A stretch of DNA of 64,000 nt from Dehalococcoidia bacterium. Lineage in GTDB: Bacteria > Chloroflexota > Dehalococcoidia > Plut-88900. The notes beneath the pieces were generated by a model. That model was not told the DNA's origin and did no database searches. It saw only the letters and a list, made by a program, of their open reading frames with translations. The translations under genes and the position numbers were made by a program. Where the stretch lies: NCBI GenBank assembly GCA_965249275.1, contig CBDFLQ010000006.1:192001-256000 (forward strand), written 5' to 3'. This document shows, piece after piece, positions 1 through 64,000 of this stretch. Position 1 is the stretch's first letter. The number at the start of each line of letters is the position of its first letter.

Positions 1-696
1 GGGAGGGGAGACTTGAAGTGCATCGCCGACGACTCCATTGAGCTCGGCGACAACTTTGTGGTCGGCGCCAACAAGCCCGACACCCACCTCCTTAACGCCA
101 ACTATCCCCGTGACTTCCGCGCCGACGCTATCACTGACATCGCCGAAGTCCAGTCCGGCCAGGGTTGCACCCGGTGCGGTGAGCCCCTGTCCATAACCCG
201 CGGCATTGAGGTCGGCCACGTATTCAAGCTCGGCACCTTCTTCAGCGAAGCCCTAGGCGCGTATTATTCAGACCGCGAAGGGCACCAGAAACCCATAGTC
301 ATGGGTTGCTACGGCATCGGCGTAGGTAGGCTCATGGCCGCCGCCATGGAGCAGAACCACGACGAGCACGGCATTGTCTGGCCCCTCCCCATCGCCCCCT
401 ACCAGGTGCATCTCTGCGCCCTGTCCCTGGACCGGCCCGGCGTCGCCGAGGCCGCAGACCAACTCTACGAATCCCTTGAATCCGCTGGCCTGGAGGTCCT
501 CTACGACGACCGGGACGAGTCCCCCGGCGTCAAGTTTAATGACGCCGATCTCCTCGGCATCCCAGTACGCCTCACCGTCAGCCCTCGCAACCTCAAACAG
601 GACGCCGTCGAAATCACTGACCGTACCACCCTCGAAAAACGCATGGCCCCCATGTCCGGCGCCGTGACCGAGGCTAAGGCCATGCTCGGTGTGTAG
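1..696 (+). CDS. proS: prolyl-tRNA synthetase, C-terminal part (truncated by window start)
   Basis: GANKPDTH editing-domain end, GIEVGHVFKLG and MGCYGIGVGR class II motifs, anticodon-binding domain (GVKFNDADLLGIP); frame is open to base 1. Confidence 0.95.
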   Translation, partial: GRGDLKCIADDSIELGDNFVVGANKPDTHLLNANYPRDFRADAITDIAEVQSGQGCTRCGEPLSITRGIEVGHVFKLGTFFSEALGAYYSDREGHQKPIVMGCYGIGVGRLMAAAMEQNHDEHGIVWPLPIAPYQVHLCALSLDRPGVAEAADQLYESLESAGLEVLYDDRDESPGVKFNDADLLGIPVRLTVSPRNLKQDAVEITDRTTLEKRMAPMSGAVTEAKAMLGV

Positions 697-780
697 TGGC
701 GGTAGTTTGATTGCCCGACAAGCGGATAGTATGATGGCCTCAACCGGCCCCACCCCACCCACACCGAAAGGAAGCGTCTC

Positions 781-1938
781 GTGACAAAAAATGGCTTCAA
801 GGTCATGGACAGCGATATGCACGTCAACGAGACTTGGGACGTGTGGCTCAACAACATCGATCCCGAATACCGTGATCTCGCCCCCGTCGGTATAACCAAA
901 GAGCAATTGGTCATGAACATGGCCATCCAGGGAAAACCCATAGCTGGCTTTCTAGCTAACGCCGACATCCAAGTCCACGAGGAAGAATCAAACCGCCGCA
1001 AGGTAGAGGCCGAGCACGGGAACAAATACTTGAAGCTCGCCATAGAACGGGGTTTCGACCCCGTGTCCCAGCTCCACGCCATGGATACTGAGGGACTGGA
1101 CTTGGCCATTATCTTCCCCACCCGCGGCATGTCAGTCGCCGGCGTCCCATATGAAGACGGCAGATACGCGGGCGCCGTGGCTCGTGCCTACAACGATTGG
1201 ATCTCCGAGTTCTGCAGCCAGGACCCGGCCAAGATGCGCCCCGCAGCCATGATCCTGGCCTCCGACGTCGATGAGGCAGTCACAGAGGTCCGCCGCACCC
1301 GCGAAGAGATGGGATTCCTCTCCGCCTACCTTCACCCGAATCCCCTCCGCGGCCGCAATTGGCACAACCCCGTCTACGACCCCTTCTGGCAGGAATGCCA
1401 GGACCTTGATATGCCCATTACTTTCCACGAGACCTTTAAGTGCAGCCTGCCCCAGGGCATCGCCGATCGCTTCTACAACGAGCCGGACAAAATCTGGACT
1501 ATGGGCCACGTTGCCTGCCATCCGATTGAGCAGATGTACGCGTGCCTCTGCTTCTGCGCAGGCGGTATTCTCGATCACTATTCTGACCTAAGGGTCGCCT
1601 TCCTGGAATGCAATACCGGCTGGCTCCCCTTCTGGCTCTGGCGTATGGACGAGCACTACGAGCATCGCATAGACCAAGCATCTCGCTACCAGTCCATCCT
1701 CCCCAGTGAATGCTTCAAGCGCCAGTGCTACCTTGCCATAGACCCCGACGAAGGCCCCTCCAAATATGCCGTCGACTGGATCGGCGACGATAATTTCGTA
1801 TTCTCTACCGACTACCCCCACGCCGACGGCAAGTACCCTTTCGCCATCGACGAATTTCTGAAACTGCCCCTGACCGAAGAGTCCAAGAAAAAGGTCCTCT
1901 GGGACAATTGCGCCAAGCTATACGGCATCGCGAACTGA
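781..1938 (+). CDS. amidohydrolase family protein (Amidohydro_2-like)
   Basis: DSDMH, FHE and FSTDYPH metal-binding motifs; 385 aa; GAAAGG upstream. Confidence 0.9.
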   Translation: MTKNGFKVMDSDMHVNETWDVWLNNIDPEYRDLAPVGITKEQLVMNMAIQGKPIAGFLANADIQVHEEESNRRKVEAEHGNKYLKLAIERGFDPVSQLHAMDTEGLDLAIIFPTRGMSVAGVPYEDGRYAGAVARAYNDWISEFCSQDPAKMRPAAMILASDVDEAVTEVRRTREEMGFLSAYLHPNPLRGRNWHNPVYDPFWQECQDLDMPITFHETFKCSLPQGIADRFYNEPDKIWTMGHVACHPIEQMYACLCFCAGGILDHYSDLRVAFLECNTGWLPFWLWRMDEHYEHRIDQASRYQSILPSECFKRQCYLAIDPDEGPSKYAVDWIGDDNFVFSTDYPHADGKYPFAIDEFLKLPLTEESKKKVLWDNCAKLYGIAN

Positions 1939-1953
1939 GAAAGGAACCCCCCA

Positions 1954-3111
1954 ATGGCAAAGAACGGCTTTAAAATCATGGACAGTGACATGCACACCCA
2001 CGAGCCTTGGGACCTCTGGCTCAACTACATCGACCTCGCCTTCAAGGACCGCGCCCCCATCGGCACCAGCAAAGACCCCGTCGACATGAACACCACAATC
2101 GAGGGGGATATTCTCGGCGCTTTCCTCTCCAACCAGAAACACCTCGATCATGATGAGGAGAAGGCACGACTCAACATCTCTCATTCCCGCAGCAGCAAAT
2201 ACATGCAGGAGGGCATAGACCGCCGCTTCGACCCCGTTTCCCAGGTCAACGCCATGGAGGTCGAGGGCCTTGACGTCGCCAACCTCTACCCCTCCCGAGG
2301 CATGGTAGTCGCGGGCGTGGACTACGAGGACGAGCCCTTCGCCGACGCCATCGCCAAGGCCTACAACAACTGGCTCGCCGACTTCTGCTCCGAGAGCCCC
2401 GCCCGCCTTAAAGGTGTGGCAATGATCTTGTGTTCCAATATAGACAACGCCGTCGCCGAGGTTCGCCGTACCCGCGAAGAGCTCGATTTCGTCGGCATCT
2501 ATCTGCACCCGAACCCCATTCGAGGCCGCAACTGGCATAGCAACGAATACGACCGCCTGTGGGCCGTGTGCCAGGAGCTCGACATGGCCGTCACCTTCCA
2601 CGAAACCTTTAAGTGCAATCTCCCCCAGGCCATCGCGGACCGCTTCTATGACGAACCGGACAGGATATGGACCATGGGCCATGTCGCCTGCCATCCCATT
2701 GAGCAGATGTACGCCGCGCTCTGCATGTGCGCCGGTGGCATCCTGGAGAAGTTCCCCGGCATCCGGGTCGCCCACCTGGAGTGCAACTCCAGCTGGCTCC
2801 CCTTCTGGCTCTGGCGTATGGATGAGCACCACGAGCACCGGGAAGAGCAGGCCTCGAAGTACCTGAACATGCTACCCAGCGAGTACTTCAAGCGCCAGTG
2901 CTTCGCCGTCATCGACCCGGACGAAGAGCCCTCCAAGTACGCCATCGACTGGGTCGGCGATGATAATTTCGTCTTCTCAACCGACTACCCCCACCCCGAC
3001 TCCATTTACCCCTTCGCCACCGACAGTTTCCTAAAACTCCCCCTCAGCGAAGAAGCTAAGAAGAAGGTAATGTGGGACAACTGCACCCGTCTCTACTCCC
3101 TCTCCGTATGA
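1954..3111 (+). CDS. amidohydrolase family protein, tandem paralog
   Basis: Same motifs and same length as 781-1938, with long identical stretches (IWTMGHVACHPIEQMYA, WLPFWLWRMDEH). Confidence 0.9.
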   Translation: MAKNGFKIMDSDMHTHEPWDLWLNYIDLAFKDRAPIGTSKDPVDMNTTIEGDILGAFLSNQKHLDHDEEKARLNISHSRSSKYMQEGIDRRFDPVSQVNAMEVEGLDVANLYPSRGMVVAGVDYEDEPFADAIAKAYNNWLADFCSESPARLKGVAMILCSNIDNAVAEVRRTREELDFVGIYLHPNPIRGRNWHSNEYDRLWAVCQELDMAVTFHETFKCNLPQAIADRFYDEPDRIWTMGHVACHPIEQMYAALCMCAGGILEKFPGIRVAHLECNSSWLPFWLWRMDEHHEHREEQASKYLNMLPSEYFKRQCFAVIDPDEEPSKYAIDWVGDDNFVFSTDYPHPDSIYPFATDSFLKLPLSEEAKKKVMWDNCTRLYSLSV

Positions 3112-3164
3112 CCCGACTTCGTCAAAATTACAAACTTATCCCTCGAGGACACCTTCAAATAACC

Positions 3165-3191
3165 GTCATTCCGAGGCTTCGCGAGGAATCT
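3165..3191. repeat. REP-like palindrome family A (GTCATTCCGAGGC..CGCGAGGAATCT)
   Basis: Near-identical intergenic copies at about 22978, 24720, 32403 and 35957. Confidence 0.75.
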
Positions 3192-3206
3192 GGGGCGGGG
3201 TCCCGT

Positions 3207-3246
3207 CCCCTCTCCCTTGACGGGAGAGGGCTAGGGTGAGGGTGAA
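3207..3246. repeat. REP-like palindrome family B (CCCCTCTCCC-TTGAC-GGGAGAGGG-CTAGGGTGAGGGTGAA)
   Basis: Hairpin plus conserved tail; copies at 21899-21938 and 34842-34902, and MITE-interrupted copies at about 7415, 17942 and 48757. Confidence 0.8.
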
Positions 3247-3273
3247 TCTACTCAAACCAAAAAGGAGCCCAAA

Positions 3274-4446
3274 TTGGCACACAAAGCAGACGTAGTAGTC
3301 ATCGGTGGCGGCATCGTAGGCACCGCCTGCGCCTACTTCCTCACTGAGGCCGGAGCCAAAGTCATCATCCTTGAGCGCGACGCCCTCGGCAGTGGCGCAT
3401 CGGGTCACGGCGCCGGAGCTTTTGGAGTCCCCCTTCACTGGATCGAGCCCCCATTCCACGCCGACTTCATGCGCCGTGCCGTCCGCTTTCTCAAATACGT
3501 CGTCCCCGACGTCGCCGAGCAAGCGGGTATCGACATTTTGATGAGAGAGATGCCCTGGATGGAAATTGCACGTAGCCAGCCCACCTGGGACTACATGCTC
3601 GAATGGGGCCCGACCTCCGGCCAAGTCATGCTCACACCTGAGGATATCCGGCGCATAGAGCCCCGTCTCTCCGGTCCCATCCTCGGCGGTATGATGGATG
3701 AAGCAGCCGGGCAATTGGACGCCTACAGGACCACCTTGGCCTACGCCAAAGCCGCCGAGAACCGCGGCGCTGAAGTCGTGATCGGCGAAGCTACTGGCCT
3801 TAGGCAAAGCGGGGGCAAAATCACCGGCGTCGAATCATCCGTCGGTACCATAGAGTGCGACGGAGCAGTCCTGGCAATGGGTGCCTGGACTGGCGTGGCC
3901 AAAGAATGGACTGAGTTCCCCTTGGAGATCAGCGCAATGAAGGGTGAAATCCTCACCCTCCGCAAACCTGATGAGGACTACTGGCCCTACTGGGTCGCCA
4001 GCTACGAGACCTCCGACAACGGTGAAGAGCTGCCCATCTACCTCCATCGCCGAGCCAACGGCCTCATCTACGCCGGCACCACCGCCGAGCCAGACATATT
4101 CGACAACATTCCCACCGCCGCCGCCCGTCAGGGCATCCTCGAACGCGCCTCCCGGATGATGCCATTCATAGAAGACGCAGAGCTCGTCGAGCACCTCGCC
4201 GGCCCTAGGCCCAATCCCGCAGACGGCATCACCGTCCTCGGAGGAGTTCCTGGCTGGGAAGGCCTGTTCGCCGCCGTGACCCTTCCCGGCATCCTCTGCA
4301 GTGCCTACCTGGGTAAGATCATCGCAGATCTCGTCTTCGACCGACCCCTCCCCACCGACATCGAAAAGCTCAAGCCCGACCGGTTCACCCAACCCCTAAC
4401 CACCCAATACGGATACCACAAACTAGTCGCCGACAGAGGCATCTAA
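3274..4446 (+). CDS. FAD-dependent oxidoreductase, glycine oxidase/DAO family
   Basis: GGGIVG dinucleotide-binding motif, GSGASGHGAG, AMGAW, KGE, GPRP; AAGGAG RBS before TTG. Confidence 0.85.
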   Translation: MAHKADVVVIGGGIVGTACAYFLTEAGAKVIILERDALGSGASGHGAGAFGVPLHWIEPPFHADFMRRAVRFLKYVVPDVAEQAGIDILMREMPWMEIARSQPTWDYMLEWGPTSGQVMLTPEDIRRIEPRLSGPILGGMMDEAAGQLDAYRTTLAYAKAAENRGAEVVIGEATGLRQSGGKITGVESSVGTIECDGAVLAMGAWTGVAKEWTEFPLEISAMKGEILTLRKPDEDYWPYWVASYETSDNGEELPIYLHRRANGLIYAGTTAEPDIFDNIPTAAARQGILERASRMMPFIEDAELVEHLAGPRPNPADGITVLGGVPGWEGLFAAVTLPGILCSAYLGKIIADLVFDRPLPTDIEKLKPDRFTQPLTTQYGYHKLVADRGI

Positions 4447-4451
4447 CAGAC

Positions 4452-4718
4452 TCACCGGTACGCCTCATCCCGTCTCGCGACCCTCAATATCAGGACGCGA
4501 AGGACAGCGTCTTGAAGTTCGCACAAAACTCGATAATTCCCAACTCTGTAACGCCACAGTCCTGCCAGAGGACCGGTCAAGGCATGCCCTGCAGTGCGTG
4601 GGTCTCCTGATTGTGCAACCCGCAGCTCCATGTAACCGGCAACCCACCGCGCCGTTTGGTTATCCAGCTTTCGCAGTTGGGGTCTCGCAATCTCAGTGTA
4701 TTCAATCGTCCAAGCCAA
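4452..4718 (-). CDS. RelE/ParE-family toxin
   Basis: MAWTIEYT...LRKLD...GHALTGPLAGLWRYRVGNYR. True start taken as TTG at 4718 behind AGGAG, overlapping the antitoxin stop. Confidence 0.88.
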   Translation of the reverse strand: MAWTIEYTEIARPQLRKLDNQTARWVAGYMELRVAQSGDPRTAGHALTGPLAGLWRYRVGNYRVLCELQDAVLRVLILRVARRDEAYR

Positions 4719-4929
4719 GCTCTCTCCTGACTTCGGCGGCAGAATACACCTGCACCTGACCCTTGCGAACTCGTTCGAGGACATCAGCCGCTAGATAATA
4801 ATCTTCCATATCATCTAGCCCGCGCTCAATGATCTCCCGTAGATAGAAAGCCTTAGTGCGTCCCGTTTGGGAAGCCAGAAAGGCTAGCCGCTCCTCTGTT
4901 TCAGGCGACAATCGAATTGACGTAGCCAC
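4702..4929 (-). CDS. ribbon-helix-helix antitoxin (RelB/CopG-like)
   Basis: MATSIRL...TGRTKAFYLRE RHH pattern; 75 aa; immediately upstream of the toxin. Confidence 0.85.
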   Translation of the reverse strand: MATSIRLSPETEERLAFLASQTGRTKAFYLREIIERGLDDMEDYYLAADVLERVRKGQVQVYSAAEVRRELGLDD

Positions 4930-4942
4930 AAACCGTCTCCCG

Positions 4943-4975
4943 GGGCGTGATATGTGTATTCATTGAATCACGCCC
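4943..4975. promoter_or_regulatory. probable TA autoregulatory operator
   Basis: Inverted repeat GGGCGTGAT...ATCACGCCC with an inner ATTCA-T-TGAAT, just upstream of the antitoxin start. Confidence 0.5.
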
Positions 4976-4990
4976 AACAACGTGTTCCCC

Positions 4991-6007
4991 CTACTCCCCA
5001 CCCACAATAATCTTCGACAAACTATCCCCCTCAACGTTGGCGACCCACACATTCTTCCCGTCGAAGGCCAAAGACACGGGCCCCTTGCCCACATCGAACC
5101 TCCCCAGGCGTAGCCCCGTCAGCGACAACCTCATCACGTTGTTGCTGCCTGCGTTGGCCACCCATACCGTCTCTCCATCGAACAGGATGTCCACGGGCCC
5201 GTTCCCGACCTTGAACTCTCCCAACCGGGTCCCGTCCAGGGCCAACCTCGTCACCGAATCTGCCATATCATCTTCCAGAGGGCCACTGTTCGCGATCCAC
5301 ATGCTGCTCCCATCGAAGGCTAGTGCTATCGGCCGTACCCCAACCTCGTACTCTGCCACCACCCGACCATCCCCATCCAGCTTCTGGACCGTGCTCCCCT
5401 CCGAGGTCGGCGACCCCAAGATTGTCACCCAAACATGCTCCCCATCAAACGCCAGCCCTGAGGGCCCGTCCCCCACCCCGAACGTCCCCAATATCGCCCC
5501 CTCTTTAGATATCTTTGTTGCCGAGTCTTCAGTCGGGTTGACGACCCATAAGTTCTCCCCATCAAACGTCATCGCAAATGGGGAATTGCCTGCTTCATAT
5601 ACCCCCAGTTCGGCCCCTTCCCCCGACAGCCTCACCACCCTGCTTCCCGGTTCAGTCGGGATCCCCAGCTCGGCTACCCACACATCCTCGCCGTCGAAAA
5701 GGATTGTTCCGGGAGTCCTCCCAATATCAAAGCTGCCCATCTCCGTCCCATCTAGCCCAAACCGCAGCACCTCCGTGTTCAATGTATCCAGCCTCCCGAC
5801 GCTCGACACCCAAATACTCTCACCATCCGACTCCAGATGCGTCGGCGCGATCAAGCCCAGGTCGAACTTCTCAACCCTCGGCGGTATGTCTCCGGATTCG
5901 ACTATCGGTATTGGCGTCGGCGTTGCATATGCCCCGCCGCAGCCCAACCCCACCAAGATCGTTATTAAAGCCAACGTTGCGAATGCCAAATATCTTCTAA
6001 CGTTCAT
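4991..6007 (-). CDS. exported YncE/YVTN-like beta-propeller (lipo)protein
   Basis: Signal peptide ending GLGC; repeated VGxGPxxLAFDGxxVWVAN blades. Confidence 0.85.
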   Translation of the reverse strand: MNVRRYLAFATLALITILVGLGCGGAYATPTPIPIVESGDIPPRVEKFDLGLIAPTHLESDGESIWVSSVGRLDTLNTEVLRFGLDGTEMGSFDIGRTPGTILFDGEDVWVAELGIPTEPGSRVVRLSGEGAELGVYEAGNSPFAMTFDGENLWVVNPTEDSATKISKEGAILGTFGVGDGPSGLAFDGEHVWVTILGSPTSEGSTVQKLDGDGRVVAEYEVGVRPIALAFDGSSMWIANSGPLEDDMADSVTRLALDGTRLGEFKVGNGPVDILFDGETVWVANAGSNNVMRLSLTGLRLGRFDVGKGPVSLAFDGKNVWVANVEGDSLSKIIVGGE

Positions 6008-6154
6008 CTATGTTGAAGAGCCCCTTATCGGTTTAGAAATTTCAGCTTCCATACTCTATACGCTCGCGCCTCGGGTTGAACAGGTGACCGGGAGGCCCTG
6101 GACCCGTGCAATGCTATACTTTCTCTACGAAAATCCGAATGCAGGCATGGCAAA

Positions 6155-7381
6155 ATGGCACAGAATGAGTCCTACGTAATTGTTGGAGCGGGCATAGCCG
6201 GCGGCACGGCCGCCGAGACCCTCCGAAAACAGGGTTTCGACGGTGAAGTCCACCTCGTGGGTGCTGAGCCCCACCGGCCCTATGACAGGCCACCCCTCTC
6301 CAAGGAGTTCCTGAGCGGCGCCAAAGAGGAATCCAAGCTCTTTTTCAAGACGGAAGACTTCTACGCTGAACAGTCCATAGAGCTACACCTCAGCGCCGAG
6401 GCTACCTTTCTCGACGCCTCCTCCAACACCGTGACCCTATCCAACGGCGAGTCCCTCCACTACGACAAGCTTCTCCTCGCCACGGGGTCGCAGGTCAGAA
6501 AGCTGCCCATCCCCGGCTCAAACCTCGACGGCGTCCACTATCTCCGTAACATAGAGGATTCCAAGGCCATCGCCCAGTCCATGAAAGGCGCTGGTAGGGT
6601 GGTTGTAGTCGGGGCCGGGTTCATTGGCTCCGAGGTCGCCGCAGTCTGCAAGACCGCCGGTCTCGAAGTCACCGTCCTTGAAATCCAGCCTCAGCCCATG
6701 GCCCACATCCTCGGACCCGAGATGGGCGCAATCTACGCCAACCTCCACACGAGCCGGGGCATCGACCTCCGGCTTGGCGAATGCATCTCCGAAATTCGAG
6801 GCCAGACCCGCGCCCAGCAGGTTATCACCGACAAAGGCAACGCCATCGACTGCGATCTCGTAGTCATAGGCGTAGGCATCGCCCCCGACACCTCTCTCGC
6901 TGAGGCCGCCGGCCTTGACGTCGAAGGAGGCATTCTCATCAACGAGCACTGCCGTACCTCCCACCCCAACATATTCGCAGCCGGGGACGTGGCCAACTGG
7001 TTCCACCCCGGCCTAGGCCATCGGATCCGGGTCGAGCATTGGGACAATGCCCTCAACCAAGGCGCTGCCGCGGCAAAGTCGATGCTCGGCAAACCCGAGA
7101 CCTACGCCCCTGTCCTCTACTTCTGGTCCGACCAGTACGACCTCAACATCCAGTACCTGGGCCATGCCACCGAATGGGACGATATCGCCGTCCGAGGCGA
7201 CCCCGCGGAGGAAAAGTTCTCTGCCTTCTACCTGAAAGACGGCTCGGTCCATGGCGCCCTCATCGTGAACAACTTCCGCGACATCAGGCCCACCCGCACC
7301 CTAATCGGCCAGAAAACCCCCGTCGACGCCAACTCCCTCTCCGACACATCCACCAACCTCAAACAACTGGCCCGCGGGTAG
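6155..7381 (+). CDS. FAD/NAD-dependent ferredoxin reductase
   Basis: GAGIAG, YDRPPLSK, GAGFIGSE, AAGDVA, RVEHW and FWSDQY motifs. Confidence 0.92.
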   Translation: MAQNESYVIVGAGIAGGTAAETLRKQGFDGEVHLVGAEPHRPYDRPPLSKEFLSGAKEESKLFFKTEDFYAEQSIELHLSAEATFLDASSNTVTLSNGESLHYDKLLLATGSQVRKLPIPGSNLDGVHYLRNIEDSKAIAQSMKGAGRVVVVGAGFIGSEVAAVCKTAGLEVTVLEIQPQPMAHILGPEMGAIYANLHTSRGIDLRLGECISEIRGQTRAQQVITDKGNAIDCDLVVIGVGIAPDTSLAEAAGLDVEGGILINEHCRTSHPNIFAAGDVANWFHPGLGHRIRVEHWDNALNQGAAAAKSMLGKPETYAPVLYFWSDQYDLNIQYLGHATEWDDIAVRGDPAEEKFSAFYLKDGSVHGALIVNNFRDIRPTRTLIGQKTPVDANSLSDTSTNLKQLARG

Positions 7382-7429
7382 TCCCGCCAGTAGGTCTAGG
7401 GGACGGATTCCGGTCCCCTCTCCCTCGAT

Positions 7430-7559
7430 GACACCTCTGCATAACCTGTGTTGGAGGGGCGTGGGGCCGCTCGTGCTGAGGCTCTCGAAGTATGAGTGGG
7501 GGGATGTCAGGCGATCTGGACGGAACAACAGATGCAATCTACAGTTACACAGAGGTCCC
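7430..7559. mobile_element. MITE copy 1 (130 bp)
   Basis: Imperfect TIRs GACACCTCTGCATAAC / GTTACACAGAGGTCCC; exact TCGAT direct repeat on both sides; near-identical to 17957-18087. Confidence 0.8.
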
Positions 7560-7658
7560 TCGATGGGTCGTAGATGCGCCGAGGCGTGAACGGGCAAGGG
7601 CCGTAGGCTCGCCTAAGAGAGTGAGGATGTTTCATCAAAGAGGCACCCCCCCACCCCC

Positions 7659-8579
7659 TCACCCAAAAATAACCGCCCCACCCAACCCCGTCGCATACAG
7701 CATCCCCGCCTGGCCGTGCAGCTTGGCCGTCTTCACCAACCCCATGCTCATCTCCCGCCGGTCCTTCCCCGTCAGCACCCTTCTAGCCGCCAGGAATGCC
7801 CAAAGTAGCGACGCCAGCCCTACCAACCCCCATATCGAGACCACCCCCGTCACCGCGATTATTACCAGACCGCCGTAGGAAGCCAGCAGAAACCCGACAT
7901 ATATCACCTGCCCCACCCTCGGCCCCAGCATCGTCACGAACGTTCTCTTGCCATTCTCCCTGTCCTCGTCCACATCCCTCAGGTTATTGCAGTGCAGGAT
8001 GGCCGTCACCAGGAAGGCCACCGGCATCGACCCCCAGAAAGGCGCCCACGCCAACTCTTGGGACTGAACATAGTATGCCGCCACCACCATCAGCGGCCCC
8101 ATGAAGAAGAACACGGTCGCCTCCCCGACTCCCGTGTCCCCCAACGGCTTCGGGCCGACGCTATAAAAGACGGCTACGAACACGCTCCCCAGCCCCACCG
8201 CCAGTATCGGCCAACCGACCTCCGTCACTATGTACAGTCCCATCCCTATCCCAACAGCGAACGTCGCTATACACCCGATCAGGACCTCCCGCTCCGTAAG
8301 CAGCCCCCGAGCCAACACCTTGTGTGGTGCCGGAAACTTCGCTTGCCCGCCCTCTCGACGGTGGTCCGCGTATTCGTCCGTCAAATTGGTCCCGATCTGT
8401 ATCGCCAGCGACCCGACCAGCGCAAAAGCAAACAGCAGCCAGTCGAGGCTCACCTGCTCCGCTGCAATCGCGCTTCCCACCAGCACCGGCACCACCGCCG
8501 CGCTCAGCGAGAACGGCCTCGATGCCCAGAACCACGCCCGACCATAGTTAACAGTTCGCTTCATCATTACGTTCACCAA
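7659..8579 (-). CDS. menA: 1,4-dihydroxy-2-naphthoate prenyltransferase
   Basis: UbiA-family membrane protein with NLTDEYAD and NNLRDVDEDRENGKRT; men cluster context. Confidence 0.9.
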   Translation of the reverse strand: MVNVMMKRTVNYGRAWFWASRPFSLSAAVVPVLVGSAIAAEQVSLDWLLFAFALVGSLAIQIGTNLTDEYADHRREGGQAKFPAPHKVLARGLLTEREVLIGCIATFAVGIGMGLYIVTEVGWPILAVGLGSVFVAVFYSVGPKPLGDTGVGEATVFFFMGPLMVVAAYYVQSQELAWAPFWGSMPVAFLVTAILHCNNLRDVDEDRENGKRTFVTMLGPRVGQVIYVGFLLASYGGLVIIAVTGVVSIWGLVGLASLLWAFLAARRVLTGKDRREMSMGLVKTAKLHGQAGMLYATGLGGAVIFG

Positions 8580-8583
8580 CCCG

Positions 8584-9387
8584 CTACCAAGGCATATGCC
8601 TGTACGGAGAAAAGTCCGGCTGTCGCTTCTCTAAGAAGGCGTTGCTACCCTCCAGCGCCTCCTCCGAGCCGTAGAACAGGCTGTTCGCACCGTGCGCCAC
8701 CGCTTGCAGGCCATAGACCCAGTCCGTCGCCGCATTGAAGGAGGCCTTGAGCATCCTGAGCGCCGTCGGGCTCTTCTTCAGCATCTCGTTGCACCAGCGT
8801 ACCGTCTCGGCCTCTAGTTCCTCCCGTGGCACGACCTTATTGACCAACCCCATCGCCTCCGCCTCCCTCGCAGTGTACTGCTGACACATGAACCAGAACT
8901 CCCGGGCTTTCTTCTCTCCGATAATATTCGCCAAGTAAACCGCCCCGAACCCTCCGTCGAAGCTCCCGACCTTCGGCCCCGTCTGCCCGAATATCGCTGT
9001 CTCGCTCGCTATCGTCAGGTCGCACAGCACGTGGAGCACGTGTCCTCCGCCTATGGCGTAGCCATTCACCATGGCTATCACCGGCTTCGGTATCGAGCGC
9101 ATCGTCCTGTGCAGCTCCAGTACTTGCATCCTCGTTGACCCCGAGTCGTCCCGATAACCGCCTGGCCCCTTCAACCGCTGGTCGCCCCCTGAGCAGAACG
9201 CCCGGTCTCCGACCCCCGTCAGAACTGCCACTCCCACCTTCTCATCGAACCACGCATCCTTGAACGCGTCTACCATCTCGTCTATGGTGCGGGGCCGGAA
9301 AGCGTTCAGCACCTCCGGACGGTTGATGGTGATCTTGGCTATGCCGTCGCCTTTTTCGTATATGATGTCGGTATAAGTTGAAGTCAT
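8584..9387 (-). CDS. menB: 1,4-dihydroxy-2-naphthoyl-CoA synthase
   Basis: [31 protein letters not shown] motifs. Confidence 0.97.
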
Positions 9388-9456
9388 GTCGCCTCCTGAG
9401 AGTCAGTTGTATCGAGCGTGGTAGCTATTTTTTGACTCCCCTGTTCACCTGATCTT

Positions 9457-10551
9457 ATGTTAATCACTGGTATCGAATGGCAGAGTGTCGCCGTCCCGTT
9501 CAAGCGCCCCTTCCGCACGTCATCGTCCTTAATAGACGCCCGATATAGCTTGCTGGTCCAGCTTGAGACCGACAACGGTATCATCGGCCTCGGCGAAGCC
9601 CCTGCCTCCCTCACCCGCAGTCCCGCCTCCCTCCGATACCTCGCTACCGCCCTCGAGACCGTTGCCCCCGCCCTGCTCACGAGGCCCCTTGCCTCGACCC
9701 CATTTCCCGCTATTCCTCCACCCGCCCTCGCCTTCGCCCTTGAGACGGCAGCACTGGACTGTCTTGCGCAATCCGAGGCCAAGCCCCTAGCTGTCTTCCT
9801 TGGCGGCTCACCCCGACCTGTTGAAGTCAACGCCATAATCGGCGAAGCAGCCCCCGCCGAGACGGAAGTTCTAGCAGCTAAAGCCGTCGAGGAAGGCTTT
9901 CGCACCCTCAAACTAAAGGTCGGTGGCCGAGACCTGGAAATCGACGAGGACGCCCTAACCCGCACACGCAATGCCGTCGGCAATGCCATCAAACTCCGCC
10001 TGGATGCCAACCAAGCCTGGTCCGAGAACCAAGCTTCCATTGCCCTGCACCGTCTAGCCAAATACTCTCCCGAGTTCATAGAAGAACCCGTAATCCCGGC
10101 CGACATCCCAACCCTCTCCCGACTCCACCGCAACTCCCCCATCCCCATCGCCGCCGACGAGTCCGTCGAGAACGCGCAGTCCGCCGCAACCCTCGCCGAT
10201 TCAGGTGCCGTAGACATCCTTGTCATCAAGCTCGCAAGAGTCGGCGGCCTAACCGCTGCCCGCTCTATTATCGAGCACGCCCAGGCCCGTGGCTTGGGAG
10301 CCGTCCTAACTTCCTCGTTGGAAACAGGTGTTGGTCTGGCCGCCGCTTTACATCTAGCCGCTGCAATGAACATCCCCCAAGCCTGCGGCCTGGCCACCGG
10401 GCCCCTACTCACCCATGACCTCCTCCAGACGCCCCTTTCTCCCGACAGCGGCTTCCTCATCACACCCGACTCCCCCGGACTCGGCATCACCCCCAACCTC
10501 GATGCTATCCAACACTATGCCCACGGGCCTCGCGGGCAAGTCCGGCTGTAG
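9457..10551 (+). CDS. menC: o-succinylbenzoate synthase (enolase superfamily)
   Basis: KLKVG, RLDANQAW, IEEP, AADES, CGLATG; men cluster context. Confidence 0.88.
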   Translation: MLITGIEWQSVAVPFKRPFRTSSSLIDARYSLLVQLETDNGIIGLGEAPASLTRSPASLRYLATALETVAPALLTRPLASTPFPAIPPPALAFALETAALDCLAQSEAKPLAVFLGGSPRPVEVNAIIGEAAPAETEVLAAKAVEEGFRTLKLKVGGRDLEIDEDALTRTRNAVGNAIKLRLDANQAWSENQASIALHRLAKYSPEFIEEPVIPADIPTLSRLHRNSPIPIAADESVENAQSAATLADSGAVDILVIKLARVGGLTAARSIIEHAQARGLGAVLTSSLETGVGLAAALHLAAAMNIPQACGLATGPLLTHDLLQTPLSPDSGFLITPDSPGLGITPNLDAIQHYAHGPRGQVRL

Positions 10552-11383
10552 ACCCGTTATAGCGGTTCCCGTCTAAGGCGTTTAGGAATTCGCAAACCTT
10601 GGTCTCAAACTCTTTCGGATTCTCCAGGTGAGCACAGTGACCCGCGTTCAGAATCGAGGCGTAGTCGCCGTTGGGAGTCAAATCACTCATGGTTCGTGCC
10701 AACGTCAGGAACTTCTGGTCCTCCTCACCCGCGAGGAACAGCGTCGGCTTCCGAAATCCCGGTAGACGGTCGTACACGCTAGGCTGCGCCCCTGTCCCCA
10801 TCCCCCTCAGACTGTTGGCCAGCCCCGTGGCCCGATTCCCCAGCCTCTGGCGCCTCAACTCCATCCGTACCTGCTCGTCCATCCTATCTTGGCTGACAAA
10901 TAGGGCCTGAGACTCCCAGTGTTCGACAAAGGACGCTACGCCCCTGTCCTCTATCCGAATCGCAAGCGCCCTGTCCGCCGACACCCTCGTCGCCCTCTCT
11001 CGTTCACTTTCTATTCCCCCTGAAGCCCCCTCCAGAATCAAGGCCCGGCATCGCTCCGGTGCGGTAGTGCCCAGGCATAATCCAACCCGCCCACCCATCG
11101 AATATCCAATCCAAACTGCTTCACTTATTTCGAGACGATCGGCCAGCGCGAGCAGATCATCGACACACCGCTCCATCGAATATCTTGCTGGGTCTTCCGG
11201 TGCATCCGACTCCCCATGCCCTATCAGGTCAACCAACACCGTGGTATACCGCCCCCCGAGCGCCGCTGCTAGAGGGCACCAGGTGGTAAGGTCGCCCGTG
11301 AAGCCGTGAAGCATGACCAAGGGTGGACCCTGTCCTTCAACCTCCACGTTCAGCCGGATTCCGTTGACTGGCACAAGAGCCAC
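10505..11383 (-). CDS. menH: SHCHC synthase (alpha/beta hydrolase)
   Basis: LHGFTG, GYSMGGR, GLANSLRGMGTGAQP, GHCAHLE; start taken as GTG at 11383, just after the menD stop. Confidence 0.9.
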   Translation of the reverse strand: MALVPVNGIRLNVEVEGQGPPLVMLHGFTGDLTTWCPLAAALGGRYTTVLVDLIGHGESDAPEDPARYSMERCVDDLLALADRLEISEAVWIGYSMGGRVGLCLGTTAPERCRALILEGASGGIESERERATRVSADRALAIRIEDRGVASFVEHWESQALFVSQDRMDEQVRMELRRQRLGNRATGLANSLRGMGTGAQPSVYDRLPGFRKPTLFLAGEEDQKFLTLARTMSDLTPNGDYASILNAGHCAHLENPKEFETKVCEFLNALDGNRYNGSTAGLAREARGHSVG

Positions 11384-11385
11384 GG

Positions 11386-13137
11386 CTAGCCCCTCTCCAC
11401 GCTGCGGAGCGCATCCGAGGCCGCACTCCACGCTTCTCGATGCAAAACCACGTTCCGCTCCCGGGAACTCGGGACCTCAATGATCGATGTTCCTATGTCG
11501 GCAGTTCCCCGATCCACGGCTTCACCAAACTCCTCCCATGTCGAGACCCGCGTGTACTCCAAACCATACAACTCCGCTACAGACCCAAACGTCAGTCCGT
11601 GCGGCGTCCCGTAGACTTTTTCAAAATGCGCCGGGTGCTCGGCCTGCGGCAGGAACGAGAATATGCCTCCGCCATCGTTGTTCACGACCACAATGGTCGC
11701 GTTTATCTCACTGTTCCTGGTCATAAGCAGTCCCGTCATGTCGTGGAAAAAGGATAGGTCGCCTACCACCGCCACCACCGGTACCCCCGCCCCACTCCCC
11801 GCCCCTAACGCCGTTGATACAACTCCATCGATACCGCTCGCCCCCCGATTCCCCATCACCCTGATATTTCGATGCGAAGCAGGCATGAACGTGTCCATAT
11901 CCCTCACGGGCATACTGTTCCCTGCGAAGAGGATCGCCGGCTCGGGAATATGCTCTTGGATTTCGTGAAATACCTTCCCCTCGAAAAGCTCGTCTATCTC
12001 CGCCATATGTCCCTCCACCCCCTCCCCGACAGATCGGCTAAAACCCACCCACTCGTCGAGCCACGGAGACCCGCCATCCCGCCCACCGCCACCCGCGGCC
12101 AGCCCACGGCAAAATGTCACCGAGTCCATCTGCACCACGTCTGAGGCCAAATGATGCGGGTCTGGCCAGCCGGTCTCGGGCACCAGAACGTGCCGAGCGT
12201 CCCTGAATCGTGCAAGGAACATACCCAGCGACTTGGAAGTCGGCCAGGCCCCGAACCGAAGCACCACCTCGGGCTCAAGCCTCTCCCACAAACCCTGGTC
12301 GCGCAACATCAAATCGTAGAAGCTTATTACCTGTGAAAGATCATGCGTCCCACACCTGACTTGAGACAGGGGGTCAGCAAGAATCGGATACCCTAGGCAC
12401 CGCGCCGCCTCCGACACCGCACCCGCCAACTCTGGATTGCTCTGCGGCCCGCAAACGATCAACCCCCGCTCAACCCCACCCACCCTCGCCCCGACTTCCC
12501 TCCCGGCCTCCCATCCATCCGGTGCAGCCCCTGCCTCTACGCCATCCAAAATCTCCCCACCCCCGGATATCTCCATCTCCTCTCCTGCGATAGCAATCGG
12601 GGCCAACGGCTCACGAAACGGCACGTTCAGGTGCACTGGTCCTGACGGATAGCCTACACCCGTGGCATACGCCCTCCGCCCGATGGCCGAGGCGTAGTCA
12701 GTAAGCCGAACGTTCGCTTCCGGAACTGGCAGGTCGGCAGCCCACTTCACGTGTGCGCCGTAGATTCCGGTTTGCTCGATGGTCTGGTTGGCACCCCAGT
12801 CCATCAATTCCGGTGGGCGGTCCGCTGTTATCACTATAAGAGGCACCCCCGTCAGCCTAGCCTCGACTACCGCAGGCAGCAAATTCGCCGCCGCAGTCCC
12901 CGAGGTGGTCATAACCGCAACCGGCCTCCTGGACCCCTTGGCAATTCCCAGTGCAAAGAACCCCGCGGAGCGTTCGTCAAGGTGCACCCAGGTCTTAATG
13001 GCGGTGCTCCTGGCAAAAGTAATCGCAAGCGGCCCCGACCGAGACCCGGGGCACATGACCACGTCTCGTAGCCCGGCCGACGCCAACCCCTCCACCAGGG
13101 CCCCCGACATCGCATAGTTCCGGTTCTCCACCTTCAT
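11386..13137 (-). CDS. menD: SEPHCHC synthase
   Basis: CPGSRS, DERSAGFFALG, TSGTA, NRGASGIDG, GDLSFFHD, NNDGGGIF. Confidence 0.97.
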   Translation of the reverse strand: MKVENRNYAMSGALVEGLASAGLRDVVMCPGSRSGPLAITFARSTAIKTWVHLDERSAGFFALGIAKGSRRPVAVMTTSGTAAANLLPAVVEARLTGVPLIVITADRPPELMDWGANQTIEQTGIYGAHVKWAADLPVPEANVRLTDYASAIGRRAYATGVGYPSGPVHLNVPFREPLAPIAIAGEEMEISGGGEILDGVEAGAAPDGWEAGREVGARVGGVERGLIVCGPQSNPELAGAVSEAARCLGYPILADPLSQVRCGTHDLSQVISFYDLMLRDQGLWERLEPEVVLRFGAWPTSKSLGMFLARFRDARHVLVPETGWPDPHHLASDVVQMDSVTFCRGLAAGGGGRDGGSPWLDEWVGFSRSVGEGVEGHMAEIDELFEGKVFHEIQEHIPEPAILFAGNSMPVRDMDTFMPASHRNIRVMGNRGASGIDGVVSTALGAGSGAGVPVVAVVGDLSFFHDMTGLLMTRNSEINATIVVVNNDGGGIFSFLPQAEHPAHFEKVYGTPHGLTFGSVAELYGLEYTRVSTWEEFGEAVDRGTADIGTSIIEVPSSRERNVVLHREAWSAASDALRSVERG

Positions 13138-13290
13138 AAGACCTTTGTACAACCCGGCATGCAACACTCAGAGGATCTATATGCACTTGCTCGGGGGTAG
13201 GGCAGGAATCCGCTTACTCTGAGCAGAGTCGAAGGGCCGAGCGGATTCCTGGCGGGGTTCCCATCCGTTGACAAGTTGCGCACAGGTCTC
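13138..13290. mobile_element. MITE copy (153 bp) inserted at the menD start codon
   Basis: TIRs AAGACCTTTGTACAAC / GTTGCGCACAGGTCTC; exact TTCAT duplication at 13133-13137 and 13291-13295; internal REP-like hairpin. Confidence 0.75.
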
Positions 13291-13297
13291 TTCATGC

Positions 13298-14638
13298 CTA
13301 ACCCAAATTCAGAGCGTCCTTTAGACCGAGCATCTTCAGCTCCGTCTCCGCAAACTCCCTCTTCGCGTCAGATCCTTCCACGATTCCCGCCCCCGCGTAC
13401 AGATAAGCCCGGTCTTCCGTAATCAACCCGGACCTGATGGCTATGGCGAACTCTCCCCGACCCTTGTGGTCCATCCACCCCACAGGCCCCGAGTACCACC
13501 CCCGGTCCATCTCCTCTAGCTCCTGTATCAAGGCTAAAGCCTTCCGGGTGGGGACACCGGCCACGGCGGGAGTCGGGTGCAGCGCCTCAACAAATTCCAG
13601 GATGTCCCTGCCCCCGTCATTGGCCCCGTGGAACGCAGTAGAGAGATGCTGCACATTCTTCAGTTTCGACAGTCGCGGTGTCGAGTCCCAACTAAGCTCA
13701 TCACACAGCCCGCTCAAAGCCTGCTCGACCGAACTGGCCGCGAGATAGTGCTCCCGCTGCTCCTTCGGGTCGTTAAGCAGCGCCTCGCCCAGCTTCCTGT
13801 CCTCCTCCGCCGTCGTACCCCGAGCCGTCGACCCCGCATGACATATGCACTCCAGCTTTCCATCGGCAAGGGTCACAAGTGGTTCTGGACTGGCACCCAG
13901 AAAAGTGTCCGGCCCAACCCCGAATGAGAAGACCGAGCACCTGGCCTCGCCGTCCATCAATCGTTCCAGTGTCCCCGGCACGTCCATCTCTCCCGACCCA
14001 TCCACCGCAGCCCTACGCGCGATCACTACCTTGTCCGCCTCTCCCGACCTCACCGACTCCAACGCTCCTTCCACCGAACGCTCCCATAGGTTTGCCAATC
14101 CCGAATCAACTACAGGGTCGGATACAGTGTCAGCATCGTGCACTGACGCAAATTGGGTTTCCGCTCCGTTGTAAGATAGCAGCCTATTTTCGGTCACCCA
14201 GCACCCGTCGGGAGTCCACGCATAACACACCCGGGGCACGACCATCATCCCGTCGGCAAATCTCCTCCATTCGGGAGATACCTCCGCCTCGGCATCAAAC
14301 CGGAACCCCCCGAGCGCCAAGGGCCCCGTTCCTGCAACATCCGGTCCCTCAACCACCGCTCTTTCAATCAGGTCCCGGTACCACTCCCTCACCCGCATAA
14401 ACCTGTCCGCCCCCGACACCTTGACCCCGCACGCTACCCCCAACCCCACAATAACCAGGTCCCGGTCCCGCTGGGCCCAGAACACCCGAAATTCCTCGCC
14501 GGGCTCCGCGTTTCGGTAAACGTCCGTGGGGCTCGCTTCCTGCCGAAGCAAGCGCGACCGGCTAACGAGTGCGGGCCCGTTCTCGGCCAGTGACAAGGTG
14601 GATGGGCCAAGAGTGGATGTCCGGGAATTGGGACTCAT
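13298..14638 (-). CDS. menF: isochorismate synthase
   Basis: KVVIAR, FLGASPE, KEQREH, LHPTPAVAG, RGWYSGPVG, AGAGIV. Confidence 0.93.
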   Translation of the reverse strand: MSPNSRTSTLGPSTLSLAENGPALVSRSRLLRQEASPTDVYRNAEPGEEFRVFWAQRDRDLVIVGLGVACGVKVSGADRFMRVREWYRDLIERAVVEGPDVAGTGPLALGGFRFDAEAEVSPEWRRFADGMMVVPRVCYAWTPDGCWVTENRLLSYNGAETQFASVHDADTVSDPVVDSGLANLWERSVEGALESVRSGEADKVVIARRAAVDGSGEMDVPGTLERLMDGEARCSVFSFGVGPDTFLGASPEPLVTLADGKLECICHAGSTARGTTAEEDRKLGEALLNDPKEQREHYLAASSVEQALSGLCDELSWDSTPRLSKLKNVQHLSTAFHGANDGGRDILEFVEALHPTPAVAGVPTRKALALIQELEEMDRGWYSGPVGWMDHKGRGEFAIAIRSGLITEDRAYLYAGAGIVEGSDAKREFAETELKMLGLKDALNLG

Positions 14639-15282
14639 ACCGCCGCCTCTTCCACTTGTTTTTCCCGTGCCCCGGCGGCAGTCGCATCCCAGGCCTGAAT
14701 GCCTATGCCGTTCATAAGCAGTTCACGAACGACGGGCGCACTTTCCATCAGGGGCGTCGGCTTATCTCGCAGAAGCCACCTGAGGATTATCTCGTTCAGC
14801 GCCCCCAACCACAGCTGCGAAACCAGGCTCGTATCTACCGGCCTGATCGCTCCCGACTCCATTGCCGCATCCAGCTCCCTGCGAATCAGCCCTGCGAATT
14901 TATCCCTTATCGGCAGGAACTTCCGGTCCATCGAACGTCCCTGCCCCACCATATTCACCATCAATATCTGGGCCAGCTTCCTCTGCTTGGAGAAGGTGGA
15001 AAGCAGCGCATCTATCGCCAGTGGTATCCTCTTCAGCGGGTCGGTTTCCGACGCTATGGACCGCTCCAACTTCCTGACCAGTTTCTCGCTCAGCTGGTCG
15101 ACCATGCCGAGCGCCATCTGTTCCTTGCTTGGAAAGTGGAAGTAAAAGCTGCCCTTGGACGTCCCCGACTGCTGGACTATCTCGTCCACGTTGGAGTTGT
15201 AGTAACCCCGCCGTGCAAAGAGACTCGCCGCTGCATTCAGGATGCGCTCACGTGCGGTGCGGGTTTCGGCTCTCGCGGTCAT
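14635..15282 (-). CDS. TetR/AcrR-family transcriptional regulator
   Basis: N-terminal HTH (SKGSFYFHFPSK); ATGA overlap with menF. Confidence 0.93.
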   Translation of the reverse strand: MTARAETRTARERILNAAASLFARRGYYNSNVDEIVQQSGTSKGSFYFHFPSKEQMALGMVDQLSEKLVRKLERSIASETDPLKRIPLAIDALLSTFSKQRKLAQILMVNMVGQGRSMDRKFLPIRDKFAGLIRRELDAAMESGAIRPVDTSLVSQLWLGALNEIILRWLLRDKPTPLMESAPVVRELLMNGIGIQAWDATAAGAREKQVEEAAV

Positions 15283-15301
15283 GCTAGACGACTCTCAACA
15301 C

Positions 15302-15317
15302 TAGACCGACCGGTCTG
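15302..15317. promoter_or_regulatory. candidate TetR operator AGACCG-AC-CGGTCT
   Basis: Perfect 6-bp inverted repeat about 20 bp upstream of the TetR start. Confidence 0.65.
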
Positions 15318-15368
15318 TTTACTCCGTCAGTCTATAGGGAGACAATCTGGTCGTCAACCGTTATCGGA

Positions 15369-16040
15369 CTACTGCACCGTCCCAGCGACCAGATACTCGG
15401 CCAACGCCCGCTCTATGATCCGATTCACGTTGTACGCCACGTATCCACGCTCCACCGACGCTTCGATTGCCGCCTCGGCTTCGGTCGGCATATCTAGCAT
15501 CGAGTAGGCAATGGCCTGTCCCACATAAGCTTTTCCCAGCTCCGAATCCAGACCGATGGCCTTGTCGAAGTCATCCAATGCAAGTGCCGGTAGCCCCATC
15601 CCGACGTACATGCTGCCCCGGTTGGAGTACGCCTCCGCGTTCCCCGGGTCCCTTTCCACCACTTCCGTATAGTCCGACACCGCGTCCTGTGGCCTTCGAA
15701 TCTGGGAATATGCAAACGCCCTGTTGTAATAGGCAGCGACCCTCTCAGGGTCTAGTGCTAATGCCTCGTCGTAATCGTCGATGGCGTCATTCCATCGCTT
15801 TGTTGCCAGCCAGGCGAGGCCCCTGTCGAAATAGGCGTCTGAGAATTCTGGATCGGCGCGGATGGCTTTGGTGAACGCCGCAATGGAGGCCCCTATCTGG
15901 CCCTTGCTGAAGAGCTCCTCGCCCTCCCGGTAACGCGCCAGTGCAGCCTCGGACTCGGTGTCCGGGCCTCGAGCCCCCTCCCCACCCCCACACGCGAATA
16001 GCAGCAGGAGGCAGATCCCGGCCAGAGCGAGTTTCAGCAT
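15369..16040 (-). CDS. TPR-repeat lipoprotein
   Basis: LFAC lipobox followed by several AYxNRG-type TPR repeats. Confidence 0.88.
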   Translation of the reverse strand: MLKLALAGICLLLLFACGGGEGARGPDTESEAALARYREGEELFSKGQIGASIAAFTKAIRADPEFSDAYFDRGLAWLATKRWNDAIDDYDEALALDPERVAAYYNRAFAYSQIRRPQDAVSDYTEVVERDPGNAEAYSNRGSMYVGMGLPALALDDFDKAIGLDSELGKAYVGQAIAYSMLDMPTEAEAAIEASVERGYVAYNVNRIIERALAEYLVAGTVQ

Positions 16041-16057
16041 CCCACTGATCGGGACCG

Positions 16058-17263
16058 CTAAACTACGCTTTCTTGCCGCAGTTTCTCTATGCGCTCTTCG
16101 GAGTAGCCCAGCACACCTGCCAGGACTTCGTCTGTGTCCTGTCCCAATAGGGGTGCCGCTCTGTATTCAGTCGGGGAGTCCGACAGATTGATCGGATTCC
16201 CGATCATCTTCCACTCCCCTCTCTGCGGGTGATCCATGGTCGCAATCATTCCCCGTTCCTGGATGTGCGGGTCTTCGAACAGGTCCTTGGCGTTCAGAAC
16301 CGCCCCAGCCACGACCCCCTGGCTCGCGCACGTGTTCATAACCTCGTACTTGGTGTGCTGTAGCGTCCAGTCCTCGACCATCTTGTCCACCTCTTCCTTC
16401 CGATTGAACCGGAGTTCCGAGGAGGTGTAGCGCTCATCGCCGACGAGGTCTTCCCTGCCGATTATCCTGAGCAGGCTGTTCCACGAATCTGAGATGCTCT
16501 CGGTGGCGTAGACATAGCAGTAGTCATCGAGACCGCCGGGCTTGCACCGGTACATCCGGGAAGGCGCGGTGTTCCAACCGTCGTCTCCCTTTCTCATTAT
16601 CATCTCGGGATTGTGGTAGTACCACATCATCGCAACCCTGCCGAAGTTGAACACCGACTCCTGCATCGAAACCTCAACTACCTGCCCCTTCCCCGTCCGT
16701 TCCCTCTGAAGTAATGCCGCCACAACCCCCAGGGCCGCGTGATATCCCGTTCCAATATCTCCGATGGACGTTCCCATCGGTACAGGCGGCCCATCTTTGT
16801 ATCCATTTGTGGCATACGACCCGCCCGTGCACTGCGCGATCATGTCGAAACACTTATATTGGCTGTAGGGGCCATACGTCCCGAACCCCTTGACCCGCCC
16901 CAGCACTATCTTCGGATTCACCTCCGACAGCACATCGTATCCCAGTCCTAATCGCTCGAGGGTCCCGGGTCCCTGGTTCTCCGCCACTACGTCTGCATTT
17001 CTCACCAGTTCCAGGAACACAGCCTTCCCCTCCTCCGACTTCAAGTTCAGAGTGATGCTCCGCTTGTTGGAGTTCAGGATTAGAAAATAAGGACTGTCGA
17101 TCCCGGCAATGTCCTGCGGCGCCACCCGACCCGGATCCCCTCTCCCTGGGGCCTCCACCTTGATCACATCCGCCCCCAGCCAGGCCAGAGCCTGAGTAAA
17201 GGAAGTTCCGGCCTCCCACTGTGTCAAGTCGACCACCCTGTAGCCTTCCATTGCCTTTTCCAT
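16058..17263 (-). CDS. family III CoA-transferase (CaiB/Frc-like)
   Basis: DLTQWEAG, LGADVIKVE, NSNKRS, GDIGTG catalytic Asp region, APLLG; start taken as MEKAMEG. Confidence 0.92.
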   Translation of the reverse strand: MEKAMEGYRVVDLTQWEAGTSFTQALAWLGADVIKVEAPGRGDPGRVAPQDIAGIDSPYFLILNSNKRSITLNLKSEEGKAVFLELVRNADVVAENQGPGTLERLGLGYDVLSEVNPKIVLGRVKGFGTYGPYSQYKCFDMIAQCTGGSYATNGYKDGPPVPMGTSIGDIGTGYHAALGVVAALLQRERTGKGQVVEVSMQESVFNFGRVAMMWYYHNPEMIMRKGDDGWNTAPSRMYRCKPGGLDDYCYVYATESISDSWNSLLRIIGREDLVGDERYTSSELRFNRKEEVDKMVEDWTLQHTKYEVMNTCASQGVVAGAVLNAKDLFEDPHIQERGMIATMDHPQRGEWKMIGNPINLSDSPTEYRAAPLLGQDTDEVLAGVLGYSEERIEKLRQESVV

Positions 17264-17439
17264 CTTTGTCCCCCTTTGCTTGGTTACCGGTGGTTGCAGA
17301 GCGTATATAATCCCAACTGCGCCCCGGGTGAAACATCCGCCTGGCTGAAAGTCCGCCGTGGGCGGAGCGGGGCCGTTACATTCTACACCACCAAAAGACT
17401 GCGCCAAGGCCCTGCGCCCTGGCCCCGAGGGAGGAGAAC

Positions 17440-17874
17440 ATGGCAACAGACCTGAGCTTCGTATGTATCGCCGTCCACGACCTCCAGGAAGCCTCCGACA
17501 GATTCTGCAACCTCTTCGGTCTGGAGGTTATGCAGATGCCCAACGATAACACCCAGCTCGGCTACCGCAGCACTTACCTCGGCAACGGCTCCAAAGCCCT
17601 TCTAGAACTCATCGAGCCCCTCGGCGAAGGCAGCGCCGTCGGCAAGTTCCTTGAAACCCGAGGCGAAGGAGTCTACCTCATCACCTTCGAAGTGGATGAC
17701 ATCCGCGACTCCGTCAAAAAGGTCCGCTCCCACGGCGGCCGTGTCACCGGCATCCCCGAAGACGAAGAGCCCGGCCCCAACGCCGACTACCTGTGGGTCC
17801 ACCCCAAGGGCACCCACGGCGTCTTCGTGGAAATCCTCCAAAAAGGCTTCGGCCCCCTCCCCGGCGGCAGCTAA
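17440..17874 (+). CDS. VOC family protein, methylmalonyl-CoA epimerase-like
   Basis: IAVHDL, LELIEP, KFLETRGEGVY, VHPKGTHGVFVE; GGAGGAG RBS. Confidence 0.8.
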   Translation: MATDLSFVCIAVHDLQEASDRFCNLFGLEVMQMPNDNTQLGYRSTYLGNGSKALLELIEPLGEGSAVGKFLETRGEGVYLITFEVDDIRDSVKKVRSHGGRVTGIPEDEEPGPNADYLWVHPKGTHGVFVEILQKGFGPLPGGS

Positions 17875-17956
17875 CCCCCGAGGCTCACCTCGTCAAAACC
17901 CTAATACAACACTGTTCGAAGAGTTAGGTGCAGGGTCTCATCCCCTCTCCCTTGAC

Positions 17957-18087
17957 GAGACCTTTGCATAACCTGTGTTGGAGGGGCGTGGGGCCGCTCG
18001 TGCTGAGGCTCTCGAAGTATGAGCGGGGGGGATGTTAGGCGATCTGGACGGAACAACAGATGCGATCTGCAGTTACGCAAAGGTCTC
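17957..18087. mobile_element. MITE copy 2 (131 bp)
   Basis: TIRs GAGACCTTTGCATAAC / GTTACGCAAAGGTCTC (15/16 match); flanked by TTGAC/TAGAC; sits in the loop of a family B REP. Confidence 0.85.
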
Positions 18088-18263
18088 TAGACGGGTCGCA
18101 GATGCGCCGAGGCGTGAATCCATCCCTTTTCCTCCATCATTCCCGTGCCCCGACACAGGAATCCATCCCACGGGGCGGGGTATTCCGTTCGCCCTGAGCC
18201 CCGTCGAAGGGTCTCAAGAACGGAATGGGGATGGGGAGCCCTCCCTCATCATCAGCCAACTAT

Positions 18264-19081
18264 CTACCCAACACTCCCCGGCTGGCAAACCGGACAAAAA
18301 TAAGTCCCCCGCCCCCCGACCACCATCCTCTGTATCTCCCCGGAGCACCCGGGACACGACGCTCCGCTCTTCCGAGGAACCAGAAATATCTTATCTCCCA
18401 AGTCCTCTGTCGGTGGCGCATCCGACGGGAGATTCTCCTGCAATATCTCAATGGCCCGCGTCAGTATCACAACTATCGAATCGTGAATCGCATCAATCGA
18501 CTGCGCACTCAGCTTCTTCGCCGGTGTCTGAGGATGCACCCCAGACCTGAACAGTATGTCGTCGGCGTAGATGTTCCCAATCCCGGCAATCCGCTTCGGT
18601 CCATCAGCAGCGACTTTATCACCGTGCTCCGTCCCTCAACGATTCCCTCCAGCACTCCCGGGGTGAACGAGGGCTCCAGGGGCTCGGGCCCCAGGCCCCC
18701 GACCACCGACTCCGCATCGTCGACCAGCCACACCGCCCCGAACTTGCGCGGGTCCACGAACCGTAGGTCGTACCCGTCTTCAAAGTGAAATACCGTCTGT
18801 GTGTACCGGTGCATCTCCTCCGAGGAATCTACGACCCGCAGCGAGCCCGTCATCCTCAAGTGCACTATCAGGGTCCGCGTATCCCTCAGCTGGAATAAGA
18901 AATACTTCGCCCTCCGGCCCACGTCCTCGATGGTGGCGCCTAGAATGTCCTCCCGGAACTCCCCAGCCGAAGGCGCCTTGACCGCCTTCGGCCAGTTCAG
19001 CGTCACCCCACCGACGGTACGGCCCCTTACTTCAGGCGCTATCACCCGGCGCATCGCCTCAACGTCCGGTAATTCCGGCAT
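18264..19081 (-). pseudogene. mutM: formamidopyrimidine-DNA glycosylase with a 1-bp frameshift (pseudogene or sequence error)
   Basis: MPELPDV, HLRMTG, DPRKFG, LGPEP lie in one frame; GIGNIYAD and the CPGC...RGTYFCPVCQ zinc finger lie in another. One added base at 18597/18598 restores a 272-aa protein. Confidence 0.88.
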
Positions 19082-19084
19082 CAG

Positions 19085-21823
19085 CTACGCCATGTCTCCC
19101 CAGTTGGGGCCCATCTTTACATCCACGTTCAGGGGTACGCTCAACTCCAGCGCCGAAGACATGACCTCTCTCGCCAGCCCAGCCATCTCCTCCACTTCAT
19201 CCGACGGCGTCTCGAAGATTAGCTCGTCGTGGACCTGAAGGAGCATCCTGCTTCTCATATGGGCCTCGTCCATCCGGTTCTGCATTCCTATCATTGCCAG
19301 TTTCGTAATCTCCGCCGACGTACCCTGAATGGGCATGTTGATGGCCATCCTCTCGGCAGCCATCCTAACGTTGTGATTCCCCGAGTTTAACTCCGGGAAG
19401 TGCCGCCGCCGACCCAGCACCGTCTGCACGTACCCCTGCGCCCGAGCCTTGTGCTTCGTCACCTCCATGTATTCCTTAACGCCCGGATACCGCTCGAAGT
19501 ACTGGTTTATGAAGGTCTGGGCCTCTTCGTTGGAAAGCTCCGTCCTGGACGCCAGCCCGAACCCGCTGATCCCATATATGATGCCGAAGTTTATGGTCTT
19601 CGCAATCCGGCGCATGTCCGATGTGACCTCGTCCATCGGGACACCGTACACAAATGAAGCAGTTGCAGCGTGAATGTCCGCCCCGTCATGGAATGCCTTT
19701 ATCAGGCTCGGGTCCTCCGATATATGCGCCAGCACCCGCAGGTCTATCTGCGAATAGTCCGCCGCCAGGAGCACCCAGTCCGGATGGTCCTGCGCTATGA
19801 ACGCATGCCGCACCTGGCCGCCCAGTTCCGTGCGTATGGGTATGTTCTGCAGGTTCGGATCGTTGCTCGATACCCGGCCCGTCACAGTCCCCGTCTGGTT
19901 GAACGTCGTGTGTACCCGACCAGTGTTCGGGTTCACCAGCGACGGCAAAGCATCCAGGTATGTCGATTTGAGCTTAGATATCTGCCGGAATTCGAGCATC
20001 TTTTCCACCATCGGATGCGCGCCCCTCAGTCCTTCCAACACCCGTGCATCCGTCGAGAACCCGCTCTTGGTCCGCTTGGCGCTCGGCAGCGACAGCTCTT
20101 TGAACAGTACGTCACCAAGCTGCTTCGGCGAGTTAATGTTGAACCGGTGCCCGACGTCGTCATAGATCCCCCCCTCCAGCACCGCCATCCGCTCCCCCAA
20201 CTCCAGGGATAACCCTTGCAGCAGTTTCCCGTCCAGTGCAATCCCCGCACGTTGCATCCGCACAATGATAGGAACGAGGGGCAGCTCCACGTCGTCCATG
20301 ATTTCCCATCGCCCCTCCTCCCGCAGCTCCTTCTCGATCATCATGGATAGTCGCAGGGTAATGTCCGCATCCGCCGCCGCGTACGGGCTCGCCGACTCCA
20401 CGCTCACCTTGTCCATCGTGATCTGCTTGGATCCTGTGCCTATCAGCTCCGTGATCGGCGTCATCTCAATTCCCAGCCTGTCGAAGGAAAGCCCCTTCAG
20501 GCCCAACGACTTCTCCCCGATCAGGAAGGCTGCAATCATGCTGTCGTTGGCCAGACCCCGCACCTCTATACCGTAATTAGCCAGGATCATCATGTCGTAG
20601 TTGGCGTTGTGGGCCGTCTTGGGCAGCGACTCATCCTCGAACAGAGGCCGTAGCCTTTCTATCACCAGTTCCCTGGGCAGCTGCAGCCCCGAGTTGTGCC
20701 CCACCGGAATGTAGTACGACACCCCTGGCCTCGCCGATATCGATACACCCACGAGTCCCGCCATCATCGCGTTCAGGCTGGTCGTCTCAGTATCGAAAGC
20801 AAAGTATCCCGCCTCCCGAACTTCCGCAATCATCGCCTCAAGGGCGCCCTCATCCCGTACCATGTGGTATTCCACCGCCCCACCCCCCGACTCCCTGGCC
20901 TCGACCTCTTCGTCACTCTCCCCATCCCCACCCGGCAGCCGAGGCAGCAAACTGGAAAATTCCAGCTCCCTGAACAGTGCTACCACCGCCTCCCGGTTAA
21001 ACGCAGCCCTTGCACAAGCTGGAAGGTCCAGGTCCAAAGGCACCTGCACTATAATCCTGGCCAGGTCCACCGATAGCCTGGCCTGCGATTCATGCTCTTT
21101 CAGTAACCCTTGAATCCGTGGCGGCTTCACCTCTTCTACGTTCTTGTATATGTCCTCTATCCCCCCGAACTGCTGCACCAGCTTCGCCGCCGTCTTCGCC
21201 CCGATCCCCGGCACCCCCGGAATATTGTCCGACGTGTCCCCCATCAGCCCCTTTAGGTCTGGGATCAGGACAGGAGCCACACCGTACCTCTCCACAACCT
21301 TCTTCTCGTCGTAGAGTACGGTTTCCTTGAACATCCCTCTGGGTATAAGAGCCTTCACGTACGGATTGACCAACTGGACTATGTCGGTGTCCCCCGTGAG
21401 GATGACCGTATCAATCCCCCGCTCCGACGCCTGCTTCGACAGAGTCCCGAGAATGTCGTCCCCCTCATAGCCATCCATCTCGTAGGCCGGAATCCCAAAG
21501 GCCGCAATGAGTTCCCGTGTTCGCCTGAACTGCGCTCTCAGTTCATCCGGTGTCGACGCCCGCTGTGCCTTGTATTCCTCATATTGCAGGTGTCTGAACG
21601 TGGGTGTCGGCCTGTCGAAGACGATCGCGCAGTGAGTCGGGTCTATCTCGTCGAGAACCTTCAACAGTGCGCTGGTAAACCCGTACACCGCCCCGATAGG
21701 TTCCCCTGTCTTGTTCACAGTGAGAGGCGGCAACGCGTGAAACGCCCGATGAATCAGCGCATGCCCATCCATCAACAAAAAAAGCGGTTTCCGCTCAAGC
21801 ATAGAAGCCTGTTGGTTTGCCAT
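19085..21823 (-). CDS. polA: DNA polymerase I
   Basis: 5'-3' exonuclease (RAFHALP, GDTSDNIPGV), 3'-5' exonuclease (FDTET), polymerase motifs ADYSQIDLR, KTINFGIIYG, LLQVHDEL. Confidence 0.98.
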   Translation of the reverse strand: MANQQASMLERKPLFLLMDGHALIHRAFHALPPLTVNKTGEPIGAVYGFTSALLKVLDEIDPTHCAIVFDRPTPTFRHLQYEEYKAQRASTPDELRAQFRRTRELIAAFGIPAYEMDGYEGDDILGTLSKQASERGIDTVILTGDTDIVQLVNPYVKALIPRGMFKETVLYDEKKVVERYGVAPVLIPDLKGLMGDTSDNIPGVPGIGAKTAAKLVQQFGGIEDIYKNVEEVKPPRIQGLLKEHESQARLSVDLARIIVQVPLDLDLPACARAAFNREAVVALFRELEFSSLLPRLPGGDGESDEEVEARESGGGAVEYHMVRDEGALEAMIAEVREAGYFAFDTETTSLNAMMAGLVGVSISARPGVSYYIPVGHNSGLQLPRELVIERLRPLFEDESLPKTAHNANYDMMILANYGIEVRGLANDSMIAAFLIGEKSLGLKGLSFDRLGIEMTPITELIGTGSKQITMDKVSVESASPYAAADADITLRLSMMIEKELREEGRWEIMDDVELPLVPIIVRMQRAGIALDGKLLQGLSLELGERMAVLEGGIYDDVGHRFNINSPKQLGDVLFKELSLPSAKRTKSGFSTDARVLEGLRGAHPMVEKMLEFRQISKLKSTYLDALPSLVNPNTGRVHTTFNQTGTVTGRVSSNDPNLQNIPIRTELGGQVRHAFIAQDHPDWVLLAADYSQIDLRVLAHISEDPSLIKAFHDGADIHAATASFVYGVPMDEVTSDMRRIAKTINFGIIYGISGFGLASRTELSNEEAQTFINQYFERYPGVKEYMEVTKHKARAQGYVQTVLGRRRHFPELNSGNHNVRMAAERMAINMPIQGTSAEITKLAMIGMQNRMDEAHMRSRMLLQVHDELIFETPSDEVEEMAGLAREVMSSALELSVPLNVDVKMGPNWGDMA

Positions 21824-22033
21824 GGTCTTTTTCCTCCCCTCTCCCTTGGCCAGACCTTTACACAAACCTCCGCAAGAGGTCGCGGTGGGGCGTCCGGTCC
21901 CCTCTCTCTTGATGGGAGAGGGCTAGGGTGAGGGTGAATCCTGTCCCCCCAAAACACCCCGATTATAGCACCCCACACCCCACCCCCTTCCTGCTAATAT
22001 ACGCCCATCACCCCGCTTCAATGGGAGGCATTC

Positions 22034-22969
22034 ATGGCCCTGCGTATAGGCATGCACACCGGCGTCCAGGACGTTAGCTACCCCGACCTCCGCAAGCTCT
22101 GGCAAATCGCCGACTCCAATGGCTTTTACTGGGTCTCCGTCTGGGACCACTTCTACGAAAATCCCACCCAGGACGGCAAAAGCCCTTGCTTCGAGGCCAC
22201 GACGACGATGGCTGCCATTGCAGCGGAAACCGAAAACGTCCGCATCGGCTGCCTCGTTATGGCCATCGGCTACCGAAATCCCGCCCTTTTGGCCAAGGCC
22301 ACAGTCACCATCGACCACATCAGCAACGGGCGCGTCGAAATGGGGATCGGTGGCGGTTGGTACGAGATGGAGTTCCTAGCCTACGGCTACCCCTTCCCCC
22401 CAATAAAGACCCGGCTCGACCAACTGGAAGAAGGAGCCCAGATCATCCGCTCCATGCTCCACAACGAGTCCACGACCTTCCAAGGCAAGCACTACTCCGT
22501 CGATAACGCCTACCTCTTCCCCCGCCCCATCCAGGCCTCTCCCCGACTCTGGATAGGCGGCCTGGGAGAAAAGCGCACGCTGCGCATTACCGCTAAGTAC
22601 GCCGATGGCTGGAACGCCGCCTATGTCCCCCCCGAGATGTTCGCCGCCAAGTCCCATATCCTCGACCAATGGTGCGAGAAAGAAGGCCGTGACACCGCCT
22701 CCATCTCCCGCAGCGTTAACCTCGGCTTCTACATGGGCACCGACGAAGCCGACGCCCGAAAGAAACACGACGATATTGAAAGCGCCTGGGGTGGCGACCC
22801 CACCTACAAGCCGGGTGGAATGCTCTTCGGTACCGCGGATCAGGTCCGGGACCGCATCGGGGAATACGTGGACATCGGCGTCACCGACCTAAACATCGCC
22901 TTCCGCGCCCCCTTCGACTTCGACGCCGTCCAGTGCTTCATAGAAGAAGTAATGCCCGCCTTCCAATAA
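22034..22969 (+). CDS. LLM class oxidoreductase, probably F420-dependent
   Basis: WDHFY, YRNPALLAK, DHISNGR, WIGGLGEKRTL, YADGWN. Confidence 0.9.
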   Translation: MALRIGMHTGVQDVSYPDLRKLWQIADSNGFYWVSVWDHFYENPTQDGKSPCFEATTTMAAIAAETENVRIGCLVMAIGYRNPALLAKATVTIDHISNGRVEMGIGGGWYEMEFLAYGYPFPPIKTRLDQLEEGAQIIRSMLHNESTTFQGKHYSVDNAYLFPRPIQASPRLWIGGLGEKRTLRITAKYADGWNAAYVPPEMFAAKSHILDQWCEKEGRDTASISRSVNLGFYMGTDEADARKKHDDIESAWGGDPTYKPGGMLFGTADQVRDRIGEYVDIGVTDLNIAFRAPFDFDAVQCFIEEVMPAFQ

Positions 22970-23425
22970 CATTCACTGTCATTCCGAGGCCCCGCGAGGA
23001 ATCTAAGGCGTACCTCACCACTGACCAGATCAGCCGAGGCTGCCACACAATTTAATGTGACAAGGAACCACTCGCGCTGTCTAACATGAGCTGAAAATGG
23101 TGTGCCTTGTCCCTCTTTCTCTATGAGGCCACTGAATAACCCGTGTTGGAGGAGCCGAGACCGCTCGTGCTGTCTTAGATCCGCCTCTGGCGGGAGGCTC
23201 TCGAAATATGAGCGGGGGGCGTCCCATTCCCTCTCCCGCGACGAGACTATTGCATAACCGCCATTCCGGCCTCCGAGCCGGTCGCACATGCGTCGTGCTT
23301 AAAGCGGAACATCCGCCTCTGGAAGCTCAACCTATGGCGGAGCGTGAATCCATCCCCTAGGGGCAAGGCATTCCGCTCGCTCTGTGCCGATGCTTCCCTC
23401 TAATCTCCCTTCCCCACTAAACAAA

Positions 23426-23498
23426 GAGTAATGGGCCGTGTTGCTTCGCAACACGGCCCATTACTCAATAAAATAGGGCGGGTGGGCGGGAACCTATT
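23426..23498 (+). repeat. 19-bp hairpin plus G-quadruplex-motif module, copy 1
   Basis: Perfect 19-bp stem (23426-23466) followed by AATAAAATA-GGGCGGGTGGGCGGG-AACC; homologous to 30176-30248. Confidence 0.75.
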
Positions 23499-23532
23499 TC
23501 TCCCGAAGCAAGGAAGGGAGGGCTACCCTACC

Positions 23533-24012
23533 TCACCTCAACCGCTCCATCAACGCCTTACCCACGTGCGACGGCACAAAAGAGTCAGGGTCTCCACCAA
23601 GCTTCACCACCTCTTTCAACAGGGAAGAACTGAGAAACTGGTGCTCGAGGCTGCTCATAAACGTCACCAGTTCGATGTCCGGGGCCAGCTTCTTGTTCAT
23701 CAACGCCATCTCGAACTCACGCTCGAAGTCCGAGTTCATCCGAAGCCCTCGTATCATCACCTTGGCATTGATCTCCCGGGCGTAGTCCACGGTCAACCCC
23801 GTATACGCAACCGCTCTGATGTTCGGGAAGCCTTCCAGCGAGTCATTGATCAGGGCTATACGTTCCTCGGTATTGAATAGCAACCTCTTGTTGTCCGGTG
23901 TGGAGTAGACCGCTATTACAACCTCGTCGAACACCAAGGAGGCCCTCTTCGCGATGTCCAGGTGACCGTTGGTTACGGGATCGAAGCTCCCGGGGTATAG
24001 GGCGGTGGTCAA
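23533..24012 (-). CDS. coaD: phosphopantetheine adenylyltransferase
   Basis: YPGSFDPVTNGH, IRGLR, DFERE, LSSSLLKE. Confidence 0.97.
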   Translation of the reverse strand: MTTALYPGSFDPVTNGHLDIAKRASLVFDEVVIAVYSTPDNKRLLFNTEERIALINDSLEGFPNIRAVAYTGLTVDYAREINAKVMIRGLRMNSDFEREFEMALMNKKLAPDIELVTFMSSLEHQFLSSSLLKEVVKLGGDPDSFVPSHVGKALMERLR

Positions 24013-24563
24013 AGACTTCCCTCCGATTGAAAGATGCTCAACATTGTATCACCGTACGTCTTCTCTTTTTCCAGCACGAATCTCCCGTACCGCTCATTGA
24101 GTCCTCGACGCTTGGCATGCTCAACAATTAGCAGTCCATCAGGACTGCATAAGCCTTTCTCGCCTATCAGCCCCAGGACCCGATCAACCGGCTCATCAGC
24201 ATACGGAGGGTCCATGAAAATCAAGTCGTACTCGCCCGAGAGTGTTCCCACCGCTTTCTCCGCATCCAGCACATGCACCCGACCCCGGTCGCTCAAGCCC
24301 GTGGCCTTAAGGTTATCTCCTATTATCCGAGCCAACCCCCGGTCCCGCTCCACGAAGTCCACCCACCTCGCCCCTCGGCTCAGCGCCTCGATCCCGATCG
24401 CCCCCGTGCCTGCATACAAGTCCAGCACTCGCCTCAACTCCACCCCCGCCGAGTCCAGCATAGAAAACAGCGCCCCTCGAACACGCTCGGAGCTGGGCCG
24501 CAGCCCCGCATTCGCCGGAGCCTTCAACCTCCGCCCCTTTGCCTCACCAGCAATAACCCGCAT
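24009..24563 (-). CDS. rsmD: 16S rRNA m2G966 methyltransferase
   Basis: MRVIAG, LDLYAGTGAIGIEALSRGA, DPPY; adjacent to coaD as is usual. Confidence 0.95.
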   Translation of the reverse strand: MRVIAGEAKGRRLKAPANAGLRPSSERVRGALFSMLDSAGVELRRVLDLYAGTGAIGIEALSRGARWVDFVERDRGLARIIGDNLKATGLSDRGRVHVLDAEKAVGTLSGEYDLIFMDPPYADEPVDRVLGLIGEKGLCSPDGLLIVEHAKRRGLNERYGRFVLEKEKTYGDTMLSIFQSEGSL

Positions 24564-25234
24564 TCCAGGATTCTAAGTCCCACTCCCCCAACCCGCAACG
24601 CACCCCCACCCCATGCTCTCCGTCACCTCAACGCTCCTCCCCCTCCCCGTCACCCCGACACTCCTCCGCACTCCCGCCATCCCAACACCGCCCTGTCATC
24701 CCTACGTTCCACCGCCCCCGTCATCCCGAGGCTCCGCAAGAGATCTAGGATTTGCCCACCCACATCCCAGCACCACCCAGCCTCCCCTCCAATCCCCACG
24801 TTTGATACCGCTCATCTTTAGCCTGCTGAAAGTCCGCCGTGGCGAATCGAAGGGTCGAGCGGATACACACACCCATCTTAATAACCATACCTCCCCAAAG
24901 GGACCGCCATCGTTGTCACACTGCCCCCCTGTGACATCAACCCCTTACCCCTCCCCACCCTACTCTCCCTATAATGTCCAATGACCAATGACCAATGCAT
25001 CCCTGCGAAAAGCCTGCATGACAACAATCCGCAACTCCCTCACCACCCAACCCCCGAGCCGAAAATCAATCAATAATCATGCCTGCGCCCCGCAAACAAT
25101 CATATGCAAAGCCGTTTCCCTTTGATTGTAATATGTCAACTACCTCGCATTTCCCGAACAAAAACACCATCTTGTCACTTCCAGGCCTCGATGATAAAAT
25201 CACCCCCGACCCGACCCCCCAAACAGGTCATCAC

Positions 25235-26932
25235 TTGCCACAACACGACGTACTAGTTATAGGCGCGGGACTCGCCGGTATGAGGGCCGCTCTTGAGGCC
25301 CACCGACACGGCGCTAACGTTGCCGTTGTTTCCAAAGTTCACCCCGTCCGTAGCCACTCCAATGCCGCCCAGGGCGGCATCAACGCTGCCATGCCCGAAG
25401 AGGGCCGAGAGGACGACTGGGAGTCCCACGCCTTCGACACCGTCAAGGGCTCCGACTACCTCGGTGACCAGGACGCCATCGAGATCATGGCCCGTGAAGC
25501 CCCGAGTGACATCATCGAGCTCGAGCATATGGGCGTGATCTTCAACCGGGATGAGCGAGGCAGGCTCGGGGCACGAAGCTTCGGCGGCGCATCCTTTGCC
25601 AGGACCTTCTTCGTCGCCGACATCACCGGCCAGGCCATCCTTCACGTCATGTACGAGCAGCTGATGAAGGCCGGCATCTTCGTCTACGAAGAGTGGTTCG
25701 TCACTTCCCTCATCATGCTCGACGGAGTCTGTAAGGGCGCGGTCGCCATGGACATGCTCTCCGGCAGGATCGAGCCCATTCAGGCTAAGGCCGTGATAAT
25801 GGCAAGCGGCGGCCTGGGCCGAGTCTATGAGCCCTCCACCAACGCCATGATCTGTACCGGAGACGGCATCGCCCTCGCGTACAACGCCGGTGCTCCCCTC
25901 ATGGACATGGAGATGGTCCAGTATCACCCCACCACCCTCCCCTCCAATGGCGCCCTCCTCTCCGAGGCCGCCCGAGGCGAAGGCGCTTATCTCATAAACT
26001 CCGAGGGCGAGCGCTTCATGGGCAATTCCCGCAACCCTTATTACGCACCCAACAAGATGGAGCTCGCCTCCCGGGACGTCGTATCCCGAGCAGAACGTGT
26101 CGAAATCGACGCAGGCCGAGGCGTCGATGGCGCAATCCTTCTCGACTGTCGGCACCTGGGCAAGCAGAAAATCCTCGAACGCCTATCCCAGATCCGGGAG
26201 CTCGGCGTCCAGTTCTCGGGAGTGGACATCGCTGAGGAGCCCATCCGCATCGTGCCCGGAATGCACTACCAGATGGGGGGCATCAAGACCGACGTCACCG
26301 GCGCAACCTCCATCCCGGGCCTCTACGCCGCAGGTGAATGCGCCTGCATCAGCCTCCACGGAGGCAACCGGCTCGGGGCCAACTCCCTGCTGGAAACCGT
26401 TGTCTTTGGCAGACGCGCCGGCCTCGCCTCCGCCGAATACGCCTCCTCCCTTAGCCAGCCTATCCTTTCCAACGCCATCAAGTCCGACGAAGAGGCCCGC
26501 ATCGAGGCTATACTCAATCGGGATGCCAACAGCGACCCGCCCGCCGCGATTCGACTCGAAATGGGCCAGTCTATGCACACGAACGTAGCTGTCTTCCGCG
26601 ACGCCGACGGCCTTAAAAAGTCCCAGGAGACCCTCGTCCAGCTCAAGGAGCGCTACGCCAAAGCCTCCATTAGCGACAAAGGAAAAGTCTTCAACTACAA
26701 CCTGCTATCCTACCTCGAGTTGGGGTTTATGCTCGATTGCGCGGAGACCATCGTCGCCGGCGCAATCGTTCGCAAGGAGAGCCGCGGCGCCCATACCCGC
26801 ACCGACTACCCCGAGCGAGACGACAAAAACTGGCTCCAACATACCCTTGTCACCCTTCAGGGGGGCGAACCTCGTATCGACTATGCACCCGTTACTATTA
26901 CTAGATGGCAGCCCCAGGCCCGAACTTACTAG
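25235..26932 (+). CDS. sdhA: succinate dehydrogenase/fumarate reductase flavoprotein
   Basis: [16 protein letters not shown] (covalent FAD His), [28 protein letters not shown]; start placed at TTG 25235. Confidence 0.95.
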
Positions 26933-26953
26933 CCGACTGGAACGCGAGGGAAG

Positions 26954-27901
26954 ATGGAAGTAGCCGTTAAAATCAAACGCTTCAACCGGGAGTCGGGCTC
27001 AGGGCCATATTACGAAGACTTCAAGGTCGAGTGCGAAGAGCACGAGATGGTCCTCGACGCCCTGATAAAGATCCGCGAGTATCAGGACCAGTCCCTCGCC
27101 CTCCGCTGCTCCTGCCGCAGCGCCATCTGCGGCTCCTGCGCCATGCGGGTCAACGGCCATGCAGGACTCGCCTGCAACACCAAGATCACCGACGCCCTCT
27201 CCCGCACCGATACCATCGTCGTCGAGCCTATGGGCAACACCTCGGTAATCAAGGACCTGGTTGTAGACGCTAAGCCATTCTGGGAGAGGATAAACAAGAT
27301 TCAGCCTTGGCTCTCCCCCACCGGCCCCACCCCCGACCACGAATATATCGTTGATAACTCCGCCATGCTAGCCTTGAACCAGGTCATGGGCTGCATTATG
27401 TGCGGAGCCTGCGTCTCCGACTGCACCGTCCTGGAGGTCGACAAGCGTTTCCTCGGACCCGCGGCTCTTGCCAAGGCCCTCCGCTTCGCTGGAGATCCCA
27501 GGGACGGCATAGAAGAAGACAGGCTCAGGAAGCTCGGTCAGGCCGGTGGCATCTGGGACTGCACCCACTGCTTCGAATGCGTTCAGGTCTGCCCCAAGGG
27601 CGTAGCTCCCATGGACCAGATACTTGAGCTTCGCCGCAAGGCCGTCGAACAGGGCTTCGTCAACAACAACGGCGCCCGCCACGCCGAGTCCATGTCCAAT
27701 TCCATCAAACGAAGTGGCTGGCTGGACGAAAAGCGCCTCATCGTAGAGTCCTACGGCATCTTCAACATCAGCGCCCTTATTGGACTCATCCCCACAGCCT
27801 TCCGTTCTCTCAAAGCTAGGAAGTTGCCGCCCCTTTTCCACCACAAGCGGCCCGGTGCGGACAAAGTAAAGCGCATTTTTGAAAAGCTGGAAAGCAAGTA
27901 A
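26954..27901 (+). CDS. sdhB: succinate dehydrogenase/fumarate reductase iron-sulfur subunit
   Basis: CRSAICGSC, CIMCGACVSDC and CTHCFECVQVCP Cys motifs; C-terminal extension. Confidence 0.95.
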   Translation: MEVAVKIKRFNRESGSGPYYEDFKVECEEHEMVLDALIKIREYQDQSLALRCSCRSAICGSCAMRVNGHAGLACNTKITDALSRTDTIVVEPMGNTSVIKDLVVDAKPFWERINKIQPWLSPTGPTPDHEYIVDNSAMLALNQVMGCIMCGACVSDCTVLEVDKRFLGPAALAKALRFAGDPRDGIEEDRLRKLGQAGGIWDCTHCFECVQVCPKGVAPMDQILELRRKAVEQGFVNNNGARHAESMSNSIKRSGWLDEKRLIVESYGIFNISALIGLIPTAFRSLKARKLPPLFHHKRPGADKVKRIFEKLESK

Positions 27902-28779
27902 TGAAATACGCGTGGTATCCCGGATGCGTGTCACAAGGGGCCTGCCCCGAGCTCTTCACCGCAACCCTAGCGGTAGCCGATAAGCTCGGCATTGAGTTGG
28001 TCGAACTGAAAGAGGCCGCCTGCACTGGCGCCGGAATCCTCAGTGAGCGCAACCCTGAGCTCTCCGACACCCTGAACGCCCGCACTTTCGCCATGGCCGA
28101 GCGCCTCGGACTGCCCCTCATGACCATCTGCAGCACCTGTCAGGGCGTCATGAGTCAGGCCAACTACAAGCTCCAGAACGACCCCGAGTACCTCGCCAAG
28201 ATCAACGAGACCCTCGCCCTGGAAGACCTTGAATACAAGGGCACTACCAAGGTCAGCCACTTGCTCTGGGTAATCGTCGAGGACGTCGGTTTGGACAAGG
28301 TAGAGCCCCTGGTTGAGAGACCTCTCACCGGCGTCAAGATCGCCCCTTTCTACGGCTGCTACATCCTCCGACCCACCATGTACCTCGGCTTCGAAGACCA
28401 ACCCGAGCGTGACACCTACATCGAGAAGATCACCACTACCCTCGGCGGCATCGCCGTCGACTATTCAGGCAAGACCAAGTGCTGCGGCTTCCCCATCCTC
28501 ACCATGAACGAAAAGGCCTCCTACGCCATGGCCGGCGACCACCTCATAGAGGCCAAACAAGAGGGCGCCGACGTTATGGTAACCCCTTGCCCCCTCTGTC
28601 ATCTCAACTTGGACGGTGCCCAGCCCAAGGCAGCCAGGCAGAAGAAGATGCAGATCGGCTTACCTATCATCCACCTCCCCCAGATGATAGGATTGGCATT
28701 CGGCATCCAGCCCAAGAAGCTCGGCCTCAACCGCCACATCGTCAACACCAAGAGCTTCGTCGCCAAAGTCCCCGCCTAG
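27901..28779 (+). CDS. HdrB-like CCG-domain subunit (SdhE-type anchor)
   Basis: YPGC, CTGAG, CSTC, FYGC, CCG, CPLCH motifs; coupled to sdhB. Confidence 0.9.
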   Translation: MKYAWYPGCVSQGACPELFTATLAVADKLGIELVELKEAACTGAGILSERNPELSDTLNARTFAMAERLGLPLMTICSTCQGVMSQANYKLQNDPEYLAKINETLALEDLEYKGTTKVSHLLWVIVEDVGLDKVEPLVERPLTGVKIAPFYGCYILRPTMYLGFEDQPERDTYIEKITTTLGGIAVDYSGKTKCCGFPILTMNEKASYAMAGDHLIEAKQEGADVMVTPCPLCHLNLDGAQPKAARQKKMQIGLPIIHLPQMIGLAFGIQPKKLGLNRHIVNTKSFVAKVPA

Positions 28780-28792
28780 CCCCACCCTCGTC

Positions 28793-29920
28793 ATGCCCAA
28801 CGAAGTTGTTGACTTTGACTCCCTGGTCAAGGTCATAGAAACGATACATAAGGCCATCAGCCGGGACGGTCGTACCATCGGGGCCAACGAGACCCGCACC
28901 CGCAACACGCTCATCGATCCTCTGCTCCGCGCCCTCGGTTGGGACGATCCATCTGTGGTGACCCAAGAATATCTTGTGCGATACGGAGCGAAAGAGTTCG
29001 AATACGGCGTGGCGGACTATGCACTCCACCCGCTGGGTCAGCGCGCGAACCCCATAGCTTTTCTAGAAGCCAAACGAATGAAGGAGGATTTGACCGACGA
29101 GCACCGCAACCAGGTGTTTACCTATGTCCTAGACAAGGGGGGTAGCGTCCGGCAATTTGGTCTAACCAACGGCGACCGCTGGGAGTTCTACGAGCTCAAT
29201 GAAGACGAGCCTTGTAAGAAATTCGAGTTCTCCATCCACAAGCAGTCCGCATCGGACTGCACCGGCCTGCTTTTCAGCCATTTCCCGATGTTGAACAAAC
29301 CCCGAAACGAAGGAAACCTACAACAGGTTGAAGTCCTAATGCCTGCAATGCACAGGTCCAGTGCTCTCTCGCATGCGCCCGCTACTCACTATAGTACGTC
29401 AAACAGGTCAGCCGGTCATGTTGATGTGTACAAGATTCTGACTTGGTTCGGCGTTTCCTTTGCTATTTGGATCATCTTAGGCTGGATAGGCGGGGTTCTT
29501 GAGGCGGAGCCTGTCGAAGGTTTTTTCGCAACTTTGGGCTTGTTTGTCTCGGTATTCTTGCTTATTGCCCTGGCATTTCTCCTCTGGCGCATTTCTCCAT
29601 CTACTCTAAAATCGATTCTGAGTTTCCTACAACTGAAGCGACTGTTCGCACCAACAAGAGGAGACAGGCTCAAGACTTGGACTTTGGTAGTCGTGGCCAT
29701 AGTTGGCGGCTTCTTCGCCGGAGGGTTTCTCGGCAACTTTATAGGCTCGCTGTCGGCAAAGTCTGTAGTGTCTGCTTTGGAAATTCTGGGCCAGTTGACT
29801 ACAATTGTCCTAGTTACTGTTCTGCTCATTTCTTTTGGGGCGGGAATGGCACGTCGTTCCAGCAAGAGACGGCGGGAAGGTTGGAGGCCGCGGTCTTCCT
29901 ATCGAAAGCGGCGCTGGTAA
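28793..29920 (+). CDS. HsdR_N-like PD-(D/E)XK nuclease fused to about 4 transmembrane helices
   Basis: NETRTR...LIDPLLRALGW, ADY, LEAK, QVFTY, LTNGDRW; hydrophobic C-terminal half and Arg-rich tail. Confidence 0.8.
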   Translation: MPNEVVDFDSLVKVIETIHKAISRDGRTIGANETRTRNTLIDPLLRALGWDDPSVVTQEYLVRYGAKEFEYGVADYALHPLGQRANPIAFLEAKRMKEDLTDEHRNQVFTYVLDKGGSVRQFGLTNGDRWEFYELNEDEPCKKFEFSIHKQSASDCTGLLFSHFPMLNKPRNEGNLQQVEVLMPAMHRSSALSHAPATHYSTSNRSAGHVDVYKILTWFGVSFAIWIILGWIGGVLEAEPVEGFFATLGLFVSVFLLIALAFLLWRISPSTLKSILSFLQLKRLFAPTRGDRLKTWTLVVVAIVGGFFAGGFLGNFIGSLSAKSVVSALEILGQLTTIVLVTVLLISFGAGMARRSSKRRREGWRPRSSYRKRRW

Positions 29921-30175
29921 GGCGAAAATCCCAAGAAGTCTTCGTACCGTGGCCCAGTAAGAGCCCACCCCCCACCCCCCCCAACCCCCTTAACCCTGTC
30001 ATTCCGGTCGCCGAGAGCCGGAATCCATCCCCAAGGGCGGGGCCGTTCACCCTGAGCCCCGTCGAAGGATCGAGCGGGATGTGGTGGCCCTGCACTGCCA
30101 ATCCGTCGCGTACTATCGCCCCCACCCACTTACCTCTCATCCATCCAACAATTCCCTCCCCTCCCCCTTGGTAAC

Positions 30176-30248
30176 GACATATCAGCCATGTTGCAAAGCA
30201 ACATGGCTGATATGTCAATGAAACAGGGCGGGTGGGTGGGAACCAATT
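30176..30248 (+). repeat. 19-bp hairpin plus G-quadruplex-motif module, copy 2
   Basis: Perfect 19-bp stem (30176-30216) followed by AATGAAACA-GGGCGGGTGGGTGGG-AACC. Confidence 0.75.
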
Positions 30249-30364
30249 AAACGGGGTTGGGAGGGGCCCTACCCCCTCTCCCTCTGATATGAGAGGGTTG
30301 GGGCCGTAGGCTCGCTGAGGAGAGTGAGGGTGATTCCCCTCCTGGTAGGTGCGCCACCACCCCC

Positions 30365-30394
30365 TTGACCAAATCAAAACATTCGTGCTATATT
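30365..30394 (+). promoter_or_regulatory. sigma70-type promoter with overlapping LexA-box-like site
   Basis: TTGACC-N18-TATATT with an extended TG; the spacer contains AAAAC-ATTC-GTGCT, resembling AGAAC-N4-GTTCT. Confidence 0.55.
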
Positions 30395-30452
30395 ACATCC
30401 CAGGCTTCGGCCACGTATGTCGAGCCTAATCAGGAAAGGATCAAGGAGTCCC

Positions 30453-31103
30453 ATGAGTCGCAACAGCCTAACCAGCACACGTCGTAACCGAGCGGTATGG
30501 GACCGCCCGGCAACCGGCACGCGCCTCCTCCTTAGGCCCCAACCCTACCCCGTGTCCCTCGGCAACACCATGAATCCACTGAGGATGACCCTAATAGCCA
30601 GCGCTCCCTCTCGGCCACCTTTCCCGCAGCGACAACTCGCCGCGGATGCCTGCGGGCTCCTCCCGCAGATGATTTCCCTCGGCTACCCTGGCCACCGTGC
30701 TAGCGGCTTCGCCGCGGATGCCCGCTTTCCCTCGCCGCGGATGATAACCCACGGCTCACACCCCCAGCGAGCTTGCCCCACGACCGTGGATGCCTGCGGC
30801 ATTGCGCCGCGGATGATTTCCCGCTCCGCCCTCATCGGCGTAGAAGCGGATGCCTGCGGCATTGCGCCGCGGATGATCTCCCGCTTCTCCCTCCTTGGCG
30901 TAGAAGCGGATGCCTGCGGCATTGCGCCGCGGATGATCTCCCACGTCCCGTCCCAGGCCGCAGAGGGAGCGCTGGCAACCCTCATCCTCACCTTGTCCCA
31001 GTCCCTTTCCCTCTGTCCATCTTCCTCCCGTAGGGGCGACTGGCCGGTCGCCCTGGGGACAGGAATCCCCACCCCCCTCCACCCACGAAAGGAGGCTGTC
31101 TAA
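30453..31103 (+). CDS. hypothetical repeat-containing ORF (ADACGIAPRMIS-like x5); coding status uncertain
   Basis: AAGGAG RBS; repeat periods of 72 and 60 nt keep the frame. There is no recognisable domain and the 3' part runs through REP-like DNA. Confidence 0.4.
   Translation: MSRNSLTSTRRNRAVWDRPATGTRLLLRPQPYPVSLGNTMNPLRMTLIASAPSRPPFPQRQLAADACGLLPQMISLGYPGHRASGFAADARFPSPRMITHGSHPQRACPTTVDACGIAPRMISRSALIGVEADACGIAPRMISRFSLLGVEADACGIAPRMISHVPSQAAEGALATLILTLSQSLSLCPSSSRRGDWPVALGTGIPTPLHPRKEAV
30624..30940. repeat. tandem array of ten hairpins with fixed ATGC / ATGATHWC linkers
   Basis: Five units starting 30642, 30714, 30786, 30846 and 30906, consensus GCGGATGCCTGCGGCATTGCGCCGCGGATGAT; the stems covary. 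Confidence 0.85.
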
Positions 31104-31272
31104 CCTCCCACACTCCACAACCGAATATGAAACATCCGCCTTTGGCGGAGCCGCTTCAACAGGGCCAAAAACTTCACAACCTGGATGCGGGGGCGGTCCC
31201 CCACCCCTCACATAAGAGAAAAGCGCCGACCCAATCGCCAGCGCTTTCCCTGCTCAAAGCGGAATATGCAGG

Positions 31273-32307
31273 TCAATTCCTGAAGTAAGGCATCACCTTC
31301 TCGGATATCTCCCTCATCATCCCCTTCTTGTCGATAATCGAGAACAGTACCGTGGAAACGTTGTCTATCCCGAGCGGCTGCAGCTTCTCGATCTGCTCCC
31401 CGATATCATCCGGAGTCCCCGACAACATGAATGTGTCGATCACTCGCGGCGACACAACCAGGGAGTGCGGTGCGTCCGTCAATTCGTGCTGGTACGGATC
31501 GAAGGCGTCATATACCGCTTTGATCTCCTCAACTATGCCCGGTTGCACCTCTTCCATCCGGTTCCGCAGGTCCTCGACCTCCGGGGTCTGTCGTCTCAAC
31601 AGCGACCTGTACATCTCACACGCACACGTTGCCGCATAGGAAGCCACTTCCCTCCGAGCCGCTTCCTTGGAAGGCGCAACGTAGATCATAGTACGCGCCC
31701 ATTTATCTATGTCGTCCAGCGACCTCCCCGCCTTCTCCGCCCCCTTCTCCATTACCTCCAGGCTCCACTTCAAGATCGTCGGATTCACGCCTATCAGGAT
31801 CGCTCCCTCCGCCAACTCCCCAGTCATCCGCAAAGACTTTGGCCCGACTGTTGCCATGTACACGGGAATCTGCCTGCGGCTCCACTCCGAGTGCATCATC
31901 GCACCGTCGTACTCCACTTCCTTGCCCGCCGTGTACCCCTTGAAGAACTCGATTACATTCCGAAATTCGTCCATCGACCGCGCCTTCATCCCCATCGTCA
32001 TCACCGAGCTAAACCCCGCCCCGATCCCGAGAAATGCCCTTCCACCTGACAGTTCATTCACTGTCGCCGTGCCATTCGCCGTCACTGATGGATGCCGCGT
32101 GAACGGGTTTGTCACCCCATGCCCGATGTGAATCCGGTGCGTGTTTACTGCCGCCACAGTCATCATTGAATATACTTCCCGGCACAGGTTCTGCGAATCG
32201 ATAAGGGTCATTTGCTTGAATCCGCAGTCCTCCGCAACCTGGGCGTGAGTAGCAACCTCATCAAGCCTCAGGTTCCGCCCCATGCCGACACTGAAATCGA
32301 ATTTCAT
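31273..32307 (-). CDS. LLM class flavin-dependent oxidoreductase (Mer-like)
   Basis: DSQ, GVTNPFTRHP, ELSGGRAFLGIGAG, GPKSL. Confidence 0.9.
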   Translation of the reverse strand: MKFDFSVGMGRNLRLDEVATHAQVAEDCGFKQMTLIDSQNLCREVYSMMTVAAVNTHRIHIGHGVTNPFTRHPSVTANGTATVNELSGGRAFLGIGAGFSSVMTMGMKARSMDEFRNVIEFFKGYTAGKEVEYDGAMMHSEWSRRQIPVYMATVGPKSLRMTGELAEGAILIGVNPTILKWSLEVMEKGAEKAGRSLDDIDKWARTMIYVAPSKEAARREVASYAATCACEMYRSLLRRQTPEVEDLRNRMEEVQPGIVEEIKAVYDAFDPYQHELTDAPHSLVVSPRVIDTFMLSGTPDDIGEQIEKLQPLGIDNVSTVLFSIIDKKGMMREISEKVMPYFRN

Positions 32308-32540
32308 ATATTATTTCCTCTCTTTCATGACCCTTTCCTAAGGGCGGCATTACCCTATCAACCACCCTAATCCTGTGTCAACGCCATGCTCCTTTAATAC
32401 TGTCATTCCGAGGCTCCGAGAGGAATCTCAAGCGTATGCCTACATCTCAGCTCCTATTGTTCGACTCACCGCCCTTGAACCAATATCCCCAGACGAGTAC
32501 GATTGACCTCATACCCACCGACTACTAGGAGAACCCCCCA

Positions 32541-33518
32541 ATGGCCGTACCACCCCAAGGCGAACTCCACAGACCTCTACTGGAAATATCTGCAGAGGCC
32601 AAGGAAGCCCTGTCGGCGAAGCAATTCCTCAACGAAATAGTCGTACGATTTTCGTTGACACCGGAAGACCTGAGCGAAATGATTCCATCAAGCTATCAGT
32701 CTCGGATTTTGAACAGGGTGGTTTGGGGGCTTTATGAGTTAGCCAAGGCCGGATTACTTGAAAGACCCTCTAGTGGGCGTTATCAAATAACCACTACAGG
32801 CCAGGACTATCTCAAGAAACATAGTGGCAAAATCACGACTTCCCAACTGAAGAAACTAGTAACCCAACATATGCACGAAGACTCTAGCTCTCCACTAACA
32901 ATGCCTCCCAACCTCACCGCCACGGCCAGCACCCCGAACGATGACGACACTTCTCCCCAAGACAAAATCGACGCTGGATACCGCGAACTACGGGATAAGC
33001 TAGTCGACGATCTGCTGGACAGCATCTCCCAAATGTCCCCTGAAAGCTTCGAACGGCTGGTTGTGGACTTACTGCAAAAGATGGGTTACGGCAAAGGCCA
33101 GGTCGTGGGCAAAAGTGGTGACCGCGGTATAGATGGCATCATCAACCAAGATGCTCTGGGATTGGAAAAAGTCTACATACAGGCCAAGCGATGGAAAGGA
33201 CAAGTCAGTGAACCGGAAATTCGCAACTTCTCCGGCAGCTTAGACTTCCAGGGAGCCAGCAAGGGCGTCTTTGTTACTACTTCTCGATTCTCTGCAAAGG
33301 CTCGTGATACCGCTAAACAAAGCAAGTTAACCATCCGCCTCATAGACGGCCCGGAGTTGGCAAAGCTGATGATGGACTTCGAGGTAGGCGTAGTCACCCA
33401 ATATGCTTACAAAATCCAAGAACTCGACCAAAACTACTTCATAGATGCGGACCCTGATTTCTTAGATAGGGAAAGTCACTACATGGATATGTACAGTGAC
33501 TCATTCCAACCTCGCTGA
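32541..33518 (+). CDS. mrr: Mrr-family (type IV) restriction endonuclease
   Basis: N-terminal winged helix (NRVVW...KAGLL), FERLVVDLL, DRGIDG, IQAKRW, KGVFVTTS, LIDG; visibly lower GC than the flanks. Confidence 0.92.
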   Translation: MAVPPQGELHRPLLEISAEAKEALSAKQFLNEIVVRFSLTPEDLSEMIPSSYQSRILNRVVWGLYELAKAGLLERPSSGRYQITTTGQDYLKKHSGKITTSQLKKLVTQHMHEDSSSPLTMPPNLTATASTPNDDDTSPQDKIDAGYRELRDKLVDDLLDSISQMSPESFERLVVDLLQKMGYGKGQVVGKSGDRGIDGIINQDALGLEKVYIQAKRWKGQVSEPEIRNFSGSLDFQGASKGVFVTTSRFSAKARDTAKQSKLTIRLIDGPELAKLMMDFEVGVVTQYAYKIQELDQNYFIDADPDFLDRESHYMDMYSDSFQPR

Positions 33519-33613
33519 GTGTTTACAGTAATGGAACACAATCCCGAAGAGACATGGTAAGCCTCCCCCTCTGATATACTCCCCCCAACCCCCACCCCAA
33601 CGGACATCACACC

Positions 33614-34768
33614 ATGAAATTCGGATACTTCGACACCCGGGTTGACCCCGGCGGCGACCGCCACTATCACCAACTCCTCGACGACCTTCGAGAGGAAGTC
33701 GTCCTCTGCGAACAGGCCGGTTTCCACTCCGCCTGGGTCGGCGAGCACCACATGGGCCCCGAGGGTATGGACCAGCTTCCCAACCCCGTCCTGATGTGCG
33801 CCGACCTCGCCTGCCGCACCAGCCGAATCCGACTCGGCCAGGGCGCCAACCTCTTGCCCTATTGGCACCCCATCCGCCTCGCCGAGGACATCGCCATGCT
33901 GGACCAGATGACCAAAGGCCGCATCGACGTGGCCATTGGCCGAGGTGTCCGTTCCCGGGAGGGCTCCGTCTTCCACCCCAAGTCCGACCCCGCCAACCCC
34001 GAGGCCAACCGCGAGCTCTTCGAAGAGACCATCGATGTCCTCATTAACTCTTGGACCAACGAGTTCTTCTCTCATAAGGGTCCCAACTACACCTTCCCCG
34101 CACCGGGCATCCACTGGAACCACCCCCTGAGCCCTCCAGACCCCCGGTGGTCCGAAGGTGATCTCGTCACGAAGTTGCAAATGCTTCCCAAGCCCTACCA
34201 GAAGCCCCACCCGCCCCTCTGGCAAGTCACCGACAGCGATCGCTCCATAGCCTTCGCCGCCGAGAGAGGCATGAAGGTCATCAACTGGCAGCCTACACCG
34301 GCGCTACTCACGAAGAAGTTCCAGCTTTACGCCGAGACCCGTTCCCGCGCCGAAGGCCGCACCTTCGCCTCAGGAGAGGGTATGGCGCTCATGCGAACAA
34401 CTTACATAGCCCCCACAATGGAGGAGGCCCGCAGAGACGCCGAGGCCGGGATGTTGATGACCTTCCGCTGGACCCAGAACCGCCGACCCCTCATCAACTT
34501 CATGAATCCCGGCGAAGAAGTCCGCCCCGACATGGCACTGGACTGGGACCTGCTGTTTGGAAGAAACCTGCTGATCGGCACCCCGGAATACGTCGTCGAA
34601 AAGCTGGAAGAGCTTCAGGAGACCATCGGGCTGCAGGAGCTTATGACTTACATGGCCATGCCCTACATAGCCCATTCCAAGGTCATGCGCAGCATCGATC
34701 TCTTCGCCGACAAGGTCATGCCCCACTTCCAAAAGGCAGCAGCCCCCCAACCCATCCACGCCTCGTAA
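33614..34768 (+). CDS. LLM class flavin-dependent monooxygenase
   Basis: WVGEHH, HPIRLAEDIAMLD, PKPYQKPHPP. Confidence 0.92.
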   Translation: MKFGYFDTRVDPGGDRHYHQLLDDLREEVVLCEQAGFHSAWVGEHHMGPEGMDQLPNPVLMCADLACRTSRIRLGQGANLLPYWHPIRLAEDIAMLDQMTKGRIDVAIGRGVRSREGSVFHPKSDPANPEANRELFEETIDVLINSWTNEFFSHKGPNYTFPAPGIHWNHPLSPPDPRWSEGDLVTKLQMLPKPYQKPHPPLWQVTDSDRSIAFAAERGMKVINWQPTPALLTKKFQLYAETRSRAEGRTFASGEGMALMRTTYIAPTMEEARRDAEAGMLMTFRWTQNRRPLINFMNPGEEVRPDMALDWDLLFGRNLLIGTPEYVVEKLEELQETIGLQELMTYMAMPYIAHSKVMRSIDLFADKVMPHFQKAAAPQPIHAS

Positions 34769-34987
34769 CCTTCCCTCCACTAATGCCCTGCTATGCGACT
34801 TTTGCATTACCCTTCTCAAGGGGCAAAGGGGAAGATCATATCCCCTCTCCGTCGATGGGTCGAAGATGCGCCGAGGCGTAAGAGGGGCTAGGGTGAGGGT
34901 GATCCCAGTATTTCACTGAACATCGTAAGCTGCTAAATAGCCTGGTGTTCACGCATTCCCATTACCACCACCCCCAAGGAGACCCGA

Positions 34988-35920
34988 TTGAAAATCTTCG
35001 TTTCCGGCTCCCTCGCCTACGACCGTATCATGGACTTCTCGGGCCGCTTCTCCGATCACATCATGCCCGACAAGCTCCACATGATTAACATCAGCTTCGC
35101 CGTCAACGGCATAGTAGAAAGGCCGGGTGGCACCGCTGGGAACATCGCCTACGCTCTCCGGCTACTGGGTGAAGACCCGACAATCGTCGCCGCCATCGGC
35201 CGTGACTGCAAGGGTTACTTTCAATGGCTGGACGACAAGGGCATCGACCGCAGTGCCGTCCACGTCGTCGAGGAAGAAGCCACCGCCTGCGCCCACATCA
35301 TCACCGACATGGCCGACAACCAGATCACCGCCTTCAACCCCGGCGCCATGAAACACCCCTCCCCCTTCCCCTCCGAGGCCATAGATCCCGCCCACAGTAT
35401 TGCCATCATTGGCCCAGGCAACCTGGACGACATGGTCGATCTTCCTCAAAGGTTCCGTGACCAGGGCGTCCGGTTCATCTTCGACCCCGGCCAGTCCCTC
35501 CCCATTTGGGACCCTAAACCCTTGGCCCGAGCCATTGAAGGTTCCCATATCTTGATCTCTAATGACTATGAGCTGGCCCTAATCAAGGAGAAAACCGGAT
35601 TAACAGACGATGCCTTGCTCCGCCTCACCAACACCATAATCACCACCAAGGGTGGGCAGGGCTCTGTAATAGTGACCGATGAGGGCGAGACATCGGTCCC
35701 CGCCATCCCCCGCCCCGACACCCTCGTAGACCCCACCGGTGCCGGTGATGCCTACCGAGGTGGACTCATCAAAGGCCTGGTAACCGGACAGTCTCTCGAA
35801 CAATCCTGCCGGTTAGGTACCACTTGCGCCTCCTTCGCCATAGAGGTGCAAGGTACTCAGGAGTACTCCTTCACCCCTGTAGAGTTTGACAAACGCTTCG
35901 CGGAGTACTTACCCCGCTAG
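34988..35920 (+). CDS. PfkB-family kinase (adenosine kinase-like)
   Basis: SGSLAYD, GGTAGNIAY, FDPGQ, NDYE, DPTGAGDAYRGG. Confidence 0.9.
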   Translation: MKIFVSGSLAYDRIMDFSGRFSDHIMPDKLHMINISFAVNGIVERPGGTAGNIAYALRLLGEDPTIVAAIGRDCKGYFQWLDDKGIDRSAVHVVEEEATACAHIITDMADNQITAFNPGAMKHPSPFPSEAIDPAHSIAIIGPGNLDDMVDLPQRFRDQGVRFIFDPGQSLPIWDPKPLARAIEGSHILISNDYELALIKEKTGLTDDALLRLTNTIITTKGGQGSVIVTDEGETSVPAIPRPDTLVDPTGAGDAYRGGLIKGLVTGQSLEQSCRLGTTCASFAIEVQGTQEYSFTPVEFDKRFAEYLPR

Positions 35921-36102
35921 GATCAATGTTCTTCCTAGCCCTCCACCATTTTCCGTGCCATTCCGAGGCTCCGCGAGGAATCTAGGGCGCGTCTACTCAG
36001 CCTTCGTATTTAATAAGACTATCGCGCCTCTCCGTCCCCAAGCCTTGCGGTGCCTAGTCCGCAAGCTGAGCACGGGAAGCTATCCACAAAAGGGACCTTG
36101 AG

Positions 36103-37089
<987 letters not shown>

Positions 37090-37208
37090 TTAAGAGCGCG
37101 GTCATACTGGGTCCTTGATTAAACCCTTGCCCCAGTCCTCTGGCCGACACTCAGTCAAGCCTAGCCGGGAATTTATTTACCGTTTTGTATAGGGAGCTTG
37201 GCCTTTGC

Positions 37209-38411
37209 CTAGGCGTATACCAGCTTCTCCCACTTAGCATCCAGATCGGGATCGTTAACCGTAGACACCAGGTACTCCCCGAACTCCTTGCCCGTGGCCC
37301 CCGTGTCCCGGCCAGTCATCACAAGCCTGCGTTCGTACTGGCCGCAAACGTCCAGCGCCTTGGTGAGTTTCTGACCGAGTTCCTGGTACCCGATGTGCTC
37401 CATCAGCATCGCCCCTGCCCGGATCATCGAGCTCGGGTCAGCGTACTTCGCCCGGCCTGTTTTCACCATCCTCGGCGCGCTCCCGTGGATCGCCTCGAAC
37501 ATCGCGTACTCATCCCCAACGTTCGCACTCCCCGCCGTCCCGACTCCTCCCTGCATCTCCGCCGCCTCGTCCGTCAGGATGTCACCGTAAAGGTTCGGCA
37601 GCACGAGGACCTGGAAGCTCTTGCGTCGTTTCGGGTCGATCAGCTTGGCCGTCATGATGTCGATGTACCAGCCCTCCCAATCGATGTCCGGATAGTCTGC
37701 TGCGACCTCTCGGGCCATGTCCAGGAATTTGCCGTCCGTCGTCTTCACGACGTTGGCCTTGGTTACGACAGTAACGCTGTTCTTACCGTTATCCTTCGCG
37801 TACCTGAACGCCTTATCTATAATGCGCCGGGACCCGGGGCTGGTGATCACCTTGAAGTCAACCGCCAGGTCGTCGGTTACGTTCACCCCTTGCGTCCCCA
37901 CCGCGTACATGTCCTCCGTGTTTTCCCGGAAGAAAGTCCAGTCGATGCCCTCCTTGGGAATGCGCACGGGCCTGATGTTGGCGTACAGGTCCAGCTCCTT
38001 CCTCATCCCCACGTTGCAGCTCTCGATGTTGGGCCACTCGTCGCCCTTTTCAGGGGTGGTGGTGGGTCCTTTGAGCGTGACGTGGCACTCCTTGATCGCC
38101 GCCAGCACGTCATCGGGTATTGCCTTTAGGTGCGCCGCCCTATTCTCGATCGTCAGTCCTTCAAGTACCCGGAACTCCACCTTGCCCGCAGCAACCGCAT
38201 CGGCCAGCAGTGTTTCTAGGACACGCTCGGCTTCTTCAGCTATGAATGGCCCGATCCCGTCGCCTCCCAATATCCCGATTACTACCTTGTCCAGCTTCGT
38301 ATAGTCCGTCACAACGGATTGTTTCTTTATTCGCTCTATTCGAGCAAGTTGCTCCTCCAGCATCACCGCGAATTGCACCTGCGCCTTCGCTATGGCATCT
38401 GAGTTCGTCAA
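37209..38411 (-). CDS. icd: isocitrate/isopropylmalate dehydrogenase family, probably isocitrate dehydrogenase
   Basis: GDGIGP, FRENTED, KANVVK, NLYGDILTD, EAIHGSAP; adjacent to mdh. Confidence 0.78.
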   Translation of the reverse strand: MTNSDAIAKAQVQFAVMLEEQLARIERIKKQSVVTDYTKLDKVVIGILGGDGIGPFIAEEAERVLETLLADAVAAGKVEFRVLEGLTIENRAAHLKAIPDDVLAAIKECHVTLKGPTTTPEKGDEWPNIESCNVGMRKELDLYANIRPVRIPKEGIDWTFFRENTEDMYAVGTQGVNVTDDLAVDFKVITSPGSRRIIDKAFRYAKDNGKNSVTVVTKANVVKTTDGKFLDMAREVAADYPDIDWEGWYIDIMTAKLIDPKRRKSFQVLVLPNLYGDILTDEAAEMQGGVGTAGSANVGDEYAMFEAIHGSAPRMVKTGRAKYADPSSMIRAGAMLMEHIGYQELGQKLTKALDVCGQYERRLVMTGRDTGATGKEFGEYLVSTVNDPDLDAKWEKLVYA

Positions 38412-38496
38412 AATCTTCTCCCCTTCTTCTATTGGGTGGCCCCTTCTGATTTCAGTTACCGAATTGGTAGTGTTTTCCCTGCTCTCCGTCCTGGAT

Positions 38497-40902
38497 TCAA
38501 CCTATCAACGCCAGCACTTCACCCTTGCTGACCACCTGGCCCGGATTGCATGGGAGAGATAACGCCTTGCCGTCCGTCGGGGCAGGAAGAGAGTTCTCCA
38601 TCTTCATAGTCTCGATAAGAATAACTCCCTCTCCTGCCTTTACCTCCGCCCCCTCTTCTACTAGGTACCTGATTACAGTCCCTGGCATCGGCGCCACTAT
38701 AGCCGTCCCCTCCCCCGAGTCCCCCGCCGCGGGTTCCTGGGTTGGGGCCGGAGTAGCAGCAGGTCTCGCTGGCGGCGGAATTGGCGGAACGCTCGCTCTG
38801 GAAGCCGGAGGGGGCAGTGGAGCACGCGTCGGAGCTGGTGCTGGTGGTGGAGGCGCCGAGGCCACTGGTGGCGGCGTAGCAGTCGCAGCCTGCCCGGACC
38901 CTTCAATTACCACCAATACCTCTCCCTTCCCCACGGCTTGCCCTGGCTGACAGGGAAGAGACGTTATCTTGCCATCGACAGGCGACGGCAGCGAGTTCTC
39001 CATTTTCATGGTCTCTATCAAGACCACGGCCTCCCCTGTCTTTACATCCGCTCCTTCGTCCACCAGGTATCTGATCACGGTTCCTGGCATCGGAGACACT
39101 ATGTTAGCCGAGCCTCCCGGCCCTGCTGAAACTCCTGCTGTTGGCGCAGGAGTAGGCGCAGCAACGGGTTGCCGAGCTGCAACGGGCCTTGGCGGTGAAG
39201 CGGAACGAGCCGGGCTTGAGGTTGGTGGTGGGGGAGCTTGGGGCCGCAATCTGCTCGGGGGAGCCGGCACGGCTGCTATGCCCACCGATCCCTCTGAATG
39301 TGGCTCAACGTCGACTCGAAATTCCTCGTCGTCGACCCATACGGTAAATGATCGCCGGCCTCGTGCCCGAGTTCCGGCCTCACTGCCTTGCGATACCAAC
39401 TTACCCTCCTTGGCTTCCCTTATTAGCCTATCTTCATCTTTTACTTCTTCCAGCGTCCTCGCCCTAACCGAGACAGGAATCTCGTCGATCCCGTATTTCC
39501 ACTTCAGGAACTGTTTCCCAGTGGAGGGAAACAGTGCATAGGTTAGTATATCTTCTTGGCTCTTGGCTATCTCCCCCACGTCCTTTTTTGCCTTTTCCAT
39601 CTCGTCGTCCAGATCGTCCGCCGGACGGCCCGTCACGGGAGTCTGGCCCTTGGGATAATCCTTAAGTATGAGGGCTGTCAGGTCGGGGTCTATCGGCGCA
39701 GGCGGCCTGCCGTAAAGACCATAAACGTAGTCCTTGACCTGGGTGGAGATCGACTTGTACCGACCCAGCAGCACGTTCTGCACCGCCTGGCTCCCGATTA
39801 TCTGGCTGGTCGGGGTTACCAGCGGCGGATACCCGAGGTCTGCCCTCGTCCTGGCCAACTCTTCCTGCACTTCTCCCAGCCTGTCCAGCGCGTTCAGCTG
39901 CTTCAGCTGGGACTCCAGATTACTGAGCATTCCTCCCGGCACCTGGTGGCGGATCACCGAAGAGTCCACTACTGACAACTTGTCGACACGCAGGTACTCC
40001 CGGTACTTCGGAAACACAGACTCCAGGTGCTCACACACATCTTGACCCTCCGCCATGTCCAGTTCGGGAGATCGTTCGGTCCCGTGAAGCGCCGCCAGCA
40101 TTGACTCCGTCGATGGGTGCGACGATCGCATCGCTAACGGCGAAAGTGAAGTGTCCAGCACGTCCACTCCTGCCTCAATCGCTTTAAGGGCTGCCATGGA
40201 GGCCATTCCGCTCGTGTGGTGACTGTGCAGTTGGATCGGCACGTCCAGATTGGCCTTGAGTGCCTTGACCAGATCAAATGCGTCATAGGGCCCGAGCAGA
40301 CCGCTCATATCCTTGATGCAAACGCTGTCTGCACCCATCTCTTGCAGCTTCTTGCCCATTTCCACGTAGTAGTCCAGCGTATACACCGGCCCCCCGAGCC
40401 GCGCCTCGGTGATTGTGTAGCTCATCGCCCCTTGTATGTGCTTCCCTGCCTCCTTTATCGCAGCAAAGGAGGTTTCCATGTTTCGCGCGTCATTCAGCGC
40501 ATCGAATACTCTGAATATGTCAATCCCCGCCTCCGCTGACGCGAGAATAAACGCCCTTACCACGTCATCGGGATAGTTCCGGTATCCAACAAGGTTCTGC
40601 CCCCGAAGAAGCATCTGCAGTGGCGTCTTCGGCGCTAAGCGCTTGAAAGTCTTCAGCCGCTCCCACGGGTCCTCATTCAGAAACCTGTGAGCCACGTCAA
40701 AGGTCGCCCCGCCCCACACCTCCAGCGAGTGGAAACCCATGTCGTCCAGCTTCCCGATGATCGGCTCCATGTCCTCAGTCCGCAGCCTCGTCGCAAGGAT
40801 CGACTGGTGACCGTCGCGTAGGGTGACATCCGTTACGCGCAGGGGGACATTGCCATTTACTGTCGCTTCTTCAGACATTGACTGGTCAGATGCAGAGGTC
40901 AC
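38497..40902 (-). CDS. pyruvate carboxyltransferase (PycB/OadA/transcarboxylase 5S-like) with two biotinyl domains
   Basis: LRDGHQS, WGGATFD, IKDM, HSH, VPGGM, PPLVTPTSQ; two IETMKMEN domains on Pro/Ala linkers. Confidence 0.9.
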   Translation of the reverse strand: MTSASDQSMSEEATVNGNVPLRVTDVTLRDGHQSILATRLRTEDMEPIIGKLDDMGFHSLEVWGGATFDVAHRFLNEDPWERLKTFKRLAPKTPLQMLLRGQNLVGYRNYPDDVVRAFILASAEAGIDIFRVFDALNDARNMETSFAAIKEAGKHIQGAMSYTITEARLGGPVYTLDYYVEMGKKLQEMGADSVCIKDMSGLLGPYDAFDLVKALKANLDVPIQLHSHHTSGMASMAALKAIEAGVDVLDTSLSPLAMRSSHPSTESMLAALHGTERSPELDMAEGQDVCEHLESVFPKYREYLRVDKLSVVDSSVIRHQVPGGMLSNLESQLKQLNALDRLGEVQEELARTRADLGYPPLVTPTSQIIGSQAVQNVLLGRYKSISTQVKDYVYGLYGRPPAPIDPDLTALILKDYPKGQTPVTGRPADDLDDEMEKAKKDVGEIAKSQEDILTYALFPSTGKQFLKWKYGIDEIPVSVRARTLEEVKDEDRLIREAKEGKLVSQGSEAGTRARGRRSFTVWVDDEEFRVDVEPHSEGSVGIAAVPAPPSRLRPQAPPPPTSSPARSASPPRPVAARQPVAAPTPAPTAGVSAGPGGSANIVSPMPGTVIRYLVDEGADVKTGEAVVLIETMKMENSLPSPVDGKITSLPCQPGQAVGKGEVLVVIEGSGQAATATPPPVASAPPPPAPAPTRAPLPPPASRASVPPIPPPARPAATPAPTQEPAAGDSGEGTAIVAPMPGTVIRYLVEEGAEVKAGEGVILIETMKMENSLPAPTDGKALSLPCNPGQVVSKGEVLALIG

Positions 40903-42449
40903 AAGGGTATGTTCCCGTGTTTCCTGGCGGGCGGCTCCTCTTCCTTGTGTCTGAGCATTTGCAGGGCGGCTATCAGCTTGGGCCTGGTCTCGGCAGGGTC
41001 GATTATCTCGTCCACAAACCCCCGAGACGAAGCCTGGTACGGGTTGCTGAAGTTCTCCTCGTAGTCCCGTATAAGCTGCGCCCGGGTCTCATCCGGCGTG
41101 TCCGATGCCCGGATCTCGTTCCGGGAGATGATGTTCACTGCCCCGCTTGCACCCATCACCGCTATCTCCGCCGAGGGCCAAGCGTAGTTTATATCCCCGC
41201 CCACGTGCTTGCTGCTCATCACTATGTAGGCCCCGCCGTAAGCCTTCCGGGTGATCACAGTCACCTTGGGCACCGTTGCCTCTGAATAGGCGAAGATCAG
41301 CTTTGCGCCATGTTTTATTATCCCGCCGTACTCCTGCTCCGTGCCCGGCATGAATCCCGGCACGTCTACGAAGGTAACCAGCGGTATCGAAAAAGCGTCA
41401 CAGAACCGCACGAACCGGGCCCCCTTCAACGATGCCGCTATGTCTATCACCCCTGCGAGATGGGACGGCTGCTGCGCCACAATCCCAACCACCTGTCCGT
41501 TCATCCGCCCAAACCCGACCACCATGTTCGGAGCATACAGCGCTGCAACTTCCAGAAAGTTTCCGTAATCTACGATCCGCTCAATGATCCCCTTAACGTC
41601 GTATGGCTTGGCGGAGTCCTGCGGTGCGGCTTCTCTGAGCCACTCGTCGATCTGGCCCGGGTCCCCGGAGTATGTTGCCTCCGGAGGCTCATCCTCGAAA
41701 CTGGAGGGCAGGAAACCGAGAAGTCGGCGTACCCCGTCCAGGCACTCCTTTTCGGTTCCAAACATGAACTGGGCCACCCCGCTCTTCGATGCATTCGCAT
41801 AGGCCCCTCCCAGCTCTTCATGCGTCACCACTTCGCCCGTCACCGCCTTTACGACGTCCGGGCCCGTGATATACATCTGCCCGATCCCCTCCACCATGAA
41901 AGTGAAGTCGGTTATCGCCGGCGAATATACTGCACCTCCTGCAGCGGGTCCGACGATGACGGATATTTGAGGTATCACCCCCGAGGCCTGCGTATTCCTG
42001 TAAAGAATGTCTCCCACCGCCTTGAGGCTGATCACACCTTCCTGGATACGCGCTCCTCCCGAGTCGTTGATGGCTATGAGAGGCGCCCGAGTCTTGACTG
42101 CCAGGTCCATCGCCTTGCAGGTCTTCTCCCCCACCGCCTCCGACACTGACCCTCCGAATACAGTGAAGTCCTGGGAGCATACGAAGACGGTACGGCCATC
42201 CACTTTGCCATAGCCTGTAACTATGGCGTCTCCCATGAAGATCCGCTTCTGCAGCCCGAAGTCCGTAGCCCGGTGCGTAACAAAAGGGTCGAGTTCGTTG
42301 AAGGTACCGGGATCCAGCAGGAGGTCTATCCGCTCCCGAGCCGTCAGCTTACCCTTGGTATGCTGGCGTTCAATAGAATTCAGCCCGCCGCCAAGCCTGC
42401 TCTGGTCTCTAAGCTTGACCAGTTTTTCCAGCTTGTCGTTGGGTGTCAT
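40899..42449 (-). CDS. acyl-CoA carboxyltransferase (PccB/MmdA/transcarboxylase 12S-like)
   Basis: GKLTARER, DSGGARIQEG, GGAVYSP, DVPGF, RKAYGGAY, KHGNIPL. Confidence 0.95.
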   Translation of the reverse strand: MTPNDKLEKLVKLRDQSRLGGGLNSIERQHTKGKLTARERIDLLLDPGTFNELDPFVTHRATDFGLQKRIFMGDAIVTGYGKVDGRTVFVCSQDFTVFGGSVSEAVGEKTCKAMDLAVKTRAPLIAINDSGGARIQEGVISLKAVGDILYRNTQASGVIPQISVIVGPAAGGAVYSPAITDFTFMVEGIGQMYITGPDVVKAVTGEVVTHEELGGAYANASKSGVAQFMFGTEKECLDGVRRLLGFLPSSFEDEPPEATYSGDPGQIDEWLREAAPQDSAKPYDVKGIIERIVDYGNFLEVAALYAPNMVVGFGRMNGQVVGIVAQQPSHLAGVIDIAASLKGARFVRFCDAFSIPLVTFVDVPGFMPGTEQEYGGIIKHGAKLIFAYSEATVPKVTVITRKAYGGAYIVMSSKHVGGDINYAWPSAEIAVMGASGAVNIISRNEIRASDTPDETRAQLIRDYEENFSNPYQASSRGFVDEIIDPAETRPKLIAALQMLRHKEEEPPARKHGNIPL

Positions 42450-42638
42450 TCCTGTAGGGGAAGTCGCCGGGGAAGACTCAAAAGCTGCATCGCGATTGGG
42501 GTTTGCCGAACGCTCTCAGTCATCCATCCGGCTGCCGAATGCTACCAGAATATCCCTACCCACACAACCTGAATGCCTCCATCTACATCAGGTGCTAAAA
42601 TTAGATAAGGCCACAAACACTGCATTCAATTCCCGCAT

Positions 42639-43481
42639 ATGAAAACCGAGATACAACCACACCCCACCCCGTTCCCCTGGGGCCGATGCACCTTCGTCAT
42701 GGGGATCATTAACGTTACCCCTGACTCCTTTTCGGGCGACGGGCTCGGCGCTAACGTCGACGCCGCCGTCGAGCAGGGCCTCAGTTTCGAATCCCTGTCC
42801 GCCGACATCCTGGACGTCGGTGGTCAATCTACCCGGCCCAACCACACCCCCGTCTCCGAGCGGGAAGAGCTCATCCGCGTCATTCCCGTCGTCAAATCTC
42901 TTGCCTCCCGCTCAAACCTTCCTATCAGCATCGACACTTTCTACGCCCGTGTCGCCGCCGAGGCCCTCTCTGCTGGCGCATCCATAGTCAATGATCAGTG
43001 GGCCCTCCGCCGCGATCCCGAGATGGCCCCTCTCGCCGCCGAGGCCGGAGTCCCCGTCGTCCTTATGCACAACCAGAGCGGCACTGACTACGATGACCTC
43101 ATCCCCGACATGAGGGCCAGTCTTGCCGCGAGCGTCGACAACGCCTTGCAAGCCGGCGTACGCCCCGAGAACATCATAATCGACCCCGGTCTTGGCTTCG
43201 GCAAAACTCTCGAACACAACCTGGAGGTCGTGAGAAGGCTTTCGGAGTTAAAGGGTCTTGCCCCGGCCATCCTGGTCGGCCCTTCCCGGAAATCAATGAT
43301 CGGGCGCACTTTGAACCTGCCCGTGGATCAGAGAGTTGAGGGCACGGCAGCTATCGTGGCCCTCTGCATCGCAAACGGCGCAGACGTCGCAAGAGTGCAC
43401 GACGTCCGGGAGATGGTCAGAGTCTGCCGCATGGCCGACGCTATAGTCAGGGTGCCCGTAAACGGCCATGAGGCCAAATAG
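42639..43481 (+). CDS. folP: dihydropteroate synthase
   Basis: MGIINVTPDSFS, GGQSTRP, DPGLGFGK, SRKS, RVHDV. Confidence 0.96.
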   Translation: MKTEIQPHPTPFPWGRCTFVMGIINVTPDSFSGDGLGANVDAAVEQGLSFESLSADILDVGGQSTRPNHTPVSEREELIRVIPVVKSLASRSNLPISIDTFYARVAAEALSAGASIVNDQWALRRDPEMAPLAAEAGVPVVLMHNQSGTDYDDLIPDMRASLAASVDNALQAGVRPENIIIDPGLGFGKTLEHNLEVVRRLSELKGLAPAILVGPSRKSMIGRTLNLPVDQRVEGTAAIVALCIANGADVARVHDVREMVRVCRMADAIVRVPVNGHEAK

Positions 43482-43483
43482 AT

Positions 43484-44074
43484 ATGTCGATTACGAGCAT
43501 CGGGCACAAGTGGAAAGTTTATCTGGGCCTCGGGTCCAACATCGGGAGTAAAGAGGCTAATGTCTCCCGGGCCCTCAAGCTCCTCCCCAACCAGGTCACG
43601 GTCACCGAGGTCTCATCTATCTACGAAAGCGAGCCCGTCGGATTCAAGGAGCAGCCTTGGTTCGTCAATGTCGTCTGCTCGGCCTATACCGACCTTTCTG
43701 CACCGCAGCTCCTCGACTACGTAAAGAATATCGAGGGCCAGATGGGCCGAATAATGAGCTTCAAGGATGGCCCCCGCGTCATTGATATCGACATCCTCTT
43801 CTACGGGGACCAGGTCATCGACACCCCTGACCTCACCATTCCCCACCCCCGCATCGCCGAGCGCGCCTTCGTTCTCCTCCCCCTCTCCGAGCTCAACCCG
43901 CTCCTCTTCCATCCCTCCAAATCCCGGACCGTCGCCCAACTCTTGTCCGCCCTCACCAAGCCAGAGCGCGTAAAGAAGCGCAAGTGGAGCACTCTCTACG
44001 GCAAAGACCTGACCTCCACGCCCAAGGGAACGTTGATAGAAAACGAAGAGGGTGACCTTAAGACCCGCTCCTAG
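43484..44074 (+). CDS. folK: 6-hydroxymethyl-7,8-dihydropterin pyrophosphokinase
   Basis: YLGLGSNIG, GPRVIDIDIL, IPHPRIAERAFVLLPL. Confidence 0.95.
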   Translation: MSITSIGHKWKVYLGLGSNIGSKEANVSRALKLLPNQVTVTEVSSIYESEPVGFKEQPWFVNVVCSAYTDLSAPQLLDYVKNIEGQMGRIMSFKDGPRVIDIDILFYGDQVIDTPDLTIPHPRIAERAFVLLPLSELNPLLFHPSKSRTVAQLLSALTKPERVKKRKWSTLYGKDLTSTPKGTLIENEEGDLKTRS

Positions 44075-44078
44075 CCAT

Positions 44079-44261
44079 CTATTGCCGCATCTCCCGAGGC
44101 AGAAAATCCGGGATTGAGTCTATGATCGGGTACGTGTGCGGGCACCGCGGACACAGCAGAGACCCCGATACCACCTCGTCCCCTTCCTCCTGCGCCGCTG
44201 TCAGTTTCAATTCACCCTTACATTCAGGGCATGCAAGAATGTCCATTAAGTCCTTTTTCAT
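44079..44261 (-). CDS. Trm112-family protein
   Basis: LMDILACPECKGEL...CPRC...YPIIDSIP; 60 aa. Confidence 0.88.
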   Translation of the reverse strand: MKKDLMDILACPECKGELKLTAAQEEGDEVVSGSLLCPRCPHTYPIIDSIPDFLPREMRQ

Positions 44262-44457
44262 CTTTGGAAACTCCGAGAGCCTTGGCGATGCGCAACGCCG
44301 GGGCCTTCGCCCCTTGGCTCCTGCCTAACCATTCACCCTCTGATGCGTTATATTATAACCGTGACTCTGAACACTTCTCAGACCGTGTCTCAACCCTTTG
44401 AGCTATCCTTTCAAAGGAGACCGGCCCCGTAGCGGCCCAGTTTTTCGGAGAGGCCAT

Positions 44458-45402
44458 ATGAAGGCAACGCGCCTAACTAAACAGCTCAATATCCAATCCC
44501 CAATAATCCAGGCCGGTATGCCTTGGGTTTCCAACGCCGAGCTTGCCGCCACCGTATGCAACTCTGGCGCCCTCGGCATGATCACCCCCAACGCCGGCCT
44601 CCAGGAAGACGGCGACGAGATTGAAAACTATCAAACCCAGCTTCGTAAGATAAAGGCCCTGACCTCTCGCCCCTACGGCGTATGCCTGTTCATGGACCAT
44701 CCCATGCTGGACATCCTGGTCAGCATTACCACCGAGCAGGCCGTTCCCATAGTCGTGACCGCAGGAAACGGCGCCTCCGACCACACTGGCCACCTGAAGG
44801 ACGCAGGCATTACCGTCTTTCATGTAGTGGGATCCGTTCACCAGGCCCGTAGCGCTGAAGCCCGTGGCGCCGACGGCGTCATTGCCACAGGCCTTGAGGC
44901 CGCAGGGCCAGGTAGCACCGACCGGCTATCCCTGCTCACTCTCGTACCCCAAGTGGTAGACGCCATTGAAATCCCGGTCATTGCTGCCGGCGGAATCTCA
45001 GACGGGCGGGGCCTTGCAGCTGCCATCGGCCTAGGTGCCAGCTCTGCTTACATCGGCACCCGATTCGTCGCCACTCACGAGTGTGTCGCTCACCCCAACC
45101 TCAAGGACGCCATCATCAACGCCGTCGACACCAGCACCGCCATCGCCGACGTTAACTCCTGCCCCACCCGGCTCCTCAGGAATCGTGCCTTCGAACATCT
45201 CCGCAACTCAAGCAACGGCACAGACCCCGCCTCTTCGTTCTCAGATGCGCAGACCCGCGCATGCCTCTTGGACGGAGCCACCGACGAAGGCCTTGTTCAC
45301 TGTGGCGCTGGCGCGGGCGTGGTCAACGAGGTTTTGAGCGCCGCAGAGGTAGTCAAAAACCTGGTCAGCGGCGCTGATACCGCTATGTCCCGCATACGCT
45401 AG
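44458..45402 (+). CDS. nitronate monooxygenase / FabK-like flavoprotein
   Basis: PIIQAGM, IPVIAAGGISDGRG, GTRFVATHEC; start at MKATRL behind GGAGAGG. Confidence 0.85.
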   Translation: MKATRLTKQLNIQSPIIQAGMPWVSNAELAATVCNSGALGMITPNAGLQEDGDEIENYQTQLRKIKALTSRPYGVCLFMDHPMLDILVSITTEQAVPIVVTAGNGASDHTGHLKDAGITVFHVVGSVHQARSAEARGADGVIATGLEAAGPGSTDRLSLLTLVPQVVDAIEIPVIAAGGISDGRGLAAAIGLGASSAYIGTRFVATHECVAHPNLKDAIINAVDTSTAIADVNSCPTRLLRNRAFEHLRNSSNGTDPASSFSDAQTRACLLDGATDEGLVHCGAGAGVVNEVLSAAEVVKNLVSGADTAMSRIR

Positions 45403-46313
45403 TCCGACGACTTCGCCCCTCCCTGGAATCTGAGCTCCACTCCTGCCCGCTCTTCGTGTAGCTTGATTACCGAACGGGAGTCCTCTTCACCCCACCCCCG
45501 ACCCACGGCTTCCCGTATATCCTTCAATGCCAGTTCGATCGCAGGCATGGGCACATCGTATTCCTCCCCCAGTTCCGCAGCGAGCGTCACGTCCTTCATT
45601 GCCAGCTTAAGGGCGAAATCAGGTGAGAAGTCTCCCTTCAACACCTTTCCAGGGATGCTCACGTGCAGTGCAACCCCCCGCCCCACCGCTCCATCCCTTA
45701 CCGCCTTCCACACTACTTCCGGCTCGACCCCCGCCTTGACCGCGACGGTAAAGCACTCGCCCACCGCCTCCATGAATGCGTAGTTAATGGCATTGTGGGC
45801 CAGCTTGCAGATCGTCCCGCACCCGATGCTGCCGCAATACTGTGCTTTGTCCCCTATGGCATCCAGCACAGATTTGCACCGGTTGTACGTCTCCTCATCG
45901 CCGCTGACCATCACGGCCAACCTGCCGGCCACCGCGCCCGGTACCCCACCGCTCACCGGTGCGTCCAGCATTACACACCCCTTCTCCCGAAACATAGGCT
46001 CGATCCTGCGCACCAGGGAAGGTCTGTTGGTGGTCAGGTCCACGTACACCGAGCCCGGCCTCAACCCCTCCAAAACTCCACCCTCTCCAATAGCAACGGC
46101 CTCCATCTCCACCGGCCCGGGCAGGGATGTGAACACAATGTCGCTCACCGCCGCAACCTCCGCCGCCGAACCCGCCCCCGAGGCCCCATTCCCCAGGAAC
46201 GGCGCCATCAACTCTCGCCGAAGGTCCAAAACCGTCATCTCAAATCCGGCCTTCGCCACGTTCCGAGCCATAGGCCCACCCATGTTTCCCAGTCCTATAA
46301 ATCCAACTTTCAT
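45399..46313 (-). CDS. 3-hydroxyisobutyrate dehydrogenase-family oxidoreductase
   Basis: GFIGLGNMG, LDAPVSGG, KLAHN, FALKLAMKD. Confidence 0.92.
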   Translation of the reverse strand: MKVGFIGLGNMGGPMARNVAKAGFEMTVLDLRRELMAPFLGNGASGAGSAAEVAAVSDIVFTSLPGPVEMEAVAIGEGGVLEGLRPGSVYVDLTTNRPSLVRRIEPMFREKGCVMLDAPVSGGVPGAVAGRLAVMVSGDEETYNRCKSVLDAIGDKAQYCGSIGCGTICKLAHNAINYAFMEAVGECFTVAVKAGVEPEVVWKAVRDGAVGRGVALHVSIPGKVLKGDFSPDFALKLAMKDVTLAAELGEEYDVPMPAIELALKDIREAVGRGWGEEDSRSVIKLHEERAGVELRFQGGAKSSD

Positions 46314-46376
46314 TCTGTTAATTCCCCTTTCATAGCTCCGCTCATCCTTCGACAAGCTCAAGATGAGCGGAGATCC

Positions 46377-48023
46377 TTACTCTATCGCCCCCCAAAGATC
46401 GTCCGCGCTCAGGGGCAGCCCGGCATCCGAGACCGCTGCCCGTGCAGCCATCGGTTCTTGCATCGACTTGTAAAATTCCGGTGTCCCGTATTCCCGAGTC
46501 TGGATTACCACAGGCATCGGCACCGAGTGGCCGAAAATCAAGGCCTGTCTGTTCGAGTCCAGACCCGCCAGCACAGTCTTCAACTGCCGCCCCCCGGACA
46601 CCCCGGATAGCACCCTGTCAACATCCCTTTCGTTGTCAAGCAGGCAGCATATCTTCGTTCCGATCTGGCTCATCACTTCCTCGTCTATCCCGCTTGGTCG
46701 CTGGTCTATAACCAGGAGAGTCACGTTAACCTTCCTCATCTCCCTGGCAATCACCCCGAATGTCGTCTGCCCCGAGAGCCCCGGCCCTAGAAACTTGTGC
46801 GCCTCCTCAATTGTGATCATCAGCCGCTCCGGATCGGCGCCCCCGTCTCCCAGCGCCATTTCCGCCCTACGCACGTACTGGTCATGGATCCGACGAGTCA
46901 GAAGATTGGCCACGAGAATATACGCCGCCAAGTTAGTCTCGTACCGCCCAAACTCCAGCACGACGCTCACGCCCCGCACCAGGTGGTCCAGGATCTGCTT
47001 CACCGCGTCCCCACTCCCGTGCGGCGTCAAGAAATCCATCCTCCTGAGTATTTCGAGCCGTCTCAGAAGCGCCGCCAATGCCGCCGGATTGACGTTTATC
47101 TCATCCGCCAACTCGGCCAATCCCTCACCCATGTTCAGGAACTTCTCCAGCCACTTCCCCTTCCCGTACTTCCGCTCCAGCATGTACGCCGCCTCAGCAG
47201 CAACTTGGCTTAGGTTGAGCGTCTCTCTAAGTAAGCTAATGTCCTCCGGCTCAATCTCCTCGTACCCGATCTTCACGTCGTAATCGGTGCTGACTTTCCT
47301 TCGCCGGGAGCTGTCCGGGTCCAGGGTGAAAACCGCCACCTTGGACGGGAAGAGCTGTTTCAATCCCTTAACCTTGTACCGCTCCTCGCTCCGACCCTCC
47401 CACCCGTATTCGCTGTGCATGTCGAACACCAGGTTGACCGCCGTACCCTTCTGGATCGACCCTGCCAAGAGCAGCCTCGTAAGGAAAGTCTTGCCCGTGC
47501 CGCTCTTCCCGAACACCCCATTACTCCGCTTCGCATATTCCCCAAGGTCCAGGCACACCTTGGTCTCCATGTCCAGGGGATTGCCCACGTAGAAATGCCG
47601 CTCGTCCTCGCTCCCGAACACTCGAGCCATGTCCTCCTCCGAGGCCTCCGTGACCCGAGAAAAGTGGGGTGGTATCGTCCTTACCGGCTGCGGCCCCTCC
47701 ACCCCCGACTTGTCCCCCACCCCGATCGTCAGCATCGGCGTCACTTTCAGTCCCCCGTACAACGCCGTCCCGGCAAGGACCTCCGCGACAAAGGGGTCTA
47801 GCGGATCCGGAGGGAACGCCGAGAGCCGGGCGTCCGAGCTTTCCAGGGAAACGTCAGTCACCATCCCGAAGAACCGCTTCGACCCGCCCTGTATGACCGT
47901 ATATCTCCCAACCGCCATGTCCTCAATCGGTGCACTACCGTCCAGCTTGACCGTCAATCCTTCGCTGAACGACCCACCCACCACCCGACCCAAGGGCACC
48001 CCGGCACCCGCCTCACCCTTCAA
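46377..48023 (-). CDS. herA: HerA-family ATPase/helicase
   Basis: N-terminal HAS barrel, Walker A GKSGTGKT, DMHSEY, Walker B IEEAH, REMRK, DQRPS. Confidence 0.9.
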   Translation of the reverse strand: MKGEAGAGVPLGRVVGGSFSEGLTVKLDGSAPIEDMAVGRYTVIQGGSKRFFGMVTDVSLESSDARLSAFPPDPLDPFVAEVLAGTALYGGLKVTPMLTIGVGDKSGVEGPQPVRTIPPHFSRVTEASEEDMARVFGSEDERHFYVGNPLDMETKVCLDLGEYAKRSNGVFGKSGTGKTFLTRLLLAGSIQKGTAVNLVFDMHSEYGWEGRSEERYKVKGLKQLFPSKVAVFTLDPDSSRRRKVSTDYDVKIGYEEIEPEDISLLRETLNLSQVAAEAAYMLERKYGKGKWLEKFLNMGEGLAELADEINVNPAALAALLRRLEILRRMDFLTPHGSGDAVKQILDHLVRGVSVVLEFGRYETNLAAYILVANLLTRRIHDQYVRRAEMALGDGGADPERLMITIEEAHKFLGPGLSGQTTFGVIAREMRKVNVTLLVIDQRPSGIDEEVMSQIGTKICCLLDNERDVDRVLSGVSGGRQLKTVLAGLDSNRQALIFGHSVPMPVVIQTREYGTPEFYKSMQEPMAARAAVSDAGLPLSADDLWGAIE

Positions 48024-48649
48024 GGTCGTATCCCTGCCAACAATGTGTAAAGCCTCTGCGGTTCCGCTGCCAGCAGCACGGCCAGCGCCTTTCCCGCCCT
48101 GACTAGAAACGCACGGTTATCCTCCGACGCCGCGCTCATCCGACGCAGGCAAGCCCCAATAAGTTGGTCGCCTGCCGGTCCACGCGCCCCGGCCAGAATG
48201 CTCAAGAATTCCATCGACTCCCCGAAAGCCGCTGCGTCTTCCGTTGGACAGTCATAGACGAAGGTATGCACCCGAGGTGGACGAGAAGGCAGCCTCTGCG
48301 TCATAGATCCGCCCGCTTCTCCCCCATTCCGGTACCCGACAATCTGGGCCGTGAACAGGGTCATCAGCAGCTTCTCTATCTGTGGATTGTTCGCGTACAG
48401 AGCCTCGACCGAACTCTCATCCTCGCCTCGGGCCAAGGGCTTTCGTCCCGGCTGAATCGAAGACGTCCCCGCCTCCGAAACCACCCCCACCACCTCCACA
48501 TCCCCATCGGGCACTAGCACGAGGCTGCCTAGTGCCGGGGGTTCATGCAGACGATAACACTGTGCCTGAAACGCCGTGGAGTCGCTTTCGATCACCTCTC
48601 CCACCCTGTCCGCCAACCGCCGTTCCCTGCTCTCCAAAGTGGAATTCAT
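48020..48649 (-). CDS. stand-alone HAS-barrel protein
   Basis: VGEVIES...AQCYRL...PPALGSLV pattern; lies between nurA and herA. Confidence 0.75.
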   Translation of the reverse strand: MNSTLESRERRLADRVGEVIESDSTAFQAQCYRLHEPPALGSLVLVPDGDVEVVGVVSEAGTSSIQPGRKPLARGEDESSVEALYANNPQIEKLLMTLFTAQIVGYRNGGEAGGSMTQRLPSRPPRVHTFVYDCPTEDAAAFGESMEFLSILAGARGPAGDQLIGACLRRMSAASEDNRAFLVRAGKALAVLLAAEPQRLYTLLAGIRP

Positions 48650-48771
48650 ACGCCGGATTGTAGCACGTAAACAGGATGCTTTCGGGAGCAAAATGCCTCA
48701 TCCCCATCCCGGAATCTGATAACCGGCGCAGCTCTCTCTATGGGCAGCATTTCTGTCCTCTCTCCCTCGAT

Positions 48772-48902
48772 GGGGGCCTCGTACAAACTGTGACGGAGGG
48801 GCCGGGGCCGCTCGTGCTGAGCCCCGTCGAAGTATGAGCGGGGGGAGGGGAAGAACGAGTCCCCATTAGAAGAGGCGTGACCGGTAGTTGTACGAAAATC
48901 CC
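48772..48902. mobile_element. MITE-like copy (131 bp, divergent TIRs)
   Basis: GGGGGCCTCGTACAAACT ... AGTTGTACGAAAATCCC; flanked by TCGAT/ACGAT; removing it rejoins the CCTCTCTCCC...GGAGAGG REP; shares the internal REP. Confidence 0.65.
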
Positions 48903-48930
48903 ACGATTGGAGAGGACTGAGATGCCCCGA

Positions 48931-50181
48931 CTACACCCACCGAGTCTTCTTGCTCGCCGCCTTAGCCGACTTCACCATACTCACCCCACCACCCCCCAAT
49001 TCAATATCGACCATTCTCCAGAACTCCTCCCGGTCGGCCCCGTTCACCACCGCCTGCTCGTGCGCCTCGGCAAGGGCTAGAGGATATCCTTGCCCCAACC
49101 GGCACTGCTCCAACACCACCGAATGCACCAGGTCCACCAGTTCCTCCCGGCGGCTCGCCCATCGAGGCATCTCCACCCGCCCCACCTCCTGACCCACGTT
49201 CACGTAGAAAAACTCTACGTGGTGCTCCCGGTAACTGTCCCTCACTATGGACGACCGGCTCGCAAACAACCCAGACCTCTCTCCCACCCCGAGCAGCCTC
49301 TCAAACAGGTCCCGGTCCCGTATCATCGACACCACGTCGCATTCTCTCACCTCCCCTGGCGCGGCCACACATGCTGCACACCCCGTATTTCCGGCCCTGT
49401 ACCCGGAACAATGTCTGTCGCAGTCGGGGAAAGGCGTGTGAGGACAGAATAAGACTCTAAGACTGTTCACCACCTCAGCACTGCCGGGATAGCTGATGTA
49501 GGAGGCCAGGGCAACGGGTGCCTTCTCGGAAAGCTCCCGAAACCCATCCATCGCCTCTAGCAACCCTTGATCTAGAAACCTCCGCCTTACAAAGTCCTTT
49601 ACGCTGTCTCCTATCAACCCAATGGGCACCAATGTCCCGTCCATAAGACACACCGTCGGCACCCGAGGCGGCTCCTTTTCCATCTCTCTGAGCAGGTACC
49701 GGAACTCCTCCACCATCCGCTTGATCCCGACCATCGCCGGATTCATAAATTGCTCCCCCGCCGACTCCGGGTCCCTCAACACCAGGTCCTCTTCTCCAGC
49801 ATATAGCCTCGGTTCACTCCGAAGCTCAGCCCCGTGCCCCGACCCATACCGAAGCGCCGCCAGCCCGATGTTTATCAGGTAGCACCGCGCCGGCCCGTGC
49901 CTGTCCGAGTCTATGCTCGACCCATCCACCGAGGCCACTCCATAATCTCTGGGCACACTTGGGGCTGGATATTTTACCGAGATTGCCTCCAGCGGCTCCG
50001 ACACCAGCCACGTTACCTTCGTCCTTTCGATCCGCGCCCTCAGCGCCTCCGCGTCCATACCCGGCTGTTCGACCAGACCAAGCGCCGACTCCAGGTGCTC
50101 CTGCCAACCCTTTTCCCCCGACCGGATGTCCTCCGCCATCTGGGCTATCTGCCCTATCACCTTGTCTATTTCTAGACTCAC
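48931..50181 (-). CDS. nurA: NurA-family nuclease
   Basis: VDGS, MDGTL, GRVEMP, GYPLALAEAHEQAVV; operon with HAS-barrel and herA. Confidence 0.9.
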   Translation of the reverse strand: MSLEIDKVIGQIAQMAEDIRSGEKGWQEHLESALGLVEQPGMDAEALRARIERTKVTWLVSEPLEAISVKYPAPSVPRDYGVASVDGSSIDSDRHGPARCYLINIGLAALRYGSGHGAELRSEPRLYAGEEDLVLRDPESAGEQFMNPAMVGIKRMVEEFRYLLREMEKEPPRVPTVCLMDGTLVPIGLIGDSVKDFVRRRFLDQGLLEAMDGFRELSEKAPVALASYISYPGSAEVVNSLRVLFCPHTPFPDCDRHCSGYRAGNTGCAACVAAPGEVRECDVVSMIRDRDLFERLLGVGERSGLFASRSSIVRDSYREHHVEFFYVNVGQEVGRVEMPRWASRREELVDLVHSVVLEQCRLGQGYPLALAEAHEQAVVNGADREEFWRMVDIELGGGGVSMVKSAKAASKKTRWV

Positions 50182-52040
50182 CTCAGCACCCTGTCATCCC
50201 CGACTCTGCGGGTAATCCTCTGCTGGTCCAGGTATTCCATTAACGCCAGGGCGTACTTCCTGCTAGTGTCGAACATGTCCCGCACCTTGCCCACGTTGAT
50301 CTTCCCCGCCGACCTCGTCTCCTCGACTATCCGGTCCCTCATCTCCTTGTACGCTCCCGCGCTGAATACAACGTCCTGGTTCACCCTCACCACCTTGCCT
50401 CCATCCACCAGGCCGGCAACAAGCTCCCCACTGATCCCCAGATCTGTTGGTGGAGAGAACGGCTGGGCTTCCAACGCCGCCAGATACCGGTCTACCTCCG
50501 CCTGCTGCTTCGCACTCAGCACCCGAGAGTGCTCCGGTAGCCGTACAGCCGACCCCTCTTCAACCAGCGCTCCATCTTCTACCAGTTTCTCGATCACCTT
50601 CCCGAATACCTGCCCGCCAAGCCCGAGCCTGCTCCTCAACTCTTCTTTCGGCAGCCCCGTCCTGAGCGGGTGCTGCTTGTGATACGACTCCAGCGCCGTC
50701 CTCGACTTGGACATCACCCCACCCCAACCCCTCCCCGAGTACAGCACCGTACCGTCCATCACCCGTCCGTTTCCAAGAGCAGTCACTGCGTCACGGTCTA
50801 GCAGACTCTCTAGAGCCGGTGCAACATCCTCCGTTGCGATACCGCTCTCCTCCACCACCCTCTTCAACGAGCTCGGCTCCATCGATTCCAACGCCTTCAG
50901 CAACACCTCCTCAGGCCGACCCTCCGCCAGCACACTGAGCCGTTCCACTACCGGTTCACTGAACCGCTTGTGCCGGCGGGCCAGCGTCTCGATCACCTCC
51001 CCACCCCCGAGGGTCCCCTGGTGCGACCGTACGACGAACAGGTCTCCCTTCACGGCGGCTATCGGATATTGAAGGTGCAGTTGCGCCCACCCCGACTCCC
51101 CCGGTCCCAACTCCTGTTCGTCCAGCAGCCTGACCCGAGCCAGTGTCTCACTTGTACCCAAATGTAGCGTCACGGAGGCTCGATGCTTCACCGCCACCGG
51201 CGAGTCCAGTACGACCCGAAGCCTCACGTCTAGGGCTTCACTTTCCTTCAGCCATCCCCGGTCTGTCAGAATCTGTCCTCTTGCTATGTTTTCGTGACCG
51301 ATCCCCGACAAATTAGCCGCCACCCGTGACCCAGGCATCCCCGATTTCACACTCTGCTTATGCGTCTGGATCCCCCGTACCCGTCCCCTCTGCCCCCCCG
51401 GCGCCAGCTCAACCTCGTCTCCCACCGAGAGCCTCCCCCCAACCAATGTCCCCGTCACAACCGTCCCAAATCCCGATATCGTAAAAGCCCTGTCGATTGG
51501 CAGACGCGGGTGCCCGTTATCGTCCCTCTCCGCCACTCCATCCAACACCGAGTCCAGGGTACCCAGCAGCTCCGTCAACCCCTCCCCCGTCACCGAGGAG
51601 ACTGATACCATGCGCGTATCCTGCAGCGTAGTCCCCTTCAGCGAATCCATGATGTCGGACGTGACCAGCTCCATCCAGTCCTCGTCTACCAGGTCGCTCT
51701 TGGTCACTACCACCAGCCCCCGGTCGATGCGTAGCAAGTCTATGATCGCCAGATGCTCCCGAGTCTGAGGCATCACCCCCTCGTCCGCCGCAACAACCAA
51801 CATCGCCAGGTCTATCCCTCCCACCCCCGCAAGCATGTTCCTTATGAAACGCTCGTGGCCCGGCACGTCGACTATGCTCACCTCTCGACTGCTTGGAAGC
51901 TTAAGCCACGCGAAGCCAAGGTCGATGGTCAGACCCCGTTCCTTCTCTTCCCGCAGCCTGTCAGGGTCTATCCCGGTAAGGGCGCGTACCAATGCGGACT
52001 TACCGTGATCAACATGCCCCGCCGTCCCGATTACGTACAT
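50178..52040 (-). CDS. selB: selenocysteine-specific elongation factor
   Basis: [37 protein letters not shown]; C-terminal winged helix with [13 protein letters not shown]...RVGDDR. Confidence 0.97.
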
Positions 52041-52124
52041 CTACTCTCCCACTATCTCCAGCCCAGCTTAGAATATCACCCCAAAATCCTTGCCGCCAAC
52101 GTCGCCAATTCTCTAATGCAGAAT

Positions 52125-52170
52125 AAGAAAAATCCTCAATCCGTTGGGCAACCCAGTGGATTGAGGATTT
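52125..52170 (-). terminator. intrinsic terminator after hemW
   Basis: Long hairpin AAATCCTCAATCC..GGG-CAA-CCC..GGATTGAGGATTT, followed by a T-run on the minus strand. Confidence 0.7.
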
Positions 52171-52200
52171 CACATTCCATCGGTTGATGTGGAAATGTCC

Positions 52201-53430
52201 CTACACCTCGACCGACACAAACCTCTGGAAAACCTCGTTCCCTAGCAACCTCCCCCGAACCGTCAACCTCCACTTGTCCCCTTCTTTCTCCAACAACCCT
52301 AACCCTTCTAAGTCCCTGAGGTCCGCCCCAAACACCGATTCCAAAGACTGCCCAAACCGCTCTAGAAACCCCTCCCCCGACACCCCATCCAGCAACCGAA
52401 GCCCTAGCATCATCGTCTCCCCCATCTCCAGCGGCTTTGATATAACCTCCACCTCACTTACGGGCCCTCCACTCCCTAACGCCTCCGACATCGCTTCCGC
52501 ATCCCCTGTCAATAGTTCACCCCACCCCCCCTTCGCCTTTAATTCTTCCACCTTAGTCACATAGCGACGCGGGTTCTTCTCCTCCCAAAATCTGCATCCC
52601 CCGAGAAACGAATGCGCCCCCGCCCCGATGCCGACGTAAGACTCATTCCGCCAATAGACCAGGTTGTGTCGGCACTCCCTCTCCGGTTTCGCCCAGTTGG
52701 ATATCTCATATTGCCCGTACCCCGACTCTCCCAGCGCCCGTACCGCATATAAGTACATGTCGGCTGCCATGTCCGGGTCAGTATCGGCTGTCGCACCCCG
52801 TGCAACATCCCTCGCGAGGGGAGTGCCCTCCTCCACAGTCAGCGCGTACAAGGACAGATGCTCTGGCCCGAGAGTTCGGGCACGTTCCACCGTATCGACC
52901 CACTCATCTAGAGTGTGATTGGGAAGCCCGAACATCAAGTCCAGGTTTACGTTATCAAACCCCGCCTCCCGAGCCATCTCGAACGCCCTCTCAGCCGCCA
53001 TCGCCGAGTGTCTCCGAGTCAACGAAATCAAATGTGCGTCATTAAAGCTCTGCACCCCGATGCTCAGCCGGTTCACGTCTGCGCCCAGCAGGGCCTTGAG
53101 CCGCTCCACCGTCAGGTCTCCGGGGTTCGACTCCAACGTCACCTCGATGTCCCCGTCGCAACTGAAACCCCGGTAGCAGGCTCCCAAGATCCGTTCGACG
53201 TCTTCGACCGGCAGCAGCGAAGGTGTACCGCCCCCAAAGAAAATGGTTGGCACCCGGGTCCCTTTCCCCAACGCCGCCCCCCACATCCCAATCTCATCCA
53301 CCAACGCCGATACATACGCGGGCATCAGTTCTTCTATCCCCGCGTACGTGTTGAAGTCGCAGTAGTTGCACTTCGTAACACAGAACGGAATGTGCAGGTA
53401 TAAGGAGACCGGAGAGCCTTGGCTATACAT
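52201..53430 (-). CDS. hemW: radical SAM heme chaperone
   Basis: HIPFCVTKCNYCDF, FFGGGTPS, YEISNW, HNLVYW. Confidence 0.93.
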   Translation of the reverse strand: MYSQGSPVSLYLHIPFCVTKCNYCDFNTYAGIEELMPAYVSALVDEIGMWGAALGKGTRVPTIFFGGGTPSLLPVEDVERILGACYRGFSCDGDIEVTLESNPGDLTVERLKALLGADVNRLSIGVQSFNDAHLISLTRRHSAMAAERAFEMAREAGFDNVNLDLMFGLPNHTLDEWVDTVERARTLGPEHLSLYALTVEEGTPLARDVARGATADTDPDMAADMYLYAVRALGESGYGQYEISNWAKPERECRHNLVYWRNESYVGIGAGAHSFLGGCRFWEEKNPRRYVTKVEELKAKGGWGELLTGDAEAMSEALGSGGPVSEVEVISKPLEMGETMMLGLRLLDGVSGEGFLERFGQSLESVFGADLRDLEGLGLLEKEGDKWRLTVRGRLLGNEVFQRFVSVEV

Positions 53431-54517
53431 TAAACAGAAAGTTGATCACATCTCCGTCTTGGACCCGGTATTCCTTGCCCTCCTGCCGGATCAATCCCTG
53501 TCTGCGTGCCTCCACCAGGCCTTGGCATTTCATCACATTCTTGTACTCGATCACCTCGGCCCGTATGAATCCCCGCTCGATGTCAGAATGGATCTTCCCC
53601 GCCGCCTTAGCGGCAGCCGTGTCCCTTTCCACGGGCCATGCCCTGGCCTCGTCGGGGCCGCAGGTAAGAAACGATACCAGGCCCAGCAGTTCATACGACA
53701 CCCGCAGCACCTTCTCCAACGCCGGCTCCCCACCATTCATTGAGGCCCTGAACTCAGCGGCCTCTTCTGCATCCAGTTGCGAAAGCTCCGCCTCTAATTT
53801 GCCGCACACCGCGGACACCGACACCCCATGTCCGCCGAACTTCTCCATGGCTTCCTGTTCAAGCGTGTCCATCTTGTTCAGGTCGTCTTCTCCAACATTC
53901 AGCAAGATAAGCTCAGGCTTGGCTGTTAGAAATTGGTAGCCGCTCAGAGTCTTCTGTTCATCGGCGTTCAAGGCCTGGGACCGCATTGGAACACCGTCTT
54001 CCAGCTTCGCTCTTATCTTGTCTATGAGGACCTGTTCGGCCAGTAGCTTGTCCCGCTCCTGGGCCCGAGCCCCTTTCAAGCTGTCCCGCAGCCGCTCCGC
54101 CTTCCGTTCCAATATGGTCAGGTCCGAATAAGTCAGTTCCAGGTCCAGCACCTCGGCATCCCGATACGGGTCGACGCTTCCCTCCAAATGAGGTGTCGAG
54201 GGCTCGTCAAACCCCCGCACGACATGCAACAAGGCATCCGCCTGCGAGAGCACATTGAGCAACTTCCCCCCGAAACCCTCGCTCTTCCCCAACCCCCTTG
54301 GCGTGAGAGGCACGTCGAAGTACTTCACCTCCGCCTGCACTATCTTCCGAGAACTGAATAGATCTGAAAGAGGCTGCAGCCTAGGGTCCGGCACCTTCGC
54401 CATCCCGACGGGTGCCCGATCAGCATGGGTGCCCTGATTGTGAGCCCCAAGGCCCGTCAGGGCATTGAATATAGTGGTCTTCCCACTCTGTGGCAGGCCG
54501 ATAATTCCTATTTCCAA
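53423..54517 (-). CDS. ychF: Obg-family ATPase
   Basis: GLPQSGKT, VPDPRL, LTAKP, AAGKIHSDIERGFIRAEV, EGKEYRVQDGD. Confidence 0.95.
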   Translation of the reverse strand: MEIGIIGLPQSGKTTIFNALTGLGAHNQGTHADRAPVGMAKVPDPRLQPLSDLFSSRKIVQAEVKYFDVPLTPRGLGKSEGFGGKLLNVLSQADALLHVVRGFDEPSTPHLEGSVDPYRDAEVLDLELTYSDLTILERKAERLRDSLKGARAQERDKLLAEQVLIDKIRAKLEDGVPMRSQALNADEQKTLSGYQFLTAKPELILLNVGEDDLNKMDTLEQEAMEKFGGHGVSVSAVCGKLEAELSQLDAEEAAEFRASMNGGEPALEKVLRVSYELLGLVSFLTCGPDEARAWPVERDTAAAKAAGKIHSDIERGFIRAEVIEYKNVMKCQGLVEARRQGLIRQEGKEYRVQDGDVINFLFNV

Positions 54518-54556
54518 GAGTTTTGTTTGGGGCCTCCTGATAAATGGATTTGCGTG

Positions 54557-54958
54557 CTAAAAGAGCAGCAAACCCTCATTGGCAGCTGCTTTCGCCAGCC
54601 TTGAGTCCAGTGTCGCAAGGCTGGCTTTACGCCTCATGGCCAATTCTAAGTAGATAGCATCGTAAAACGACAGTTTATGAATCCTGGCGAGGTCGAAAAC
54701 CACTTCAAGGTTCTGGCTCTCATCAGTTTGTATGGGTAGGCTCTTGAGCGCATTCAGAAGTTCATCAACCCGAACGGCCGAGGTACGCCCGCGGCGTTCT
54801 GCAGAGATCAAGGCATTTCGTGTTTCCAGGTGCCACAGCCAAGGGGCAAGTCCCCCAGTTTCCCCTACTTGCCTTAGGGCCTTGTCAGCAAGTGGCTGGT
54901 GCTCGTCATCAAGCAACGACGCCATGACAATAGATGCATCGATGACAAGTTCGCTCAA
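54557..54958 (-). CDS. VapC-family PIN toxin
   Basis: LVIDAS, ETRN, LSFYDAIYLELA, LATLD; TTG start overlaps the antitoxin stop. Confidence 0.9.
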   Translation of the reverse strand: MSELVIDASIVMASLLDDEHQPLADKALRQVGETGGLAPWLWHLETRNALISAERRGRTSAVRVDELLNALKSLPIQTDESQNLEVVFDLARIHKLSFYDAIYLELAMRRKASLATLDSRLAKAAANEGLLLF

Positions 54959-55206
54959 TAGCGGTGCCCCTCGTGACGCCATTCAAGCATCTCTTGTAGA
55001 GTCGCTTTGATCTTTTCTCCCTCATCTCGACGACGAAGAAATTCCTCCACAGCCCTTTTCCGCTGTAATCTTTCTTGTGCCTCAGCTGGAATCAGGTGCG
55101 CTATAGGCTTGCCATGCCGCGTGATGGCTATGGTCTCGCCCTGCTCGACATTTCGGAGAAGTTCGGCTAGATGAATTTTGGCTTCAGTTGCTTGAATCAT
55201 CCGCAT
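54955..55206 (-). CDS. Phd/YefM-family antitoxin
   Basis: ATEAKIHLAELL...GETIAITRHGKPIA...WRHEGHRY. Confidence 0.9.
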   Translation of the reverse strand: MRMIQATEAKIHLAELLRNVEQGETIAITRHGKPIAHLIPAEAQERLQRKRAVEEFLRRRDEGEKIKATLQEMLEWRHEGHRY

Positions 55207-55383
55207 TGCGCATGTCCTAACCTGTTGTTTTAACCAGTTAATTATATTATCAGACCAACCGGAAGACAATCCGTCACACACCACTCCGTCACTCAAGCCC
55301 CTTCCTTGACAACCGACCCCCTCCATCCTAATGTGACATCCGTCGTCACAGCTATCCCCGACCCTGATCGTGAGCTCACGAAC

Positions 55384-56523
55384 ATGAGATTCGACAGCGG
55401 CCTATATGTTCACAGCGGCCAGCCCGAGGGCTACCCCTGGCTCGAAGAGTGGCGCGCTGAGGCCCGACTCTTCGAGCAGGCCGGCTTCACCACCGTCTGG
55501 AGCGCCGAGCACCATTTCTTCTGGGACGGTTGGGTCACCCCCACCCCCTCCAACCCCATCCTCACCTGCGTAGATCTCGCCGCCCACACTTCCACACTTC
55601 GCCTCGGCCAATGCGGCGTATCCATCACCGACCGCCACCCTGTCCATGTCGCCGAAGACATAGCCATGCTCGACCACGTCAGCAAGGGCCGCGTGGACTT
55701 CGGTGTCATCCGCGGCATCAACAACCGCGTAAACGGCAATTTCAACGTCAATGCCGACAGGCGAGACAAGAGAAAGAACTACGCCCTATTCGAAGAGGCA
55801 CTTGAGATTATTCTTAAGTGCTGGACCGAAGAAGCCTTTAGCCACACCGGGGAGTTCTACACCCTTCCCATGCCCGGCTGGCACGAACCCGTCGCTGATA
55901 TTGCCCGGGACCGGCGCTTTAACAACCCGGATGGTGAGCTCATCGCGTTGGGCGTCCTTCCCAAGCCGTACCAGAAGCCCCATCCCCCCGTTTGGCAAAT
56001 GGCCGACTCCGCATCTTCTCACGCCTTCGCCGCTAGCAGAGGGTTCGGGGGTATGTCCTGGGGCCGCACCCTGGAGGGGACCCGTGAAGCCTGGACTGCC
56101 TATCGGGACGCCGCCTCCGAGGCCCAGGGCCGCGACGTTCCCATGGGCGAAGGCGTCGCCATGATGCGCCCCATCTTCGTTGCCGATACCATGGAAGAGG
56201 CCCGGCGCATCATGCGCCCCGTAATTGAAACGGCCATGACCTATGGAGCCGGCAAATGGGCCCGACCCACTATGGTCGGCAAAAGCGAAAGCGTATCCGA
56301 TGAGGATCAGGCCGATGATTGGCTCGACTTCCTCACGAAACGAGGCCACACCCTCGTCGGCACTCCGGAATTCGTCGCAGAGGGTATTGAAAAATGGCGT
56401 ACGGAGCTCGGCTGCCAGCACGTAACCATGTACTGGCCCCTGCCCCACCTCACCTACACCGAGGTCATGCGCTCCATCTACCTCTTCGCCGATAAGGTCA
56501 TGCCCCAATTCGTCGGAAAATAA
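55384..56523 (+). CDS. LLM class flavin-dependent monooxygenase
   Basis: WSAEHH, HPVHVAEDIAMLD, PKPYQKPHPP; paralog of 33614-34768. Confidence 0.92.
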   Translation: MRFDSGLYVHSGQPEGYPWLEEWRAEARLFEQAGFTTVWSAEHHFFWDGWVTPTPSNPILTCVDLAAHTSTLRLGQCGVSITDRHPVHVAEDIAMLDHVSKGRVDFGVIRGINNRVNGNFNVNADRRDKRKNYALFEEALEIILKCWTEEAFSHTGEFYTLPMPGWHEPVADIARDRRFNNPDGELIALGVLPKPYQKPHPPVWQMADSASSHAFAASRGFGGMSWGRTLEGTREAWTAYRDAASEAQGRDVPMGEGVAMMRPIFVADTMEEARRIMRPVIETAMTYGAGKWARPTMVGKSESVSDEDQADDWLDFLTKRGHTLVGTPEFVAEGIEKWRTELGCQHVTMYWPLPHLTYTEVMRSIYLFADKVMPQFVGK

Positions 56524-56547
56524 AGATACTCAGAAAAGGATGCGCCC

Positions 56548-57288
56548 ATGTGGAAGGTAGCACTTCTGGTCCTTTCCCTGGCCCTTATAGCATCGCTCGC
56601 CCTCTCCTGTAGCGATGAACCCGAGTTAGTGCGCTTTGGCGCCGACGGGGATTATTTCCCCTACAACTTTCTGGACGACACCGGAGAGGTGGACGGCTTC
56701 GAAGCAGATTTGATCGACGAGGTCTGCCGTCGCGCTAACTTGGAATGCACTTGGGTAATCACCCCCTGGGATGGAATCATCGACAGCCTGATTGCCAAAG
56801 AATTCGACGTCATATCCGCCGGGATGAGCATAACTGACGAACGTGACGAGGTCATAGATTTCACCCAGCCCTACCTGCCCCCCACCCCCTCAATCTACGT
56901 TGCCTTGGCCACCGCGGGTGAAGACGCCCTGAACGGCAAAATCGGCGCGGGAGTCTCCACGGTGCACTCCGCTTATCTCTCGGAGTCGGGTGCCGACTTC
57001 GTTGAAATCGATGGCTCCGAAGCGCTCTTTGCGGCGCTCCTGGCCGGCGAGGTAGACGCCGTACTGGTAGATCGGGAATTCGGCCGCCAGAACATAGCTG
57101 ACAGCGAAGGCAAGCTCTCCGTTCTCGGCTCTCCGATCATCTTGGATAAAGGGATAGGTGCCGGCCTTCGCGAAGAAGACGTCGACCTGAAGGAGAAGCT
57201 GAATGAGGCCATCAGCGCGATGAAAGCCGACGGCTCTCTCAACGACCTGATCCGCAAGTGGTTCGACGAAGACGCCGAACTCTTCTAG
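56548..57288 (+). CDS. polar amino acid ABC substrate-binding lipoprotein (no permease or ATPase alongside)
   Basis: ALSC lipobox, YFPYNF, GFEADL, WDGII, AGMSITDER, MKADG. Confidence 0.9.
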   Translation: MWKVALLVLSLALIASLALSCSDEPELVRFGADGDYFPYNFLDDTGEVDGFEADLIDEVCRRANLECTWVITPWDGIIDSLIAKEFDVISAGMSITDERDEVIDFTQPYLPPTPSIYVALATAGEDALNGKIGAGVSTVHSAYLSESGADFVEIDGSEALFAALLAGEVDAVLVDREFGRQNIADSEGKLSVLGSPIILDKGIGAGLREEDVDLKEKLNEAISAMKADGSLNDLIRKWFDEDAELF

Positions 57289-57311
57289 CTCGACCCGAGG
57301 AACAGTCTCCT

Positions 57312-58841
57312 CTAGACCTTCAGCATGTCCAGCGTCCGGTCGAAGATCGAGCGCTCCTTGCCGCCTTCGACCACCGCCACCGACTTCACCGCGGCCACCA
57401 GGTGGCTCCACCTGTACGGCTCCCGAGTTGCGTAGAACTCATCGACAAGCGCTTGGTGATGCTTGATCCCGTGCAGCTCCGTAAAGTCGTCCCGGCAGAT
57501 AATCTCGCCTATTCGCTTGAACAACGCCTCAGGATTGTACCGTCGGTCGGCATAACGCTGCGCCAGCAGCATAGCCTCTTGTACCTCGTTGCCTAGTTCG
57601 AGGTTGTCTACGCCGATCTCTCTCCAATTAGCCCACGGCTGCCCCTCGATGCTCTCCACGATTCCGTCCAGCAGCTCGGCCTGTCCCATCTCCGGCAGTG
57701 ACTCCGACTTCGAGGGATCAAACGGCTTCTCCCACAGCATCCGAGACCCATTGAGGCACTCGGGGCCTGTGAGCGCCGTGATCAGCGCTTCAATCTTGTG
57801 CCTAAGGCCTACACCCTCCACGTTCAGCAGGTAGCGCCGCCCGTTGGTGCCCGTGTGCAGGTGCGAGTCCATCGGGTTACCGTAGCTCGACTTCAGGTAC
57901 GCCATCGACGCACCCACCGACAACGCCTCTCCCGCCCCTTCCAGGGACATCCCCTCGGACAGCGCCTTCGCAATCGGCTCCATGCCGTCCAGGTAGTTGG
58001 TGCATTGCCCTATGGCCTCTCCCAGCTTCCCAATCGCCTCTGTCTCCCGGTCTCCCGTTCGAAGCGGTATATCGCGGTCCATCAGTGAATAGTCTTCTAT
58101 CAGCTGAGTCACGTCGTCGAACACCGAAGCCTCGGTCCGCGAAAGGCTGAACGGGTTCCGAGCCTGGTATCGCACCACAACTCTCATCAGAACGGGCGCC
58201 CACTCCCACCCGATAACGTCCAGTGCCCTGAACGTGAACATCGGATACACGAAGTAGTGGTCGTCAATGCTGTTCCGGGACACGCAGGCCGGCAGCAGCA
58301 GGTCCAACGTCTCTCCCGGTATCCGGTTCTCTTCCAGCCACAGGTAGTATTGCTCCGCCAGGCTCGGCTTCCGCACTTGGATAGCCCTCAGCAGTGCGTC
58401 TTCCGTAGACCCCATTACGTCCGGATCATCCGACGCCTCCGTCCCCTCCGACAGGTGGTATGACCCGATCATCGCCCCCGTGCCTTCCAGCGCATCCATC
58501 GCAGGCATGATGTACGGCCCCATCTGCGGAGAGTGTACGTGGTTGTTGCACAGCGCCACGTGCTGCACTATGGGCATAAATGCCATCTCGCCACTGAGCC
58601 TGCGGGATGTGTTGTACACACCGTGAATCCCGCATATCGGGTGAACTGGACCACCGTGGTGCTCCGGAGGAAGCTCGGTAGACCGGCACACCGCCAGGGC
58701 CCCTGCCCTGAGCAAATCGACAGCCGGCGTCCCCGCCCTCAGTTTGTCCAGCGTGCGCTCGATAATCTCGCTCGGGTCCGTCCCCTCTACAAACTGGACC
58801 AGTTCTTCTACTTCGTCACGAAATACTATTCCCCTGAACAT
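57312..58841 (-). CDS. hypothetical 509-aa protein with several His motifs
   Basis: Long ORF with normal codon pattern and GGAGG RBS; downstream of a CoA-transferase; no family recognised. Confidence 0.8.
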   Translation of the reverse strand: MFRGIVFRDEVEELVQFVEGTDPSEIIERTLDKLRAGTPAVDLLRAGALAVCRSTELPPEHHGGPVHPICGIHGVYNTSRRLSGEMAFMPIVQHVALCNNHVHSPQMGPYIMPAMDALEGTGAMIGSYHLSEGTEASDDPDVMGSTEDALLRAIQVRKPSLAEQYYLWLEENRIPGETLDLLLPACVSRNSIDDHYFVYPMFTFRALDVIGWEWAPVLMRVVVRYQARNPFSLSRTEASVFDDVTQLIEDYSLMDRDIPLRTGDRETEAIGKLGEAIGQCTNYLDGMEPIAKALSEGMSLEGAGEALSVGASMAYLKSSYGNPMDSHLHTGTNGRRYLLNVEGVGLRHKIEALITALTGPECLNGSRMLWEKPFDPSKSESLPEMGQAELLDGIVESIEGQPWANWREIGVDNLELGNEVQEAMLLAQRYADRRYNPEALFKRIGEIICRDDFTELHGIKHHQALVDEFYATREPYRWSHLVAAVKSVAVVEGGKERSIFDRTLDMLKV

Positions 58842-58883
58842 TAAGTCCTCCTGCCGAGATACGGCACACTGCCAATAAAGCGC

Positions 58884-60092
58884 TTAGATTACGCCGGCCG
58901 TCTTCAATTCTTCGAACTTGGTCCCGTTTATTCCCAAAATCTCATTTAACACTTCCGCCGTATGCTGTCCCAGCAGCGGCGCCGGCTCCATCTCAAAAGA
59001 TGAATGCGCCAGCTTTATCGGATCGGCTATGATCTTGAACTTGCCCCGCTGCGGGTGGTCCATGTCCACTATCATCCCCCGCTCGATTAGGTGTTTGTCC
59101 GTATGGATGTCCTCGGCATTGAGCATTGCTCCACACGGAATACCGGCCCCGCCTATCTTCTCCATCACCTCGTACTTCGTGTACTGCATCGTCCACTCTT
59201 CGACAAGCATGTTAACCTCCAGGCCGTTCTCGCGTCGGGCCTGGCTGGTGCTATAGCGCGGGTCTCCAATCAAGTCATCCCGACCCATCACCTTCAGCAG
59301 CTTGGGCCACATGCTGTCCCCGATAACTGAGCTTACATATATAAAAGCGTAGTCGTCAAAACCGCCGGGCGCACAACGGAAGATATCCCCTGGAAACACG
59401 CCGGCGGTCGTCGTCCCCCGACGGTCGGGTGCCTTGCCGGTCATGTTGTACGTCATCATCATCACCCGCCCCAGGTTCACCACCGCGTCCTGCATCGAAA
59501 CTTCCAGTTCCTGTCCGACCCCCGTGGCCTGCCTCTGCCACAACGCCGCCATGATCCCCAACGCCGTGTGGTACCCAGTCCCGATATCTCCGGCGGTAAT
59601 ACCCATCAGCGTAGGAGAACCACCCGGGTGCCCTGTCATCGCCGCCGCCCCGCCGGCCATCTGCGCGATCATGTCGAAGCTCTTGAACCCACTGTACGGC
59701 CCGTACGTCCCGAACCCCTTCACCCGAGCCAGGATTATCTTCGGGTTGACCTCCGACAGCACGTCGAAAGTAAGTCCTAACCGTTCCAGGGTTCCGGGGC
59801 CAAGGTTCTCAACAACAATATCCGCGTTCCGAACGAGGTCAAGAAATATCTTCTTGCCCTCTTCGGTCTTTACATTCAGGGTCAGGCTGCGCTTGTTCGC
59901 ATTCAGTAGAAGGAAATAGTAGCTGTCCAGACCGGGCACGTCCGCCGAGGCTCGTCTCCCCGGATCGCCCTTCCCAGGTGCCTCCACTTTTATGACATCG
60001 GCACCCAACCAAGCCAAGGCCTGGGTGCAAGTTGTTCCCGCCTCGAACTGGGTGAGGTCTATTATCCTGACACCTGCGAGCGCCTTCGCCAT
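58884..60092 (-). CDS. family III CoA-transferase (Frc-like)
   Basis: DLTQFEAG, NANKRS, GDIGTG, APLLG; paralog of 16058-17263. Confidence 0.93.
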   Translation of the reverse strand: MAKALAGVRIIDLTQFEAGTTCTQALAWLGADVIKVEAPGKGDPGRRASADVPGLDSYYFLLLNANKRSLTLNVKTEEGKKIFLDLVRNADIVVENLGPGTLERLGLTFDVLSEVNPKIILARVKGFGTYGPYSGFKSFDMIAQMAGGAAAMTGHPGGSPTLMGITAGDIGTGYHTALGIMAALWQRQATGVGQELEVSMQDAVVNLGRVMMMTYNMTGKAPDRRGTTTAGVFPGDIFRCAPGGFDDYAFIYVSSVIGDSMWPKLLKVMGRDDLIGDPRYSTSQARRENGLEVNMLVEEWTMQYTKYEVMEKIGGAGIPCGAMLNAEDIHTDKHLIERGMIVDMDHPQRGKFKIIADPIKLAHSSFEMEPAPLLGQHTAEVLNEILGINGTKFEELKTAGVI

Positions 60093-60319
60093 ACGCCCTC
60101 CCGATATCCAACTACTCTTGTGCCCAATAGTATCACACCCCTCCCATCCACCCTACAAGAACATATTAAGGGATGATTCCCATTTTTCAAATGTTTTCGT
60201 TTATGGGGTGGGAGTTATTCTCTTTGTCTTGACCTCGCAGTGCATGGAACACACACCATGCCGTAGGTCTGCCTTTGGCGGATCGAAGGTCGCAAGGACG
60301 AAATGGTGTTGGAATAACC

Positions 60320-60778
60320 TCAGGAGTTCCTTACAGGAAGCTCCACCACTGCCTTCCCGCTCTTCAACACCCGAGTCCCGTGCTGGTTCTCGATCCACAG
60401 CTCGCACTCCACCACCCCACCCTCACCCTTCCCCGACACCTTGCCCTTACAAGTCAACGTGTCCCCCGGAAACACAAAATCACCATACCTGAACGAAAGC
60501 CGCTTTAACGTCCCCCCGATGCCCGCCCAATCCGTGACATGCTGTGCCAGGTACCCGCCCATCTGCTGCCCATCCAGGAACTGCGTCCTCATCCCCTTTC
60601 CATTCGCATACTCCATGTCATGGTGATAGCGATGAAAGTCCCACGTTGATGCCGCGTACATCACCATGCTGACAGTCGTTATCTCCTTAACCAACGCCGG
60701 AATCTCCTCCCCAACCTCCACATCCTCAAAATACACCCCCAACTCTCCCAAACTCATCTTTCTCGCCTTTTCAATCAT
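60320..60778 (-). CDS. MaoC-family dehydratase subunit
   Basis: YFEDVEVG, YAASTWDFHRYHHD, FPGDTL hot-dog fold; the start may instead be 60757. Confidence 0.85.
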   Translation of the reverse strand: MIEKARKMSLGELGVYFEDVEVGEEIPALVKEITTVSMVMYAASTWDFHRYHHDMEYANGKGMRTQFLDGQQMGGYLAQHVTDWAGIGGTLKRLSFRYGDFVFPGDTLTCKGKVSGKGEGGVVECELWIENQHGTRVLKSGKAVVELPVRNS

Positions 60779-60911
60779 CCTCCTACCGGACAGCTACCGT
60801 CCTTAGCCGCGGGAATTCCATATCGGTTCTAATCTCCCCCCTCGACGAGATGTTTTCGGAACCTGCGTCCAGGGGCCGGGGCCGCTCTTCCCGTCGAAGA
60901 TGCGCCGAGGC

Positions 60912-61044
60912 GTGACCTTTGCATTACCTGTGCCGGAGGGGCTGGGGCCGCTCGTGCTGAGCCCCGTCGAAGTATGAGCGGAGGAGGGGTATAGGCTCGT
61001 CTGAGCAGCAAAAAAGGGGTGGCCTTCAGCTTTGCGAAGGTCCT
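60912..61044. mobile_element. MITE-like copy (about 133 bp) nested in other repeat DNA
   Basis: GTGACCTTTGCATTACCTG ... CAGCTTTGCGAAGGTCCT ends; shares the GGGGCCGCTCGTGCTGAG..TCGAAGTATGAGCGG core; no clear target duplication. Confidence 0.55.
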
Positions 61045-61138
61045 TCGTAGGGTTGCAAATGCACCGTGCTATTGAAGACCAACGATGGTATTCACTCCGA
61101 ACAGCAAACAGGTTTGTCGTAGACCTACCCACGTCCCC

Positions 61139-61627
61139 CTACCCCTCCCTGAATATCATCGTCTCGTGATTCACCGCCAACATCTCTTCCCGCTGGTTCG
61201 TATACGTTATGTCGTATTCCAGAAAATACAGCGTCCCCGACCGGCCCTGCTTTTCACGCACATTTGTCACCTTCCAGCGAGCCGTGAGCACGTCGTTGGG
61301 GTGCAAGGGTTGGAAGAACTCGTAGTCGTTCGCCGCCCGTATCTCCATCCCGACCGGCAGCCCGAACCGCCCCGCCGCCCCACCCGTCTCGTCCACCTCT
61401 CCCACCATGTACTGCAAGGTCTCACACACAAGGGTGGGCGGAGCGATAATCCCGCCATACCGTGTCCCCGACGCATATTCCTCGTCATAGTACAGGGGGT
61501 TCATGTCCCCCTGCGCCTGCGCGAAGGAACGTATCCCAGACCTGCCGATCTCGTCGGGGGAAGTGATGGTCATCTCCCTGCCGACCATCTTCTTAAGTTC
61601 GGCTAAGACTGGGCTCCCAGTGCTCAA
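61139..61627 (-). CDS. MaoC/FAS1-like dehydratase subunit
   Basis: IRSFAQAQGDMNPLY, IIAPPT, YEFFQPL, KQGRSG, YTNQREE. Confidence 0.85.
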   Translation of the reverse strand: MSTGSPVLAELKKMVGREMTITSPDEIGRSGIRSFAQAQGDMNPLYYDEEYASGTRYGGIIAPPTLVCETLQYMVGEVDETGGAAGRFGLPVGMEIRAANDYEFFQPLHPNDVLTARWKVTNVREKQGRSGTLYFLEYDITYTNQREEMLAVNHETMIFREG

Positions 61628-61729
61628 TTCGTGGCCTCCTTGGACCTCGCGAGTATATCACCACACCCCGATTGCCCTCCCCCTTGCCTCGTGTTACCTT
61701 GCACTCACACCCCTGCTGCGGAGGCTCAC

Positions 61730-63067
61730 ATGAGCGATTATCTGGACAAGCTGTCCCAATTCGTCTCCGATACATCCTACGATACCCTCTCCCCCGACGC
61801 CCGAGCCGCCGCCAAGGACGTTGTTATGGACACATTCGGCGCGATGGTTGCAGGCAGTCGGCTCCCCGAGAATCGCGCCCTCGCCCAACTCGCCTCCGAG
61901 CGTTCCCAACCCGCCGTTGCCACGCTGCTAGGACACAACCTGAAGGCCGAACCCATGTTCGCTGCCCTATCCAATTCTGCCGCCGGTGTCGCCCTGGAGA
62001 TGGACGAAGGCAACCGTTTCGGGGGTGGACATCCCGCAATCCACTCCATCCCTGGAGCCCTGGCCGTTGCAGAAGAGATGGCAGTCGACGGCAAGAGGTT
62101 CATCGAAAGCGTAGTCGTCGGCTACGAAATCGAGTCCCGTTTCGGCGGCGCTACCAAGCCCCGGGACAACGTCCACTCCCACGGCCACTGGGGCGCCGTA
62201 GGCACGGGCGCCGCCATTGCCAAGCTCCGTGGCTACTCCCCCTACAAGGTGCGCGCCGTCATAAACCTCGCCGCCTCCATGAGCCCCGCAAACACCTGGA
62301 CCACCGCCTTCCGTGGCGCGACCATCCGCAATCTCTACCCCGCCCGATCCGGTTTTCAGGGTATCCTTGCAGCCCACCTATACGAGTGCGGTTTCACCGG
62401 CCTCGTAGACGCCCCCTCTGACGTTTTCGGCACCATCATCGGTGATTCCTTCAGCCCCGAGGCCGCCGTCCAGGGCCTCGGCGGTGAGTTGCGAATCCAG
62501 CAGAACTACTTCAAGTTCCACGCCTGCTGCCGCATCAACCACGCCTCCATCGAGGCAGTCCTGGACGCCCGAGCACGCAATGGCCTGGATCCCGACGCCA
62601 TAGAGCGCATAGACCTGCGCGTCCACAGAATGCTCGACGGAATGCTCGGCCCCTACCCCGACAACGTCCTCGCATCCAAGTTCCATGTCCCCTATGCCAT
62701 AGCCGTCACGCTAATGGAGAACAAGACCGACACCACGGTCTTCCACCCCGATGTAATCTCCAAACCCCACATCAAGGACTTTGCATCCAGGGTAAACGTG
62801 AAGATGGACCCCGAATTGGCCGCCGCTGGAGACCCTGGCCCCTTGGCCCAGGCCTCCATCCTCCTGAAAGACGGCAGCACCATCCACGGCGAGACCGGCA
62901 CTCTCTGGGGAGATTACGGCAACCGAGCCCCTCGCTCCCAGCTCCTCGACAAAATCCACTTCCTCTGCGACGACATCCTGGGCGCGGACAGCGTGAACCG
63001 GCTGGTCGACTGCACCGCGAAATTGGACGAAGTATCGGACGTCCGCCGGCTTACCGCCCTGGCCTAG
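61730..63067 (+). CDS. MmgE/PrpD-family protein
   Basis: ALEMDEG...GHP, GYE, HSHG, YFKFHACCR, SKFHVPY; GGAGG RBS before MSDYL. Confidence 0.92.
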   Translation: MSDYLDKLSQFVSDTSYDTLSPDARAAAKDVVMDTFGAMVAGSRLPENRALAQLASERSQPAVATLLGHNLKAEPMFAALSNSAAGVALEMDEGNRFGGGHPAIHSIPGALAVAEEMAVDGKRFIESVVVGYEIESRFGGATKPRDNVHSHGHWGAVGTGAAIAKLRGYSPYKVRAVINLAASMSPANTWTTAFRGATIRNLYPARSGFQGILAAHLYECGFTGLVDAPSDVFGTIIGDSFSPEAAVQGLGGELRIQQNYFKFHACCRINHASIEAVLDARARNGLDPDAIERIDLRVHRMLDGMLGPYPDNVLASKFHVPYAIAVTLMENKTDTTVFHPDVISKPHIKDFASRVNVKMDPELAAAGDPGPLAQASILLKDGSTIHGETGTLWGDYGNRAPRSQLLDKIHFLCDDILGADSVNRLVDCTAKLDEVSDVRRLTALA

Positions 63068-64000
63068 AAGGGCGCGGGCATCGGCCCGAGCGGCACCTCG
63101 ATTAGCACAGGGCTGTCCAACTCGATGGCCTTATTGAGCGCCGAGCCCAGCTCTTCCGGCGACTCTGCCTTCATCCCGACAACCCCATAGGCCTCGGCCA
63201 GTTTCACAAAGTCCGGGTTCTTCAACTCGGAGCCAATTGTCCTGCCGTTGAACATCTCTTTCTGGTCTCGCAGCACGTTCCCGAACGCCCCGTCATTAAA
63301 CACGATGCCGATTACGTTAATCCCGTACTGCGCCGCCGTAGCCAGTTCCTGCGAGTTGTATAGGAATCCCCCGTCCCCGCACGGAGACACGACCACCTTT
63401 TCCGGCTGAGCAACCTTCGCCCCGAGAGCCGTCGGGTAAGCAAACCCCAGGTTCCCCGCATACGACGACGTGAAGTACGTCCGCGGCTCATAAGCCTGGT
63501 AATAGGCCCTTGAATAATATCCGACCTGCGTCATGTCCGGCACAAGAATCCCGTCCTCTGGTATGCACTCCCTGATCGTCCGCACAAACCCACCCAGGGG
63601 CTCGACCTGGTTTGCTGGGTCGTAGCGCTGTGCCCTGAGCGTCTCGCATTCCTCCCTCCGAGAGTCCGCCGGAGGGCCCACTTCCCGGCACCCCTCCAGA
63701 ATTCTTTGCAGAGCCAGTTTGGCGTCTCCAGCCACACCTACGGTGTCGGTATGGTTACGCCCTATCTCCTGCTCGTCGATGTCTATCTGCACCACCCTCT
63801 GCCCTTCCAGCGCCTCCACCCCCGCAAATCTCGTCCCCACTGCCAGAATCACGTCCCGCTCCCAGAAATACATCCGCAATGCATCCCGGGTCTGCCCCGT
63901 AGAACGCCCCCTCGTAACCCCTATCGAAAGAGGGTGCCTGTCAGAGATCGCACCTTTCCCCTCCGGCGTCGTGATTACGGGCGCCTGCAGATACTCAGCC
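63064..64000 (-). CDS. thiamine-diphosphate enzyme, acetolactate synthase-like (truncated by window end)
   Basis: GKGAIS, AVGTRF, GNLGFAYPTALG, GDGGF...FND TPP motif, NPDF; frame is open to the window end. Confidence 0.92.
   Translation of the reverse strand, partial: AEYLQAPVITTPEGKGAISDRHPLSIGVTRGRSTGQTRDALRMYFWERDVILAVGTRFAGVEALEGQRVVQIDIDEQEIGRNHTDTVGVAGDAKLALQRILEGCREVGPPADSRREECETLRAQRYDPANQVEPLGGFVRTIRECIPEDGILVPDMTQVGYYSRAYYQAYEPRTYFTSSYAGNLGFAYPTALGAKVAQPEKVVVSPCGDGGFLYNSQELATAAQYGINVIGIVFNDGAFGNVLRDQKEMFNGRTIGSELKNPDFVKLAEAYGVVGMKAESPEELGSALNKAIELDSPVLIEVPLGPMPAPF

Follow-up and report, generated by a model that had tools for sequence, protein, structure and literature searches.

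Short repeats between genes are usually written off as junk or classed with REP elements. In the window analyzed here (the whole stretch of 64,000 nucleotides), two loci carry a long palindrome followed by four short G-runs, and four G3 runs with 1-nt loops are among the most stable types of G-quadruplex (G4) motif. These loci raise the question of whether such a repeat is a passive relic or a signal and, if a signal, whether it is read in transcription, in replication, or as RNA.

Structure and context of the two copies in the window

Copy 1 consists of a pyrimidine tract, CTAATCTCCCTTCCCC, with a linker, ACTAAACAAA (23400..23425, + strand), a perfect 19-bp palindrome with a 3-nt loop (23426..23466; arms 23426-23444 and 23448-23466), an A-tract, AATAAAATA (23467..23475, +), a G-run, GGGCGGGTGGGCGGG (23476..23490, +), and a conserved 3' flank, AACCTATTTCTCCC (23491..23504, +). 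Copy 2 has the same order of parts: the tract CCCTCCCCTCCCCC with the linker TTGGTAAC (30154..30175, +), a perfect 19-bp palindrome with a 3-nt loop (30176..30216; arms 30176-30194 and 30198-30216), the A-tract AATGAAACA (30217..30225, +), the G-run GGGCGGGTGGGTGGG (30226..30240, +), and the flank AACCAATTAAAC (30241..30252, +). Directly after the G-runs come AACCTATT in copy 1 and AACCAATT in copy 2, and both copies contain a canonical G4 motif (four G-runs of 3 or more letters, separated by short loops). The initial annotation of this DNA had described two fully compensated hairpins, and the 19-nt arms are indeed 100% complementary in both; the 6 of 19 positions at which it found the arms to differ were recounted as 3, 4, 5, 8, 9, and 13, each mirrored in the opposite arm. 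The A-tract, quadruplex motif, and conserved flank that it placed behind the hairpins can be read directly in both copies, and the C-rich DNA that it noted ahead of them corresponds to the pyrimidine tracts. Its GGAGGG..CTACCC tail is present but proved the weakest part of the description, since in copy 2 it opens a neighboring, disrupted BoxC-like unit and the likeness in copy 1 is short. The G-run pattern alone occurs twice in the 64-kb window against 0.34 expected, which is not significant (6 of 100 shuffles reach 2); the composite module of hairpin, A-tract, and G-run is far beyond chance.

Copy 1 sits between an LLM gene and a coaD gene that converge on it. The coaD-like (CTP_transf_like) and rsmD-like (Cons_hypoth95) genes (23533..24563, − strand) have their 3' end towards the G-run side, and the strand that carries the G-run (+) is their template strand. 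Read on the − strand, the hairpin of copy 1 is the top terminator-like match, with a 19-pair stem 67 nt past the coaD stop, and the linker becomes TTTGTTTAGT, a T-rich tail behind the hairpin. Copy 2 comes after an sdh-like operon and before a family promoter, TTGACC-18-TATATT with TG (30365..30394, +), which lies 125 nt past the copy 2 G-run. Next to copy 2, a separate module forms a disrupted BoxC/TM_ECO-like unit, CCCTCTCCC..GAGAGGG..GTGAGGG, split by approximately 20 nt (30267..30335, +). The promoter is followed by an ORF-less, promoter-driven element with 72-nt internal repeats (30400..31100, +), where a 228-aa ORF had no Pfam match.

A repeat family with paired stems and a conserved G-run

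A search with nhmmer showed that the two copies belong to a repeat family with 18 copies in their own Dehalococcoidia genome. The family is present in all eight congeners searched, at approximately 18 to 25 copies per genome, was not found in three other genera of the same taxonomic family, and is essentially absent from 300 other Chloroflexota searched. One unit spans approximately 105 nt: first a pyrimidine tract, then a perfect palindrome of 19 bp that has its own sequence at each locus, an A-tract of 9 nt, GGGCGGGTGGGYGGG, and finally a short flank rich in A and T. If the hairpin is read as a terminator, its tail in most copies is GTTAYCAA in one direction and AATAAAACA in the other. We rejected a pairing between TTGGT and ACCAA spanning the unit, as on inspection by eye other copies do not preserve it.

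Among 14 copies, 98.5% of the stem cells are paired compared with 84.0% in shuffles, and two-sided changes occur at 13 of the 19 stem pairs, a number reached by none of 500 shuffles; controls slid along the sequence were 18 to 46% paired. Folds of the single-stranded DNA gave z-scores of −6.9 to −8.1. In a set of 44 hairpin copies, Watson–Crick pairs make up 815 of the 827 stem pairs, and the mismatches show no strand preference (three wobbles on the + strand, four on the − strand, and five transversions). We therefore dropped wobble asymmetry as a pointer to an RNA strand. Watson–Crick pairing without strand-biased wobble points instead to DNA, in which the stem would be needed on both strands. 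Full compensation is by itself no proof of selection for an RNA fold; perfect palindromes can be created and kept by replication template switching, as set out in PMC8794818.

The G-run is strict in 32 of the 44 hairpin copies and broken in 10. Its first loop is C in 30/31 copies, the second is T in 30/31, and the third is C, T, or A (22, 8, and 1). The spacing between hairpin and G-run is 9 nt in 22/31 copies and 8 to 10 nt in 29/31. A loss of G-runs or spacing in other copies would have spoken against the module, and both are mostly kept. Sequence conservation of the A-tract and G-run extends to copies with an entirely different hairpin; the hairpin itself is lost in 3 of the 18 own copies. 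Genomes G000 and G005 share the module at 105/105 positions, compared with 93% identity at the third positions of coaD codons; in the comparison with G003, the divergence of the module is close to that of silent sites.

The private hairpin sequences of orthologous copies are kept across species and paralogues are only approximately 93 to 96% alike, which gives no indication of recent movement. A module occupies the copy 1 locus in 3 of 9 genomes and is missing from the copy 2 locus of G002. Filled and empty orthologous loci differ by whole neighboring modules, which obscured any clean insertion junction or target duplication, and neither the terminal inverted repeats nor the target-site duplications typical of a MITE were recognized for the module.

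The A-tract and G-run beside a GC hairpin recur outside the genus, in a Nitrospirae MAG and in two metagenomic lineages; viral contigs gave no exact match to the module. In the Nitrospirae MAG, a convergent gene has its stop approximately 7 to 12 nt from the A-tract and G-run in 4 to 5 of 12 copies, and several copies stand 15 to 25 nt ahead of TTGACA-N17-TATACT.

Strand polarity

In 18/18 own copies and 30/31 congener copies, the strand that carries the G-run is the one locally rich in C, and the Nitrospirae MAG shows the same polarity in 12/12. Each copy stands singly, in an orientation that follows strand composition; this includes the five own copies without a promoter. Generic G4 motifs trend in the opposite direction: family G-runs number 0 on the G-rich and 12 on the C-rich strand, whereas other G4 motifs number 149 and 64, respectively. 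General selection against G4 on one template strand is thus unsupported, since the other motifs are mostly on the G-rich strand. No polarity of this kind was seen for genes and tRNAs, and tRNA orientation (13/23) failed to fix the leading strand. In G000, both dnaA and the 16S gene are found on the C-rich strand, so that the leading strand is unsure, and the patchy skew makes the present direction of replication uncertain.

Gene ends and promoters

The family promoter is itself a mobile element with approximately 63 copies in the genome. It stands at most 300 nt downstream of the module, in the same orientation, for 13/18 own copies and 15/31 congener copies. Conversely, approximately 13 of the 63 promoters follow shortly after a module, so that the module is an optional upstream neighbor of a separate promoter element. 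Many copies come after a co-oriented gene, and the upstream gene is divergent in approximately 40% of copies according to rough gene calls (ORF plus codon score). Where a convergent gene lies at most 150 nt from the G-run side, the mean number of T after the hairpin in the direction of that gene is 3.9 of 8 (n = 11) compared with 2.4 of 8 (n = 33). A − strand promoter formed from the G-run flanks (TTGAGT-N17-TTTTAT) was rejected; position 2 of its second hexamer is not A, and the Nitrospirae copies do not preserve the hexamers.

Comparison with known elements

The initial annotation could assign the structured repeat to no named family, and tests against Rfam, the BoxC consensus, and RAYT genes were all negative. 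Rfam gave no match in the window at the gathering threshold and nothing usable at an E-value threshold (best subthreshold scores, 25.9 versus 50 bits and 28.7 versus 84 bits). IS200/IS605 elements are expected to have TnpA (Y1), often TnpB, and two different subterminal hairpins. A Y1/RAYT gene (PF01797) was absent from G000 and from 9/9 genus genomes, six of them in a single contig, in a search that was positive in 6 of 14 known genomes used as a control; TnpB (PF07282) was absent from G000. With neither domain and one hairpin per unit, the module does not correspond to IS200/IS605 ends or palindromes derived from them. The Correia elements of Neisseria are small repeats that travel with or beside promoters and shape the expression of neighboring genes; here, by contrast, the promoter belongs to the separate element of approximately 63 copies.

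The module resembles intrinsic (Rho-independent) terminators in having a strong hairpin at gene ends, as in copy 1, where a 19-pair stem and then TTTGTTTAGT follow coaD. A stem with a T-rich tail was found in copy 1 (− strand) and a few loci of its subtype; copy 2 and most others have two to three T in 8 nt. Unlike such terminators, most copies have no T-tail on either strand, with an A-tract after the hairpin and a T-rich run before it. CSB II of mitochondria is a termination G4. The pilE G4 of Neisseria, mentioned in PMC5100583, is located upstream of a gene. The module shares with both the G3 runs with very short loops near a transcription start or stop and the orientation dependence, but these are single loci of shown function, whereas the module is a dispersed family of putative function.

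The copies are units of a mosaic repeat that occupies intergenic DNA throughout the genus and can be compared with REP/BIME. Like REP/BIME and REPIN in Enterobacteria and Pseudomonas, as PMC3333891 and PMC3116915 portray them, the copies are short, multi-copy intergenic palindromes in a mosaic with other small modules, situated for the most part at gene ends, and their presence at orthologous loci varies through gain and loss. Unlike REP/REPIN, which share a palindrome in inverted pairs, the module occurs in single copies without RAYT/Y1, its hairpin varies from copy to copy (13/19 pairs changed on both sides), and it has an invariant A-tract and G-run and strict strand polarity. BoxC, PIT, and TM_ECO of E. 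coli (HPGQ, a switch between G4 and hairpin) likewise combine an intergenic C-rich arm with G-runs that can form either a hairpin or a G4, in the accounts of PMC4666352 and PMC5100583. We rejected membership of the G-run in this class: GGGCGGGTGGGYGGG fails the consensus given in PMC4666352, CCCTCNCCC-N3-6-GGGNGAGGG-N3-GGGNGAGGG, and the C-tract is 58 nt off and not complementary. TM_ECO is described there as having no strand orientation bias, in contrast to the polarity of the module (18/18 and 30/31 on the C-rich strand). A search for the BoxC pattern matched a single site in the window, 3208-3242, which is not the module; true BoxC-like units occur in the own genome (this site) and directly beside several module copies.

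Possible functions of the module

We tentatively favor, at somewhat less than an even chance, the reading that the module is a DNA-level boundary element marking the ends of transcription units. A structural DNA cassette at these borders would act as a stop or an insulator. A gene entering from the G-run side would meet the G-run on its template strand and then the hairpin with a T-rich tail; copy 1, which looks like a terminator of coaD-rsmD, may end these genes in this way. Transcription from the other side would meet the hairpin and then a non-template G-run, which could hinder read-through into the strong promoter that stands 25 to 125 nt downstream in most copies, copy 2 among them. Folding into a cruciform or G4, any effect on RNA polymerase, and the reason for the polarity are all inferred. 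This reading is supported by the presence of the family in all eight congeners, the stem pairing, the kept G-run and spacing, the gene-end positions, the promoter link, the Nitrospirae context, and the identity between G000 and G005. Against it, most copies do not qualify as canonical terminators whichever way they are read, a divergent upstream gene in approximately 40% of copies leaves a stop signal without an obvious client, G-runs are broken in 10/44 copies and the hairpin is lost in 3/18 own copies, the divergence from G003 is near the silent-site rate, and no transcript ends were seen in the assembled RNA contigs of relatives. A role in transcription also fails to explain the polarity, because genes and tRNAs show none.

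Alternatively, the module may be the relic of a small selfish mobile repeat without host function, whose orientation was fixed by ancient fork-tied spread as single-strand DNA; PMC6006769 and PMC5027513 describe fork-coupled single-strand transposons that target the lagging-strand template, a parallel to the strict 18/18 and 30/31. Template switching (PMC8794818), rather than selection, would have made and kept the perfect arms. The patchy distribution, in one genus and a Nitrospirae MAG plus two lineages but not found in three sister genera and essentially absent from 300 other Chloroflexota, fits horizontal spread, and the variable orthologous loci and the decayed copies agree with a relic. 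We nevertheless consider such an origin unlikely. The genus genomes have no Y1/RAYT and G000 no TnpB, element ends and target duplications were not recognized, orthologous copies keep their private hairpins while paralogues differ, and the A-tract and G-run are conserved even beside wholly different hairpins. Polarity counter to the compositional trend, in the Nitrospirae MAG and in promoter-less own copies as well, would also suit a replication- or recombination-linked cis signal on single-stranded DNA, comparable to polar chromosomal signals or hairpin-plus-nick-site origins, in which a dedicated enzyme or the replisome recognizes the hairpin and the conserved sequence; a hairpin conserved in structure only beside a 25-nt core conserved in sequence suits a protein that reads both. 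This explanation appears distinctly improbable with just 18 to 25 copies per genome, clustered at gene ends and promoters rather than evenly spaced, no candidate enzyme found, and an uncertain direction of replication. We think it very unlikely that the module acts as RNA (a 3'-UTR stabilizer or a cis-regulatory or small RNA), in which pairing of the pyrimidine tract with the G-run around the hairpin would compete with an RNA G4. RNAalifold does add a nine-pair outer helix between these parts, in which C-to-U changes preserve the pairing, as G-U, only when the + strand is read, and many copies follow a co-oriented gene. However, only two changes in the outer helix are two-sided and a pyrimidine tract of any kind pairs with G-runs, wobble in the main stem favors neither strand, Rfam gave no match, and the module has no promoter of its own, the family promoter lying downstream rather than upstream.

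Three features are joined in this family: a palindrome that is perfect at every locus despite drift, a G4 motif kept letter for letter across phyla, and an orientation against the compositional trend. It is doubtful that hairpin, A-tract, and GGGCGGGTGGGYGGG together represent a conserved strand-polar chromosomal signal that is common to unrelated lineages and that a dedicated factor recognizes at the replication fork or where transcription units border on each other; if so, the module would be a G4-based counterpart of Chi, KOPS, or Ter sites and no passive repeat. The family offers a clean natural system for asking whether bacteria use G4 or cruciform DNA as border signals in transcription or replication.

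RNA contigs across the copy 2 region

The family also matters for the annotation of uncultured Dehalococcoidia, whose intergenic regions combine such modules with mobile promoters and ORF-less RNA elements in a mosaic. Assembled RNA contigs from four metatranscriptome runs were placed on 21000-33000; they are mostly 90 to 95% alike and thus derive from relatives. One run is labeled as a sponge metagenome, a label from which we draw no habitat. The contigs fall on the ORF-less element (30400..31100), and their cover, which speaks neither for nor against the module, is higher in the bins at 30223-31024 than at 29822-30222, as seen in assembled contigs of relatives that show neither strands nor ends.

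Structure and conservation of the hairpin and G-run

The initial annotation described two perfect hairpins, each followed by a G-quadruplex motif, and both were recovered: the arms lie at 23426–23444/23448–23466 (copy 1) and 30176–30194/30198–30216 (copy 2), each 19 nt long, 100% complementary, and separated by a 3-nt loop. The copies differ at 6 of 19 arm positions with every change mirrored in the other arm, as had been claimed, and they share what follows the hairpin, namely, AATAAAATA in copy 1 and AATGAAACA in copy 2, then the G-runs GGGCGGGTGGGCGGG (23476–23490) and GGGCGGGTGGGTGGG (30226–30240), and then AACCTATT and AACCAATT, respectively. When the four strands were folded as single-stranded DNA, their energies ranged from −27.1 to −31.8 kcal/mol and their z-scores from −6.9 to −8.1. 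The G-run pair by itself is weak evidence: the window holds 2 matches where 0.34 would be expected, and 2 were reached in 6 of 100 shuffles.

A profile search of the 2.9-Mb genome (seven contigs; the window is C6:192001–256000) found 14 copies of the module with the hairpin, one with a decayed hairpin, and three without it; in two of these last three, what was lost lay between the self-palindromic GATATATC arm ends. Across the alignment of the 14 hairpin copies, 98.5% of stem cells were paired compared with 84.0% in shuffles, and a slid-partner control gave 18 to 46%. Thirteen of the 19 stem pairs were altered on both sides and none on one side only, which was equaled in 0 of 500 shuffles.

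For congeners, nhmmer (E ≤ 1e-6) over loci L018–L058 returned 36 rows, of which five were duplicates, leaving 31 distinct copies; loci with only weak model matches (L026–L028, L053, and L058) gave no nhmmer row. Adding the 14 own copies gave 45, and omission of L043, where a repeat inserted in the loop misled the hairpin finder, left 44. Watson–Crick pairs accounted for 815 of 827 stem pairs in these 44 copies; the 12 mismatches comprised three wobbles on the module strand, four on the opposite strand, and five transversions. G-runs and spacing persist in most of the other copies: four G3 runs with 1-nt loops were present in 32/44 (31 by script and L025 by eye). Of the remainder, one still has four runs, one was ambiguous, and a run is broken in 10. 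The distance from the stem to the first G was 9 nt in 22 of 31 copies and 8 to 10 nt in 29 of 31. The loop letters were C in 30/31 and T in 30/31, the third being C in 22, T in eight, and A in one. Congener arms are sometimes wholly unlike (e.g., GAAATACCAGCCATTCCGC and GTGATAGAGGAGTGATGTGC), yet AATAAAACA and the G-run are unchanged; the stem is therefore kept as structure and the A-tract and G-run as sequence.

Distribution in the genus and in other lineages

The module occurs in all eight other genomes of the genus and was not found in three genomes from other genera of the same family; the other 49 searched genomes of the class gave only three marginal matches (E about 4e-4). With a covariance model, five congeners each yielded 8 to 25 matches, counts that take in both strands because the stem is palindromic.

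We scanned one genome per species (185,579 species) for exact AAAACAGGGCGGGTGGGYGGG and obtained 20 stretches: 17 from entries named "MAG: Dehalococcoidia bacterium," two from one "MAG: Nitrospirae bacterium," and one, lacking the hairpin, from a Faecalibacterium MAG. The Nitrospirae genome had 13 matches with up to two mismatches compared with three for the reversed control. Layout was read on the 12 that sit at the locus center, and all 12 carry a GC hairpin of about 4 to 10 bp (GGGGC-NNN-GCCCC type) 3 to 25 nt ahead of an A-rich run and the same G-run. All 12 G-runs are on the strand that is locally C-rich, although the skew there is small; a convergent ORF stops about 7 to 12 nt from the G-run side in 4 to 5 of 12, and TTGACA-N17-TATACT follows several copies within 15 to 25 nt. 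A metagenome scan gave seven stretches. Three on one low-GC contig and one on a high-GC contig share an identical layout of hairpin, A-rich run, and G-run; of the others, two are of Dehalococcoidia type and one lacks the hairpin. The Nitrospirae loci (L088–L100) and those of the two metagenomic lineages (L108–L111) form their own families, which combine a GC hairpin and an A-rich run with the G-run seen here. Exact G-run matches occurred in only five of 300 other Chloroflexota genomes, at one or two each, and were not found in viral contigs.

Turnover at orthologous loci

The copy 1 locus carries the module in this genome and in congeners G005 and G003; G002, G001, G004, G006, G007, and G008 lack it and hold other small repeats there. 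The G003 orthologue carries one G-C to A-T change, made in both arms. The copy 2 locus is occupied by the module in G005 and, in G002, by a different repeat (GTCATTCCGAGG...) that is interrupted by an insertion sequence (IS) with an rve-type core. The module is identical to that of G005 at 105/105 positions, where coaD third positions are 93% identical, and shows about six differences from G003, where third positions are 92% identical; constraint on the module is therefore only suggested.

The IS with the rve-type transposase (ends TGTAAGTGTTAGGTAATTCGTTGACAG) is found at L101:330–1410 in G002 and just upstream of C7:453195 in this genome. It is inserted at the identical point (ATTCC) of a repeat, GTCATTCCGAGGCYCCGCGAGG, that adjoins module loci, and so looks like a repeat-targeting IS. 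A 317-aa ORF at C7:901507–902460 and C7:249287–250240, whose downstream 133 nt recur approximately 10 times at 100% identity, belongs to a young IS that occupies the same CTAG, approximately 60 nt ahead of each of two module copies.

Genes, promoters, and small repeats around the module

Copy 1 lies between convergent partners, a luciferase-like monooxygenase gene (22034–22969, + strand) and a coaD-like and rsmD-like gene pair (23533–24563, − strand), and copy 2 lies 231 nt downstream of the final gene in an sdh/frd-like operon (25079–29920, + strand). Downstream of copy 2 are a disrupted BoxC-like unit and then a promoter, TTGACC-18-TATATT (30365–30394), of a family with conserved upstream GTGACACGAACCCC that occurs 63 times in the genome. 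The promoter heads an ORF-less element of 260 to 690 nt, the long form of which is closed by GGCGATGGAAGGTCC...GGACCTTCCATCGCC, a 15-nt long-range helix; the window copy (30340–31100) contains 72-nt tandem repeats, and RNA contigs map on it. Among own modules, 13 of 18 are followed by such a promoter in matching orientation at a distance of up to 300 nt, and among congener modules 15 of 31 are; the spacer from the G-run is 25 to about 125 nt and may contain a BoxC-like unit. The promoter element also exists without the module, which is upstream of only two of 13 aligned long copies.

Further small repeat families, CATTCCGG-N9-CCGGAATCCATCCCC and GCCGCTCACCCTGAGCNCCGTCGAAGGGTCGAGCGGG, lie upstream of the module (window 29975–30075 and 23240–23290; many loci in the genome), in an order conserved at six loci. 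The DNA methyltransferase-like gene at C6:921023–922411 (− strand; IYLDPPFNS motif) has its start 46 nt from a module hairpin, a distance too short for a promoter of its own outside the module. Summed RNA-contig depth reaches 16,700 over approximately 40 nt at window 21898–21938, and many of the contigs there diverge on both sides; the stretch is probably a high-copy short repeat.

Strand polarity

The GC skew of the genome is unusually strong and patchy (−0.15 to −0.19 over C6:0–500 kb), and its sign switches in blocks of 50 to 500 kb on contigs C5–C7. The G-run lies on the locally C-rich strand in all 18 own copies (20-kb windows; one skew near 0), including the five without the promoter, and in 30 of 31 congener copies, among which orthologues are non-independent; congener skew was taken from about 1.9 kb of flanks, minus the module and 800 nt downstream. 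Other G4 motifs are reversed, with 149 on the G-rich and 64 on the C-rich strand compared with 0 and 12 for the module family. The promoter family is likewise polar (53/63; 49/55 where |skew| > 0.05), whereas tRNA genes are not (13/23), and genes in the genome show no strand bias.

The leading strand is usually the G-rich one. The placement of dnaA fits this rule in G002, where the skew changes at dnaA from negative values to values near zero or above, and in G007 and G008, where it is on the G-rich strand. The skew picture is broken in this genome and G005, and here the 16S gene and dnaA are on the C-rich strand, so that the identity of the leading strand is not certain. Under the usual rule, the leading-strand template would carry the G-run, and the promoters would be directed head-on to replication.

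Possible function of the module

The stems are Watson–Crick paired and favor neither strand, the loops are 3 nt long, the A-tract is easily melted, and the G4 motif belongs to the most stable type. These features point to a structure that would act as DNA rather than to an RNA gene; we consider a role as RNA improbable. The gene neighborhoods point to a position at transcription-unit borders, the typical copy being directly ahead of a strong promoter. Copy 1 could credibly serve coaD–rsmD as an intrinsic terminator. Hairpin tails facing a convergent gene contain 3.9 T in 8 nt compared with 2.4 otherwise (11 copies from about seven independent loci). Because of the DNA-level structure and border position, we tentatively favor the module as a candidate two-way stop or insulator, which would halt or insulate transcription from both directions.

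This stop or insulator reading leaves unaccounted the polarity, the divergent upstream gene in approximately 40% of copies (from rough gene calls), and the decayed copies. That the module is a relic selfish repeat is a somewhat weaker possibility, and a single-strand DNA signal linked to the replication fork seems unlikely. The perfect compensation may be owed to template switching from arm to arm (PMC8794818; PMC7202029) as much as to selection.

Comparison with known families

Rfam searches gave no match for the module, in agreement with the initial annotation, which could assign it to no named family. Y1/RAYT genes were not found in the nine genomes of the genus, nor TnpB in this genome, and our literature searches yielded no account of such a repeat in Dehalococcoidia. 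BoxC/TM_ECO of E. coli has a defined consensus and no strand bias (PMC4666352); neither fits the module, which we therefore rejected as a member. BoxC-like units occur as neighbors of the module but are distinct from it. Elsewhere in the window, the sequence at 3208–3242, CCCTCTCCCTTGACGGGAGAGGGCTAGGGTGAGGG, matches the BoxC/TM_ECO triplex-motif consensus exactly.

Follow-up and report, generated by a model that had tools for sequence, protein, structure and literature searches.

The stretch of 64,000 nucleotides of a Dehalococcoidia bacterium analysed here (the window) carries an array of ten hairpins inside an open reading frame (ORF), and the reading that we prefer, to which we give about an even chance of being right, is that of a tandem in-frame palindromic minisatellite with units of 60 nt, lying inside a translated and fast-evolving ORF. 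Three constraints are legible from the sequence at the same time, namely a maintained frame, a near-neutral change of the amino acids, and conserved, covarying stem-loops. The observation reported in the initial annotation is confirmed and its interpretation is partly supported; among the options that it proposed, a dual-function RNA/peptide and a new REP-type mosaic come closest to what was found.

On direct reading, the unit layout, hairpin lengths, linkers and periods claimed for the array match base for base (Table 1). The array consists of five units on the + strand, each composed of a variable hairpin, ATGC, a 19-nt hairpin and ATGATNNC, and the units follow each other with periods of 72, 72, 60 and 60 nt. 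From all this, Tandem Repeats Finder recovered the last 2.6 copies of 60 nt and nothing more. All hairpins are co-oriented, on the sense strand of the promoter-driven ORF. It had also been claimed that every hairpin is followed by AUG; this is the case in the window, but the second linker reads AAGA in another gene family. The motif GGATG occurs nine times in the array, and both of its G's are placed inside the closing stem of the preceding hairpin.

Table 1. Coordinates of the features of the array locus, counted from the first nucleotide of the window.
Feature	Position	Strand	Description
Sigma-70-type promoter (predicted)	30365..30394	+	TTGACC-18-TG-TATATT
Family A leader	30400..30599	+	Shine-Dalgarno AAGGAG 30443-30448, ATG 30453-30455, encodes MSRNSLTSTRRNRAVWDRPATGTRLL...
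ORF, 216 codons	30453..31103	+	Spans leader, array and tail
Predicted tryptic peptide of the window ORF			SALIGVEADACGIAPR, from the array
Closing helix, 5' arm	30600..30616	+	AGCGCTCCCTCTCGGCC; minimum-energy and centroid folds
Hairpin array	30624..30940	+	In frame, repeats of 24, 24, 20, 20 and 20 residues (..VEADACGIAPRMISRSALIG..)
Variable hairpins 1-3	30624-30645 (22 nt), 30677-30717 (41 nt), 30749-30789 (41 nt)		ATGC after each
Variable hairpins 4-5	30821-30849 (29 nt), 30881-30909 (29 nt)		ATGC after each
19-nt hairpins	Starts 30650, 30722, 30794, 30854, 30914		ATGAT(T/A/C)(T/A)C after each
Closing helix, 3' arm	30956..30973	+	GGCCGCAGAGGGAGCGCT; minimum-energy and centroid folds
GTAG-tagged REP-type palindrome	31030..31053	+	GTAG + GGGCGACTGG/CCGGTCGCCC; about 10 other genome copies
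3' cassette boundary motif	31116..31127	+	CACAACCGAATA; similarity between cassettes stops here

The claim of ten hairpins stood well for most of them: when they were folded singly, 7 out of 10 were far better than dinucleotide shuffles (z from -2.4 to -4.3, with 0-3 of 200 shuffles being equal), and the three at 30677, 30722 and 30749, which are both 41-nt hairpins and one of the 19-nt ones, turned out to be weak (z about -0.8). In the hairpin at 30749, the closing stem CCACGG/CCGTGG is absent from the minimum-energy fold. The whole array folds better than its shuffles on either strand (z -4.6 on the + strand and -4.7 on the - strand), and it is closed in its entirety by a helix of 17-18 bp, a feature absent from the initial annotation; in the type A loci described below, its arms recur in conserved form as ..SAPSRP.. 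and ..AEGALA...

The covariation of the closing stems, claimed initially from the window, holds across 9 genomes and 97 distinct units of 62 nt. In this set, 93.0% of the cells pair, versus 30.7-64.7% when the 3' partners were slid. Changes on both sides were observed in 8 of 16 pairs and the covariation score was 0.189 against 0.113 in shuffled units (0 of 500 shuffles reached it), counts that overstate the number of independent events since the units are related and partly homogenised. Among the compensatory changes, CCACGGC/GCCGTGG in place of CCGCGGC/GCCGCGG turns one Arg into His and another into Trp, and GGT..ACC replaces GGC..GCC. Some units have a hairpin of 16 nt for the one of 19 nt, which is a change of 3 nt, and an unrelated 11-bp hairpin (CCGTGCCCTGG..CCAGGGTACGG) can substitute for the usual variable hairpin. 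Furthermore, stems and linkers show no variation at third codon positions (in none of the 97 units is GAT changed to GAC), and the loops vary. The 3' flanks of the hairpins are likewise invariant, GG-ATGC and GG-A(T/A)GA; GTAG was found only inside some variable hairpins, others having GTTG, GCAG or GTCG. In the stem cells, G.U was counted 127 times versus 24 for A.C (60 versus 24 without the dominant pair), an excess that points to the sense strand.

We also kept the peptide of the window fixed and redrew its codons from the genome usage. In this assay, for which the structure was derived from the native sequence, 69% +/- 5% of the 57 native pairs were kept, and 0 of 5000 draws kept 100% of them. 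The global folding energy of the native array was not significantly different from that of synonymous recodings (z -1.0 and -1.8). The covariation and the codon redrawing support that the array structure is selected at the nucleic-acid level, with the stems and not the amino acids being conserved. The case that had been named initially as contrary to an RNA-level structure was that homologs conserve amino acids and not pairing, and the opposite was seen.

To analyse the reading frame, 40 related loci and the two arrays of the own genome were considered (42 in total), 39 of which present the strict unit motif. The frame GAT-GCC-TGC-GGC (D-A-C-G; DACG..APR..) is open through the array in 39/39 loci, and the frame, treated initially as a side remark, is more than that. 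The +1 frame is open in 4/39 loci and the +2 frame in 28/39; because of the latter, the array alone defines no frame. The information comes from what surrounds it. In the 21 loci of a second gene family, which we called type B, one frame (21/21) takes in the array, a conserved domain with a length of about 110 residues, a tail of acidic character and a conserved C-terminus, ..RIARGRPPP. An upstream ATG is present just behind the promoter in 19/21 of these loci, and a Met is found at the start of the domain in only 4/21; therefore, translation must begin upstream of the array. Since the type B array is in frame both with a start codon before it and with a domain after it whose coding signature is clear, it is, on the evidence of the sequence, translated. 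As for the domain itself, the AlphaFold model was poor (pLDDT 64.8, pTM 0.32), Foldseek against the PDB gave no match at E<=0.001, and the ESM Atlas offered unnamed Chloroflexota clusters (0.90-0.92) and small-terminase-like ones (0.80-0.82), which are to be taken as leads only.

The other large group, type A, presents in 17 of its 21 loci a single ORF that begins at a conserved Shine-Dalgarno sequence and ATG, crosses the array and extends as far as the closing helix (3' arm). The 17 intact ORFs have 11 distinct lengths, every one a multiple of 3. The remaining 4/21 loci have a broken ORF and intact arrays, two of them sharing one break across two species, and this indicates that an array need not be translated from the usual start in order to persist. 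Cassettes of family A that lack the array behave in the same way as the intact ones: in 11/11 the chosen frame is stop-free, with 1-12 stops in the other frames, and their 8 distinct lengths are all multiples of 3. On the other hand, where the leader has no ATG, the core length can be 0, 1 or 2 mod 3 and no frame is free of stops, a cassette with an A-type core being among these. The open frame thus tracks the start codon of the ATG leaders, and this argues for translation. The maintained ORF is the main constraint on the window locus.

What the frame encodes is a different matter. The differences per codon position in type B are 0.184/0.104/0.258 in the domain and 0.168/0.133/0.233 in the Arg-rich linker, and they are flat in the array (0.168/0.174/0.183). 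The corresponding values are 0.239/0.252/0.285 in type A, and flat again in array-less family A (0.248/0.252/0.248). The synonymous share of the codon differences is 0.19-0.21 in the array, versus 0.39-0.43 in the neighbouring domain and linker. With an adjacent type B domain at 0.39, the array fails the purifying-selection test for a protein tandem repeat.

Regarding its distribution, BLAST with the array found several loci in each of 8/8 genomes of the same genus and no locus in any of the 3 other genera of the family; among 100 relatives, nothing but noise at E>1e-4 appeared outside the genus. A covariance model of the 62-nt unit (R1) detected 17-44 units in each of the 8/8 same-genus Dehalococcoidia genomes and, in 112 other genomes, 3 marginal matches (E 1.6e-4 to 7.6e-4). 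In the own genome, R1 found 10 units, all of them in the array of the window and in a second array on another contig. Single units scattered over the genome like ordinary REPs, another contrary case raised initially, were not what was observed: units occur in arrays of 1-7 with 60-nt spacing, never solitary or dispersed. The unit corresponds to 20 codons (60 nt), older units having 72 nt, and 57 nt were seen in relatives. A lone motif match, G000:C7:104636, was discarded as a chance match within an unrelated gene. Three contexts of the array were seen (type A, type B and the locus L044), all in one genus and in lineage-specific genes for which Pfam gave no match.

Units are gained and lost. 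The loci L038 and L054, from two sister species, are orthologues of the window locus, with 91-93% identity in the downstream gene, and both are devoid of the first 72-nt unit of the window array. An identical skip of 72 nt was found in contigs from RNA libraries. At the intergenic site of the window, one further species (G004) has a diverged array cassette, G001 and G003 yielded no type A gene, and in G006 and G007 the flanking genes are just 135-230 nt apart. When filled and empty sites were compared, no target duplication was readable, the sites being too diverged, and neither an enzyme nor a mechanism that would move the array was found. Concerning expression, absence of transcription had been named initially as a further contrary finding. 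Four metatranscriptome runs, two of them labelled sponge metagenome, hold short contigs that are 88-99% like the leader and the array; these come from relatives and the libraries may include DNA. These contigs demonstrate the presence of relatives in RNA libraries and are not proof of transcription of the window locus, and neither their depth nor the stretches that they leave uncovered are informative.

Another aspect to mention is the genetic surroundings of the array. The promoter noted initially is near-consensus, with 10/12 matches and 1 site observed versus 0.4 expected. A looser pattern gave 41 sites in the own genome, nearly letter-for-letter alike, 37 of which cluster by similarity. 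The promoter of the window together with about 130 nt of leader has about 13 further copies in this genome, at 73-85% identity, and the 3' tail is likewise multi-copy. Bounded by its promoter (30365) and by CACAACCGAATA (31127), the window locus is a cassette of a 0.8-kb type with at least 41 copies in the genome. The common order in these cassettes is promoter, leader of 190-290 nt, long-range helix, core, C-rich stretch and a terminal CACAACTGAATA motif. The helix forms between ..ATGGAAG.. and ..CTTCCAT.., and compensated versions of it exist, for example GGAAGACGC/GCGTCTTCC; the cores have about 300-520 nt and belong to several unrelated types, and the C-rich stretch often carries REP-type palindromes. 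In the window copy, the array with its own closing helix replaces the usual helix and the structured core, which normally has 390-520 nt. The palindrome of its ORF tail (Table 1), whose class is named after PMC3733652, is followed by no T-run, and other REP classes, GTAG- and CGTC-tagged, are also found in frame within array-bearing ORFs. For the most frequent family without ATG, the consensus fold has 146 pairs, of which 7 show compensatory changes, and its leader was present in 8/8 same-genus genomes and in 0/92 others.

As had been stated initially, no recognised partner gene accompanies the array, and no known RNA or protein family was matched. Rfam gave 0 matches at the gathering threshold in the 64-kb window, and chance-level rows only (E>=0.13) for 30200-31300 at E<=10; the cassettes matched no Rfam family, with one unrelated Ms_IGR-5 match among 12 sister loci. 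A Pfam scan of the window ORF, one type B protein and one family A protein yielded nothing above the cut-off. The ORFs within about 2 kb, named by eye, are HdrB-like, membrane protein, LLM oxidoreductase and Mrr-like genes, and the neighbours of the array locus vary between species. An IS481-like transposase, with 12 copies, some of them beside cassettes, was not counted as a partner because its arrangement beside them is not fixed. Relatives of the cassettes in databases amounted to 421 and 98 matches, hundreds of which gene callers label 'hypothetical proteins', and a full-text literature search, excluding supplements, found no description of the array or of the cassette family. The cassettes constitute a large, genus-specific, undescribed superfamily, unannotated in these Dehalococcoidia, that makes up about 1% of the genome.

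According to the preferred reading, that of an in-frame palindromic minisatellite, each unit has two stem-loops on the sense strand, with stems and 3' linkers (GG-AUGC, GG-A[U/A]GA) held constant or compensated, and the residues encoded by the array drift almost neutrally inside a stop-free host frame, the unit lengths being multiples of three. Orthologous loci differ by the gain and loss of whole units, and the module, placed in at least three gene contexts, would spread through slippage and unequal exchange as well as through recombination among paralogous copies of the cassette. It may persist because translation of the host ORF is uninterrupted, as with Rickettsia palindromic elements (RPEs) and intragenic REP clusters, and in the mRNA its hairpins would probably stabilise the transcript and slow ribosomes. 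The array looks palindromic-repeat-like, and not like a guide or sponge RNA, since the stems and not the residues are conserved and this occurs inside a genus-specific cassette ORF. Active selection on a functional RNA would be expected to leave the identical sequence pattern.

Such a functional RNA is the alternative that survives best, a possibility that we place well short of probable. The array would then be a structured module, a multivalent stem-loop scaffold for an RNA-binding protein or nuclease, and its translation would be secondary, for instance by keeping transcription-translation coupling or by opening the structure. The invariance of stems and linkers even at synonymous sites among varying loops, the covariation, the preference for G.U over A.C on the sense strand, the strong predicted promoter and a long closing helix similar to those of sister-cassette cores would all fit this explanation, as would the arrays that persist in four loci with a broken ORF. 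In addition, the ATG-less sister cassettes are clearly non-coding and richly paired. Nevertheless, the module is confined to one genus with a free copy number (1-7 units), it has no conserved neighbour gene and no Rfam match, and in type B it is located inside a real protein.

A more far-reaching version, which we consider unlikely, is that the array would be one interchangeable core in an undescribed class of RNA genes, that is, a multivalent RNA scaffold or new dual RNA/peptide device and not selfish DNA. Equally tentative is the corresponding view of the whole class, which would comprise structured, promoter-bearing cassettes of about 0.8 kb with at least 41 copies in a 2.9-Mb genome, in one genus. 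It is no less speculative that leaders, translated or not, and cores, with unrelated folds and a long closing helix, would be shuffled between the copies. The Arg-rich peptide encoded by the array may in that case be its own ligand or a by-product.

An ordinary tandem repeat at the protein level, basic and of 20 residues, with hairpins that are a by-product of GC-rich repetitiveness, is in our view quite improbable. The open frame, the unit lengths in multiples of three and the in-frame fusion to a real domain in type B are what such a repeat would present, and the global folding energy is indistinguishable from that of synonymous recodings. Against these stand the equal variation of the codon positions, the synonymous share below that of the neighbours, the invariant third positions of stems and linkers, compensatory changes that alter residues radically, and the result that none of 5000 synonymous recodings kept all the pairs.

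Similarly low is the probability that we assign to an element acting at the DNA level, whose single-stranded hairpins would be substrates of a strand-specific recombinase or HUH enzyme (REP/RAYT- or IS200/IS605-like), with the conserved 3' tetranucleotide as cleavage tag. The layout of hairpin and conserved flanking tetranucleotide suggests it, in a genome that is rich in GTAG- and CGTC-tagged REPs and where units and cassettes are multi-copy and differ in presence or absence between species. The domain Y1_Tnp/RAYT (PF01797), though, was found in 0/9 genomes of the genus, with positive controls in 6/14 reference genomes. The units are never solitary, all the hairpins point one way, on the sense strand of the ORF, and, were the opposite strand the one that folds, the many G.U pairs would turn into A.C mismatches.

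Finally, a CRISPR-like or guide array, a CsrA/Rsm-type sponge or a multi-core RiPP precursor, which could be suspected from the alternation of constant and variable stretches, the nine GGAUG and the Cys-containing peptide repeat, is very improbable: the interiors of the different units are alike, form base pairs with the flanks and have no match in phage, plasmid and IMG/VR collections, which speaks against the guide-like RNA proposed initially; CsrA (PF02599) gave no match in the own genome, 87% complete (controls positive in 3 reference genomes), and the GG of each GGAUG is inside a stem, and a sponge of the CsrA type is not supported; the Cys is swapped for Arg, His or Tyr in relatives and the residues drift neutrally, and the HdrB-like, membrane protein and LLM oxidoreductase neighbours differ between species.

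Although in-frame palindromic repeats were already known, here they are inside an undescribed, genus-specific superfamily of cassettes without Rfam or Pfam match, to which the array points. The array lends itself to a natural test, and a clean one, of the way in which coding sequence is colonised by palindromic repeats and of the possible origin of new protein segments from them, both questions raised by RPEs. If the hairpins did act in the RNA, they would represent a new kind of multivalent RNA module within an mRNA.

Among the known systems, the RPEs are the first to be compared. In PMC10969869 and PMC3733652, these hairpin palindromes are described in frame in ORFs, translated and with the frame kept. 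The array resembles them in that its palindromes are inside an ORF with an open frame (39/39 loci; 21/21 in type B and 17/21 in type A). Nonetheless, each RPE is a lone insert of about 100-150 bp, and the genes of Rickettsia that contain them are unrelated housekeeping genes, whereas the array is made of tandem 60-nt units of two hairpins, is present in just three lineage-specific contexts of one Dehalococcoidia genus and bears no sequence relation to them.

The hairpin orientation alternates in BIMEs, and that of the array hairpins is constant. As described in PMC3733652, REPs and BIMEs share with the array the short GC-rich stem-loops flanked by a conserved tetranucleotide, the many G.T pairs and the grouping in tandem clusters. 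The array hairpins also have the size of REPs (20-40 nt), being short GC-rich imperfect palindromes of 19-29 nt with stems of 7-11 bp. PMC3733652 (Di Nocera et al.) reports that REP clusters, some inside genes, encode 43-82 residues, that in Thermomicrobium roseum, another member of the Chloroflexota, REPs are clustered in blocks at few loci, and that REPtrons can be lost. On the other hand, the tags of REPs and BIMEs are GTAG/CGTC and those of the array are 3' AUGC and A(U/A)GA; their copies are many, dispersed and mostly extragenic, either single or in inverted dimers, and the array units form two arrays in the own genome, within ORFs, with periods that are strictly multiples of three. Given these tags, the co-orientation, the lack of solitary units and the absence of a RAYT gene in 9 genomes of the genus, the array falls outside the REP/BIME family.

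The BOX elements of Streptococcus pneumoniae (boxA-boxB(n)-boxC) are dispersed and intergenic, with more than 100 copies, and there is pairing between their end modules. Like the array, they have a variable number of tandem middle units between end modules, and they undergo transcription; according to PMC10969869, large BOX elements can contain ORFs. The array differs from them in being confined to few ORFs and in its enforced reading frame. With CRISPR arrays it shares the regular alternation of a constant hairpin stretch with a variable one, behind a promoter. The variable stretches of the array, in contrast, have 14-33 nt, are alike, form pairs with their flanks and are without a foreign counterpart in the phage, plasmid and IMG/VR collections; no cas gene is among the neighbouring ORFs (within about 2 kb, named by eye), and the whole array region is an ORF.

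The hairpin array of the window stands in for the usual core in one member of a cassette superfamily; each cassette is about 0.8 kb long and bears a promoter. At least 40 further sites were found in the same genome (for example, loci L078-L083), and the search with the promoter gave 41 matches there, 37 of which group together as a cluster. The cassettes present a common layout, in which the leader is conserved, the closing helix is long (ATGGAAG..CTTCCAT), the cores are interchangeable and the CACAACTGAATA motif stands at the end. The superfamily had no match in Rfam and, among the genomes searched, it was confined to one genus.

In one branch, family A, to which the window copy belongs, the ORF is maintained and amino-acid change is neutral. 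In another, family D, the AAGGAGG is perfect, there is no start codon and stops are present in every frame. Palindromes tagged with GTAG (GTAGGGGCGACC..GGTCGCCC) or CGTC (CCGTCATTCCCGA..TCGGGAATCC) were observed in frame in the ORF tails of family A and of type B, the second gene family with an in-frame array (L033-L072); they correspond in that frame to the residues ..PVGATGWSP.. or ..PVGVPLVGTL.. and to ..VIP..ESIP...

Features in and around the window cassette
Feature	Position in window	Location
REP-like element (..CCCTCTCCCTCTGATATGAGAGGGTTGGGG..)	30259-30338	just 5' of the promoter
Cassette	30355-31127	
GTAG-tagged palindrome	31030-31053	in frame, ORF tail
Hairpin GAAACATCCGCCTTTGGCGGA	31131-31149	3' side of the cassette

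The REP-like element has around 40 similar copies distributed over the three large contigs of the genome. The hairpin on the 3' side, when read on the minus strand, scores as a terminator of the neighbouring LLM oxidoreductase gene. A near-identical hairpin was found in the leader of another cassette (contig C5, near 477280), where the insert consists of three tandem copies.

A third context of the hairpin array is locus L044, in the genome of a relative (G003:C7:618800-621400), with a promoter of the same kind, a different short N-terminus and unrelated downstream sequence; its five units (DARGLVPWKKTRSALIGVEA..) are of alternating variants. Another in-frame tandem hairpin repeat is located within a family A core (L005, the G000:C5_169167 cassette), with seven 18-nt units of the GGGCCATCGTGCCC type that spell out ..AIVPxR.. 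repeats in that frame. Other cassettes have this unit in one or two copies.

The genome also carries 12 copies (91-100% identity) of an IS481-like transposase of 320 residues (L002, G000:C7:346804-347763, and 11 other places). For several of them the distance to a cassette is no more than a few hundred bases, and the type B gene with the second array of the genome is cut short by one of the copies.

With respect to known RNAs, positions 2897-3091 of locus L008 (minus strand, G000:C5) matched Ms_IGR-5 (RF02471) with 58.9 bits (gathering threshold 45; E 4.4e-11), an actinobacterial sRNA family that is matched here in a Dehalococcoidia genome.
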